From Sporopachydermia quercuum (taxonomy: Eukaryota), in NCBI GenBank assembly GCA_001599295.1, contig BCGN01000006.1:744001-807999 (forward strand): 63,999 nucleotides of DNA. The letters run 5' to 3'. The notes under the pieces were generated by a model. That model saw only the letters and a list, made by a program, of their open reading frames with translations. It had not been told where the DNA came from and did no database searches. Position numbers and translations under genes: made by a program. Each line of letters starts with the position of its first letter. The stretch's first letter is position 1. Below are positions 1 to 63,999 of this stretch, one piece after another.

Positions 1-691
1 AAGAGACAAAAAATTCTCTTTTTTTGTTGCCAAGTATCCCTGATACATTTGGTGAACAGTATTAAGCTGTTTCATAGCAATTTAATGTTTTTTCTCTTTC
101 TTAATGAGTATCTTATTTTCTTATCGTCCTGCATGCCTCACATACCAACGGTTTACGTATTCCCAATGGACAACATCTAGCATAATGCAAATCTTACAGA
201 TAGAAATGGCGAACATCCATTATATATTCACTTCTTGTTACTCGAATTTATTAAATAAAAGATTTAAGTCATGATTTCCATTCTTTGGTGTTCCAGAGAT
301 AAGCCGTAGCTGAATGCTTATCATCACGTGCGTGTTGGTTACCTAACTAGGCTGTTCCGGTCATTTAGTACTCACACACACTCCTCGTTTCTTTGGCAGT
401 TAGTTATCTTCGAGCACAAATGGACCACAGTTGTACTCCCACATAATCAAGGAACAAACAGAAGTATTAGACAGCTCATATCTATGTTATTAGATAAAAC
501 TGATTATCAGCGGAAATATAATGCCTAAAGGAAAAGCGTAGGNGTACACGGTAAAACAAGTAAGCGAGTTAAACTGGGCACGCAATCATCATTGTGTCTC
601 TGAAAGTCTAGGAATCTCATTGATACACCAGCAAACCAATCAGTATTGACATCAACAGTTTGGAAAAGAAGCAAACTGCTGGTGACAAATA

Positions 692-2755
692 ATGGAGACC
701 AAGATATCGGATCAAGTGAAGTATGCTCCTATTTTCTCTTATGCTACCGCACCATTTTTCTCAAAATTGTCATCGAAAAAACTAAATGAATTCAAACTGA
801 AATCTTCATTGATTCCTATTACCGGCAACTATAACTGCCCAATAACCAGCGACTCGAGTCCTTCTATCACTTTGGATGGCAATAGTTTTGAAAATGATCT
901 NGGTGTTGAGTTTTGGAGGGAAAATTTCAATCTACTCTCATTCTCGGGGTCTGTTTACGTAGTAAACACAATTGANGAATTCAAAGAATTCGACCGGTCA
1001 AAGTTAGTAGAAGAAGTGTTGAGATCAACACTAATCGACCCGTTAGAGAACAATATTAATGAGATTCTGAACGATCCTTCGAAGCTCAATATATTCCTTT
1101 TGCTTGTATTCTGTGATCTGAAGAAGTTCAAGTACTATTACTGGTTTGCGTTTCCTACGCTTGCTACTAAATGGACGTTGGAGGTGCTTCATAAATCAAC
1201 ATATAGTCTTGATATTCATGATGGCCCTCTGGCAAATACAATCCGACAATATTTGGTGGATATGACTAGTATTGATGTACGGCAGAAAGGTTTTTTTCTG
1301 ATACGTGAAAGTTTATTTGGTAATGAGAGAGGTGAATGGGAGGTATCTCCATTGAATGAATTCACTGATGACTACTGGAAGGAAGAAACACCAATAGTAG
1401 GATTCATTGATTCAAGCACTATTCCTAATGCGCCATCATGGCAACTGAGGAATTTCTTGACACTATTAGTATATTTGGGGATCCAATCAGTAAACATTGT
1501 ATGCTTCCGTGATGTAATTGATACGCAGCATGCTGGTGATCCCAAAACAATTGTTTTAGAGGCAAGATTGAATGAACCTGAAGATTCGTACAATACAGGG
1601 AATGGGCTAGGAAAGGTTATACAGGGATGGGAAAAAACACATGATGGAAAATTGAGACCCAAAGCAGTTGATCTAGGAAAGCTCCTTGATCCCATTCAGC
1701 AAGCCGAAGAAGCTTCAGAGCTGAATGTGAAACTAATGAAATGGAGAATGGCTCCTGAATTAAAGCTAGATGATATATTCTCCAGGAAGTGTCTCTTGTT
1801 AGGAGCAGGAACTTTGGGTTGTAATGTGGCCCGTAATCTTTTGGCTTGGGGTGTGAAACATATTACCTTTGTTGATAATGGAAATGTAAGTTTTTCTAAC
1901 CCTGTTCGTCAGTCATTATTTACCTTTGATGATAGTGTACATGGTGCACCCAAAGCTNAGGCTGCTGCTGAAATGTTGAAGAAGATTTTGCCTACTGTAA
2001 CGGCGAGAGGCTATCGAATCGCTGTCCCAATGGCAGGACATCCTATTCTGAATGAAGAGAGTGAAAAACCAAATTACGAACTACTAGAAAAGTTAATTGA
2101 CGAACACGATGTAATATTTCTTTTGATGGACTCAAGAGAGAGTCGGTGGCTACCAACAGTTATGGCGAATGTGAAATCAAAACTTGTTATTAATGCTGCT
2201 TTAGGCTTTGACAGCTATTTGGTTATGAGACATGGCTGTCTCAAGGTTAAAGAGCTAGATCTTGAAGTGAATACTAATTCATCCCCAGAGGACTTGTTTG
2301 AGACAAGATTGGGTTGTTATTTTTGTCAGGATATCGTTGCACCTACAAATTCCCAAANCAATAGGACCATAGATCAAATGTGTACAGTCACTAGGCCTGG
2401 ATTAGCAATGATCGCATCTGCATATGCTGTGGAACTATTTGCTACTATTATGCAACATCCTGAAAGACAGTTTGCATCTGCATCAAATGGTGATGATATA
2501 CTTACTGTTTTAGGGAATCCGAAGCACCAAATCAGAGGCTCCTTGCGTGACAATAGCATCAACAATGTCGTTACTCCTGCGTATTCTCATTGTTCNGCTT
2601 GCTCTCTTCAAGTTTTGAGAAGGTACAAGGAAGATGGTTGGGATTTTGTAAAAAGATCATTANGCAGTATGTCTTACATTGAGAATTTAAGCGGACTAGC
2701 AGAGTTACAGCAAGAAGTAGATGATATAGGCGATATGGCATGGATGTCCGACTAA
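692..2755 (+). CDS. ATG7: Autophagy E1-like activating enzyme Atg7 (687 aa)
   Basis: Atg7 N-terminal domain motif [14 protein letters not shown]; adenylation domain [14 protein letters not shown] and [18 protein letters not shown] zinc site; [10 protein letters not shown] with the catalytic Cys. Confidence 0.97.
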
Positions 2756-3274
2756 TCAACTAAACTATCTTNATCCGTGGTGACAGCCAACGCTCTAATA
2801 TAAAGAAAAAGTCAGATATAAACAAATATTTAAATTATAACAAAGGTTTTTTTTATTTATTATCTTTTTTAGTATATTTTAAGCCAACTAAAGCTTTCCC
2901 ACAGTTACATAGNATCAATGCTATTGTAAATATCACGTGATATTTCTTGCCTTCTTAGAGTATCTTGTGTACCTCCATTTACATTCACTAGAAAACAGGG
3001 TAATATTGCCCGTTTCAGACACTCGAACATGATAAACATGAAGATGTGAAATTTACAAGATCATAACCACAAAGCAATCAATTTACTACCACAAAGCACA
3101 AAACGCACGTTCGTATTGAAGTAAGAGAAGACCTGCGCCATTGCCACATGTCNAACAGCTTAATGATCTGCATTGTTTTTGTAGCTGATTGGTAGCAGAT
3201 AAGACGAAATAACGGTACCTTTGCATTGGTTGTAGTGGAATCTATGTAGTTTGCGTGATCTGATATAAGAAACG

Positions 3275-5248
<1,974 letters not shown>

Positions 5249-5447
5249 TGAGTAATAATTAGTGATTTTCGAAATCTGTATCTTACGTGTATAATTATGA
5301 TTGATAATTGATTCCCAGCGTGGAGNATTATATCAATAATCTAAAAAGAAAGGAATAGAATAAACATTCCTTACTTACTACAATTAACCACAAGGAAACC
5401 GTATTATATCGTAGTATTTTATATTAACATTCATTCTATGAAATAAA

Positions 5448-6200
5448 TTATATTTCAGCAGGTACTTCGCGTTCTAATTTCTCCACAATTTCCGCCATTC
5501 TGTCATCATCGTAAATCTTGAAGCCATCTTCTTTTGTCACACTGGCTAGTTGAGCATTCTTAGAGTCTAATTTCTCTTCCATAACTTGCTTGAGAATCTT
5601 TAATGCCAACAATTCAGCTTCTTCTAACGTCAATGACTGATGATATTCATTCTGTAGTTCTGCTTGAGCACCTTCACTGCCACTACCAATAGCTTTAGCA
5701 TCATATCTATAAAATGTTCCGGACGGTTCTGCATGATACAACTGAGGTCCATCCTCATCAACACCAGCAATTAGTAATGCCACACCAAAAGGTCGTGACA
5801 TGATTCTTTCCTCACCTTGAGCACCTTCACCAAATCTTAATGCTAAATCACAGACTGATTGTGTGACTGCTTCAACTCCTATTGATTCATCATAGTATAA
5901 ATTATGATTCAGCGTTTCAACTCGGGCGTGATTAATCATTGTTCTAGCATCGGCTGTTAAACCACTCATCGCACAACCCACATGTCTATCGATCTCCACT
6001 ATTTTCTCAATCGATGATGATTCCAGAAGTGAGGATGTAACTCTCTTCTCCACGCCAAGGATAACACCTTGAGATGTTGCAATCCCAATGGCTGTTGATC
6101 CTAACTTAATGGCTTCCAATGAATATTCTACTTGGAATAATCTTCCTTCCGGAGAAAATGTACTGACACCCCTGTCATACTCGCTTCGAGTTAAAAACAT
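5448..6200 (-). CDS. PUP2: 20S proteasome subunit alpha-5 (250 aa)
   Basis: N-terminus [35 protein letters not shown] and [13 protein letters not shown] are characteristic of alpha-5. Confidence 0.98.
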
Positions 6201-7470
6201 AATTGCTGTTTGAACGATACTGGATTAGAATTGATAGTTGATGGATGATGAAGACTACACAAGTAGTAATCTTTGATGAGCTGTGTACTGATATCTGCTA
6301 TCTTCTGACACAACTAATTAAGACGTCCCTTCTGTTAATACAAACGGTGTCAGTTAGCTTCAATTGTAATAGAAATATATGGTATCGTTTTAATAGACTT
6401 CAAACTGAACTAAACTTCAATCATCCTCCATACTTGCTGAATAATTTATTGATATCCAAACACCAACCCATGAAGTTGCCCAGTTTGTGTGGCGATTAGT
6501 GTCCCATTCGANTGCTATTACTTAAGGGGGAGGATACACGAGAGAAGTAGCCTCCCAGCAGAATCTGGGTGTACCCATGGTACAATTGTTGACATAATCA
6601 AATGTACATGGATTATGATTATTTTAGCTTTCATTTTAAATGTATCACTTGCAGAAACTCGCAGAAACTCCTACCATTTTGAGTTTTGAGAAACAGGTCT
6701 AAGAAGAAAAATAAGACTCGGGAATGAAAAAAAAGTCCCATTAAGATGAAAAAGAAGTCTGTTTCTTTGAACCGATATTGATATTAAAGAAATAAATGCT
6801 ACGAGAACAAAATAGGAATAGCAAATACATGAATCAGAAACTGTTGATGAGCTCGAGATGGAGAATGTAAGAAAAGATAGATTTTGTTAATCACGTTGCG
6901 TTAAGAAGACATTCAAGTCCTATGATATATTCATCTATATTCATTTGGCTCTTTACATTCCTCTCCCTTGCTTTCTATCATTGCAGTCTAGCCGTGGCTA
7001 CTTACACACAGCAGATGAACTTGACTAAAAGGAGAACTCATATCTTCAAACGCTACAACTTATTATCATTATCTATATTCACCTATCCAAAACCTTTAAA
7101 TTTCCATAACTTCTTCGACGCTTTTCTTTCTCATTTCTGATCCTATTCGTTATCCTCATATTCCTAAAAATTTTCTCTCCTCCGGCTCTTCTCCATCACC
7201 GGTTCACTTTCTCTCCATTCACCTTCTTGAATAACGTTAAGCATTTCACTGCTCAACGTTGAACTTCACATTATCTTCCTAACTCTAAAATAAAGTTTTG
7301 CACATTATTTCAAACCCAATTTCCCATGCACCTAATCTTTCAATGCTTTTCACTATGTCCATTTTTCACATTTCTTTCTTTACTTCAAACAACAGTTGGT
7401 AAGTAGACAAATAGTTATATATTATCAATAGATCAACAGGTTCTGCTGATTGAATGCCGCTCATTGGTTG

Positions 7471-7499
7471 ACGAACTGAACGAACTGAACGAACTGAAC
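7471..7499 (+). repeat. 9-bp tandem repeat (ACGAACTGA)x3
   Basis: Seen directly, about 100-130 bp upstream of the ADE3 ATG. Confidence 0.85.
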
Positions 7500-7601
7500 A
7501 GTAGTTCCGAGGCTGATAGATTGTTAGTTTGCTTTGACCCTACCATATTGTAGTGGAGGATCATACCCAATAAAACAAAAGCAATAAACGAATCAAGCAA
7601 A

Positions 7602-10600
7602 ATGGTTGCCGAAATTATTGATGGGACTTCTATTGCCAAGTAAGTATTGAAATTAAATGATTTTCAGTGAGCATGACGCGAACATGGATACAATTACTTT
7701 TNTCATTCAAACCATTTTATAAATGTTTTATACTAACTTATCATAGGTCAATCCGCGTACACCTTCACGAAGAAATTCAAGAAATTCAAAGCAAAGATGC
7801 TTCTTTCAAACCAAATTTAGTTATCATTCAAGTGGGTTCAAGACCCGACTCTTCTACTTATGTTAGAATGAAGCTCAAGGCTGCTACTGAAGCCAATATT
7901 GAATGCAGTGCTAAAGCCTTACCTGAAGATGTCAGTGAGCATGAGGTATGTATTGAAATTTCAATTGTTTATATTATAAGTATTTTGTTATTCTGNAAGG
8001 TAAACTGATGGTTGTACAGGAGTTGTTGATGTTTATACTACCTCAGACAGCTTTATTATACATTTTGTTAGGTTCGCCAATACGAAAACTATGCTAGTAT
8101 AAATTCTACACTATCGGCATATTCACTAACACGAAATCTTTAGCTTTTGACTCAAATTGAAGCATTGAACGAAAACCCTGCTGTTCATGGCATTCTTGTC
8201 CAATTACCTTTACCCAGTCATATCAATGAAAGTAAGATCACTTCTGCTGTTGCATCAGAAAAAGACGTTGACGGATTTGGTCCTTACAATATTGGTGAAT
8301 TGGCTATGAAGAATGGTAAGCCAAATTTCATTCCTTGCACACCTAAAGGAATTATGACCTTACTGACTTCCAGCAACGTTGAAATCTCCGGAAAGCATGC
8401 AGTTATTCTTGGACGATCGGATATTGTAGGATCACCAGTTTCTCACTTGCTGAAAAATGCTGATGCTACTGTCACCGTCTTGCATTCCAAGTCTCAAAAC
8501 ATTCCTCAACATTTAGCAACTGCTGACATTGTTATTGCTGCTATCGGTAAACCAGGCTTTGTTAAAGGTGAATGGTTGAAACTAGATGCTGTTGTTATTG
8601 ACGTTGGTACCAACTATATCCCTGACGAAACCAAGAAAAGCGGACAAAGATTGGTTGGTGATGTTGACTTTGAATCAGCTGTTAAGGTAGCATCAAAGAT
8701 CACCCCTGTTCCTGGTGGAGTTGGCCCAATGACAGTTGCTACTTTGTTAGAAAACGTCGTTTTGTCTGCGAAGAGATTTAAGGAATCTCGTTCAAACACG
8801 CACATTGAACCATTACAATTAAATCTCCAAACCCCTGTACCATCAGATTTTGCTATCTCCAGAGCTCAAATACCTAAACATATCACTCAAGTCGCTAAGG
8901 AAATTGGCGTTTTGCCATCAGAATTAGAACCCTATGGAGCGTATAAAGCTAAGATCAAGCTTGATTTACTTGACAGATTGAACAACAGAAAGAATGGTAA
9001 ATATGTTTTGGTTACAGGTATTACCCCAACACCATTAGGGGAGGGTAAATCAACTACAACTGTTGGATTGACCCAAGCATTAGGTGCTCATTTAAATAAG
9101 ATTGTTTTTGCTAATGTTCGTCAACCAAGTATGGGTCCTACTTTTGGTATTAAAGGTGGTGCTGCTGGTGGTGGATACTCTCAGGTTATTCCAATGGATG
9201 AATTCAATATGCATTTAACTGGTGATATTCATGCGATTTCTATGGCTACCAATTTATTGGCCGCTGCTATCGATACAAGAATGTTTCATGAAAGTAGTCA
9301 AAAAGATGGTCCTTTATATAGAAGATTGGTTCCTACCAAGAAAGGAGTAAGAAAATTCTCTCCTGTTATGTTCAGAAGATTAAAGAAGTTAAGTATTGAT
9401 AAGACAGATCCTAATGAGCTTACTGAGGATGAAATTCATAGATTTGTTCGATTAGATATTGACCCTGACTCTATTACATGGAGACGTGTTGTTGATTGTA
9501 ACGATAGACACTTACGTGGCATTACAATTGGTGAAGCACCTACGGAAAAAGGCCATACTAGGAAAACTGGATTTGACATTTCTGTTGCTTCAGAATGTAT
9601 GGCAGTTTTGGCATTGTCGAACTCATTGGAAGACATGAGAGAAAGATTAGGACGTATGGTCGTTGCTGCTTCTCGAGAAGGGGAGCCAATCACTTGTGAC
9701 GATATTGGAGCTGGTGGAGCTTTGACTGCTTTGATGAAAGATGCCATCAAACCAAATATCATGCAAACTTTAGAAGGTACCCCGGTTTTCGTTCATGCTG
9801 GTCCTTTTGCTAATATTTCTATTGGTGCTAACTCTGTTTTGGCTGATAAAATGGCCCTTAAATTAGCTGGCACTGAACCAGGCGAAGCTGATGATAAAGT
9901 TGGTTATGTTGTCACTGAAGCAGGTTTCGATTTCACTATGGGTGGTGAAAGATTCTTCAATATTAAGTGCAGATCTTCCGGTTTGGTTCCTGATGTAGTT
10001 GTTATTGTTGCTACTGTTAGAGCTCTCAAATTACACGGTGGTGGCCCTGATGTTTCACCAGGTGTTCCTTTACCTGATGTTTACTTGAATGAAGATGTTG
10101 AGCTGTTAAGAAAAGGCTGTGCTAACTTGGGCAAACATATTAGCAACGCTAAACAATACGGCTTGCCAGTTGTTGTTGCTATCAATAAAATGTCTTCTGA
10201 TACCGATGCCGAACATGCTGTTATTAGAGAAGAAGCTATTAAGTATGGTGCTGAAGATGCTATTGTTTCTGATCATTGGGCTTTAGGTGGTAAAGGTGCC
10301 GTTAACTTAGCTAACGGTGTTATTGAAGCAGCTAATAAACAAAGCGATTTCCAATTTCTATATCCAACTGAAGGTAAAACCGTCGAAGAAAAGATTGAAA
10401 TTATTGCTCAAAAGATGTACGGTGCATCCAATGTTGAGTTCTCTGAAGTTGCTCAAAAGAAGATTGATCTCTACTCCAAACAAGGCTTTGATAAGTTACC
10501 AATTTGTATTGCAAAGACTCAATATTCTTTGTCTCACGATGCTTCCTTGAAAGGAGTTCCAACTGGATTTACTTTCCCTATCAGAGACGTAAGAGCATCT

Positions 10601-10723
10601 ATCGGTGCTGGATATTTATACGCTCTTGCTGCTGAGATTCAAACTATTCCTGGTTTACCAACACATTGTGGTTTTATGGATGTTGAAGTTAATGAAAAAG
10701 GTGAAATTGAAGGTTTATTCTGA
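7602..10723 (+). CDS. ADE3: Trifunctional C1-tetrahydrofolate synthase, cytosolic type (~938 aa, 3 exons)
   Basis: Exons 7602-7639, 7747-7945, 8144-10723. Intron 7640-7746 (GTAAGT..TACTAAC..TAG) and intron 7946-8143 (GTATGT..CACTAAC..TAG) join in frame to give [19 protein letters not shown].. Dehydrogenase/cyclohydrolase motifs ([22 protein letters not shown]) and FTHFS motifs ([23 protein letters not shown]). No mitochondrial presequence, so ADE3 rather than MIS1. Confidence 0.93.
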
Positions 10724-11701
10724 TTGAATTGAACTATGTGTGGATTCTGTTTGCATAGGAGTTTCATGAGCATCTTCTTCAACTGTGAGTGTTCATTACT
10801 GTATGTTACCTGCTAAGCTAACAATTACTTAAGATTATATGTATACAAAGTCTGACTATCTCCACCAAATAATGTCAACTCGAGTGCGTGCTTTCATTTT
10901 TAATTATCTATTGGGATTTTTTGGTATTTCTTTCTCTTCTTACTTGTAAAAACAATAATCATGAATCTATAATAAATACATAAATGCATTCAACTGTTAA
11001 GATAAATATGAAAATTCCCATACATCGAGTAAGGCAGAATACATTTAATGATTACGTCAGTTTATATAATTGAGTGTGATTTAACGTTACAGTTTGAAGT
11101 ACAAGCCAGGTTGAAAGCGTTATTTTCTGGTTACCTATCTTAAACCTTAACCCTGTCGCTACACAAACTCCCAACATTATAACTCAGAAATGATAATAAA
11201 CTTTATTTTCAGTGGTAGTTTTACTTAATCGGGAGTTATCTAACTACATTTATTACCAGTTTGTGTATTACCTAATCATTAAATTACTGTTCTACTCATT
11301 TCCACTTTTCCCTTATCCTCCAGTCTTACTACCTATTAGCTTGAGGGAATGGCATATTTATGCTGGTTCATGGAAGGCTTTTATGAGAATATCTAACTTT
11401 CAACTCAGTTTAATAAGATATTGAGGAATACTGAGTTTTTCATTCAAGTGAATCAACTTTAGCAAGTGTATTAGTTGCTGGCTTGTTAGCAGTGTCCTAT
11501 TCATAAAACGCACCGTTGATAGATCGATTCGCTCTCCACAAAAACCAAGTACTATGCAATCATATTGGTATAGACATATTATTGTTACTTATACTAATTA
11601 TATCCAAGCATTGTCAACTCTATAGTTTTACTTACAATCGACAATAGCAACATCCTTACGTTAACTGTCTGACTCAACAAAAGCGAATTCTTTAAAATAT
11701 T

Positions 11702-14700
11702 ATGGTCTCCAAGTTTGATTATTTGAAAGATCTCCAGCAAATACATTCACAGCTAGGAAATGATTCAGAACCTAATAACAGCAGCGGCAGCAGCAGTAGC
11801 AGCAATAGTAGTAGTAATAATAACAACTCAAGTGCTATGAAGGACCCATCAAACGCTTCGAACAGTAAAAATGTATCGCAATTCATCCGGTCACCAGGAA
11901 TAGACAACTATGTTAGTAAATTGCTAACTAATCTCAATCACTCTGTTCCAGGATCCCCAGGGAAATCTCCTATCCGGCCATTTAATACTAATAGCAATTT
12001 TAATTCTGCTACTCCGAGAACAAAGAATGCAACGGCTATATCCGGAAACTCGCCAGTATTAACTGGAAGCTTCTATTCTCAGATGCCTTCACCGTTTCCA
12101 CCGTCACCGCATTTCCAAGGACTACCTTTATCTCCATCAGAAATGTATAAATCTCCAGGTCCTTACGTCCTCAGTCATATACCTTCTCCAGGTTTAATTC
12201 CTGTACCAGTAACTGTCCCGGGAACTGAAAGCCCTGCCAATCATATATCAGTTTCTATTTCAGGTTCTGTTCCGGCTCCAGCGCTGAATACCCTACAATC
12301 AATTCCTCCGCAACCACTAGCATCAAACCTCCCATCCACTGTTTCTACTACGGCTCCTACCAGTGCTCCCGGAAGTCCGGATTCTTCTGCTAAGCAAGGA
12401 AAACCCAAACGGTCTCGATATGGTTGTTTTACTTGCAGGAAACGCAAGAAAAGATGTTCCGAGACTAAGCCTACTTGTGACGCATGCAAACGACTGGGAT
12501 TGCCTTGTGAATGGCCTGCTCCTGGCCAAGAACACCGTAATAAGAAAAGGAAAAACGAAGCAGAAGCTGATGAAGAAATCGTTGATTTTCTCAAGAAAAG
12601 GCATAATAAAAGTCAGAAGTTAGGTGAGGTTAAGCTGGACATTGTTGTGAAGAAAGCTGTCAGTACTGGTGCTAATAATGATGGTAAAAATGGAAAATGT
12701 GAGAAGATTGGTGATAGCAGTAAGAATCCTAGCAATAAAGGCAGATCTGATACTGAGAGTAAGGTTAATATCAATAGTAATGATGATAGTTATAGCAATA
12801 GACAGAATCGCAACAGCAAGAACGCTAATAAGAAGGCAAGTCAATTTATGGTTCAATCGTTTTCTACTGTCGATGATCAAAACGACGTTTTAGACACGTC
12901 TCAAAAACTTGACCCTAGTAATCAATATCATCATGAGCTCCAGCAAAGGCAAAAGCTAAAGCTGAAACAAAAGCAGAAGCAGAGTCATAAACATTATGAG
13001 AATCAAACAACAACACATCCAACTATCTCTACACCCGCATCACCAATTATGTCTATTTCTGCACTTCTTGATCCTGAGCCTATGCCGTTATCCAATACAC
13101 ACCATCATGGTCATAGCCATAGCCATAATCATAATCCTGATGATCATCGTCATCACTATAGTCATAGTCATGTTCAGAGCTCGATAATGACTCGTCCTTT
13201 TTCTGAACCAATTATTCAAACGAACAAACATGACCAAGAGCAGAATTCATTGCTTTCTTCCATAAACCATAAGGCTTCCACAAACCACATGACAAAGTCT
13301 CATTCAATAGCTACAATAAGTTCGGCTGCATCTGCTTCAACAACAGGTTCAGGAACATCAAATTCTAGTACCAGCACTGGTCGATCAACATCATTTGTCC
13401 CTGATTTCCCATCAGAGCTTGCTCCTTTTGGTGAAGAGGAAAACGAAGAATACTCAAGATTAATGTCTATTCTATTCAGAGACTTGAGAAATACTTCTAC
13501 TGATATTGACTCATTTCTTGCAAAGACAACCGGTCCTTTACTAAACAGCCCCGTACAAGAATTGTCAACAGGAATCAAATCTCCTTCTGCATTTATTGAG
13601 CTACTGGATGAGGAGACTGATTTGGAAAACCCTGACGCTGCAATTCAAGCAATCCAATCTCTACAACATTCAAATCAAGCAAATTCCAATTCGAAGATTA
13701 TTGGTACATTAAGATCCTTTGGAGTTGGTACTAGTTTCAATATCTCGAGATTCGTTCAATTCCTAAAATCAAGAATCGAATTTCAAAAATCACAGGAAGC
13801 AGGCATTTATGAACCAAATGAACCAGGATTTTATAGTCCTGGAGGATCAAATTATTATCATCTATATGCAAATGTTGGCAATGTGTTTAATGTACCTTTG
13901 GACAGTAATCTGGCATTCTTATTAGATCACTATAAGAATAGGCTCGTGTATGACATTTCAGTAACACCGGAAGGTAAAAACACGTTTATTGATACAGTTT
14001 TCCCAATGGCAGCCGACAACCCCATGGTTCTTTATTCAGTGCTTTCAGTATCGTCACATTGGGCTGGTCCTAAATTTCATTCGGTATCTAAGAACTATAG
14101 CGATGAAGCATTGAGATTAGTTAAACAGAATCTATCATCAAGTAATATTTCATATGCAGCATTAGCGACAATCTTATTGCTCATTACTAGATGCGTTCTT
14201 AGAGGTGATATTACTGGTTGGTATAGTATTCTTCAGATGGCGTCAGGAGTTATCCGATCAATGGGTAAGTTAGATGTCGGAATATCTGAAATGATGAAAA
14301 ACACTGGTTCTAGATGGTTGCTAAGGCTTTATGCTTATGTTGAATTGACATCTACAGCTACAATTCCGAACGGGTTAACTTTCAAACCAGGTTTTTATCA
14401 ACAGATATTTAATGACACCTCTGGTGATTTAGATCCTTTCTATGGTTGTTCTATGCCATTATTTGCTATATTCTCGAAGGCGTTTGCTATAACAGCAGAA
14501 ATGAAAAAACTTGGTTCAATTGAAGGTAATTATGATGAACTGAAAGAGCTGTTAGAAAGAACAAAACAAGTTGAATCAGAAATTGATACTTGCACACCTC
14601 ATCCATCGGTTTATAAATATTCTAGTGATGAGATGGAACTTCAATTGACATTGTTTGAAGCATTCCAATATACCTTACGTCTTTATATAAGACATAATAT

Positions 14701-15031
14701 ATATCATATGGTTCCAAGTTCCATTGAGATGGTTGTTATGGTTGATGAGTTCATTAAGTTACTCGATATTGTATTATGCAAAAGAATTGAATCTGCTTCA
14801 ATCTTCCCTTGTTTTATGGCTGGCATATGCTGTATGCCCAGCTATAGGTTATCGATGAAGAAGCGATTAGAATCTTTATTGGAAAGATACCCAGCACATA
14901 ATATAGATTCGACACTAGAATTGTTGGATTTAGTATGGCAATCGAATCCTAGTGGAGATTCATGGATTGATTTTTATGATGTTGTTCAACAGTCGAATCC
15001 TGACATGGATTATGTTCTATCTTTTGGTTAA
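11702..15031 (+). CDS. Zn(II)2Cys6 transcription factor with C-terminal fungal-specific TF domain (1109 aa)
   Basis: CFTCRKRKKRCSETKPTCDACKRLGLPC zinc cluster; His-rich and Ser-rich linkers; helical C-terminal region (DPFYGCS, FPCFMAG, LLDLVW..SWID) typical of Uga3/Lys14-like Fungal_trans_2 proteins. Exact ortholog not recognised. Confidence 0.9.
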   Translation: MVSKFDYLKDLQQIHSQLGNDSEPNNSSGSSSSSNSSSNNNNSSAMKDPSNASNSKNVSQFIRSPGIDNYVSKLLTNLNHSVPGSPGKSPIRPFNTNSNFNSATPRTKNATAISGNSPVLTGSFYSQMPSPFPPSPHFQGLPLSPSEMYKSPGPYVLSHIPSPGLIPVPVTVPGTESPANHISVSISGSVPAPALNTLQSIPPQPLASNLPSTVSTTAPTSAPGSPDSSAKQGKPKRSRYGCFTCRKRKKRCSETKPTCDACKRLGLPCEWPAPGQEHRNKKRKNEAEADEEIVDFLKKRHNKSQKLGEVKLDIVVKKAVSTGANNDGKNGKCEKIGDSSKNPSNKGRSDTESKVNINSNDDSYSNRQNRNSKNANKKASQFMVQSFSTVDDQNDVLDTSQKLDPSNQYHHELQQRQKLKLKQKQKQSHKHYENQTTTHPTISTPASPIMSISALLDPEPMPLSNTHHHGHSHSHNHNPDDHRHHYSHSHVQSSIMTRPFSEPIIQTNKHDQEQNSLLSSINHKASTNHMTKSHSIATISSAASASTTGSGTSNSSTSTGRSTSFVPDFPSELAPFGEEENEEYSRLMSILFRDLRNTSTDIDSFLAKTTGPLLNSPVQELSTGIKSPSAFIELLDEETDLENPDAAIQAIQSLQHSNQANSNSKIIGTLRSFGVGTSFNISRFVQFLKSRIEFQKSQEAGIYEPNEPGFYSPGGSNYYHLYANVGNVFNVPLDSNLAFLLDHYKNRLVYDISVTPEGKNTFIDTVFPMAADNPMVLYSVLSVSSHWAGPKFHSVSKNYSDEALRLVKQNLSSSNISYAALATILLLITRCVLRGDITGWYSILQMASGVIRSMGKLDVGISEMMKNTGSRWLLRLYAYVELTSTATIPNGLTFKPGFYQQIFNDTSGDLDPFYGCSMPLFAIFSKAFAITAEMKKLGSIEGNYDELKELLERTKQVESEIDTCTPHPSVYKYSSDEMELQLTLFEAFQYTLRLYIRHNIYHMVPSSIEMVVMVDEFIKLLDIVLCKRIESASIFPCFMAGICCMPSYRLSMKKRLESLLERYPAHNIDSTLELLDLVWQSNPSGDSWIDFYDVVQQSNPDMDYVLSFG

Positions 15032-15150
15032 AATGTATACATGGTAAATATATGGTAAATGATTATAATCTATTTCATTGTACATAGTAATATGATTATT
15101 ATGATTTACAACTATCATTATTCTCCATTTTCCTCTTACTCGTTTTCTAT

Positions 15151-16845
15151 TTACATACCCATTGGCATTCCTCCGGGCATTCCGCCGGGCATTCCAGGCA
15201 TTCCACCGGGGCCTCCAGGTCCACCAGGTCCCCCAGCACCTTCTTTCAATGACGATCGACCGGCTTTCAATAGCTCATCACATAATAAAAGATTACAAGC
15301 AATAGATGTAGCAGAAGCAATAGAGTTCCTCAACACTCTATATGAATCATAAATACCTTCAATAGTAGGATCCATGGGTTCACCGGTACTTAAATCAACA
15401 CCTACAACATGCCCTTCTTGATATTCATCTTGACAAGCGGGAATAGTTTCTAGGGCGTCAAAACCTGCATTGACAGATAAGACTTTAGGAATAACAAGTA
15501 AAGCTTCAGCATAAGCAGCAACACCAGCTTTAAGTTTACCCTTGACTTTCTTACCAATGATTTCATGGGTTAAATGATGAGAAGCAGCGATTTGGAAAGC
15601 ACCAGCACCAGGAATAACACATTGATCAACTATGGTGTTAGATACTGATCTCAACCCATCTTTAACTGCATCTTTGATTTGAGCAATAGTATGTGAATTA
15701 GGTCCTTTAATTAATATAGTAACTGATTTTGGATCTTCAACTTCAGTAACATAAGTGAACTTTTCTTCACCGATAGTTTGTTCATAAACTAAACCTGCTT
15801 TACCTAACACCGCTGGTGATAAATCATCACAAGAGTTTTGAGCGGTTCCGCCACAGACAAGTTGTAATCTTTCCATATTACGTCGTTTAGCTCTTCTTAA
15901 TGCTAAAATTCCATTCTTTGCTAGAACGTCTAATGACATAGGATCAATACCCTTTTGGTTGATGATCACAAAGCCTTTGCTTGGATCATTTCCGCAAACT
16001 TCATTCTTTAAGTCGACGATTTGCTTTAGCTTGGCATCCACGAATTTGCGCTCTGAATCAGCGAGCTTCTCCCGTTGATCGGCTGAACTATAAAAAAAAC
16101 TAGAGTTCACTTCAGATTTCTCGTACTCTAAAGACACGTTTAGTGTCAAGATATAAGCATTTTCCACTCGTTTTGGCATATCAGGATGTCGAGCACCATG
16201 ATCTAATACTAAACCACGAACCAACTCAGTCTCAGTAGCTGCTAGATGCTGCATAGTCATAATTTCAACCATATGAAGGTCAACTCTTGTTTCTGATGGC
16301 TCTTTGATAGCTAGTACGGCATCTGTAACAACAGGTGTCAATACTTCAGTTAAAGCGTTCGTTACTTTAGTTGATAATGAGCTCCTAGCAACTGCTAAAA
16401 GCAATTCTCGATCTATTGTTTCTTTCAATTTAAAAGAGTTGAGAAATTCTAATGTTTCTTGTTTAGCTATTTCATACCCATCAACAACAACACGTGGATG
16501 TAATCCTTCACTTATATATCTGTCTGCTTGTTTGAGTAGTTCACCAACGAAGATACACACCGAAGTAGTGCCATCACCAGTTATTTCATCTTGAGCGCTG
16601 GCAGCTCTAGCAATCATCACTGCAGTTGGATTTTGAATTTGCATCTCAGATAATAGCACTTTACCATCTTTTGTAAGCTTAATATTACCTGATCCATCAA
16701 CAAGCATTTTGATAGTTCCTTTAGGCCCTAAATTGCTAGCTAACACGCTTTGTAATCCTTGAGCTGCTGTGATGTTCACATTCAGGGCTTGAGCCCTACG
16801 AATGCTTTCGGCTTTTGGGTTGAGAAATTGAACTGCGGAGGACAT
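15151..16845 (-). CDS. CCT6: Chaperonin CCT/TRiC subunit zeta (564 aa)
   Basis: First ATG at 16845 ([14 protein letters not shown]); [30 protein letters not shown] and [14 protein letters not shown] are CCT6 motifs; Gly/Pro/Met tail. Confidence 0.97.
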
Positions 16846-17856
16846 TTTCCTTAAATTTATAAACTCCCAGATTGTTTCCACTTACTTACAAAGTTAGAGA
16901 TGGTCAATTAAGTCCTCGAATAACTTAATCTGTCGATTGGTCTAAAGAGTACTATTGATGATCTTTTGTACAGTATTGATAATTGATTCTTGCTGGTTTT
17001 TGCCATTGTGGTAGATTTTTCGCGTGTCAAGTGCATTATGGTTACCCGGATGAATAGTTTCAGTCTCCCGAAAGTTCGTTGCGAGTTGGAATAGTATGAG
17101 GGGGTTACTGGAGATTGGGATGAACAATAAGTATATAATTGAAGAACTTGATGAGGCAGAAAAGATATCAATAACTTATCGGGATAAGGAGAATTAAGGG
17201 TTTTTTGGTATATATTTGGTTTGAAGATTTAGGTAAGAGAACCCTAATAGTGGGTTTTTAGTATGGAAATTAGGCAAGATAGCCGTGTTCTGGAAGATAT
17301 GGAATGGAAACTTAAATTACTTGGGTTTGAAAAAGAGCAAACTACAGATAGCACGGAATAATCGACAATGAATGAATCCAAAATTTAGATTATGATAATG
17401 GGAGTTTTAAATACTTAATACAAGCAAGTTCTAATAAATATTTATATCTACTAGTGCTTATTTACTTTCGTATATTGATGTCGTCATACTGTCGTGTATT
17501 TATTTCCAGGCAGACGAACCATTCTACCATATTAAGTTTATCTGATTACGTGATGTTTGGTTATTCAACTTAGGATCAATGATCTGCTTCAAATAACTAT
17601 GATAGACAGTTTTGTCTGTTATCTTGATTTACTACATTTTCACACTGGCTTTATTTCACTTCTGTATAGTTTAACTCTAATTTCAAGTTTTGAATCTTCA
17701 GGAACACAGCTGTTCTAGTTTCAGCATATACACCATTTATGCATAGAAAATGTTTATTGATATGAACAGGCGTAAAAATGTAACAAAACAATAGAAAAGA
17801 TGACATGAACAAGAAAAAGATAAAAGGATCGAGAACTAAGTAACCCTTATTAGATA

Positions 17857-18633
17857 TCAATTACCCCTAATCCAGCCTGCAAGTCTGGAAAGCCATCCTT
17901 TGGTATCCTCTGCGGCCTTATCAACATCACCTCTTGCAGCATCAACACTATTGGCAGTTCTGTAACGGGCATCATCAATTGATTCATTAGCATTTTGCTT
18001 ANTATTTTCCCAATTCTGTCTAGCGGTATCACGAGCTTGTTGAGCTCTTGCATCNACTTGGTTTTTGGTGTCTTCAGCAGATTTTTTTAACCCCAGCCAG
18101 TTTCTTTCTGCCTTGTCATGCACTTCGTCTGCCTTTCTGCTAGCATCGTCACGTGCATCTTGAGCAGATTGCTTAATTCCTAACCAGTTTCTATGAGCAG
18201 TATCCTGAGCTTGTTCGATATTATTGTCCGCATGATCTTTTGCTTCAGCAGCTTCCTGTTTGAGATTCACCCAACTTTCTTCAGCACGGTCACCAAATTC
18301 TTGTACTTGTTTTTTAGCGTATCCTGCTCCTTCGTCAATTTTTCTTCCTGCCCATTCTGCGTTCTTCTTATTGTGCTCTTCTATAGGATCTGGTCCTCGA
18401 AATGGCTTTGCTATTGTGCTTTTAACGGAGTTATAGTTCTCCTTAACTGTCTGTCCAAGTTCATCAGCTGCACGTGAAGCTCTAGCGCTGAGTTTCTTTG
18501 CCTCTTGTTCTGTTTCCCATCTAGCACGATCAACAGTCCATTGTCGCTTCATGTATACATAAGTGACACCAGATCCTGCTGCTGCACCAACCAACATTGG
18601 TACCAATTGAGGATTTCTACTTAATGGGGCCAT
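17857..18633 (-). CDS. N-terminally anchored hydrophilic helical-repeat (LEA-like) protein, probable Om45-like mitochondrial outer-membrane protein (258 aa)
   Basis: ATG at 18633; one short hydrophobic segment (LVPMLVGAAAGSGVTYVYM) followed by KR, then A/D/E/K/Q/R-rich helical 29-aa repeats and a Trp-containing C-terminus. Lies next to MKS1 and MLF3/VHS2, where OM45 lies in the ancestral block (recalled synteny). Sequence similarity to Om45 not verified. Confidence 0.75.
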   Translation of the reverse strand: MAPLSRNPQLVPMLVGAAAGSGVTYVYMKRQWTVDRARWETEQEAKKLSARASRAADELGQTVKENYNSVKSTIAKPFRGPDPIEEHNKKNAEWAGRKIDEGAGYAKKQVQEFGDRAEESWVNLKQEAAEAKDHADNNIEQAQDTAHRNWLGIKQSAQDARDDASRKADEVHDKAERNWLGLKKSAEDTKNQXDARAQQARDTARQNWENXKQNANESIDDARYRTANSVDAARGDVDKAAEDTKGWLSRLAGWIRGN

Positions 18634-18902
18634 TGTATTCAAGAGATGAAGATGTCAGTGATTGAAACTATAATGATAAAATATCGGAAACTATTACGAC
18701 TTTAAACAAGAAAATGTCGGAAATAATTTGAACGTCTAGTTTGCTCTCTGCTGTTTTTACTGATTGATTCCTCCTATCAAGTGCAAAAAAGGTTCTGATT
18801 TAATAATATTGTATAATTGAATATAAAACAATTTATGAAATAATTCTGTAATAGATAGAAGAAGGTCGCAGTTCAGTTTTCTTTTAACTGCTGATGAAAG
18901 CT

Positions 18903-19163
18903 TTTATATATTTGTTCAATGCAATTAACAATTAGCTAATGATGATGGCCATTGGTAATTCCACCTTAAGTCCAATTACGTCACAAGTGGTAATGGGTAA
19001 TACGCCTAAATAGGTGTAGGGGAGCCATTTATCTCAGTACATGAACGTGAATATGTGGAATTCAACAATGAATCAATGAGCTGGATTGAAGAATATATGG
19101 CAATTGTTAACTTAATTACTATGTAATATTCCTGAAGGAGTAAACGGAAGTCAGTCAGAGGGG
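18903..19163 (-). promoter_or_regulatory. Stress-type promoter elements upstream of the LEA/Om45-like gene
   Basis: TATATAAA on the minus strand at 18903-18910, CRE TTACGTCA at 18976-18983, STRE AGGGG at 19018-19022 and 19159-19163. Short motifs; function inferred. Confidence 0.45.
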
Positions 19164-20874
19164 AACCGGCCATTGAAAAATGGAGAATGGAATGTAGATA
19201 GTTTGTAAAGTTCACTTATGGTTTTATCAAACTTGGTGTTACTATGACGTGTGTTACAATTATTTCCACAATTAAATGGAGTATATGATAAGGTGGAGGA
19301 GAAGCTTACACCTGGTTTGAAAGGAGCAATATTTCTGACACGAAGGTAAGCGGTAAGCGAGTGAGCAAGCGATAGAAGGAGGTCTGATAGATGATATAGG
19401 ATCTAGGACGTTTAGATTTATGTCACCGTAAATTGATCATTTCATGGAACGTAAGTGAAAACAAATAGTACAATTAATACGATGAATATTGGATTAGTTC
19501 AGACTATGTATCATCAACCAATAGTTTATGGAACGGAAGATCTACTTAATGATGACAATATCTAAACCAAAGCTGAGTTCAACAGGAATTACTACTATAC
19601 TTTTACTTCCGTTGAATATAGGATAACAACTATGCAAAGAGATTTACTGAAGTCACAATCTTGGTTTCATACTACTCGGCTTGCTAGCAATACTTTGTTT
19701 CATTCGAAATCAATTGAATACTACTAACATTATATTCTCTTTAGTATGATAGAGGAAATATATACGCCTACTAGAATAATCTTTGGATACAACAGCATTT
19801 GTATTCAACCCTGAAGCTAGTTCTGTGTTAAAAGTTACTAGGAACAGTCAAGCAGTTACAATAGATTAACTTTTTGAAGACAGATCCAGGTGATCATTGG
19901 GGCAATTGATCTAACTTGATTTGGATCAAGTTTCATAGTCATCTGGAACTCGTTGTTGTTAGAATGAATTCTTTCCCTTGAATAATGCATAAATCTTGCA
20001 TCAGGTTGCACAAGTCATACATATGCATTGTAACATAAAGCTCCACACACTTCACCCTGAACTAAGGTTATTGATTTCCCAATATGGTTTTTTTGCTAAT
20101 TAATTTTGGTAATGATCACCCATCAAAGGTTTCATTACGTCATAACTTCAAAGTTTGTTCAGCTTTACCTGCGTCGATTTCACATTACAGTGCAGAAATT
20201 GACACTTACCCTTGACGCGGAAACATGTATTCTGGTATTCTGTAGTTACTGTCTTTCATGTTTTTCGTGTTTTCAATTGATGAATAAGAGTGAAAATATT
20301 CAATGATAAATAAATGAAGAGTGCTCAATTCAGTATCTTACTACTAATTATGTTATGTTTATATAACGAATATACTTTTGTTTCGCGTATAATCAACAAC
20401 ATCCATAAGCAATTTTATGTCGTCTTATGGAAATCAAAATTGTCATCAACATCTCCCAACAGAAGCAGATAAGATAGCATTAAATATCNTGAACATTTAC
20501 AATTTCTACAGCCACTAATCAAAATCATGAATTATCTTGATAGGTGTATTAATGTATTAATTGATTATGAAATTCTTGATAACCGAAATCGAAATTGTTA
20601 TTTCTAACTCTTTTTATATGTTCTCTCATCCTATTCAGTACGATTACTGAATAATAGTTCCCGCTCCTGTTTTATTTTCGTTACAATCTTGTTCTTAGGA
20701 TAATCAGGCTTATACTTTACTAAATCTTTCAGTGGAACTAAAAACCGTAATAACCCTTTAACAAACATAATATGAAACTTTACTACCAAACAGAAGCTCA
20801 TCTATAATAAGCCACACCCAGAACCTTTAATCATTCATTATCTATGTTACGAATCGAATTATAGATCTGATCAT

Positions 20875-23478
20875 TTAGTCTTTCGAACTAAACAGTAACG
20901 ATGAGCTCTTGAAACTTCGAACCCGCGATAACTTTCTGTCTAGTAATAACGATCTTCTCAAAGAGGTGCTAAGATCATCTTTATCCTTATCCTTGTTATT
21001 CTCGCTGGCAACTAATTTACTAACATCAGGAACAAACATATGGGTGGTCAATGCTGTAGGTAAAATATTGGTTGCATATGATGGAACTGATAGTTTTGAC
21101 AATGTTGGTTTCAATGGTTGAATTGGAGGTTGAGTAACTGGTAAAAACGAAGGTGATGCTCCCTCATTATTTGAACTTAAGCTTGCATTATCAGACTTAT
21201 CCAATTTCTTATTAGTGTTTGACAAGTTGGCTAAAGGCGAAGCTTTCGTCAATGATCGATGATGACCTGGTTGCAATAACGAACTTAGGTTAGACTTTCT
21301 TTCAGAAATCCTTGGTTGAGTTTTATCAAAGGTCAAATATTCAGAATCAGATTCAGAATCGGATAAAGACGACCATTCAGAATCCGAGTCAGAACCAGAG
21401 TCCTCGATTATTGTTGAAGTATCTATTGGTTTCCTAAACTTCACACTTTCTGGACCTGGCGATGGTGAGGCAATAAAAAACATAGAGTTTTTTTGTTTCC
21501 GTTGCATTACAGCTTCAGAACTATTTTTCCTGGTGCCAAGCGAAAGACTAGGTGGTTTATAAGGTGAGGTTTCAATGTTATTATTTGTAGTAGCATCAGT
21601 TAAAGAAGACGACGTTGACTCTGGAATTGGTGAAGGGGACACAAAGGTCAAAGATTTCTGTCGGGAATGCTTAAGGTCTTGCTTCATTTCTTCTAAAGTA
21701 GTTTGAGAAGGAGTGAAACCATGAAGGATTGAAGTATTGGATCTACGTAAAACAGGCCTTGAACCACTGCCTATTTGGGTACCATTAGCATTTTCTCCGT
21801 CGATACCTTCCACTTTGTCCTTGTCATCTTTGAATCTATCATCCATAGCACCCAGAAAAGCAAATTGAGGTGTTGGCTGTTCATACAAAATCCCATCATA
21901 AAGTGATGATAAATTAGTCATTGATTTAGTTTTCCCTTTCTTTTTCCTTGGAGCTTGGCTATTATTCACAGCATTCGTGGTAGGTAGGATAGAAAATCTA
22001 CTGGAGGAAATAATACTAGGATTAGATGTTGAAGGTTTCACGTCCGTATTACTCTGTGCAGATAATGGACTTAACGGGGCAGGAGGATTTGCTGTTGTCA
22101 TTAATAGTGAGCTTAAGGCATTCAACCGACCCTTGGAGCTGTTTCTTTTCAGCGGTCTTGGTTTTCGCTGTTGACGAAATAAAGCTGTTTGAGATTTATG
22201 GCCCCTGTTTAAAATTTCGGGTTGTGATTTCTGTCTCCCTCGAATTACACTTTGTTTGTTCTGGACAGCACCTGGTCCAGCGATAGTTAAAGGTGAATCT
22301 GGTTCNTTTTCTACCTCATTTTCTGACCCGTATGAGTTTTCAATGGAGAAATCTTCCTTTGTTTTCGTAATAGTTGAAGGTTCAGTTGATTTACCTTCTT
22401 TCTTCGGTATCATTTCTGAATTAACAATATGTGTTACTGGTGGCTTTTTAGTACTGTTACTATTATTGACGCTATTGGTTTCTCTGGCAGAAGGTGGTAT
22501 TCTCGTTTGAGATAATCTTGTTATGGGTTTTTCGGCCGACCATGAATTCGATGCCGAGCCCATTGCTTTGATTGTTGTTGTGGATGAGTATCTAGATGGG
22601 AGCGAAGGAGTTGAACTTACTTTCTCAGGTTTTGGCTTCATTTCTAAACAAAGATTTAGAGGAGATTTATCAGCGATCACATTCAACAACGCCTGAAGTT
22701 TTTCTGTGGAGATAGCATGTTGATGTTTACTTCGATGACTTGTACGTCGTTGAAAATGTGGTAGATAGGCTTGATCCCATGTCACATTTGTTGAACCCTT
22801 TAGAAATGAACTCGCTTCTATATTCTTGCCACTATTCTGTTGTAAAGATTCCGTAGTTACTGTATTTGCATTTGAAGTTTTTGGTTTAGCAGGGAAGTTA
22901 AATTCTAATGGGTTTGAAGATCCATCAGACGACATAGAATAGTTTGAAGGTCCATAAGCAGTGTTGTTGTCCTCGGTGGATATTTTCTTGAGATTAGATG
23001 ATGTTAGTTTGAAATCAGGTGGTGATGGTGAAAACTCTAAGCTTGGAACCCGTTGATTAATGTGTACACTTTGTTGGTTTGCGCTTATAGGTTGAGGGCT
23101 TCTATGTGATTTATGTTGGTCGTTGTTTTCATCTTCTGAAATTAATAGCTTTTCAGTATTTGATAATAATGAATCAACATCATGGACATAATTAGATTCC
23201 GTGTTATTTGGAGATTGTTGTACCTGACATTTGCTTATAAATTCTGGATTTATTAAACGCCAACTCAGGTTTTCCAGTCGCTTACCATTCTCAACATAAT
23301 TAGCGCATTTAGTGAATACTGACCACATTGATATCAGATCAGGGAAAGGATTATTTGAATGAATAAATAATAAATCATTTTGCAATTTGTCAATAGACTC
23401 AGGTGCTGGTGATATACTTATAGAAAGTAATGGTGGCATTTCAGATCCTGTGAGAGGATCACTAATGATAGGCGCCAT
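20875..23478 (-). CDS. MKS1: Mks1-like negative regulator of retrograde/nitrogen signalling (867 aa)
   Basis: DUF1752 motif (KCANYVENGKRLENLSWRL); blocks matching Mks1 as I recall them: SILHGF, DSDSEWSSLS, RKSNLSSLL, NILPTALTTHMF. Syntenic with IMP4/MSK1/RNH201/LAT1. Confidence 0.85.
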   Translation of the reverse strand: MAPIISDPLTGSEMPPLLSISISPAPESIDKLQNDLLFIHSNNPFPDLISMWSVFTKCANYVENGKRLENLSWRLINPEFISKCQVQQSPNNTESNYVHDVDSLLSNTEKLLISEDENNDQHKSHRSPQPISANQQSVHINQRVPSLEFSPSPPDFKLTSSNLKKISTEDNNTAYGPSNYSMSSDGSSNPLEFNFPAKPKTSNANTVTTESLQQNSGKNIEASSFLKGSTNVTWDQAYLPHFQRRTSHRSKHQHAISTEKLQALLNVIADKSPLNLCLEMKPKPEKVSSTPSLPSRYSSTTTIKAMGSASNSWSAEKPITRLSQTRIPPSARETNSVNNSNSTKKPPVTHIVNSEMIPKKEGKSTEPSTITKTKEDFSIENSYGSENEVEXEPDSPLTIAGPGAVQNKQSVIRGRQKSQPEILNRGHKSQTALFRQQRKPRPLKRNSSKGRLNALSSLLMTTANPPAPLSPLSAQSNTDVKPSTSNPSIISSSRFSILPTTNAVNNSQAPRKKKGKTKSMTNLSSLYDGILYEQPTPQFAFLGAMDDRFKDDKDKVEGIDGENANGTQIGSGSRPVLRRSNTSILHGFTPSQTTLEEMKQDLKHSRQKSLTFVSPSPIPESTSSSLTDATTNNNIETSPYKPPSLSLGTRKNSSEAVMQRKQKNSMFFIASPSPGPESVKFRKPIDTSTIIEDSGSDSDSEWSSLSDSESDSEYLTFDKTQPRISERKSNLSSLLQPGHHRSLTKASPLANLSNTNKKLDKSDNASLSSNNEGASPSFLPVTQPPIQPLKPTLSKLSVPSYATNILPTALTTHMFVPDVSKLVASENNKDKDKDDLSTSLRRSLLLDRKLSRVRSFKSSSLLFSSKD

Positions 23479-26400
23479 TAATCGTCTATGCTATCAATTA
23501 GTTTGATAGCTTATGTTTCCTTGCGATCTACTTCTTGAATATAGATTCCTGATCTCAATGATTATGAAATTTATATTGAAAATCAGAGATTACTTCCTTC
23601 AGTTTTCATATTGCTATTCTGATAAGTATAACACAGATGTAAGTGTTCTGGTTGTTGTAGTTGATATGAGTAGCTATAGTACTATTTTTGATTATACGGA
23701 GAATGAGCAGTTCAAAAGCGCGGTCGCCGTATTCTATTTTCAAGTAAAATGAGATTCCTCTGTTGAAAGAAAATATATTGACGTGTTGGTATTTAATCTT
23801 TTGTTTATTTTATCCAGCTACTGCTATGATATTGTTTCCTGTTCTATATATATTTCGTTTGATAGCACAGAGCAAGTATAGATTCTATCGGTCTCTCAAC
23901 CTTTCACCAATAATAGTGGAACCCAACCCAATGAGATAGAATATATTCCGTCTCAAGTGTTACCTTCGTACAATTTTGTTGGACAATCAAAACTTTTGAA
24001 CCGGCGGATGCTATTATGTTCACTTTTATTTCTTCTTTATCTTTTGCAAACTTCTATTCTATGGTGCAAATATCTATCCAATCAAATGAACTTTCTTCCA
24101 TAAACAGCTAAGCATCAATCAATCAATCAGTTTCACTTGTAAATCCCTNTTCGTTAGCATGGATCAACTACACTGGTATTGATCTTCTGCTTTTTGATTA
24201 TAATTTTTTCTCAAAATAACAAAAAGTTTCTCGTTCAATTCAGTATAACTACATCCCTCTACTATATATTATTGCATATTTCCAGAAAGATGAATACATC
24301 TATCACACAGTAAATAGCCTCTCGTTCATACAAAATGAGGTTTCACTTTGTTAAACACACACAATCACACTCTCCATAGGGGCAACTCTTTCGGGAACAA
24401 AAATTTTCCCGCAAAGAAAGTTTGGCTTACTCCACAATTTTGTTCTGCCGATCTCTTGAGTCTCACTATGATAATCTGGGGTTTGGGGGTAAGTCTTGTG
24501 ATGTCACGTGGACGTGATGGGTGTTGTCAGGGTGGTTACATTGATGGTTAGTTAATGCTTGGAAGGAGAGTGGAGTGATTTATGATAATTCTAAAGATAT
24601 CAGGATATATAGCAATGAGAGATATGCTTTTCTTCCACATAGTGGTAAAAGAATTTAGGTCGTAAGATAGACGGAGAGAATTCGTTATAACATTTGCGAG
24701 ATGACAGATAGCCACTGATGGAAGAGATAATCCATAAGTTTATCATAAAAAGCCTGCATGAAATTTCTCATGACCCTACCCTGGCAAAATCCATATGTAT
24801 CATATTTTCTTCTAGATTATTAGCTTTGCCCATCGGAGTTTTATTTATGTCTAAAGGTTGATTCCCTATCTAGCACAATATTTCTCATATGGACTAAAAC
24901 TTGCTATTATATTATCACGTCATCAGTAGTACAACAATTCAAAGATATTCAAGACCGAGGGCAACAAGTAAGATAAATGACCATGAAAGTAACTTTTGCA
25001 GCCGTTTAAACTTTAAAAAGGAACTCTCAACAAATATTATTCAACTGAATACACTTTTTTGATATCGAAATAATAATACTGGTACGTTTTGCTCTATCGA
25101 TAGAAAACAAAACAGAAATGAAATGAAAAGTATAATTTGTGTTATTCGAAATGCATTCGATCAAATAACAACAATAAAAAGAGAAAATATAACAATAACT
25201 GAAAGAAGGGAACCACCCATTTCTTTTGAATAACCAACCAGATTACCTTACTTTGAAAGTTAACGCCCTAAGCTAAATCCACGAAACCTATTCGAAGCAC
25301 CTCGCTCCTGTCACTGACTGTGTAATTGAGTTATTTTTTTGTTGTTCACTGCCAGGTTGAGATTACCACCGATATTGCCGTTGATGCATAGTATTGTTTG
25401 ATTCTGATACTAGAATGCGAACTAACCCTACCAAAGTAATGTATTTATGCATACCAATACATTTATTTGCATCATCATATAGGTACTTTTCTTCGTTGTC
25501 CCATATTAGGAGAGAAATAAACTATGCATCTTGATGCATTAAATCCACAGCCACCTCTAAAAATACTCAACCTTATACTTCAGTGCTAGTAAANAGAGCA
25601 ACAAGAAGTTGTTTGAAGAGCCCTGTCCCGTTATAATAAAATCTGTAGCCCCTTGTTCCCTTTAGTTATCGTTATTGCTTTGTCCCTGGTTTCGTATCAA
25701 CATCAAAATAAAATGATTAATTTTTCGATCCTGTAAGTTTCAACAAGAAATATGATGTTCGCTTTTTGGCTCGTGTCCTCTTGAATCATTCACGCCTTCC
25801 TCATTGACAAAGATCACTAACTCTGGAAATCACCTACAAGAATCATAGCAATTTCTCACCACAAAAATTTCAAATTAAACTTTCTCTTAAATTAAACTCT
25901 GGTCTATTACTTGAATTTATTCAAAACCTTAATTATGAAGTCACATGTACAAGGTTCTTTTTAAATCCACAAACATCCAAATTTCCAAAACGCTAGTAGC
26001 TAATTGATTAATGTATGAAAGTTGCTTCATTTTCGATTTATCTTTTTCTAATAAGAATTACTTGAAAGATGCTCTCTTTTACTGTTTACTGATATTGCTT
26101 ATTTATGTTTGGAATCATTTATTCAAACGTGAAAGAAGTTGAAAAAAGGTGAAAACTACTTCGATTAGTTTGGAAATAGTTGGCTCGAGGTGTGAAGTAA
26201 CATTGTGATAGAGTGGAAGTATAGTGTATAATACAATACATAGTTGATATTGGCATTATTGATTAGTGAAAGGAAGTCACCGCAAAGCATTATAAATCTG
26301 CTTGCAATATCAATCAAGTGAATCATCATAGCATTGTATTGTTTACTACTTTCTATAGTAGTTTAGGTTAATTGTTTTATTGTGGACACCTGGAAAAGGA

Positions 26401-26742
26401 CTGGATTTAAGAGCATTTTCTGGTCAGTTTAATCGGTTTGGAAGTAAGCCTTTCTACGTTAGAAATCGATTGTCTGGATACAAAGTAACTAATCGTATAT
26501 TATATTTTAATCTCGTACCTGAGATTCAAACACTGGAGCTATTTGCTGATCGTTTCTAAAGAAGGGAACATAAGGTATCAGCTTCTAGTATCTGAGTTAC
26601 ATAAAGGTCAAATAGTGGTATATGATCGGGCACAGTTTCTTGGATTGTATTCGACTGTATCGTATTGCTACTTCTGTTTATCATCATCACTATCAATAAT
26701 TTGGAAGTTGTTACCTGATAAAAGAATCTGAGAAGTTAAGTT

Positions 26743-28095
26743 ATGGCTAACGAAGAAAAAGTCAAGAAGAACTCCAAGTTGAGTCTCTTGTCGAAGTCCT
26801 TGGCAAAACCATTCTCCCAGTCAAGTTCCTCGGTGAACCTAGTGGAAAATAAAAGGAACCCTACTTTACCTAATAGAACATCTTCTTCATCGAATTTCGT
26901 TGGTGGTAATGTTAGTACGAAGTCTGCTTGGCAAGAATGTGATCCTTTATTCAAACCAAGATCAAATACTTTAGACCGTTCAAGGAGACCAGATGTTAGT
27001 CCTATAATTGGGTCCGGTTCCGGCTCATCTGTATCTGCTGCTCGGTTAGGATCATTACCTATGGGCAATTCAACCAGTGAGAAGAACTACGTACCAGGAT
27101 ATCCTCCAGATTTCTCTCCACCAAATGCTACTGCAAAAGATGGTAGGGACCGTATGAGAAAATCATCCATAGTATCCGATCCTTTAGACCCAAAGTACTC
27201 AGCATCGATTGGAGCAGGTGCTCATTCAATAATATCAATCCCTTCATCACCATCTGCAGTATCTGCAACATCATCTAGTATGATATTTGAGAGAAACGTT
27301 CAAGATCCTTTTCAACCTATTCCTTCTTCGCTTCCAAATAGATCAGATTCCTTCTCTCAACAACAATCTACAACTGCTAGCTTAATATCATCAAACTCGA
27401 TTGCCTCAACTCTAGCTAATTCTGGTGTGCAATCCCCTTCTACAGGACAAGGACATCGTCCATCGTTTTCTTCTATTCCTTCGCATTATAGAAATGAGAA
27501 TTTTATTCCTTCTGTCTTAGATGCTTCAGCTCAAGTATTAACTGATTCTACCGCAAATCTGGATAATATTGATATTGTTTATCCAGAAAGAAGACCGTCA
27601 ACAATAAATCTGTCGTTAGCTCTTGGTAGACATCGAACTAACTCAGTTTCTATGGCTTCGCCAAACCCTGCTTCAACTACAATGTCCAGACAATCTTCAC
27701 TGTTTTCTAATACTTATCAAGACAATCAAGGAATGCCATCTCAAAGTCCCACTTCTCCCATAAAACCAGTATTATCTTTCTGCTCGTTTGCTGATGTTGT
27801 GTCTTCAGAAGCTGGTTCCAACACACCTCAAATGATGCGAGTTGGGTCTATGTCTTTGTCAAATAATCCGCTTACCCATACCATGTCTAACAGAAGTGCT
27901 ATCTCCAAATCCATCTCTAATTCTATTAATATGCCGAGTAAAAGACCTACGTTCACTGCTGGTTCGCCGTCTAACAGTTCTATAGCCTCAGAAGAGAATT
28001 TCCTGCTTAATGGCTCAATGCTTCAATCAGAAAGTGACCTAGTAGTGAGTTCGGTTAGTGACACTTTAAGGAAACACACTGGAGGAGTGTTTTAG
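26743..28095 (+). CDS. MLF3: Ser-rich Mlf3/Vhs2-family protein (450 aa)
   Basis: Blocks IFERNVQD, ENFIPSVLDAS..NLDNIDIVY..RRPS, VLSFCSFADV and C-terminal LVVSSVSDTLRK resemble Mlf3/Vhs2; convergent with IMP4, as MLF3 is in S. cerevisiae. Confidence 0.8.
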   Translation: MANEEKVKKNSKLSLLSKSLAKPFSQSSSSVNLVENKRNPTLPNRTSSSSNFVGGNVSTKSAWQECDPLFKPRSNTLDRSRRPDVSPIIGSGSGSSVSAARLGSLPMGNSTSEKNYVPGYPPDFSPPNATAKDGRDRMRKSSIVSDPLDPKYSASIGAGAHSIISIPSSPSAVSATSSSMIFERNVQDPFQPIPSSLPNRSDSFSQQQSTTASLISSNSIASTLANSGVQSPSTGQGHRPSFSSIPSHYRNENFIPSVLDASAQVLTDSTANLDNIDIVYPERRPSTINLSLALGRHRTNSVSMASPNPASTTMSRQSSLFSNTYQDNQGMPSQSPTSPIKPVLSFCSFADVVSSEAGSNTPQMMRVGSMSLSNNPLTHTMSNRSAISKSISNSINMPSKRPTFTAGSPSNSSIASEENFLLNGSMLQSESDLVVSSVSDTLRKHTGGVF

Positions 28096-28463
28096 ATCAT
28101 TGTTCTATGATATGATTTTGTTTCAAATATTTGGGGAAATTTGGTTTCTGGCTGCTGGTAATCTGAAAGCAGAATATGTAGTATATTTAAATAGTGTCGT
28201 TATATTTATATGTTGTTTAATTATGGTGTGACACATTGCACAACACGCACAGTGTCACACTTAAGAAAAATTAATACATACTTTAGTTTGTTGAACCTAT
28301 TGGTTACACTTAATTTTATTTTCCCTGACTCCTTCCTTTCTGCTTTTACCTCCTATAAGTTGAAACTTTTGTTACCTATACTTTTGGTTTTCCTTTCATC
28401 TATAATGTACATATGCTGAAATTTCATACTCGTTGTTCCATATTATATATTACTAAAACTCAC

Positions 28464-29538
28464 TTAAAGAAAATCCTTCTTGTTGGCGGTTCGGACAAAT
28501 CTTCTCGCATGCCATTCGATTTGCGCATCCTTGTCATCAATGGTACCAAGAGTTATCTCATAAAGCTTCATTTCAAATCTAGGACCAACTTCAGCAAGCT
28601 CTACACCTCCATCACTTGTTCTCGCATATACGTGATGACGCACTGATATAAAATCGCCATTATTAGCAAATGTTACCACTCGTGAAGAATCCTTTTTAGC
28701 TCCTGGTGGAAATAAATGTTTCAGTATAGTGACTACTCTTTTCCCTAGGTCTGTAGTGAATCCTTCAAAGATGAGATGTGGATATGCTTCGCTGACGGTA
28801 CCAGCATTTATAATATCGTGTCTTAGAACTACGTTGTGTAAAGAAAACCTGGCAGTGGGCCCATAAGGTAAATGGCTCACAGTCAAACTAGTAGGTGTAC
28901 CTCTATGTTCATGTAGCACTATTATATCTGTGGAATTGCCTCTTGAACAGGCAGAAACTAAATCGTTCATAATATAGTTACCACGGTTTAATCTTACAGA
29001 CGTTGGGAGCAAGAGTTTGATTTCTTTGGTGAATTGTGATAAACGCGTGCTAGGATCCCTTGAAGTCGTTACTACAACATGCGGATCAGCAATGCCTGAT
29101 AATCTAGCATATTCATCATCAATTCCTAATTCATCTGTAAGCTGTGATTGATCGTAAGCAAAATCTTTTACTGCTACGTCTTTGGCTATATCCTTTGGTA
29201 GCGCTTTTCCTGATTCTAGAGATTTTTTAATGATTTGTCGCTTTTGAGCTGTGGCTGCTTCTTGTAATTCTAGCGATTTCTTATAGAGATACTCTCTCCT
29301 TTCTTTAGCTTGACGGCGAATCTGATAAATGGTTAGTATTGGCACGTTGCATATCATTGATAATAAACTAATACCAAGATTGATCTGACATAAGACAAGT
29401 ATTTCTAGGCATATGAACGCTTTTCCGCGGTATTTATNGAAAGATCTCTGAGTGCTTATGTTGATTAAATACAATAGAGCAATCCATATACACTATCCTA
29501 GCAATCAGCCCATAAATGAACCAAACAAGACTTACCAT
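28464..29538 (-). CDS. IMP4: U3 snoRNP protein Imp4, Brix domain (286 aa, 2 exons)
   Basis: Exon 1 is only ATG (29536-29538); intron 29322-29535 (GTAAGT..TACTAAC..CAG); exon 2 is 28464-29321, giving [14 protein letters not shown]. Motifs [23 protein letters not shown]. The first 50 aa of the ORF-track protein are intronic. Confidence 0.95.
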
Positions 29539-29742
29539 TATTAACGAACTGTATTTGTAAAATTTTACAATCAAATGATCTCCAGCCAAATATTGTTAAT
29601 AAATTTACATTAATAGTGTTTTTCTGTACGCTATAAGTATCAAAAATTGTATAATTTCCATATAGACAACTTGTTATATGAGCAGTTTTATTGATGATAA
29701 ATATCGTTCGCCGTTCATAATGAAGAAATTTTCGGTTCTCTA

Positions 29743-29754
29743 TGAAATTTTTCA
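29743..29754 (-). promoter_or_regulatory. RRPE (ribosome-biogenesis regulon element) upstream of IMP4
   Basis: TGAAAAATTTCA on the minus strand, about 210 bp upstream of the IMP4 ATG; matches the known RRPE consensus. Confidence 0.65.
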
Positions 29755-30385
29755 TTTGAGTGAGAAAAGTATTCCGGAAATTATGTGATTGCAGTGCCTG
29801 CTTATTTTCTCCTATTTTACGTCATACCGTAGTGAGACCTATATGCTACAAGACAGGATCGTTGATGAATGAACAAATATTCCTGCTCTTTTTTCTGACA
29901 ACCTTTGGTACGTATATAAAACACCTTGTTACATAAATTTACATTTGCAAATCTCAAGTTTTCTTTTTTTTTTTTGTATTTGTCAGAGTACATTTAGCTT
30001 CTCATTCAACTACTGTTGTATGGTAACTATTGTAAGGGCATTTTTTCCTATGGGTTAACCATCACGTGATCATATTACATATATATCGTTTCCGTAAAAG
30101 ATCATTGCTTCAATATTTCGGAAATAATCTCTTTGTAAGACATAAGGAGTCACCATTTACTACATAACAATATAGATATTTTTGAACAGATGATTGTTCT
30201 TCGAAGGTATCAACAGAATGTAACGAACATGTCACTAGTTTTAGTATTAGTATTGTATTTGTGAAATATGTATTTTTATATTATAAAAATATGCGACGTA
30301 AGGCACTCATTCAAATATTAACTGGCAATCAGTTATGAAAAGCATTCAATACCGGGTTTTGAAGACGAGAATGTTCCTATTCCGT

Positions 30386-32845
30386 TTATGAGGCCCCAGA
30401 CACAGAAAGCTTGATCAGACTTTCCATGAATGTCTGCAAACTGACATCATCGGTAAGAATTATTGCTCCTAGCCCATCACTTTGACGACCATAATCATCT
30501 TGCTTATAACTATGTGAAGGGTTAAGCTTGCTTAATAAGAATCTAGCCTGTGAACCACCCTCTTGAGTATCGATAAATCTCGGTAAGGGGAATCTATCAA
30601 CAAGAAGTTCTGCAGCGTCACGTCTTGGGGCTTCTAAAAGTTCTTTGAAGTTGGAATATTCTTCTTGTTCTTGATAATTAGCAGCTCTCCATTCCGCAAT
30701 TACACCTCCATGATAAATGAGAATATGGAAAAATGTATCAAGCAACAGAATTCTTTCTGGTCTGATCGATATTGAATCTAATAAACATGGCTCTGGTTCT
30801 TTATCAATTTCATAAGCTGTTAATGTAGGTTGTATCATAATCAATGAGTTCATAGTATCTTCTTCAAACAGAACATGACGATAGAAAGCAGTTTCATCAG
30901 GGGAATTATTGAAAAGCTGTAAAAACTGCGAGCGGCGTAAATGAAACATGAATTGAGGATATAATGAAAAGTTGTTGGCAAGTCTGAATGATCTTTCTTC
31001 ATCTCTTCTATACTCAGCAAACCTTCCACATACTTGAATTAGAAGCTTATCAATGTACCTTAATACTTCAGTATACTCTGCACCTTCAGCTTCTGCTTTA
31101 TAAACAGCTTGACGACCAATCACTACGGCAGCAGCTTCTTGATCTAGTGATGACGCTAAAGAGTCATCAAAACCTCCCATACAAAGGTTTCTAGCAAGTG
31201 TTGTAACTTTCAAACGATAGGTTCCAGACCCATGCTGATAATGAGTTAAAAACTGTACACAAGCAGTAGGAGGTACTGGTTGTCCATCAGATCCTAAGTA
31301 AGAATTTGGAGCTTGACCTGACGCTAATTGAGACGTTCCATTACTTCTGGGCTCAAAATAAATAGCATATGTACTGAATGGCATTATACTGTTAATTTTC
31401 CATGCATTTGTTCCACCAATACCAACAGAAGTCTCTGCAACATTACTTGCTTTTTTCTTCATAGAAGTAGCATGACCAATCAATCCTGTAACCTTTAATT
31501 CCTTTGATGTCACTACCTCCAGACTGCCATTTAGTCCCATCAATAAATAGCCTTCTTCGTCTTTATTGAAAAGACGTTGGAAACTCTGTTTGAAAATAGA
31601 TGTAGTAAACGAATCTGTTAATACCATTACGCCTCCAGTTTGATTGACAATTGATTCTATTTCCCAAATACCTACTTGATCATAACTACCAACAAATAGA
31701 TCAAGCACATGCCCGTTGACAGAACATCTACGGGCAATAGCTTCATATGCTTTCCGAGCTGGCTTCACATGTTTAGCATGACCATTATCAATATCGTGAT
31801 GTGATCTTATTGTTTCCTTCAATTCAGGACCTACAACTTTTCCTGGTCCAACCGTGCAAGGTCCTGCGGTGAATAGTATAATACGAGCACCACAATGAAT
31901 TGAAGAAATTCCCAATAGTGAAGCAGCTATATTCACAGCAGTACCTGTGGCACGCTTAGCTCTACAGGCCTTGGGAATTTCCCAAGAATCTGTTTGCAGT
32001 TCATCAAGAATAGTAGAAAGTTGAAATTCAACCTCTTGTACTGGTTGTAAAAACTTTGATCCTCCAAGTCTATTTCCTAATCCGTTTTTCAGCTCTCTGG
32101 CTTCTTGTTCTCTTAAGTCTGATGGCATCAGACCTAATATTAGTCTTACTTCATCAAGAGAGTAATCGTACTCACCATTAAAAGCATAACTACGCATGCA
32201 GGTAGTAAAAGACAATTCAAACACGTTGACGATTTTACCAAAAGTAATAAGACCAATAAGGGCATTCGGCGGTAGTAAACTCAGAGAAGTAAGAATACTA
32301 TCTTTCAGTGCCTGCAAATTATCAGCTTCAGTACAAGTGTCAACAACAAATAGAAAAATTGGTGGTGGGGGGGGTGGATTTCCTTGATTTGTTGGTAAAA
32401 TATATTCAATTGAAGTAGCAGCAGGATCAATAGAATAAGGCAATTCAGAGTTAGCAATTTGATACTGTGCAGGTAGTTGATTTCTGGTTAAACAGAAAGG
32501 ACAGGTCCATATCTTCGACTGTGGATCGACTTTACAGTAGGGGTTCAACACAGCTCTACATGGAGCTTTACAAACTATAGGGGCATCTTGAACCACTATT
32601 TTATCATTTCTTTCCTTCAATGGTGTATATAATGTAGAAATTGGAATAACTGCTCTTGATGCCTCAAGCTTAGTAGACGCGAAAACGTTCCATGAAATTC
32701 TTACCCCATCAACCTCCTCTATGTCTTCAAACTCCTAATGGAAAATGTTAATAATCAATCAACAAAAATTTAGTTTAAATGATCAATTAATAGATAATCA
32801 TCAACCGTCATTCTCTACAGAACAAAAAATGAACTGCCTTACCAT
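30386..32845 (-). CDS. SEC23: COPII coat Sec23-family protein (783 aa, 2 exons)
   Basis: Exon 1 is only ATG (32843-32845); intron 32735-32842 (GTAAGG..TATTAAC..TAG); exon 2 is 30386-32734, giving [19 protein letters not shown]. Zinc finger (CKAPC..WTCPFC), IFLFVVD trunk domain, [23 protein letters not shown]. May be a second paralog. Confidence 0.92.
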
Positions 32846-33755
32846 TGCTTATGTAACCGTGGATAAAATTGAATGTTTTGTATCAATTACCATTCAATCT
32901 AACGCCGAACATAGAACATGTGTGTTCAAATCGATGAACCAAGCTTTAACCTCAGTTTGATGATGAAAGCACTGCAACAGTTTCTTAGGATTCCTGACGG
33001 ATTGGAGTGATGATGTTGAGCCTCGTCTCCCTACATTTTACCTTAGATATCTTATTCAATGTTCAAGCCAAGTTTACCTATCCCTTCAATCTTCGAAAAA
33101 CCTGTGGGAGGTGGGAAGGTGGTTACATATTTTCATTATGGGAGATAAATCTAGGTTATTTGAGTAATACGCATACCTGTTTTGAGACTGCTTACTTTAG
33201 TTTTCCATATTAGGATTAAAGCTTCTCCAGGATGGGTAATGGCTGGTTGAACTTTATTACTAAATCGGGAAACTGAACGAGAGTTCAATACAATAACTGT
33301 TTAGTGATTACGTGATTTTAATCCGCTAGGTGCTTGAGTGATATGCATAATTATGCAGACTTTGCACCTTTTTTTTTAACCTCTTTCGAATTGATTTAAT
33401 GATTATGTTGAACAAGCTGAAATTTGTTATTGATGTGAAACAATGAGAAGGAAGAGCTGATTATTGTATGTATGTACTATCTACGATAATCTGATTCATC
33501 ATCGGTGCTTTCTTAATATTATTGGAATCTGATTCCTTGATTTTATATTATCTGGAAGTAGTTAATTGGTCGTAGACTTATTGGACTTTGTATTCATATA
33601 TCCATAGATTGGCAAGCTACTTGGTGTGTGCTGGTGAACTCTCTGTTCATTTATCAATCGCCATTCAAAAGGGTACATGATTTCTTGACTACAAGACTGA
33701 CTATGGAACGGAAATTAGTATGTTGAATGTCTGCTGAGAAAATTACAAAGTCATA

Positions 33756-35885
33756 ATGTTGTTAAGCAGTATTTTTTTGAATAACGTTCGTGTAGTCTCC
33801 AGAGTATCAACTAGACCATGTATCAGATGGTTAACTACTGCTACTTCTCCTGATGCTACACAAATTGAAAGTGAAACAATCAATGCTGACGGAAGTACTA
33901 GTGAACGTTCCGATTTGAAAGTGAAAAAACAAGAAAGAAAACAAAGAAAACAGAGGGGGAAAGCTGTCTTGAAACCTGTGAATGAGGAGCAGAATTTCGC
34001 TAATAGAAAGAAGAAGATTCTTGAGATAGGAAACGAAACGGCATATCCAACTATTGGGAATGTTAGAAAACTATTTGCTAATCTTCATCAGTCTAATGAA
34101 GAAAATAAAGATAAGTCATTGACTACGTTGAGAGTTCCTCAATTCAGGAAACTTTTCGAAAGTTATTCATTTGAAAATGAGTTGTTAGATGAGCCTAACA
34201 AGTATTACATTTTAGAAGGTATGTATGCAAGGGCAGACAAACTCAGGAGCTAATAATTGTTTGAAACGTTAGTTGAATTGTCCAATCAACAACGAGCTAA
34301 TGATTTTATTTGATAGGTTGTAACTATTATACTAACTGATTATATAGGTAGAGTAAGCCGTGTGAGAAGAGCTGGTAAGGGAATGGTTTTCTTTGATTTG
34401 ATTCAAGATTATACAAAAGTTCAGGTGATTGCCTCTCATACTCGAATGGGTCTCAGTAAGCATGAATTTGATGCACTTCATCGTATTGTAAAAAGAGGTG
34501 ACCAGATATCAGTTTGTGGTGTCCCTGGCACTACTAGAATGAAAGAATTATCATTAAAATGTCAATATCCTGTTAGAATTGCTACACCTTGTTTGCATCC
34601 TATCCCCTTAGAACTATCCGATGAAAAGAAGACGAGTCATAATAGAATTCTCGATTATTTGATCAACAGCTCTAGTTCCTATATAAAAATCAAGTCACAG
34701 CTTATAAGTTCTATAAGAGACTACTTAACTGATCGTGATTTCATTGAAGTGCAAACTCCAATAATATCAGCTGGTAGCACTGGGGCCAATGCTACTCCTT
34801 TCATCACCATGGCAAAAGCTTTAAAGAGAGAAAGAGAGAAAATTAATGAAGAGCTGTGTGCTTGTTATGATAGTGAAAATGATGATAATCCCACCAGTAT
34901 TTCAAAAGAAGAAAGGGAATCTCAAGATGAAAAGTTAATAGAAAAAAGTATTTCTCTGTCTCTAAGAGTTGCACCAGAATTATGGTTGAAAAGATTAGTA
35001 ATTGGAGGATTTGATAAAGTATTCGAAATAGGTCAAGTGTTCCGAAATGAAGGAATAGATCATACACACAATCCTGAGTTCACTACCTGTGAGTTTTATC
35101 AAAGCTTTATTGATCTTGATCAGTTAATGAAAATGACTGAAGAGATTTTTTATGACAGCTATCAAAGAGTCTGTAAGAAGTTTCCTGATCAAATTGATGG
35201 AACAGCAGAAGAGCTATTAGGGAGTTGTTTGACTGAAACGGGTAATAGCTTTGAATTTCAAAAGGTGGAATTCATCCCTACTATTGAAAAACTAAGTCAA
35301 GAACAATTTCCAGATGCTACTAATCGTGAGCTACTTGAGGGTTTTATTAGTAGATTGGTAAATCGTGGTTTATTAACTGAATATCAAGGGTCAGAGAAAA
35401 TTCATTTCAGTAAATTGAGTTCTGCACAATTGTTAGATAAACTATCCTCAGAATTAATTGAGCCTTCTTGCGGCTCCAAACCTACATTTATTTATCACCA
35501 ACCTGAATTATTGTCACCTCTGGCTAAATCTACTACGATTGAATATCCTGTTTTGGGTGGCAATGGCAAGTTTCTTAAGCATAAAATTTCCAAAAGGTTC
35601 GAATTGTTTATCGATGGGAAGGAGTATGTAAATGCATATGAAGAAGAGAACAGTCCTTTCGAACAACAATTGAAATTTCTTCAGCAAGCTAGAAACAGGG
35701 AAGACTATAATGATGACGAGGCAATTGTTCCTGACTATAATTATGTCGACTCCCTTGAATGGGGTTTACCACCAACTGGTGGATGGGGAATAGGCATTGA
35801 TAGGTTTTGCATGTTCTTTTGTGGCGTCAATAAAATTGAACAGGTGTTGAGTTTTGGTGATTTGAAAAATGTTTTACGTCAATGA
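33756..35885 (+). CDS. MSK1: Mitochondrial lysyl-tRNA synthetase (~666 aa, 2 exons)
   Basis: Exons 33756-34218 and 34348-35885; intron 34219-34347 (GTATGT..TACTAAC..TAG) joins the two track ORFs in frame (LEG|RVSRVRRAGK). Arg/Ser-rich presequence; class II motifs (GANATPF, LRVAPELWLKRL, FRNEGIDHTHNPEFT, GLPPTGGWGIGIDR). Confidence 0.95.
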
Positions 35886-36284
35886 GGCTTGTATATAAAT
35901 AGAGACTTGGTGATATGTGGTAAGTAAATTATCAATTTTGTATATATAGCAATAATATGATATTACAAGAGATTGTAGCAATCCTACTATAATCACTCCA
36001 TTATATCAGAAATATCGGAATACTTAATCAAATATTATTATATCCATAATTCCAAACTTTCGGAAACTATCTGAATTTAATTTGAAATTAGTAATCTTAA
36101 AATATGCATATAATCAGGAACATTGAGTTGTAAATGATTGATCTACGAACATTTAATTGCAAAATATCTCGAATTTTGTCGTATATTTATTATTTCTGGT
36201 GCTTAACTGACTGTTATACAAGAGTTTCTTGACGAGTCCCGCAAAGTTGAACAATTAGGCAAACTAAGAAGATATTATTGTGCC

Positions 36285-36310
36285 ACGCGTAAAACATAGC
36301 TACTACGCGT
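36285..36310 (+). promoter_or_regulatory. Two MCB (MluI cell-cycle box) elements upstream of RNH201
   Basis: ACGCGT at 36285-36290 and 36305-36310, about 110-135 bp upstream of a DNA-replication/repair gene. Confidence 0.75.
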
Positions 36311-36419
36311 AAGTGATCAACGTTTTAGCAGATACTGTATTATCCATAAACTGTATATGAACACACAGATGCTGAATCAATAACGATTGTTCTGATTTTA
36401 ACTGAAATACAGGTTTATA

Positions 36420-37355
36420 ATGACACACGAAGATGAGTCATTTCAATTTCCAAGCGTGCCTGGAAATGGCAGTTTTGACTCCAATTTCTACGTTACTAAA
36501 GCACCAGAAGTTACATTGAGCAGCCCTTGCGTCCTAGGAGTAGATGAAGCCGGAAGAGGACCAGTTCTTGGTCCAATGGTTTATGCGTTAGCTTATTGTC
36601 CTATAGAATACAGCAATGAGTTGAAAACATTTGGATTTGCAGATTCCAAAACACTGAAAGATACCGCACGTGAACAATTATTCAAGGCAATGTGCTCGTT
36701 AGATCACGGACTCTATGATAATGTTGGTTGGGTGATAAATAGCCTATCTTCAAGAGACATTTCTGCTGGAATGCTAAGACCTAGCCATGGTTACAGTAAT
36801 GTTGGTGGGATCTACAATTTGAATGAGCAAGCACATGATGCAACAATAAAAATGATTAAAGCAGTTCTTGACTTGGGTATTGATATCCAAGAGATTTATA
36901 TCGATACAGTTGGACCTCCAGCAACTTATCAAGAAAAATTGAAAAGGATATTTCCTGGCATACGAAAAATAGTGGTCGCTAAGAAAGCAGATGCCATTTA
37001 CCCTATTGTTAGTGCAGCAAGTGTGGTTGCTAAAGTAACAAGAGATAAGACACTAGAGAGCTATGGATCCGGCTGGGGAAGTGGGTATCCCTCGGATCCT
37101 AAATCATCAAAATGGCTAAAAGAAAATATCGATAAAGTATTTGGGTGGGATCAAATTGTGAGATTTTCATGGCAAACTAGTAAGGACCTAATAAAGAAAT
37201 CGGATGGTGTTGAAATTGATTGGGGTGACGATAATGATTCCAAACNAAAGTATGGTGTTAGTAAGCTTTTTAGTTCCTCGGATGACATCGATCGAAACTA
37301 TCGCCCGCTACCCTTTGACAACTGGTATGGAGCAAATGTTGCAAGCCTGAAGTAA
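36420..37355 (+). CDS. RNH201: Ribonuclease H2 catalytic subunit A (311 aa)
   Basis: GVDEAGRGPVLGPMVY, FADSK, YIDTVG, KADAIYPIVSAASVVAKVTRD, GSGYPSDP. Confidence 0.96.
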   Translation: MTHEDESFQFPSVPGNGSFDSNFYVTKAPEVTLSSPCVLGVDEAGRGPVLGPMVYALAYCPIEYSNELKTFGFADSKTLKDTAREQLFKAMCSLDHGLYDNVGWVINSLSSRDISAGMLRPSHGYSNVGGIYNLNEQAHDATIKMIKAVLDLGIDIQEIYIDTVGPPATYQEKLKRIFPGIRKIVVAKKADAIYPIVSAASVVAKVTRDKTLESYGSGWGSGYPSDPKSSKWLKENIDKVFGWDQIVRFSWQTSKDLIKKSDGVEIDWGDDNDSKXKYGVSKLFSSSDDIDRNYRPLPFDNWYGANVASLK

Positions 37356-38944
37356 ATCCAGGTAGAACACGAATAAACAAGAACCAACAAGAGTAGGTGA
37401 TTTAATCATCACTTTGCCTTGATCTTAACATCAACAACTGATGAAGCTCAATTAAATGGTAAGAATAGTCTTTCTTTCTTTCTTTGTTAGTATCAATTGT
37501 GAGCTATTGTTAGAAAACAAGTCGTTCAAGACTCAGTTACAATAAATCATGATAACGCTTGATACGGTACATGTTGAACTGTACTTCCACCAACTTCCGC
37601 ATAGCCTTGCATATCATTGCATAGCCGGGTGAATTAATTCTAAATGGAATCTGAATAATTCCGTTAGGAGCGGATGAACAGAAATTACCAGAAATTATAA
37701 TGACTGGAACGATTGTAATATAGATACAATTTAAATTGAAGAAGATAAAATATGAAATGTCATGAATGCAATTTGAATGATCCACTGTCTAAACTTGCCT
37801 TAATACATCTCGTTGTAGAATACATGAAGTTTATTCTGAACCTGACAAATCTGATTTTTGTGTGTAAGGCATCTGAGCCTTATCGAACGAGAAGTAATCG
37901 GACAAGAAGACCAAACAGCACTTTGATTCAATATTAGAAATGTATTAATAGAGTAGAGTGTAGTGTAGAGTATATACATAATTGTATGTCCTAGAAAATA
38001 AATGTCTTTTTTTTCCACAATAAAGGTGTTCATGAAAGGGTTCTTTGATGAATTTCTTTCAAATTAGCTGATGAACAATTTTATGAGAGTCCAAACGATG
38101 TTATCATCTTACAGATGAAAAACTAGGAATCTACAAATGGCGAATGAGAATATCTTTCTTTATTGAGGTATTTACCGATCTTTGTTCTCAACTTTATTAT
38201 GAGATCGGTTCGTAGGTATTCAACTTNTTTTCCTGTTACCAAGTTCTCCATTGAAACGCTCTCAATTATTTGTTCATACGGTGAATAGACACACTCTGAT
38301 AACATAGTGGATGAGAAGACAATCTTTAGAAATACTTCCAATCATTCAATCCCAGTTAATCCTTATGGTTAACCTCATTACCTCCATCTACGACTATATA
38401 CTTAATGTTAGCTACCTGTAGTACCAGTAAATATTTCATCTAAAGGTGAAGATGATTCCGATCAATAATACATTAATTCTCCTATCTGAAAGGTGCTGTG
38501 TCGTATTAAGACGAGCATTCATCTGCATGAATATGTATTGAAGCAGGCGCTATTTACTCGTTCTGAGTTTATCTTTTCACATGGACATGTATCAAGCCAC
38601 ATTTTAAGTTCTGCTGCTCATTGCTCTGCGTCATACTCTGCAGCGCCATGCAGTAAAGTGGGTTGACAGTATTCTTCCCTATTGTGTTTCCCAAGTTTCC
38701 CTCTTCACTTCTCTTCCCTTACATTGAGGCAGCAACAAAACGAAAGCGATGGAATCAGAATTAATACTATGTGAAAATGGATGAACAATAGAGAACTTTT
38801 TGGAAGCTAAGGAATAGCAGATAAACCAACATCATCTAGCTTTTTGATTGATTTTTTCTAAATTGATTAAAAGTTGTTGTAGGATTTCAACAGTGTGTTG
38901 TCTATATACATCAGTGAGAAAGGAACGATAGTTCGCATATAAAG

Positions 38945-41014
38945 ATGTCAGCCCTTGTTTTTGCTAGAACACTGACTCGCTCAGGAGTCAGGTTGGCTCA
39001 AAGGTATGTATTTATGAGAATCAGATTGCCTCTTGAATATTTTAAGGTCATTGATGATGTGTTGTAGAATTTGTTACAGCACAAGAAGAAGAAGAAGCGG
39101 GAAGCGCTTCAAAATTGTTTTTACCAGAACTTAATGCATATTACTGAGGATGCATGGGAGTACATCGCTTTTGAGCTGTTTGATCCAGATAGCATGGTAT
39201 TACCAAATTGCCAGAAAACATTAGTAGCCATTAGCTCATAATTCATGGCTGTTTTATGGTTAATTCTTATTGATTTATCATAATTCTTGTGTTGGTATCG
39301 AAGTCCTCACTCAATTGCCAATCTCAGCCACATGATGTATTTAGCCAGGGTTATTACATGAGGTGTAGGGGTATGCATGGATTAAGCATGAACATTACTA
39401 GAGCTTAACGTTATTATACATAATAATACAGAATTATGCATGATGGAGTTAGTTCATTTATCCATCACAAATAGATATTCTGACTCGGTTCAAGACATTA
39501 AATTAGTGATGATATAATACTACTATATTCAATACAAAACATTCATGGTCATCAATGGTTTTTTTCGATATTCGGTGAAAACGACATTTTATTGGTATTT
39601 AAAATGTATTGTCAATCTACTTGAGACTTATACATACTAACATGGGATTTCATTCATTAGATATCCAAATATCTTGGCGAATCAATTACGATTCTATGCT
39701 TCATTTCCTCCACATACTGTGATTGATATGCCAGCTTTATCACCTACTATGACCCAAGGAAATTTAGCTTCCTGGTCTAAAGCTGTAGGTGATAAGCTGG
39801 AACCAGGTGATGTGCTTGCTGAAGTTGAAACCGATAAAGCCCAAATGGATTTTGAATTTCAAGAAGAAGGGTATTTGGCTAAGATTTTGGTTGACGGTGG
39901 TACAAAGGACATTCCAGTTGGAAAGCCAATTGGTGTTTATGTTGATAATGCTGATGATGTTGCTGCATTTGCTGATTTCACTGCCGAAGATGCTGGCGGA
40001 TCTGCTCTACCTCCTAAGGAAGAACCAGCTCCTGCAAAGGAAGAACCCAAGCAAGCTGCTAAAGAAGAATCAAAACCTGCTTCATCTGCTCCTACCTCCA
40101 AACCTGCTGCATCTAAGGCCCCAGTTGGTAGAATATTTGCCTCTCCTTTAGCAAAGACTATTGCTTTAGAAAAAGGTATCTCTTTGAAAGAAGTAAAGGG
40201 CACTGGTCCTAATGGTAGGATTACTAAGAAGGATGTCGAAGCTTACACTCCAGCTGCCAGTTCTCCTTCTGTTTCTGCTGCTCCTTCGGCTACTGCTGCT
40301 GCTGCTGCTGCTTCTTACGAAGATATTCCTCTCACCAATATGCGTAAGACTATTGCCACTAGACTTTCACAATCCAAGAACACTGCACCCGATTACATTG
40401 TTTCATCCACGTGCTCTGTTTCCAAACTTCTCAAGCTTCGTGTTGCCTTAAATGCCAATGCTGATGGTGAGTATAAGATTTCCGTTAACGATATCTTAGT
40501 TAAAGCCATTGCTATTGCCGCTAAGAAGGTCCCAGCTGCCAACTCTCATTGGATTGAATCAGAATCTGTCATCCGGCAATATAACAACGTCGATGTCTCG
40601 ATTGCTGTTGCTACACCATCAGGATTAATCACGCCAATTGTGAAAAATGTCGATGCTAAGGGATTAGTCGAAGTCTCCAAGGCTGCAAAGACCTTAGGTA
40701 AGAAAGCCAGAGATGGCAAATTGGCTCCCGAAGAGTATCAAGGAGGTACCATCACTATCTCTAACATGGGTATGAACCCTGCTGTTAGTATGTTCACAGC
40801 TATTGTTAATCCTCCTCAATCAACCATTATTGCTGTTGGAACTGTTGAGAAGAAAGCTATTCCCGATCCTGAAAGCGAGATTGGCTTTGCTTTTGATGAC
40901 ACCATTACTCTCACTGCATCATTTGATCACAGAGTTGTAGATGGAGCTGTAGGAGCTGAGTTCATGAAAGCTTTGAAAAGAGTAGTGGAAAATCCTTTAG
41001 AATTGATGCTTTGA
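38945..41014 (+). CDS. LAT1: Pyruvate dehydrogenase E2 dihydrolipoamide acetyltransferase (~470 aa, 2 exons)
   Basis: Exon 1 38945-39003 encodes the presequence [20 protein letters not shown]; intron 39004-39660 (GTATGT..TACTAAC..TAG, 657 nt); exon 2 39661-41014. Lipoyl domain ([13 protein letters not shown]), E3-binding domain ([14 protein letters not shown]), catalytic DHRVVDG. Confidence 0.96.
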
Positions 41015-43388
41015 TCTGCTCATTGGTATTATATTAAACGTTTATTGATGCACTTGGCTACAAGCAATAAAAGTTTTGGTCCTGTATCTTGATTGATTAG
41101 CTATTTTAAATTTGTTGTAAGATAAATTGTCAGAATTCTTAAAATATTGGTCAATTGTGATCATGTATTAAGTAACATTCGTAAAAAGTAACTATCATCA
41201 GTAAAGGTTAAATTAGAATAGTTAAATTAGAATTGTGTTAATCTGTCTTATTACCTGTTCTGTTTGATCATNGATGTATATTAACAAAAAGTACATATAA
41301 TCATAATAACTCAACTCAATAATGAGGATCAATCAAAGCATCGGACAATTTTCAGCAAGTTAATCATTTACACACCCATTAATTATCTTCCTATCAACGT
41401 TCTTTTTCACTCCAGGTACTTTTCTAATACTATATGATACGCTCTTTTTTCCCTAGTTCATAATAAGAGAATCCCATCTATAATGCGTCTTGCATATCAC
41501 ATGAACGACTTCTATAGATATTAATGATTTTCACAGTATTTGCAATATTCACATGACGCTTTGATAGTTACAAGAAAATTCAAAGCCGATAAAGTCAAGC
41601 ATTTCAGGTCACTTGCAATACAATCTAGAGTTTCTCTAGACCCCTTAAAGATGTTAAGTTAACTCTAGACCCGCAGACGAATTTATATCAAGTTAACCGT
41701 TCATCCTAGATGTTTACGATAATCATTATAATTTTAGAAGTGTACAGAATAAATATAGCAGATTGACATAAGATTGACATAAGATTTCATTTCAAAGGTA
41801 AATTGCAGTTAGAAGACGGAATGGTATGATGAGTTCTCCTTCAGGAACAAAACTTTACAGGAAGAAGAAAGGTTCGTGGACAATTGAGTAAGATGAGCAA
41901 ACGCGATGATTTGTCACCAATTCAATCAGATGGATTTCCTATACAGGTCTCTCATCTCATTTGGTACCTGAAAGGGGATCTCATTACCTTTGTCCTTACT
42001 GTTTCATTACTTCTTGATGATAGTGCCTCAGACAAGAATTTGCCCCTGAAGTAGAATTTCTCTAAAGTGGCATGAACAACTCAGAAAGGGTTGTTTTTGA
42101 CGTTAATAGTAGACTGTATTGGTTTTCTACTAAGGATTTACAATGCTAGTGTTCTAATTTATGATATATAAAGCAGGTTTTGTAGGTTATTCGAAGATTG
42201 ACCATTCAAGGATTCGGTTGCAAACGCATGTGTTCAGTGATTAAGCGACATTAATTTCATCATAAAGCATAAGGTATGTTTCCTAAATGAAAAGATACCT
42301 TTTTCTTATTGGGAATAATCGGACTTCATTAGGAATTAGCCTTTTGTTGAAGTATTTTTATTTAGCTGAATTTACTGTTCAAATTCTGTAAGTGCCCAGC
42401 CAAGAGGATTAATATTGGGAATACAGTAGCTTAGGCCATCAAAATACTATTCAGAATTAAGGTGTCATGTTTAATTGAAGAGCAAATGAAAATGTGTTGT
42501 TTAGATCCAAAAATATCAACGTATAGTCTAGAACGGGGGAGCTCGTATTTTCGCAGTTTCAATCTCCCAGGTTTACAGAATTTGGTTGGTCGGCTTTTGT
42601 TTAAACTTGAGTGCAAGGCTTAAGAATGAGAAAATAGAACACTAAGTGGGCAAAACGTCCAAGTTTTGCTATAGTTGTATGTTATTTTCGGTATTTCTGC
42701 TGACATTTTAACTATAAACCTTAACCTGCTTATAGTTAAGGTTGTGTAAATGTTTTTAGGCAAGTTTTAGCCAAAAACTCTATTTTGAACGTTACTTTTA
42801 GAGTTTGTTTATCCTCATATTTGAAATTATAGGATCTCGCTTCCAAGCATCTGAGGAACCAGAGCGATGGGGTCAATTCCATGCCTATACTACTTATATG
42901 TTGTTGATTATGAATTTATTTCGATACATATGATACCAGGTTTGGTTAACAAGAGAAGACGAAATAAAATAACTTTATAAGTGTGGGCGAAATATTATTA
43001 AGATCTCTTGGATATAAAGACTAAACATCAATTTTTTGTGCTGTCTACGGCCATTGACTTGAACAGATAGTTCTAAACAAAGTCGTAGCAAAATAAACTC
43101 CTTCCCTTTTTTATTTTATTATATTGTTAAGCAGCTAAACGATTACTATGGTCGAAGTGTCTCCTGTCAAATGGATCACTAGATATACAGTAGAAGGCCA
43201 TGCCATAGAGCTTTCAGCCAATGTTGAATTAGTATTTTTTCAATTATTTCCAACTATATATACATAATTTCAATATAACTACAGCTTGTTACAGTTTGCC
43301 CAAACAGTCTTTTCAAGTAAATAGGGCAGAAGAATTTTCAAGCACATTCTATGCACTTAGCAACTTCTTTCACTCATCTAGCTTGTTG

Positions 43389-43431
43389 TGAGATTACTAC
43401 CTATTCAATAGAGGATTAGGTAGTAATCTCA
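43389..43431. repeat. Perfect 15-bp inverted repeat with 13-nt spacer
   Basis: TGAGATTACTACCTA (43389-43403) and TAGGTAGTAATCTCA (43417-43431). Confidence 0.9.
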
Positions 43432-44002
43432 ATAAAATGATTACTTGTATATTATTGGTTACAACCTTTAACCCATAGTCCTGGTTTAGCACTCTCAATC
43501 GTTTAGCGTAAGAAACATGTGCAACAGTGACCCATTATTGCTCTAACTATTTGAGAGAATTCCCAATATGTGCCAGTGTTTTGAATTGACGAAATATTTA
43601 TTAGATGAGATTTAATTTAAATTAAAGACTAAATTCATAACTAATCAGAAAACTAGTTGATTGGTAGTAGTGATTCCATTGTTTTGAATTAAAGGGATTC
43701 AAATTGGTGGTCCTATTTGATCAAACAATTAATGAGGTTAGGGATGAGAAGAGTGATTTATTGGATGCTATTATTTTTAAGAATAAGCAATCCTCGACAA
43801 TTTTGTTTACATATTGAAGTCATTTAATCAATTGTACAAATAAATGCGTATATTTTGGTAAAATATAATGATCACTTTTAACGAAGCATTCCTTATTCTA
43901 ATTCAATAAGTGTATAACCAACAAATGAATTACATTAAGNTCATCTTTGNTTAATCGGATGAACTTGAAACATATCAATTAATTGATTCAATTCTAGAAT
44001 AA

Positions 44003-44026
44003 AAGCCATAATACATATTATGGCTT
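44003..44026. repeat. Near-perfect palindrome with 11-bp arms
   Basis: AAGCCATAATA-CA-TATTATGGCTT. Confidence 0.85.
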
Positions 44027-46956
44027 CAATATATTGTATAGAAACTAATCCAGCTAATCGTAGATAGTCTATTGGAAATCTAGTGGTTTACTCCAAGACG
44101 CATGAACATATATATCTCATCAAAGTAGCAACTACATTCGAAGCCACTATAACTAATTTTCTGTCTACATGTACCATAGTAATATGCAAAGTAATTATGA
44201 ACTATGTAAATATTTCTCAGCTAGTAATGTAAATCTCATTACAACTATTAGTTACTACCTCTCCTTTGTGAGTTTAAACTCCAGTTCCTGAATAGGAAGG
44301 TCAAATTTCTTTCGAGGCAATATTTGACTTAAACTTCTCATACCTGTTTTGGGAACCAAGGCAACCTTATCTTGTATCAAAATAAAGTTAGAGGTTAGAA
44401 CAGCCATTTCATTAACCGAAATCAATGAGGAATACTTAACACAAACATGCAAAATACAATGTTAGTAATCTTGGATAGATGTATTCCATTTTCTTGGATA
44501 TTCTATCATATTCGGAAATTACATGAGAAACAGAACTAAGATTTCATGTCTCAAATGCAATCGATACAAGGGACCCAACCTATTTTTTCTTTTTAATTAG
44601 CTAATCATAATCAAAAATTAAGAATATAACCGTTCATTTGAAATGGTGACAAGATTCCAGACAGTTTTACAAAGCGAAAATTCTCATTGAATACATCAAT
44701 GAAATAAAAATACTAATTACACAGTTTAACTCATGGTGTATTGAATACTTAAAGGCCAAAAACACCACATTTGATCATCGAAAATAAGAGCTTTAGATAT
44801 ATATATCGAATATGTTCTTTATTACAAGGCTCCTCCACCTTAGCAGAAAATTCGGAGAGAATCGGTAATTATTTGATTGAGTTTTTATAAAGCCGTATGG
44901 TAGATAGAATTGAGTGAAGTTCTTTCTTAAAAGCATAAGGTTAGCCACACTTGATTGCAAATTAAAGAATTGACGAGTACATGTTTAGGACACATTTTTT
45001 AGACGTAACTACAACGAGGAATAAAAACGGTTAGATAACATGAGCTGTATACTTTGGGAAAAAAATGTAATAAGTGAAGTAAGGGAGAAGCTGTTATTCA
45101 TGTTCTAGAGCAGGGAACAGAACGCCAAACAATTGTTATTGGCCTTTAGTTAGCACCAGTACTCTGGTAAAATGCCATGTAACGTTAACCATCTTCAGTA
45201 CATATTAATACTTTTTTTAGTTATAACTGACTTGAAATATTAAATTGATAGGCTATATGGTGCAATTAAAATTTGTAGATAAGTGGGAAATCAAAAATTC
45301 TGGTATTGTAATCTTGCGTTATGGGATAACTTATGCCATCTGAATCCCGTGCCTCTACATCGTTTCACTTAGGTTAGTTCACAGATTGACTGAAATTAAT
45401 AATATGGTAAAACATAAAATGAAAATTCAAACCTTATTGTGCTATATAGTGAAATTACTCTTTTCATGCGTAGTTACATCCTAATTGGACCTAACTATGA
45501 GCACCAGATAGGCTGTGCCTATATTTAATGTATATAGTTTATGAACCCTGACGTTGAATAAACTTGTCCCTCTTACGTGAAAACACGACAATTACACGTG
45601 AATTCTTTAGTATTTCAAATCCAGGTTTTCTTATGACACTCTTCCAACTGTTCTATGAATTCATAATACCATACTATATTCTATGAACAGATAGATATCC
45701 ACATTTTCTTAAATTAAAAATGGAAGATGGCTGCAAAAAGTTATTTTTCTGTTCACGAAAATAGTTGTATTACATACATTATCATTGCCATTGCTCTATC
45801 ATTCTGACCAGCAGCTGATAAATGCCTTTATGTCTTATTATTTTGTAGTATGTCATGAAGAATATTTGAATCTTAAAGCTGTTTTGTCCTATTTCTAAAG
45901 CTCCATTTGTAGGTGGTGAATCTTTGAAATAGGAAGGATAAATAGAAAAGGCATATGCTCATGCATATTTGTACATGTCTTGTAGAGGGTTTCTAGTCGA
46001 AAATAAAGTTGTTCAAAAAGTTAACCTGAATAACTTGAAATTCTTTAATTTTCTTCTTCAAAGCTCTACATACAACAAACCTACAACTGTGTATGCAGTT
46101 GAATGGGAGTTCTTTCTTATTGACAGAACAGGGTTTCGTAAAGGCAATTCAAAATATTCTGGTCAATTACGAAGATTAGCCTTACATTCATAAAAAGAAT
46201 TATGTGAAGGAAGAGCTTTCTTATTACATCCATCATTCTATTCATATCTACTTCATCAAGAATACTCTTCTCATCCTCAAATTCAATCAATACCATGGAA
46301 CTTGTTCAATCCAATGGTCAAACATCGATCGACATGTCTACCTAAGCACAAGAACCCTGAACAATATTTAGCTTCATTGTGCTTAACGCCTGAACTATCA
46401 TAGTATATTTTCGTGTGAAATACATATCAGTTATTCCTTTAAAATTTTTATAGGAAATGTCTTTCAATGTTCATTAGCTCATCTACATACTTCATCCCAT
46501 TTTGGTGATACTAACAATCGATTAGGAAAGGCTCTATCACTTTTGGGAGAAACATTTAACTTTTTAATTCGGTTAATAATGTTTCATTAAACAATTTTCA
46601 GTCTAGGCCCTCTAAGTTAGTATTGGAAGACGAAAATTAAGGTTTGAAATAACAAAAGCCAAAGGCTCTTTTAAGGTTATACACTATGATTAATTTTTTC
46701 TATTAACTGAATTTCTCTATTTCTCTTGATTCATATAGTTACATCTTAGGATACCACTTCTCGTGCTGGCTAGAGTCTAAAATAATATATATACAGGGAT
46801 AGATCCCCCAAGTTTTCAAGTATTTCATTTTCTTCCTTTCTCTACTCTTTTTGTTCCCTTTTTAACTATCAATCATCCATTAACAGTATCTCAGCAAGAT
46901 TCAAGAAATTTGTGTTGCAAGCCAAGTATCTTCGTTCGTTAATTAAATCATTCAAA

Positions 46957-47196
46957 ATGCAATTCAAAGTCCAAGCTCTTATCTTCTTGCTCCTCAGCTA
47001 TGTTATGGCTGTTTTCGCTCTCCCTGAAGCTATCACTTTAGCTCCAAGAGCTGTCACCACCGTTGACATTAACCTTGGTACCACCGTTACTATTTGGGAA
47101 ACTGTAACTGTGTGGGTCACCATCACCAGATGGCATACTGTCCAATCTACTATCACTCTTCCTTACATTCCTACTAGTTCTAATTCAAGTGCTTGA
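46957..47196 (+). CDS. Small secreted Thr/Val/Trp-rich protein of unknown function (79 aa)
   Basis: AAAATG start at 46957; signal-peptide-like MQFKVQALIFLLLSYVMAVFA; short spacer ending in APR; three TxTxWx hexamers. Codons typical of highly expressed yeast genes (GCT, GTC/GTT, ACC/ACT, ATC, TTC). TATATATA at 46786-46793 followed by a pyrimidine tract. Confidence 0.75.
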   Translation: MQFKVQALIFLLLSYVMAVFALPEAITLAPRAVTTVDINLGTTVTIWETVTVWVTITRWHTVQSTITLPYIPTSSNSSA

Positions 47197-49312
47197 ATGA
47201 TTTAGAAGTGATTTGATGATACCTTGCTGAAGATGTTGGAGTATGACTGGGGGAATCGATAAGGATATTGCTGTGTTTCAGGCAAAACATTGTGGAAGGT
47301 GTAATGCAAGATAATCATTGCTTTCATCCTATTGATGTTAACGAGTCGAGTGTTTTTTGTGTATTATAGGTCGTTGCATGCATATAAGTCGGAGTTTCAC
47401 TTTAACTTACAACTTTCATTTCTGGTTCTCGGTCACTGTGATCGTGCTTTATAATCTAAATTTAATGGCTGGTTTACAATAAATTTTCATAATACTGATA
47501 ATTCTATAGTTGAATTGTGGGATCGGGATCCATTGTAGGATTTGTGCAATAGATGAGTTTCTGCTGCGTAGGTCAATTCGATGGAAGGTTAGTGAGGTGC
47601 TGCAAGTAGCCGAGAGACTAAGTAAACTTTAGTTGTAATTGGGTTTTGGTATGCTAAGCATTTTAAGCCTCTCAAACTTTATTGTGAATTCCAGTGGACG
47701 CGTGTTGCCTGTTAGTTTATAAGCAGATCTTATCGTTCAACAAAAGAAACTGAATACTAGCTAAAAAAATCCAAAATTATTTTTCTTTTTTTAAATTGAA
47801 CTAACTATGGATTGAAATATTAAAACGTCAGCTTCTTTCTTTCCTTTCCCTTTCAGTAAAGAAAGGTGTAGAAGGTTTTTCTGAAAGTTTGAAAGAAAGA
47901 GTATATTCAGGCAACCAGCCTTTTTTTAGGACGCTATAGATAATTAATCGGTGGTATCTCTTTCTGATAACTTTTGCATTGATAAATATAACTTTGAGTT
48001 CAACCTAAACCGTAACCTTAAAAAAATTATATGATAAAACTTGAGTAGTTTAAGAATACCAAACTAGGTATTTACATACGTTAATCAATGAGGAAAGGCA
48101 GAATGATGATATACTGGTAAAAAATAATATTATCTCCAAGTAATCCGATTAATTAATCACTTAACTATATATAGTTTTTGAGGTAAGTAATGCCTTGGCC
48201 TTGCCATGTGTTTATCAACAATTTTCGTCACTTTCAGAAAGAATGAGCAGAAACAGGAGATGATATACCGATCGCCACGATTCATAGTTTGTTGGATCAT
48301 AATATAGTTGATTGTATGTGATTCTCACATTACTCTTGATAGAAAATTAACAGGAAAGCACGTTTCGATTCATTTAATTGATTGCAAATCAAGAATCCTT
48401 GTCTGCTGATGAAAGTGAACTGTTAGTGTAGATGTTTACGTGGAAAAGCTCATTCAATAAAACTTTGAAGAAAAGTCAAATAACAAAATCAACGATTAAG
48501 TCTTTCTCATCAGTCGAATAAAACATTTTCCAGAATTCCTGATTACACACTTGTTTGTCTGATTGAAATATCAATGCAGATTTAACAGAAAATTCAAGGT
48601 TAGTTTTAGGTTTGAATTTTGTAGAGTTAGTAGTAGGTTATTCTACCAATTATGCTGGCGGTTCAATTCAATTGAAGACTATTGAACTTCATGGAAATAC
48701 CAGACTCATCAACAATTTTTATCTTAATCGCGCAATTCAATTGTAATACTTATAATTCATTTTAGATCTTGTTTAAGCTTTACATTTCTGTAGTTATGAA
48801 GGTTTTCGGTTGTCTCTCTCAGCAAATCTGTCTCAAATATCGAATATCTCTCTCTTCCTTTGCATTACAACATTCATTGGCGTAAACCTAGTCTAATGAA
48901 TCACAACCAAGGCCTACAGGCAGAACTCCCTTCACTTTCAGCTAAAATGTTCTACATAAGTTGATCAAAAACAATTCAGGTGTTTGAGCTCAAGGATCAA
49001 ATTGCTACAGTTCACATTTTTTTTGTAATCAATACAGGTTTATTATTCATCAAGCATTAACAATAATAGAAGAGAAAAGGTAAAAAATAATCTACCTTTA
49101 AAATCCTCATACGATTCAAGTAAAATCGTGAACAATCATAAAACAAAAACATAAAATAGAAAATAGAAAATTATAATAGGAACAGAAATAACCACTATAA
49201 TGTTCTGATATAATAGACAAGATCGGTAAAAAGAAGACTGGTGTCGGAGCCAATAGAACTTTAGAGGCCATTCACCTTCATTCAGAGATATTGTAAGTAT
49301 GATCAACAATCC

Positions 49313-50905
49313 TTATGAAATGATAAATCCTTCATAATTATTCTTAGCACACTTAGCTAATCTATGACGATAGTCAGGTAATCCACCTAAATAGTTCAAA
49401 GGTTCAATCTTCTTACCAGGAATGTTAGCACCCATATACCAGGACTTAGCTTTGGGGAATAATGATTTATTAGTCAACTCGATATTTCTATTGGTCCACT
49501 CTTCCTCATATTCTTCTTGAGGACTGATTTTACTCTTACCAGAATCAAGGACATCTTTAATCAATTTAACAATAAATATGCCTTGACCCTCAACACAACT
49601 TGGACCATTACAGAAAGCAGTTGGTGCTTGAGGACCATAAGTATAGAACATATTAGGGAATCCAGCAACACTCAAACCGTAAGAAGTTTGAAGACGCTCA
49701 GCCCATTTATCCTTAAGTTTGAGGCTATTCTCACCTTCGATGTCAATTTGATTATAACTACCAGTTAAAGAGTCAAATCCTGTAGCTAAAACTAATAGAT
49801 CGAATTCAATTTCTGTACCGTCTTTCAGAATTGCACCNTTTTCTTTGAAATCAACAATTGGATTAGCATTCCAATCAACAACATCAACGCTATCACTATT
49901 GAAACATTCATAAAAATTTTGTTCCAGTGATGGTCTCTTAGTACCAAAAGGATGAGGTTGTATCTTGGGAGCTAAGATTTCTCTCTTCCTTGGATCCTTG
50001 ACTCTTGCTGCTGTCTTTCTTTGCCAATAGTCATAAGCAATATCATTTGCTTTTTGATCAAATAAAATATCATTATAAGTAGCAAGCCAAAATTCGAATC
50101 CACCAGCAGAAAACAAATCATCAAAGAACTTTTCTCTCTGTTCTGGTGTATCTTCAAAAACACTCTTCGAAGAGAAATCAAATTGCATACCACCAAATGT
50201 ATCTAATCTGTCCTCATAGAATTTTTCATTCTTACCTGGTTGTTTATCGTTAGGACCATACTTTTCTTGTTGCATTGGTAAACATAAGTTAGGAGTTCTT
50301 TGGAAAACAGTAACTTCCTTAGCAACTTCTGCAGCTTCTTGAGTTACTTGAATACCTGTTGAACCAGTACCAATTATAGCAATCTTTCTGTTAGTCATAT
50401 CAACCCCTTCTAAAGGCCAGTCAGAAGTATGATAACACTCACCTTGGTAATTATGTAAACCTTTGAAGTTAGGGACAAATTTCTTAGCAGCAAACCCAGT
50501 ACAAGGTAAGAAGAAAGTAGCAGTAGCATGGACACCATCTTGGGTGTGAATATGCCATTTATTTTCGTGGCTCTTATAATGAGCAGCAGTGACAAAACTA
50601 TTAAGGGTGACATCAGGCCAAAGATTCAATGTATCACCAGCAAATTTGAAATATTTCTGAAGTTCAGGCCAAGCAGGATATTTTTCAGACCATTTCCAAG
50701 ACCAAAGCTTTGGATTTGATAACTCATAAACAGGAATTGACGAGTCAACTCTTGCTCCTGGATAGCGGTTATGACACCAGGTGCCACCTAGCATTTCACC
50801 AGAATCAAAGATATGAACTTTGAGTCCTAATTCTCTTAATTTATCTAAGAAATAGATACCGGAGAAACCAGCTCCAATAATAATAACATCGTATTCATCA
50901 ACCAT
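49313..50905 (-). CDS. Type I Baeyer-Villiger monooxygenase, cyclopentanone 1,2-monooxygenase-like (530 aa, intronless)
   Basis: Two Rossmann motifs (GAGFSG, GTGSTG); BVMO fingerprints GGTWCHNRYPGARVD and YQGECYHTSDWP; QRTPNL, PHPFGTKRPSLEQ, ATGFD, GPQAPTAFCNGP and SWYMGANIPGK resemble the CPMO/CpnB clade. Confidence 0.93.
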   Translation of the reverse strand: MVDEYDVIIIGAGFSGIYFLDKLRELGLKVHIFDSGEMLGGTWCHNRYPGARVDSSIPVYELSNPKLWSWKWSEKYPAWPELQKYFKFAGDTLNLWPDVTLNSFVTAAHYKSHENKWHIHTQDGVHATATFFLPCTGFAAKKFVPNFKGLHNYQGECYHTSDWPLEGVDMTNRKIAIIGTGSTGIQVTQEAAEVAKEVTVFQRTPNLCLPMQQEKYGPNDKQPGKNEKFYEDRLDTFGGMQFDFSSKSVFEDTPEQREKFFDDLFSAGGFEFWLATYNDILFDQKANDIAYDYWQRKTAARVKDPRKREILAPKIQPHPFGTKRPSLEQNFYECFNSDSVDVVDWNANPIVDFKEXGAILKDGTEIEFDLLVLATGFDSLTGSYNQIDIEGENSLKLKDKWAERLQTSYGLSVAGFPNMFYTYGPQAPTAFCNGPSCVEGQGIFIVKLIKDVLDSGKSKISPQEEYEEEWTNRNIELTNKSLFPKAKSWYMGANIPGKKIEPLNYLGGLPDYRHRLAKCAKNNYEGFIIS

Positions 50906-53900
50906 TGTGATAGTATATTGTTGTCGTAGTAGTGATTGTAGTGATAGTTGTAGTTTACTGTTAACTATAGATAAACTAATGTTTATTTGCTTTGATCTTC
51001 TGATCTTGTAACTTAGATNTATTGATGGTTATCTCAAGTACTATTTGATCTAATTAAAGATTTACTAATAAATTTCATCTCCCTTCAAAATCTTTAATCT
51101 AAATGGTAGGATACTTTTCACCTTATATACCTTTGGTGTGCTTTCTGACGAAAGGTGAATCTTATGGCTATTTTCAGCATTTTCTTATATTATACTAGAA
51201 CAATAAAGCATTTTTTGATTCACTATAACTAATAAGCTCGGAGACTTCTAATGCGATTACTTGCTTCACCAAATACTGCTTTGGTTTCTCCAACACACCA
51301 AGCTTCCATCTATAGTAAACGATTCGTACATTACCTCATCTCAGTTGGCTGGTACACATGATCAAACTAAAACTGATGATATGATAAAACAAACCTGGGG
51401 TAAATGTATGGGATTTTTGAACGAAAAAGCTTAAAAGTAGGTTTGAGATTCTTTGTTTCATGGTAAATTAAAGGAAAGAAGTCGCTTCGTTGCAAAGTTC
51501 ATCGGGAGCATGGCAGTAGAAGCAATTAAGGTTTCAGCGAAGATCTACTTCCCGTTCGAAACTCAAAGTTCAATTTGGATATAGTACAAGTGCTTTTCAA
51601 TTAATGCTAAGTGCATGATTATTAAAATAATCAAATTCCTTTTTCTCATATTATAATACGATATAACGGTATATGATAGCGGAAAACCAAGTNTTCAGGA
51701 ATAGTATGTGAGATTTCACTCCTCAACAATTTTAACTAGCATTTGAATTATGAAGAACGTAGAAAAAGGGTTTCTTAAACTCAATCTCGTAAATGTTCAT
51801 ATAAGGCAAGTGTTTTCTAAAGTTCACTAACCTCATCTCTTTAATTTCGTATGAGATTCGTCCATAATGAAATTTACCATTTAGGAATATGTAATCAATT
51901 ATGATCATAAAGGACTAAAGCAACATGATTTTTTTAACATTATCACGGTCCTGCGACACGTTAGAAAATATTAAGGTGTTTCAAAAAAGCCAATCTCCTT
52001 TTTTATTGATAGCAATTTGTTTGACTGGAAGGTAATGAATGTTCTGTTCTACTGTACTCTGTTTTTTCCCAAAAATTTTCAAATTTTTATTCCTATCTTC
52101 CTCTCGAATCATACGAAACTTTTACAGATCTCGTACTGAAAATGTAGGATGGAAAAACTGAATACGGAAGTAAATTATTGATGATGTGATCAGTATTTCC
52201 ACTTTTATACATAGGAGCAATCATCAGGATCCTGTAGTTCACCATGAGATTGCTAGTCTTCAATATTATTTCCCATGTAGGGATCATCACGATTTACAAA
52301 AAATTATAACATGATACTAAATTGTGTATAATAGCTACATAAATTTATAATATCAAATAATTCAATCGTATGATAACCTGTTGCTAAGTATCAATGTGAT
52401 GTTAATGTCCTTTCAATCAAGCAGGGACAGCCCCTCCAAGACAAGATACCAGTAAAGTTTTCTGCACCACAGCAATTCTTACAACTTACTCCTCCTTCAG
52501 AAACAAAACTGTCAACTTTATGTTCCAATTCAAGCTTTATGAAGTAAAATACATTCTTGAGGTTATCGGAATATCCGCTCCGATCATACTCTTCAGTACA
52601 AGATACCAAATACCAAACTAAGATTGCTTTTACGCTATCTTCCCCGCACTTTCTCGGAAAAAATGATGTTCTATCTTCTAATACTCTTTGAGGCTCATTT
52701 ACAATCCCCTGAATGTTTTTAACTATTCTAATTTGGCGATCATTTAATTATATTCTTTATAGTTCAATTTGTTATTCGCCGTTTTTCAATATCTACCAAT
52801 TTTCAAGGTAATTATTCATTATCTAGTTGATCAGCATATTATATTGATCATGGTTCCCATTCTTTGGCGCAGAACGGCTGGATCAACTCTCTCTGCTATA
52901 CTTCTATAGATTCGGATGTATAGATAATAACTATCAGACTGCTTTAGATTATAAGTTATGTAACCCTGGTGAGGTCAAGTAATTATTTCTTGATTATATG
53001 ACTATTCTTTCAACTTGTCTCTCATTCCATTTGATCCATTATTCCAATATCTTACTTTTCCATCTATCAAACCCTTGAGTAAGTCGGTCAGTTAGTGCAG
53101 TTTGTCCCTTAAAAATAGTACGTATCTCTTTACTAAAAGAGAATTACGAGAACAGTAGGGGAAACTAAATACGAATGCTAAACCATGTGCTTCAAGATGG
53201 GATGGTCAACTCCGAGGAGAAATCTATAGCAGTAAAGAGTAGAAAAGATATACTGATTATAATTATAAACATATAGATTTTAGATGGAAATAGTTTGCTA
53301 GTATTTGAGTCAAACTTGGATGGGTTTGAATAATAGGAGAAATCGGTTGTAAGTGCAAACAAAGTATGACCGAAACTTAACAGATGCACGGCAGAAAAGA
53401 ACTAGTAATGTGGAGCGGCTTGTATAGTAGAAACATCAAACATTATTTGACTTGAAGATAATACACAATCAAACAGCTCCGCTCCATACAATGAATTCTA
53501 ATGAGGCTTTTGCTTGAAAACAATATGGAATTTTTTGTAAGAATGGCATCTCAACTATACGAACCAATGGGTCAACGAGTGTCTAGTGCATTTAACGAAG
53601 ATAACATAACATTTATCACGTAACGTTTCTCATTATATCTTTCGCTAAACAAAAATATAATTGAATAAATGTTTCCCGCTTCTCTCATATCACACACTTT
53701 TTTTGTATCCTGATCTATTCATCAATCTACAAAAAACCAAATGAGAGTCAATCAGTTTACGATTAATTCTTCTTCTTAACGTACAAGGTTCAACATTGGA
53801 TTAAGATAAACTTTATTGAGATATGTATGAACCTTATTTTGAAAACCCAGTTTCCAGACGAGGTATTTCAAATCTTGCTAACGTTCTAACATTACTTGAA

Positions 53901-54081
53901 GGTAAGTATTTAAATGGGGATTTGCCCACTTATCAACAGTTACAGTTGAACATTTTGATAATAATGAGGAAGTTTTTACAAGACTGACAATCAAGGAAAT
54001 AACCAAACTTGATGGTAATCAAATCACACACTATCGAAGCGAAGCAACTACCAATATTCTCAATACCAATTAGTCTGCACA

Positions 54082-55305
54082 ATGGCTTTACTATCTGCTG
54101 AACAACAGGCTGCACTTAAGACCGAGGTTGATGCCATCTTGCATAAAGTGGTCTCTGGCGATGTCAAAGTACCAGGTGTTGTTGCTGGCATCACTGATAA
54201 AGATGGTAACATTCTCTATTCTGGTGAAGCAGGTGTTAGGTCACTTCGTTCAGGCAGCAAGCCAATGACACAAGACACTATATTTGCTATCTACTCAACT
54301 ACTAAAGCCTTAACTGGTACAGCTGCCTTAAGACTTTATGAAGAAGGTAAGCTTGATCTTGATGCTCCTGCCAAAGAATATTGCCCTGAGTTAGGTGATG
54401 TTGAAATAATTCAAGGATTTGATGAAAATGATAAACCAATTCTCACTAAACCAAAGAATGAAATAACTACGAGAATGTTACTTACCCACACTGCAGGTTT
54501 TGGATATTTCTTCTTCAATGAAAAATACAATAAGTTACTACAAACTACTGGTGAACCAAATATCCTGAAAGCAACCAAGAAATCTCTATTAACACCGATT
54601 TTATTTGAGCCAGGTACCAAATGGGAATATGGGACAAATATGGATTGGGCTGGGCAAGTTGTTGAGGCTATCTCTGGCAAATCTTTAGACAGTTACTTGA
54701 GAGAAATTTTGTTCACACCATGTGGAATGAATGATACAAGCTTCATCAGGAATGAAGACTTTCTCGAAAGGCAAGCTGAGATTCATCAAAGAGATTTGGA
54801 AAAGCCTGAGAACTTGACACCTTTAGGTGACTTATCACCAACTAACCCAGAAGTCCATATGGGAGGGCATGGTCTTTACTCCACTGTTGGTGATTATCTC
54901 AAATTCTTACAAGTTTGGCTTAATGATGGTAAATCTCCTATTACCGGAGCTCAAGTTCTTAAACCTGAGACAATTAAGTATGCCGAAAAGAACCATTTGC
55001 CTGTTGGCACCGAAGTTACTCAATTGCCAGCAGTCGTTCCTGAATTAACACACGCTGCTGAATTTTTCCCTGGTGATCCAAAAAGCTGGGGTATAACTTA
55101 TTTCATCAATGATGTTGATGCACCAACTGGAAGACCTAAGGGATCTTTGGCTTGGGCTGGTTTACCAAATTTGTATTATTGGATTGATCGTAAGAATGGA
55201 GTAGCAGGCTATTGGGCAACACAAGTTTTTCCATTTGCTGATCCAACTTCAGTTGGGGGATACTTCGAAATGGAATCTGCTTTATATAAGACTTTAAAAG
55301 CTTAG
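54082..55305 (+). CDS. Family VIII (beta-lactamase-fold) serine esterase, methyl acetate hydrolase AcmB-like (407 aa, intronless)
   Basis: VPGVVA, SxxK catalytic motif (FAIYSTTKA), LLTHTAGFGY, WEYGTNMDW (catalytic Tyr), GGHGLY, APTGRP, WAGLPNLYYWIDR and YWATQVFPF match my recollection of AcmB/1,4-butanediol diacrylate esterase-type enzymes. Confidence 0.88.
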   Translation: MALLSAEQQAALKTEVDAILHKVVSGDVKVPGVVAGITDKDGNILYSGEAGVRSLRSGSKPMTQDTIFAIYSTTKALTGTAALRLYEEGKLDLDAPAKEYCPELGDVEIIQGFDENDKPILTKPKNEITTRMLLTHTAGFGYFFFNEKYNKLLQTTGEPNILKATKKSLLTPILFEPGTKWEYGTNMDWAGQVVEAISGKSLDSYLREILFTPCGMNDTSFIRNEDFLERQAEIHQRDLEKPENLTPLGDLSPTNPEVHMGGHGLYSTVGDYLKFLQVWLNDGKSPITGAQVLKPETIKYAEKNHLPVGTEVTQLPAVVPELTHAAEFFPGDPKSWGITYFINDVDAPTGRPKGSLAWAGLPNLYYWIDRKNGVAGYWATQVFPFADPTSVGGYFEMESALYKTLKA

Positions 55306-56011
55306 GCAATTTGGATGCTATATGAATATGACGATACGATTTGATTGAAACTTTTCTTTAATAGTTCACGTTTTATGTTATTTTGTAAGTTTAAATTGTA
55401 ATGATAGGATAGAACCAATCGAGGTTTGGTTCCGTAGAACGAAGGTGAAAGAAGAGTAGAACTTACATGGAACATACATACAATCTTTCGACGACAAGAA
55501 TTTATGAACAGTTCTTGATTCTGCTGAACCCTTACTAGCTTTATTCTAAACATCTATGCTTCAGCTATTGTATTGGACAACTATGACTTCAATATGGCAA
55601 TTCCTTTTCCTAGACTTATTTACCTCAGGTACACAGTTTATCGAAAGTCAGTGTGTTTATTCAAAAACTACCCCGCTTTTTCTGTTTTATTGCCTTGAAC
55701 AATGATTGATTAAACTATTTATTGATTATATAATAAACAATTGTGAAAGCTTTGAAATAAAGGGAGGGAGATCTGATATTGTTTAAGGCCGGGTAATATA
55801 TGGCATTTTTGATCACTTTTTCACTTTCTGTCCAGGGCAAAGGATAAATGTGGTGGTAAAGTAAGGAAAGAAATGTCTGAAGATCAGTTATCAAAGTCAT
55901 TGGGATTAATGAGAAAGGGGAGAAAGAAGAGCAACGAACTTGGAGATCAGATCTTTAGGCAGTAAAATCGAATAGTTCACACTTTTGAGTTACATATTCT
56001 TGAAAATCACA

Positions 56012-56416
56012 ATGGCCAACGGTTTGTTTTTATCTGAAGATTCTAAGGTACGTCTTTGATACAGTGTAGTTGAAGAGAGAATAAGTATAATAATGGTTTG
56101 GAATGCTAACTTTTGTTTTCAGGAGAGAATCACCAAAGTATTAGATGCTTCCATGGTTTTCCTTCACTATGGATTTTTGCCATTAGTTTTATATCTGGGT
56201 ATGTGTTTATGTTTATTTTGTTGGGCGTTCGTTAGAATTATTGATAGATTTAGACTAATAGCTGTATTTGCAACTGTATACTAACTATGAGATTAGGATA
56301 TGCTAATAGCAACCCCAAACCTTCATTGATTGCGTAAGTTGATTTCTGCTAAATTTTGCTACATATTTATTGTTCATACTAACCAAATCAGTTTATTGTC
56401 ACCTTTCGGTAACTAA
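56012..56416 (+). CDS. TOM7: Mitochondrial outer-membrane translocase subunit Tom7 (57 aa, 4 exons)
   Basis: Exons 56012-56047, 56123-56198, 56297-56333, 56392-56416. Introns GTACGT..TGCTAAC..CAG, GTATGT..TACTAAC..TAG and GTAAGT..TACTAAC..CAG. Product [57 protein letters not shown] has the Tom7 signature LSExSKERI..HYGxxPLxLYLG..LLSP. Confidence 0.95.
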
Positions 56417-57889
56417 ACTATCGTTATCGGTTCGATATGAATTGAACCACCTACTGTTACTGTCTGTATATAAAGGGAATGTTATTTGTTCATTTCTATA
56501 GAGAAAATCTATTTGTAAGAATGTATTAGAATATCTTAGTTATAGGATCTGATGATACCTTAAACACATCCTTGTTTCAATAGTAGTATGAATTGGAGCA
56601 AGTTGTGGTGTACAAACAACTCACACATTTGATAGTTCGAGAGACTTGAGCGTTTCCTATTCATCGGCTATTGACAAGTCTTGATCTATGTCCGAATCTA
56701 GGCTTTCCAATGTGATACTTATGTGATTGCTGAACAAACGTATTATAGACGTAGTATTATATCTCTTAGATATTCAGAAAGCGACACAGGGTCACTATCT
56801 TTGGTTATTCAATGCTTATCATTCTACGTGTAAAGTCCAATAACTCATCTTCACTGACTGTTTTCTTAATCTTTTTATTATTTTGCCTACCAAGTTTATT
56901 AGGCGGAAGGTACGATCACTCTAATGGCATTAGTCTTATTATTGAGCAAAGAAGACATTTAATACATTGAAGTAGTATGGCTAAAAGCTCCTACTTTTCT
57001 TCCTGCGCATCAAGGTTTTTTATCAGTAACTAAAACTCGTTACTATGGAAAAATATTGTTCGTATTATAGTCGCAGTCTTTGTCAGCATGGATTATTCTT
57101 CCCGTGCAATTCAGTGGCTTACGATGGTCTTCTTTGTTAACTCACCACATTTAGAGCCTCAGACATTGCACGTTCCAAGATGCATGGCTTCTAACTTATT
57201 GGCTTCAAATTGCAGAGTTTATTTCACCAGCAGGAAACTCTGGCTATTCCCCATAAATTCATATAACGTCTGATATTCGATGATTGAGCGGAAAGTCAAC
57301 GGCTATCGCAGATTTCTATATACCCAGAATGATTGATCTCCTTTCAGTTTTGGCTCAGTCACCATCATTTCAGTTGGAATCCGAAGTAAGACATCTTCTT
57401 CTGATGATCGCAAATCCAAATCAAAGCATTCCGTTTTCGTGTGTTACTTCATTCTATAGCAGCAGCTTACATAATACATTTGAATAAAATAAGTATATGT
57501 ATATATATCTAACCGTTCATTTTCATTTGATCCCTTTTTTAAACTTGGCCAACTGCCAAAGGGTGGTTGTAGCCAAAAAAATAAAGTTGTGAAAATCACT
57601 AAGAAAAATCCAACTGCCAAACGCAGCTTAGTTGTCTTTTTTATGTATTTCATTAGCACATGATGAGAAAACGGCCATATTGACCGATGTCGATTATTAT
57701 TTTTTTGATCTGATCTGTTAGTCCAGAATAAATAGATGAAAAAGAGTTTGTATTCTATATTCTAAATCAAACCAAGAATACAAAACGATATAATACTAAT
57801 AAGGGATTGAACTCCTAACAAATACTCTCTAGCTATCTCATTTGCATCTAAAAAGAAAAATAGTAGTTGATCACAATGAGCATAACATT

Positions 57890-58867
57890 ATGAAAGATTC
57901 AAATAGCAGCAGCAAACGAAGAGTGACCAAAAGGACTGCAGAGTCCATCTCTGGGCTCACAGCCGGAATTTGCACAACAGTTGTAGTCCATCCTTTGGAT
58001 TTGATTAAAACACGATTGCAGCTTGACTCATCACGAACAAATAGACTACATATTGGAGCGGTTAAAAGTACGATAAAGAAGATTCAAGCGGATTCTCAGC
58101 GGTATGGGAAAAAGAGCAAGGTTAATTTTGTAAGAGAAGTGTATAGAGGATTAGGATTGAATGTTATAGGGAATGCTAGCGCTTGGGGTTGCTATTTTTC
58201 TATTTACGAAGAGCTGAAAACAGCTTTGACGAGTCATAAACTGGTATCAAAAGAACTATCACCAGTGGATTATCTTGGATGTGCATTCATTTCAGGTATA
58301 TGTACTGCTCTCATTACTAATCCTATCTGGGTGCTTAAGACAAGAATCTTATCAACCTCAAAATTAGATTCAGGAGCATATAAATCAGTATTTGATGGTA
58401 TCAAACAAGTGTTTGCGAAAGAAGGTATCTTAGGTTTTTGGCAAGGTCTTACACCTTCTTTGATGGCAGTCAGTCACGGAGCTATCCAGTTTTCCGTATA
58501 TGATAGCCTAAAAAAATATCGCATGAAACAAAAACCAAAAATATACTCCGATGCATCAGAGAAGCATATGGACGTACCAAGTCTAGGCACGATTGAATAT
58601 ATCATTGGTTCAGCTGCAGCAAAATCAGTGGCCACGTTGATAACATATCCTCTGCAAGTATGTAAATCAAGGCTGCAAGCTTACGGCTCAAAGCAAATAT
58701 ATGGGGAACGGAGAGTTTTTATTAATATGGTTGGAACAATTTATACACGAGAGGGAATTTTGGGATTTTATAAAGGATTGATACCAAATTTGGTAAGGGT
58801 TATCCCTTCTACGTGCATCACGTTCACGATCTATGAACATTCCAAGCACTTATTAACAACAATTTAA
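57890..58867 (+). CDS. FLX1: Mitochondrial FAD/folate carrier (325 aa)
   Basis: Three carrier signatures (HPLDLIKTRLQ, NPIWVLKTR, YPLQVCKSRLQ); GNASAWGCYF and VSHGAIQF are typical of Flx1. Convergent with RPL16, as in S. cerevisiae YIL134W/YIL133C. First in-frame ATG at 57890. Confidence 0.88.
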   Translation: MKDSNSSSKRRVTKRTAESISGLTAGICTTVVVHPLDLIKTRLQLDSSRTNRLHIGAVKSTIKKIQADSQRYGKKSKVNFVREVYRGLGLNVIGNASAWGCYFSIYEELKTALTSHKLVSKELSPVDYLGCAFISGICTALITNPIWVLKTRILSTSKLDSGAYKSVFDGIKQVFAKEGILGFWQGLTPSLMAVSHGAIQFSVYDSLKKYRMKQKPKIYSDASEKHMDVPSLGTIEYIIGSAAAKSVATLITYPLQVCKSRLQAYGSKQIYGERRVFINMVGTIYTREGILGFYKGLIPNLVRVIPSTCITFTIYEHSKHLLTTI

Positions 58868-59074
58868 TGCATATTTAAGGAAATCAATGTACATTTGAAA
58901 TTGAACAAATTTTTCAAACCATTTTCCGTAATCAAAGTCGCCACTATACATATATACCTATTAGAATTGGTTCTTCTACTGTAATTGTTAATATGTGAGT
59001 TTTTAATTCATTACATGATACTATGATAACATTTAATGAGATGAAATTATAAGTTTATTTCAGAGCCATATAAA

Positions 59075-60037
59075 TTAGTAACCGAATTCAGCTAAAGCCT
59101 TGGAAGCTTCAGTTTCAGAAGCAGCAGACTTAGCAGAGGCAACCTTCTTAGCAAAAGCCTTCTTCTTAGCATAGTAAGCAGCAGACTTAACCTTTCTCTT
59201 TTCTTCCAAACGATCGACAACATCAGCATATTTCCAGCCAACTTCAGCACTTAATCTGCCGACAGTGGTGTATTTTCTTCCTTGCTTCAATCTGAGGACT
59301 CTTAGGGCTTGAGGNACAACAACTCTCTTCTTCTTGTCATATGGAGGAGGAACACCCTCGAAAACCTTAAGACGTTCTAAAGCAGCCTTACCACGGGCAG
59401 TCTTGTGAGGAATCATACCACGAACGGCCTTGTAGAAAATTCTTGATGGGGCACGAAAGTGGAAAGGACCACGCTTTTGGTTGAATCTGGTGGCCTTTCT
59501 GAGGTAAGCGTGGTATTTGAGTTTAGCTCTGAAGAAATCACCGGAAATGTTCAAAGCTTCACATCGGACAACAACAACTTGTTGACCGTTGAGGATTTGC
59601 TTGGCAACAGTGGAAGCAAGACGACCTAAAAGGTGTCCCTTACCTATAAGATAGTTAGTATATGATTCAGTATTAGCACCAAAAATAAAACAGAGCGATT
59701 AATCGAATGATAGCACGAAACTGACAGTTTACTGACAATCTGGTGGTATTGTAAATCTGTAATATAGCCGCGAATGTTACCTAGATAACGTGAAATAGAC
59801 CGTTGAATGATCTTATGAACCATAGTGAAGTTTAATATAATTTCTATCGACCGTCAACTAATTCAAGCCCAGATGTTCTGGTGATTAATATTTCATAACA
59901 GCTGTAGATGTTGCTTTATCAATCAAATTCTATCCTCTGCTGATAATAGTACGTCGTTTGTCGCTATCATTCAGTCAACATCAATAATTCAGTTGAAACA
60001 TACCATCAATAACAACAACAGGTTCGAAGGTGCTCAT
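59075..60037 (-). CDS. RPL16: 60S ribosomal protein L16 (uL13) (200 aa, 2 exons)
   Basis: Exon 1 60004-60037 ([12 protein letters not shown]); intron 59644-60003 (GTATGT..TACTAAC..TAG); exon 2 59075-59643 ([38 protein letters not shown]). Confidence 0.97.
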
Positions 60038-60669
60038 TTTTGATCTTTGATGGTTATAATCTAATCTTCTGATTGTTGGTAACCAAAGAATAAACCCGAT
60101 GATCAACTTCAATATCTACTGGTAAATTCAATAGTTAGTAGAAGTAAAGGATATAATGCAAAAGAGTTTATCAGCCTCTAACAAGCCATAGTGTCATTTG
60201 CGTGGGTGAGTAACACTTGGTTGATTATGAGTCGGTTTGCTTGGTAGAGCATTGTGCGTTTCCTAGAATGGACTACACTTGAAGAGTGAAAATCATAAAA
60301 TGAAAGTTCGAAAATTGCGTAGACTTCAGATACTTGTTTGGGAAACCACTTTATAAATACGTGACAATGTTATAAAACCTACAGAAGATCACACGAAAAC
60401 CACATGATCAAAAGTATTAGAAATTTGTTATTGATTATGTAATATTATAATATATAATTGGTCGATAAACCGTACCTTCTCAGCTACACTATTGTGACGG
60501 CGATTACAACAACTAATACTCTCAAAATCTATAGAAAATCATTTTTTTTTTTTTGATCCTTGAGATTACACGTTAGTCTCTAAGTAAGAAGAGATCAACA
60601 AAGGGTTCAAGAATTGACTTGCAACTGACCATATTACATTTATTCCCCTTTAAATCATTAGCTTAGACC

Positions 60670-60748
60670 AACTTAAGCACATTTTTCAAGAAGTCAAAAT
60701 TTGAGTGATAACTTAAGCACATTTTTCAAGAAGTCAAAATTGAGTGAT
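60670..60748 (+). repeat. Direct tandem duplication of a 40-bp unit
   Basis: AACTTAAGCACATTTTTCAAGAAGTCAAAAT(T)TGAGTGAT at 60670-60709 and 60710-60748, differing by one T. Confidence 0.92.
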
Positions 60749-60769
60749 GATAACTAATCAACGAAAAAT

Positions 60770-61694
60770 TCATGAATGAATAATCAAAGGTTTACCTAAA
60801 ACACCAGTAGTATCCACACTTATTGTTGTATTTAGCCTTTTTCCAGGCTGATTACTAAAGTATAAGTTCAAATCACAATAATAACTTATAGCTTGTGTGC
60901 CGTTGACGGACAGTTCCTTGTAGTCAAATGATTGAGTTTCGCATAATATGAACACTTGAACACCAATAGTTCGTGTAATGTATCGTAAGAGAGTCAAAAG
61001 GTTCGTAATTTCCCATTGAACTGGAGATTGTTAGTAAACTATCACATCAAACAAAAGTATATATTTAAAGCCCAGTAGCTACTTACCGTGAACATATGTT
61101 TTACTCATCGAACTTCTAACCAAATGGTGAAAATTATCAATTACAACAATGTTTCTCTCATCTGATTGTATGGTGTTCATTTTTGTTCTTACAAACTCAG
61201 TTAACCCCTTCAAATCGAAGCATCGTATTTTATCAACAGCTGAAGCACAATTTTGTAGACTTCTTCCGTCCACAGATTGGTTTGTTTTGGATAAAGTGTT
61301 TTTCAGTGTACTTGCAATCCCTTTGAGTGGAAACGTTCCAGAAGTATCAATCCACGAAACATGAACAGCTTTGAAGGTATCAGTAGATTCAGGATTTCCA
61401 ATTGATTCAACAATTGCTTCTGAGACCAATTCAATAACGCTCTATTTATCGTTAGATTTCCTCGTCATTCGGATAGAGGGCATAAACAGTCGTTCTCAAG
61501 GAAAATGTATAACATACCTGCAAACAGATGGAATACTTGGATGTCACACTAACCAAATTGACAATAACACCAGAGGGAATTCTTGAATTTGGTATCATCA
61601 CATCTGCATCGTTTCTAGTATCATCGCTACCATCATTTTCTTGCAAGCATTCAATTACAAACCTGGTCAAACAACTGCCACTTGAACTAAACAT
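60770..61694 (-). CDS. CSM2: Divergent Rad51-paralog (RecA fold), probable Shu-complex subunit Csm2 (~260 aa, 3 exons; start uncertain)
   Basis: Three track ORFs join in frame through introns 61442-61517 (GTATGT..TCTAAC..TAG) and 61021-61086 (GTAAGT..TACTAAC..CAG); exons 61518-61694, 61087-61441, 60770-61020. WIDTSGTFPL resembles Csm2 FIDATSSFPL and Rad51 YIDTEGTF; VVIDNF is Walker-B-like; SYYCDL lies near the C-terminus. Adjacent to RPL16 on the same strand, as CSM2 is to RPL16A. Confidence 0.7.
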
Positions 61695-63560
61695 CGGATA
61701 CGCCAATCATCAATCATTACTGAACCAGACAAATCAACAAGTCTCAGGCATCCAATTCACACACAGAATCCCAGATCTTTGATGTTCATGCTTTATCGTA
61801 CAATCCGTACCACTTGTTGGCATAGTTCATCTCTAGCAATGAACTGTTTATCTATTCATTTACATCCGATGACATTCGTGGCATGTGATTTTAGCGTTGA
61901 ATGTCCTGCATGTAAATGCACAATCATGCAATCATCTACTTATTTGTCTGTCATATTTAAGATTTGTCATGATAAACCGTAAACTAAAACAACGTAACTC
62001 AGCCTTGAGTGTCATGTCATGCTCTGACATTATACGATTTCAAGGCTTTCACTATTTTATAGGCTGTGTAGTTCTGCTAACCATTTGATAATGCTTTGAA
62101 AAGCAGATAACTAAGAATAAGGCTTGGATTCGTAAGGTAAGATTAAGTATGGATGAATCACGCTACGTTGCAACTACTGGGCTCTGGATCAAAAGTCTTT
62201 TGTTTATTGAAAGACTGAAAGCAAGCTCTGGACCTTGTCTTCGATTTGAACTAGCAATAACCATCGGAATTATGGATCTAAAATAGAATTCTTAATTACT
62301 GGGATTAGTCGTTGCCTTTTTCAGGTAGTCGTTATTTATTTATTCACAGTATGTAGATTACATGCACATACGACTCACTATTTCATCTGGTTATACTCCA
62401 ATTCATGGGGATATACATTCATGATTTAATTTGAAAACAACAAAATTTCTAAAACACTTATTCATATAACGACCTACTGCCTTTATTTCCAATCTTCCTT
62501 CATATTTATTTCATTCATTCACTCCACTTCTTTCTGCCCAGCCCTTCCGTTCAACCTTCTGTCATCGGGTAGTCCTAGTAATCCTGTACTTCTTGCATAA
62601 TATTTCCCATACTATTTCCTATTTTGTCCTCCGAAGCTATACAAGGAACCTAACTTTATTTAGCTTCATCTCCAGACACTCCCCTAGATCAATAATCGAT
62701 TTCGCACCACCGACCACATAAGTGATCATGATAACAAAAAGAAGCTACTAACACCACAGAGACTTCTCTCTCCACCATTTTCATTATTATTGTTTCACGA
62801 AATAGTCCAATAGTCTTAGCTATATATTGCTTAGTCCGGCTTTAATCTTATGATAGCTTCCTCACTTGTCTCAGCGTAGGAGATAGACGAACAAGAAGAT
62901 TGCGAAACCATGAAGATATCAACTAAATATAGCTACTAGTTACTTGATTTATTAAAGAACAAGATAAAGACGCCTCGCATCGTTCATATTTCAACAAGTA
63001 TGGGTTTATGAAATGAAAGTGGGATCAAAGAAATACAAGTAAATATAACTACGAAAAAGAATATTCCGAATTTATAAATTAGCGAATATTGAAGTCAACA
63101 TTTGGATTATAAAGGCAAGGAAAACTAATTATTGTTGACAGCGGCGTCATTAGGTCTAAATCACATTATCTTAATTATCATTTGGAGCCGTTTGTTTTGT
63201 GCTGTTGGATTCGTTATAAACCCAAGGAAAACAAATCCCATGAACAGAAATTCACGCTCTTGGATTTACTTATCGGACGTTTTAATCGTTATTTTTGCTG
63301 TCTTATCTATCCTGCTCTTGTTTTTGATTATTACATATCTTGAGGGAAGTTTGTAAATAGTCTAGAAGTTCAGCTAACAGTGGCAACAACGGATTGCAAA
63401 GGGATTCAGAAAACAAGAAGAAAGGAAAAAAGAAAAGAAGACAACAACTTACATACATTTAAACTTATTATCAACCGTGAAAGAAGAAAATAATAAAAGA
63501 GAATCAATACATTTCAGGCTTGGGTAGTAACCAACAATCAAGCAATAATCTAACTATATA

Positions 63561-63999
63561 ATGAAAATGGAACAAGAGAATCCCAGTCCAGAAAAGGACT
63601 CACATGACATTAGGCTATCATTCTTGTTTATTTCAGGGCTTAGATATGATTTAATAATTAATGATCATTTTCTAGAATTACAAAGTTTGGAGAAGAAGAA
63701 ACCAGAAGATGTGAAAATCGCAACAATCAGAACTGTACTGAAAGATAATTGGGAAGACTCTTGGGGAGAAAGTCCAAGCGATTCATCATGTATCAGACTT
63801 ATTCACTTAGGAAGAATTATGGAAGATTCAGGGAAACTGTCCGATTTTAACCTAGAATTATCAGATGTTGTGCATGTTTCAATACGGCCAGCAAATATGA
63901 CTGCTTCCAAAAGGAAAAGTAAAGAGAAGACTAGAAAGCACAAGAATGCAGCAAATGAAGCAACGACTTCTGCTTCAACATCTCAACCAAGCGTTTCAT
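63561..63999 (+). CDS. UBL3/MUB-like membrane-anchored ubiquitin-fold protein (partial, runs off the window)
   Basis: Open frame of 146 codons from ATG 63561 to the edge: MKMEQENPSPEKDSHDIRLSFLFISGLRYDLII..IATIRTVLKDNWEDSWGESPSDSSCIRLIHLGRIMEDSGKLSDFNLELSDVVHVSIRP, then a basic stretch. The LISG, WxxxW..P, IRLIxxGRxLxD and VxHxxxRP pattern is typical of the UBL3/Rad60-SLD_2 domain. Confidence 0.75.
   Translation, partial: MKMEQENPSPEKDSHDIRLSFLFISGLRYDLIINDHFLELQSLEKKKPEDVKIATIRTVLKDNWEDSWGESPSDSSCIRLIHLGRIMEDSGKLSDFNLELSDVVHVSIRPANMTASKRKSKEKTRKHKNAANEATTSASTSQPSVS

Follow-up and report, generated by a model that had tools for sequence, protein, structure and literature searches.

A divergent Baeyer-Villiger monooxygenase and AcmB-type esterase gene pair in a budding yeast: a candidate ketone-degradation module

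Introduction

In Sporopachydermia quercuum, a gene for a type I Baeyer-Villiger monooxygenase (BVMO) lies head to head with a gene for an AcmB-type esterase. The locus raises the question of whether the two enzymes work together in ketone degradation or are neighbours by chance. The pair is found in a stretch of 63,999 nucleotides (contig BCGN01000006.1, positions 744,001 to 807,999), referred to below as the window. Gene content and the closest relatives of the two proteins mark the host as a budding yeast. A BVMO gene likewise adjoins an AcmB-family esterase gene in Gordonia sp. TY-5, where acmA (acetone monooxygenase) and acmB (methyl acetate hydrolase) form a bicistronic operon of the acetone route, as described in excerpts of PMC6215540.

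Candida maltosa and other yeasts convert 2-dodecanone to decyl acetate and then to decanol, probably by way of a hydrolase; in the excerpted text of that study (PMC4192553) the order ketone, alkyl acetate, alcohol is demonstrated by metabolites, and no gene or cluster is named. A cyclohexanone monooxygenase of a beetle-gut yeast appears without any linkage in the excerpts of PMC12628601, and the family of the present esterase is not covered in those of a review of fungal lactamases (PMC5610705). A literature search that left most subscription journals outside its range returned no description of a BVMO-esterase cluster in budding yeasts, nor of an AcmB-like or beta-lactamase-fold esterase in yeasts.

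The gene pair and its setting

The locus comprises the following features (positions in the window).

39728..41014, plus strand: pyruvate dehydrogenase E2 (LAT1-like), left flank, assigned by Pfam
46957..47196, plus strand: ORF of 79 aa with a signal-peptide-like start and a Thr/Val-rich body, no family
49313..50905, minus strand: type I BVMO, 530 aa, of the 6JDK / A. flavus 5J7X / 6Y48 subfamily, without a peroxisomal tail
50906..54081, no strand: spacer between the divergent genes, 3,176 bp with a GC content of 0.33, present once in the genome, scans for genes and RNAs negative
51122..51129, minus strand: TATA box by consensus match only, lying some 220 bp upstream of where the BVMO starts
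53411..53486, no strand: two copies of TGGAGCGG in inverted orientation with 60 bp between them, some 600 bp upstream of the esterase gene, possible factor sites picked post hoc
54082..55305, plus strand: AcmB-type (family VIII, beta-lactamase fold) serine esterase, 407 aa, with S72-x-x-K75 and Y183
56013..56411, plus strand: TOM7, intron-split, right flank, assigned by Pfam, end points read by eye

The head-to-head arrangement of the two enzyme genes was confirmed, with the BVMO at 49313-50905 (minus), the esterase at 54082-55305 (plus) and 3,176 bp between them. Each is a single open frame, intact and intronless; the BVMO translation contains one X, which comes from an N at 49838.

The left flank carries IMP4-, MSK1-, RNH201- and LAT1-like genes and the right flank TOM7 and RPL16, all by Pfam. 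We take these six genes to be consecutive on Saccharomyces cerevisiae chromosome XIV, where LAT1 presumably adjoins TOM7 directly. Here the LAT1-TOM7 interval spans 15 kb (41015-56012) and is gene-poor, the 79-aa orphan being the sole ORF in it other than the BVMO and the esterase. This 15 kb separation points to a lineage-specific insertion zone; a long regulatory region and a centromere-like tract are the other candidate readings. An insertion zone fits a recruited module and equally fits a spot where dispensable genes collect. No regulator, transporter or dehydrogenase gene was found in the LAT1-TOM7 pocket.

The part between 41 and 49 kb is nearly gene-free, has a GC content of 0.305-0.36, among the lowest of the window, and is not repeated elsewhere in the genome. 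The 79-aa orphan contains Thr/Val-rich repeats of the TVT type, belongs to no Pfam family, and its Atlas matches lie below 0.9. Elsewhere in the window (3275-5248, plus strand), a GCN5-like gene encodes a protein that begins with a very long acidic (Glu/Asp) tract, about 270 residues in length.

The codon use of both genes is host-like, as had been originally predicted: GC3s is 0.220 for the BVMO and 0.257 for the esterase, within the range of 15 host genes of the window (0.218-0.318). Codon adaptation amounts to 0.78 and 0.73, the first and third highest values of 17 genes, in a comparison that left out RPL16 and the small-ORF rows, which were out of frame. CTG falls on conserved leucine positions, so the standard code is used; an alternative CUG code was rejected.

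The spacer

The spacer contains no ATG-started ORF of at least 80 aa, and its longest stop-to-stop frame is 118 aa. No relic of a protein was detected in it by tblastn with all stored proteins, and scans with Rfam and ARAGORN gave no Rfam family and no tRNA. The search for a hidden gene, RNA or repeat was equally negative in the 8 kb preceding the BVMO. The spacer is similar in length to a second divergent intergenic region of the window (3,264 bp, gene ends partly estimated) and could accommodate two separate promoters.

The TATA consensus occurs on the BVMO side, and none is present in the spacer on the esterase strand. The heptamer GGAGCGG, picked by eye and after the fact, is found three times in the spacer, the third copy being at 52575-52581, and six times in the window against 0.94 expected. 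Genome-wide, TGGAGCGG occurs 116 times, compared with 52 for its reversed control. GGAGCGG was not retained as a shared-promoter motif: its selection was by eye, the genome as a whole is enriched in it, and it sits closer to the esterase gene than to the BVMO gene.

The monooxygenase

The nearest solved structures are bacterial 6JDK (554 bits), Aspergillus flavus AFL838 (5J7X, 516 bits) and 6Y48 (509 bits), all of them full-length relatives with the same motifs as the yeast protein; phenylacetone monooxygenase follows at 390 bits. Type I BVMOs are marked by the motifs [A/G]GxWxxxx[F/Y]P[G/M]xxxD and FxGxxxHxxxW[P/D]. The former is present at residues 40-54 and the latter at 153-164, with Tyr replacing Phe, as it does in two Kockiozyma proteins. 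Both GxGxxG Rossmann motifs are present (residues 11-16 and 179-184). Residues R324 and D54, which we take to be the equivalents of the catalytic residues of phenylacetone monooxygenase, are invariant in 12 of 12 aligned rows. Motifs and nearest structures thus agree with the type I assignment made originally, and the predicted activity is an NADPH-dependent conversion of ketones to esters.

Among the best 120 of 7,974 matches, the top ones belong to Kockiozyma, Lipomyces and Myxozyma (49-56% identity), followed by filamentous fungi and actinobacteria, and several close fungal matches carry the source names cyclopentanone or cyclohexanone monooxygenase. Neither Candida maltosa nor the related ketone-degrading yeasts are named among these 120. 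The BVMO is nested in a 39-row fungal clade (SH-aLRT 96) of a 62-row quick tree, where it is the sister of a paralogue on contig C4. Forcing it among the bacteria makes the tree 25 log units worse, a placement that the AU test does not reject (p 0.13). Inheritance within fungi is favoured by these comparisons, not proven.

Four other FMO-like loci of the genome gave no full-length match to the BVMO query. Comparison of two of them with solved structures identified one product as FMO1-like and the other as related to 8ACS. No esterase gene was found among the scanned neighbours of the other FMO-like loci. At one locus (contig C6, L228:4500-9998) the gene for an FMO1-like monooxygenase is divergent from two tandem TauD dioxygenase genes, possibly a sulfur-scavenging cluster. 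At another (contig C2, L230:3467-5425, minus strand) an FMO-like gene is spread over three frames, through introns or breakage, and is divergent from an MFS transporter gene.

The esterase and its yeast family

The esterase is a PF00144 protein and scores 560.9 bits on the AcmB model NF052559, for which the curated NCBI cut-off is 550; the AcmB-family membership proposed originally holds by this cut-off. Four bacterial members of NF052559 score 686-697 bits. None of 20 other fungal-type relatives scanned is above the cut-off (274-455 bits), and the paralogue on contig C2, scanned without its last 18 residues, reaches 429 bits. Ser72 and Lys75 of the SxxK nucleophile motif and the catalytic Tyr183 are invariant in 12 of 12 rows, and hydrolysis of methyl acetate is the predicted activity.

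The best 120 matches of the esterase are 55-61% identical to it, and all organisms named there are bacterial. Such matches resemble those of a transferred gene, a picture that was altered by a search of cluster representatives. The 20 that were looked up include Tortispora (2), Pichia kluyveri, Babjeviella, Hyphopichia, Dipodascopsis, Candida viswanathii and Scheffersomyces (2), together with Saitoella, Coniophora, Exidia, Wickerhamomyces pijperi and one Bacillaceae cluster. The family was found in eight named yeast species, and it may already figure in the gene-transfer tables of large yeast genome projects.

In a careful tree of 54 rows, the window esterase branches basally in a yeast clade of 15 rows (98/97) and has the shortest branch there (0.41); five of the 15 were called yeast-like from their make-up. 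The proteins of Tortispora, Pichia, Babjeviella, Hyphopichia, Scheffersomyces and Candida viswanathii belong to the same clade. The yeast and bacterial AcmB-like rows group together (100/99), apart from six other fungal rows. The AU test rejects neither a single clade of all fungi (p 0.253) nor a grouping of the window esterase with bacterial AcmB (p 0.43). The best tree favours, without proving, an old transfer by which yeasts gained the family from bacteria at an early stage; a recent import into this species is disfavoured by the yeast clade, though not rejected by the AU test of the grouping with bacterial AcmB. The original caution that a bacterial donor is not established remains appropriate.

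Compared with the other yeast esterases, the window copy is the least diverged and the only one above the AcmB cut-off among those scored; this score, together with its short branch, suggests that it may have kept an AcmB-like job. Many of the others carry a peroxisomal-type tail (SKL, AKL or GKL type), which is present in roughly one in two of the yeast-like relatives checked, whereas the window copy ends in TLKA and has no such tail. Much of the yeast family may therefore be peroxisomal and the window copy not.

The genome encodes a second AcmB-like esterase, which ends in AKL (contig C2, L015:4357-5664, minus strand). Two Dipodascopsis esterases (P0264, P0448) fall with bacteria, outside the main yeast clade, and the Wickerhamomyces pijperi protein (P0336) is of the other-fungi type; several separate acquisitions possibly explain these placements.

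Linkage in this genome, in bacteria and in metagenomes

The genome contains three BVMOs of this clade and two PF00144 genes, and two of the former and one of the latter are unlinked. The other two BVMO genes sit among housekeeping genes, and the second esterase gene lies between those for a capping protein and NAD kinase. With these counts and an estimated 5,600 genes, the probability of a chance adjacency is about 0.002; it rises to 0.03-0.06 when each of an assumed 30-60 hydrolases is counted as a possible partner. Among the best 120 matches listed, S. quercuum is the sole named yeast in which both genes were found. The eight named esterase-bearing species are absent by name from the best 120 BVMO matches, and the best 120 matches to a Dipodascopsis esterase include no protein named as Kockiozyma, Lipomyces or Myxozyma, and hence no candidate pair in Lipomycetaceae.

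A BVMO accompanies the esterase at 2 of 80 bacterial loci in GTDB with flanks of up to 6 kb, and at none of the 54 whose two flanks each reach at least 3 kb; these loci are the best 80 of 105 confirmed, were retrieved with patterns drawn from the query and include many near-duplicates. The two BVMOs concerned are nearest to phenylacetone monooxygenase, are 37-40% identical to the window BVMO and belong to another subfamily. In the class of the Brevibacterium locus, 4 of 251 genomes have a match above the AcmB cut-off and 15 have one at 1e-80. No BVMO was present in 14 further actinobacterial stretches around esterase matches, the fifteenth genome having already been counted among the GTDB loci. 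An AraC-type regulator gene adjoins the AcmB-like gene at 24 of the 80 loci.

In many Rhodobacteraceae-type genomes (L030-L057), a near-identical AcmB-like gene lies behind an AraC-type regulator gene, in many cases close to transposase- or conjugation-like ORFs; this arrangement suggests that the esterase gene travels as a mobile cassette.

None of 80 metagenome loci of this BVMO subfamily contains a PF00144 gene. These are the best 80 of 520; 41 are longer than 10 kb, about 24 look fungal (6 of them longer than 10 kb), and at GC 0.46-0.73 none is yeast-like, that is, low in GC. An alpha/beta hydrolase is common to 22 of the 80, mostly as one near-identical island. Pairing of a BVMO with a hydrolase is thus common in general, and membership in the AcmB family by itself says little about a BVMO partner.

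The parallel with acmA/acmB drawn by the original prediction survives in part. The esterase does belong to the AcmB family; the BVMO is of a fungal subfamily, distinct from that of the two BVMOs beside bacterial AcmB-like genes, and in the bacterial loci retrieved AcmB-like genes are rarely beside a BVMO. In contrast to the Gordonia operon, the yeast pair is eukaryotic, divergent, 3.2 kb apart and not co-transcribed. The proposed pairing of two intronless genes, head to head across 3.2 kb, stands as an arrangement, and is weakened as a cluster by an esterase family widespread in yeasts and by paralogues that are unlinked in the same genome. The evidence for a cluster consists of adjacency and precedent: the two genes are adjacent and non-homologous, and their families suggest consecutive steps.

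Discussion

The best explanation, to which a probability of roughly 0.48 is given, is a lineage-specific two-gene module that would convert a methyl ketone to an alkyl acetate and this to an alcohol and acetate, with medium-chain ketones likelier substrates than acetone. The BVMO, using FAD, NADPH and O2, would insert oxygen beside the carbonyl of an aliphatic methyl ketone, and Ser72 of the esterase would split the resulting alkyl acetate into acetate and a primary alcohol, which may feed acetyl-CoA and fatty-acid metabolism. Both enzymes are probably cytosolic, since neither has a peroxisomal tail. Excerpts of PMC4966971 describe the conversion of C8-C12 2-alkanones, and of few monocyclic ketones, by 5J7X, the 2-alkanones yielding alkyl acetates. 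A genome search found no GMC alcohol oxidase or other GMC oxidoreductase, a result short of proof of absence, and methanol derived from acetone would for this reason probably be unusable; this loss of methanol and the BVMO subfamily favour medium-chain ketones over acetone. Most likely the pair was assembled inside this yeast lineage and did not arrive as an operon: the BVMO would be a fungal inheritance, and the esterase would come from a long-established yeast family with kinship to bacterial AcmB. Co-regulation of the genes and selection for their linkage would be expected of such a module.

The module reading draws on the consecutive reactions, for which there is precedent, on the adjacency probability of 0.002 in the narrow count, on the alpha/beta hydrolase gene that often adjoins bacterial BVMO genes of this subfamily, on the high codon adaptation of both genes and on the finding that the most AcmB-like of the scored yeast-type copies is the one beside a BVMO. 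Against it stand a pairing seen in no second genome, the unlinked paralogues, the rarity of BVMOs at bacterial esterase loci, the lack of a PF00144 gene at the 80 metagenome BVMO loci, the adjacency probability of 0.03-0.06 with any hydrolase counted, a pocket with no regulator or transporter gene and the unexceptional length of the spacer. A working ketone module and a chance neighbourhood come out at about even odds. If the genes are chance neighbours, which is quite plausible, two dispensable enzyme genes have come to share a gene-poor pocket that also houses an unrelated orphan ORF; the esterase would be a general hydrolase of short esters such as ethyl acetate, and the esters made by the BVMO would be handled by other hydrolases. 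The same unlinked paralogues fit this account, as do the commonness of the esterase family in yeasts (eight species, none named among the best BVMO matches), the bacterial AcmB-like genes that mostly lack a BVMO and in 24 of 80 cases adjoin an AraC-type regulator gene, and a long spacer with its motif pair near the esterase only. It has more difficulty with the adjacency probability of 0.002 in the narrow count, with the position beside a BVMO of the scored yeast-type copy most like AcmB, and with two reactions that are consecutive.

A stronger version of the module reading, in which the yeast has rebuilt the acmA/acmB logic in the LAT1-TOM7 block from an inherited fungal BVMO and the least diverged offshoot of an anciently acquired bacterial AcmB, under shared control and for growth on acetone, 2-propanol or short methyl ketones, is doubtful. 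Less likely still is a linked module for other substrates, turning cyclic or terpenoid ketones into lactones, or acting on aryl ketones and on aldehydes to give formate esters, perhaps in the detoxification of plant or insect volatiles. The cyclopentanone and cyclohexanone monooxygenase names of close fungal matches (best 120 of 7,974) speak for it, as do the action of 5J7X on aryl ketones and aldehydes and the discussion of beetle-gut yeast BVMOs in terpenoid detoxification, according to excerpts of PMC4966971 and PMC12628601. However, very few monocyclic ketones are converted by 5J7X in the former excerpts, AcmB is an acetate-ester hydrolase in those of PMC6215540, and the pocket contains no dehydrogenase gene. 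That both genes arrived together from a bacterial acmA/acmB-like operon is very improbable. Their lack of introns, the bacterial names among the best 120 esterase matches (55-61% identity) and the AU tests, which reject neither the esterase with bacterial AcmB (p 0.43) nor the BVMO with bacteria (p 0.13), speak for such an event, but the top BVMO matches are from Lipomycetaceae and filamentous fungi, with the 39-row fungal clade at SH-aLRT 96 in the quick tree, and the BVMOs beside bacterial AcmB-like genes are of another subfamily at 37-40% identity. The best esterase tree, moreover, groups the window copy with other yeasts (98/97), and the two genes are divergent.

Ketone breakdown in yeasts is known from metabolites, and the literature found offers no gene for the hydrolase step; the pair supplies two concrete candidates. 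If the genes are co-regulated, they would be a case of convergent clustering in bacteria and yeasts, and if the acmA/acmB logic was indeed rebuilt, budding yeasts would for the first time have named genes for such a route, with the AcmB-like esterases an early bacterial gift to the subphylum. If they are mere neighbours, the locus adds one more BVMO of possible biocatalytic use. Either way, the esterase family of budding yeasts, which sides with bacterial AcmB and stands apart from other fungal PF00144 proteins, merits a phylogeny.
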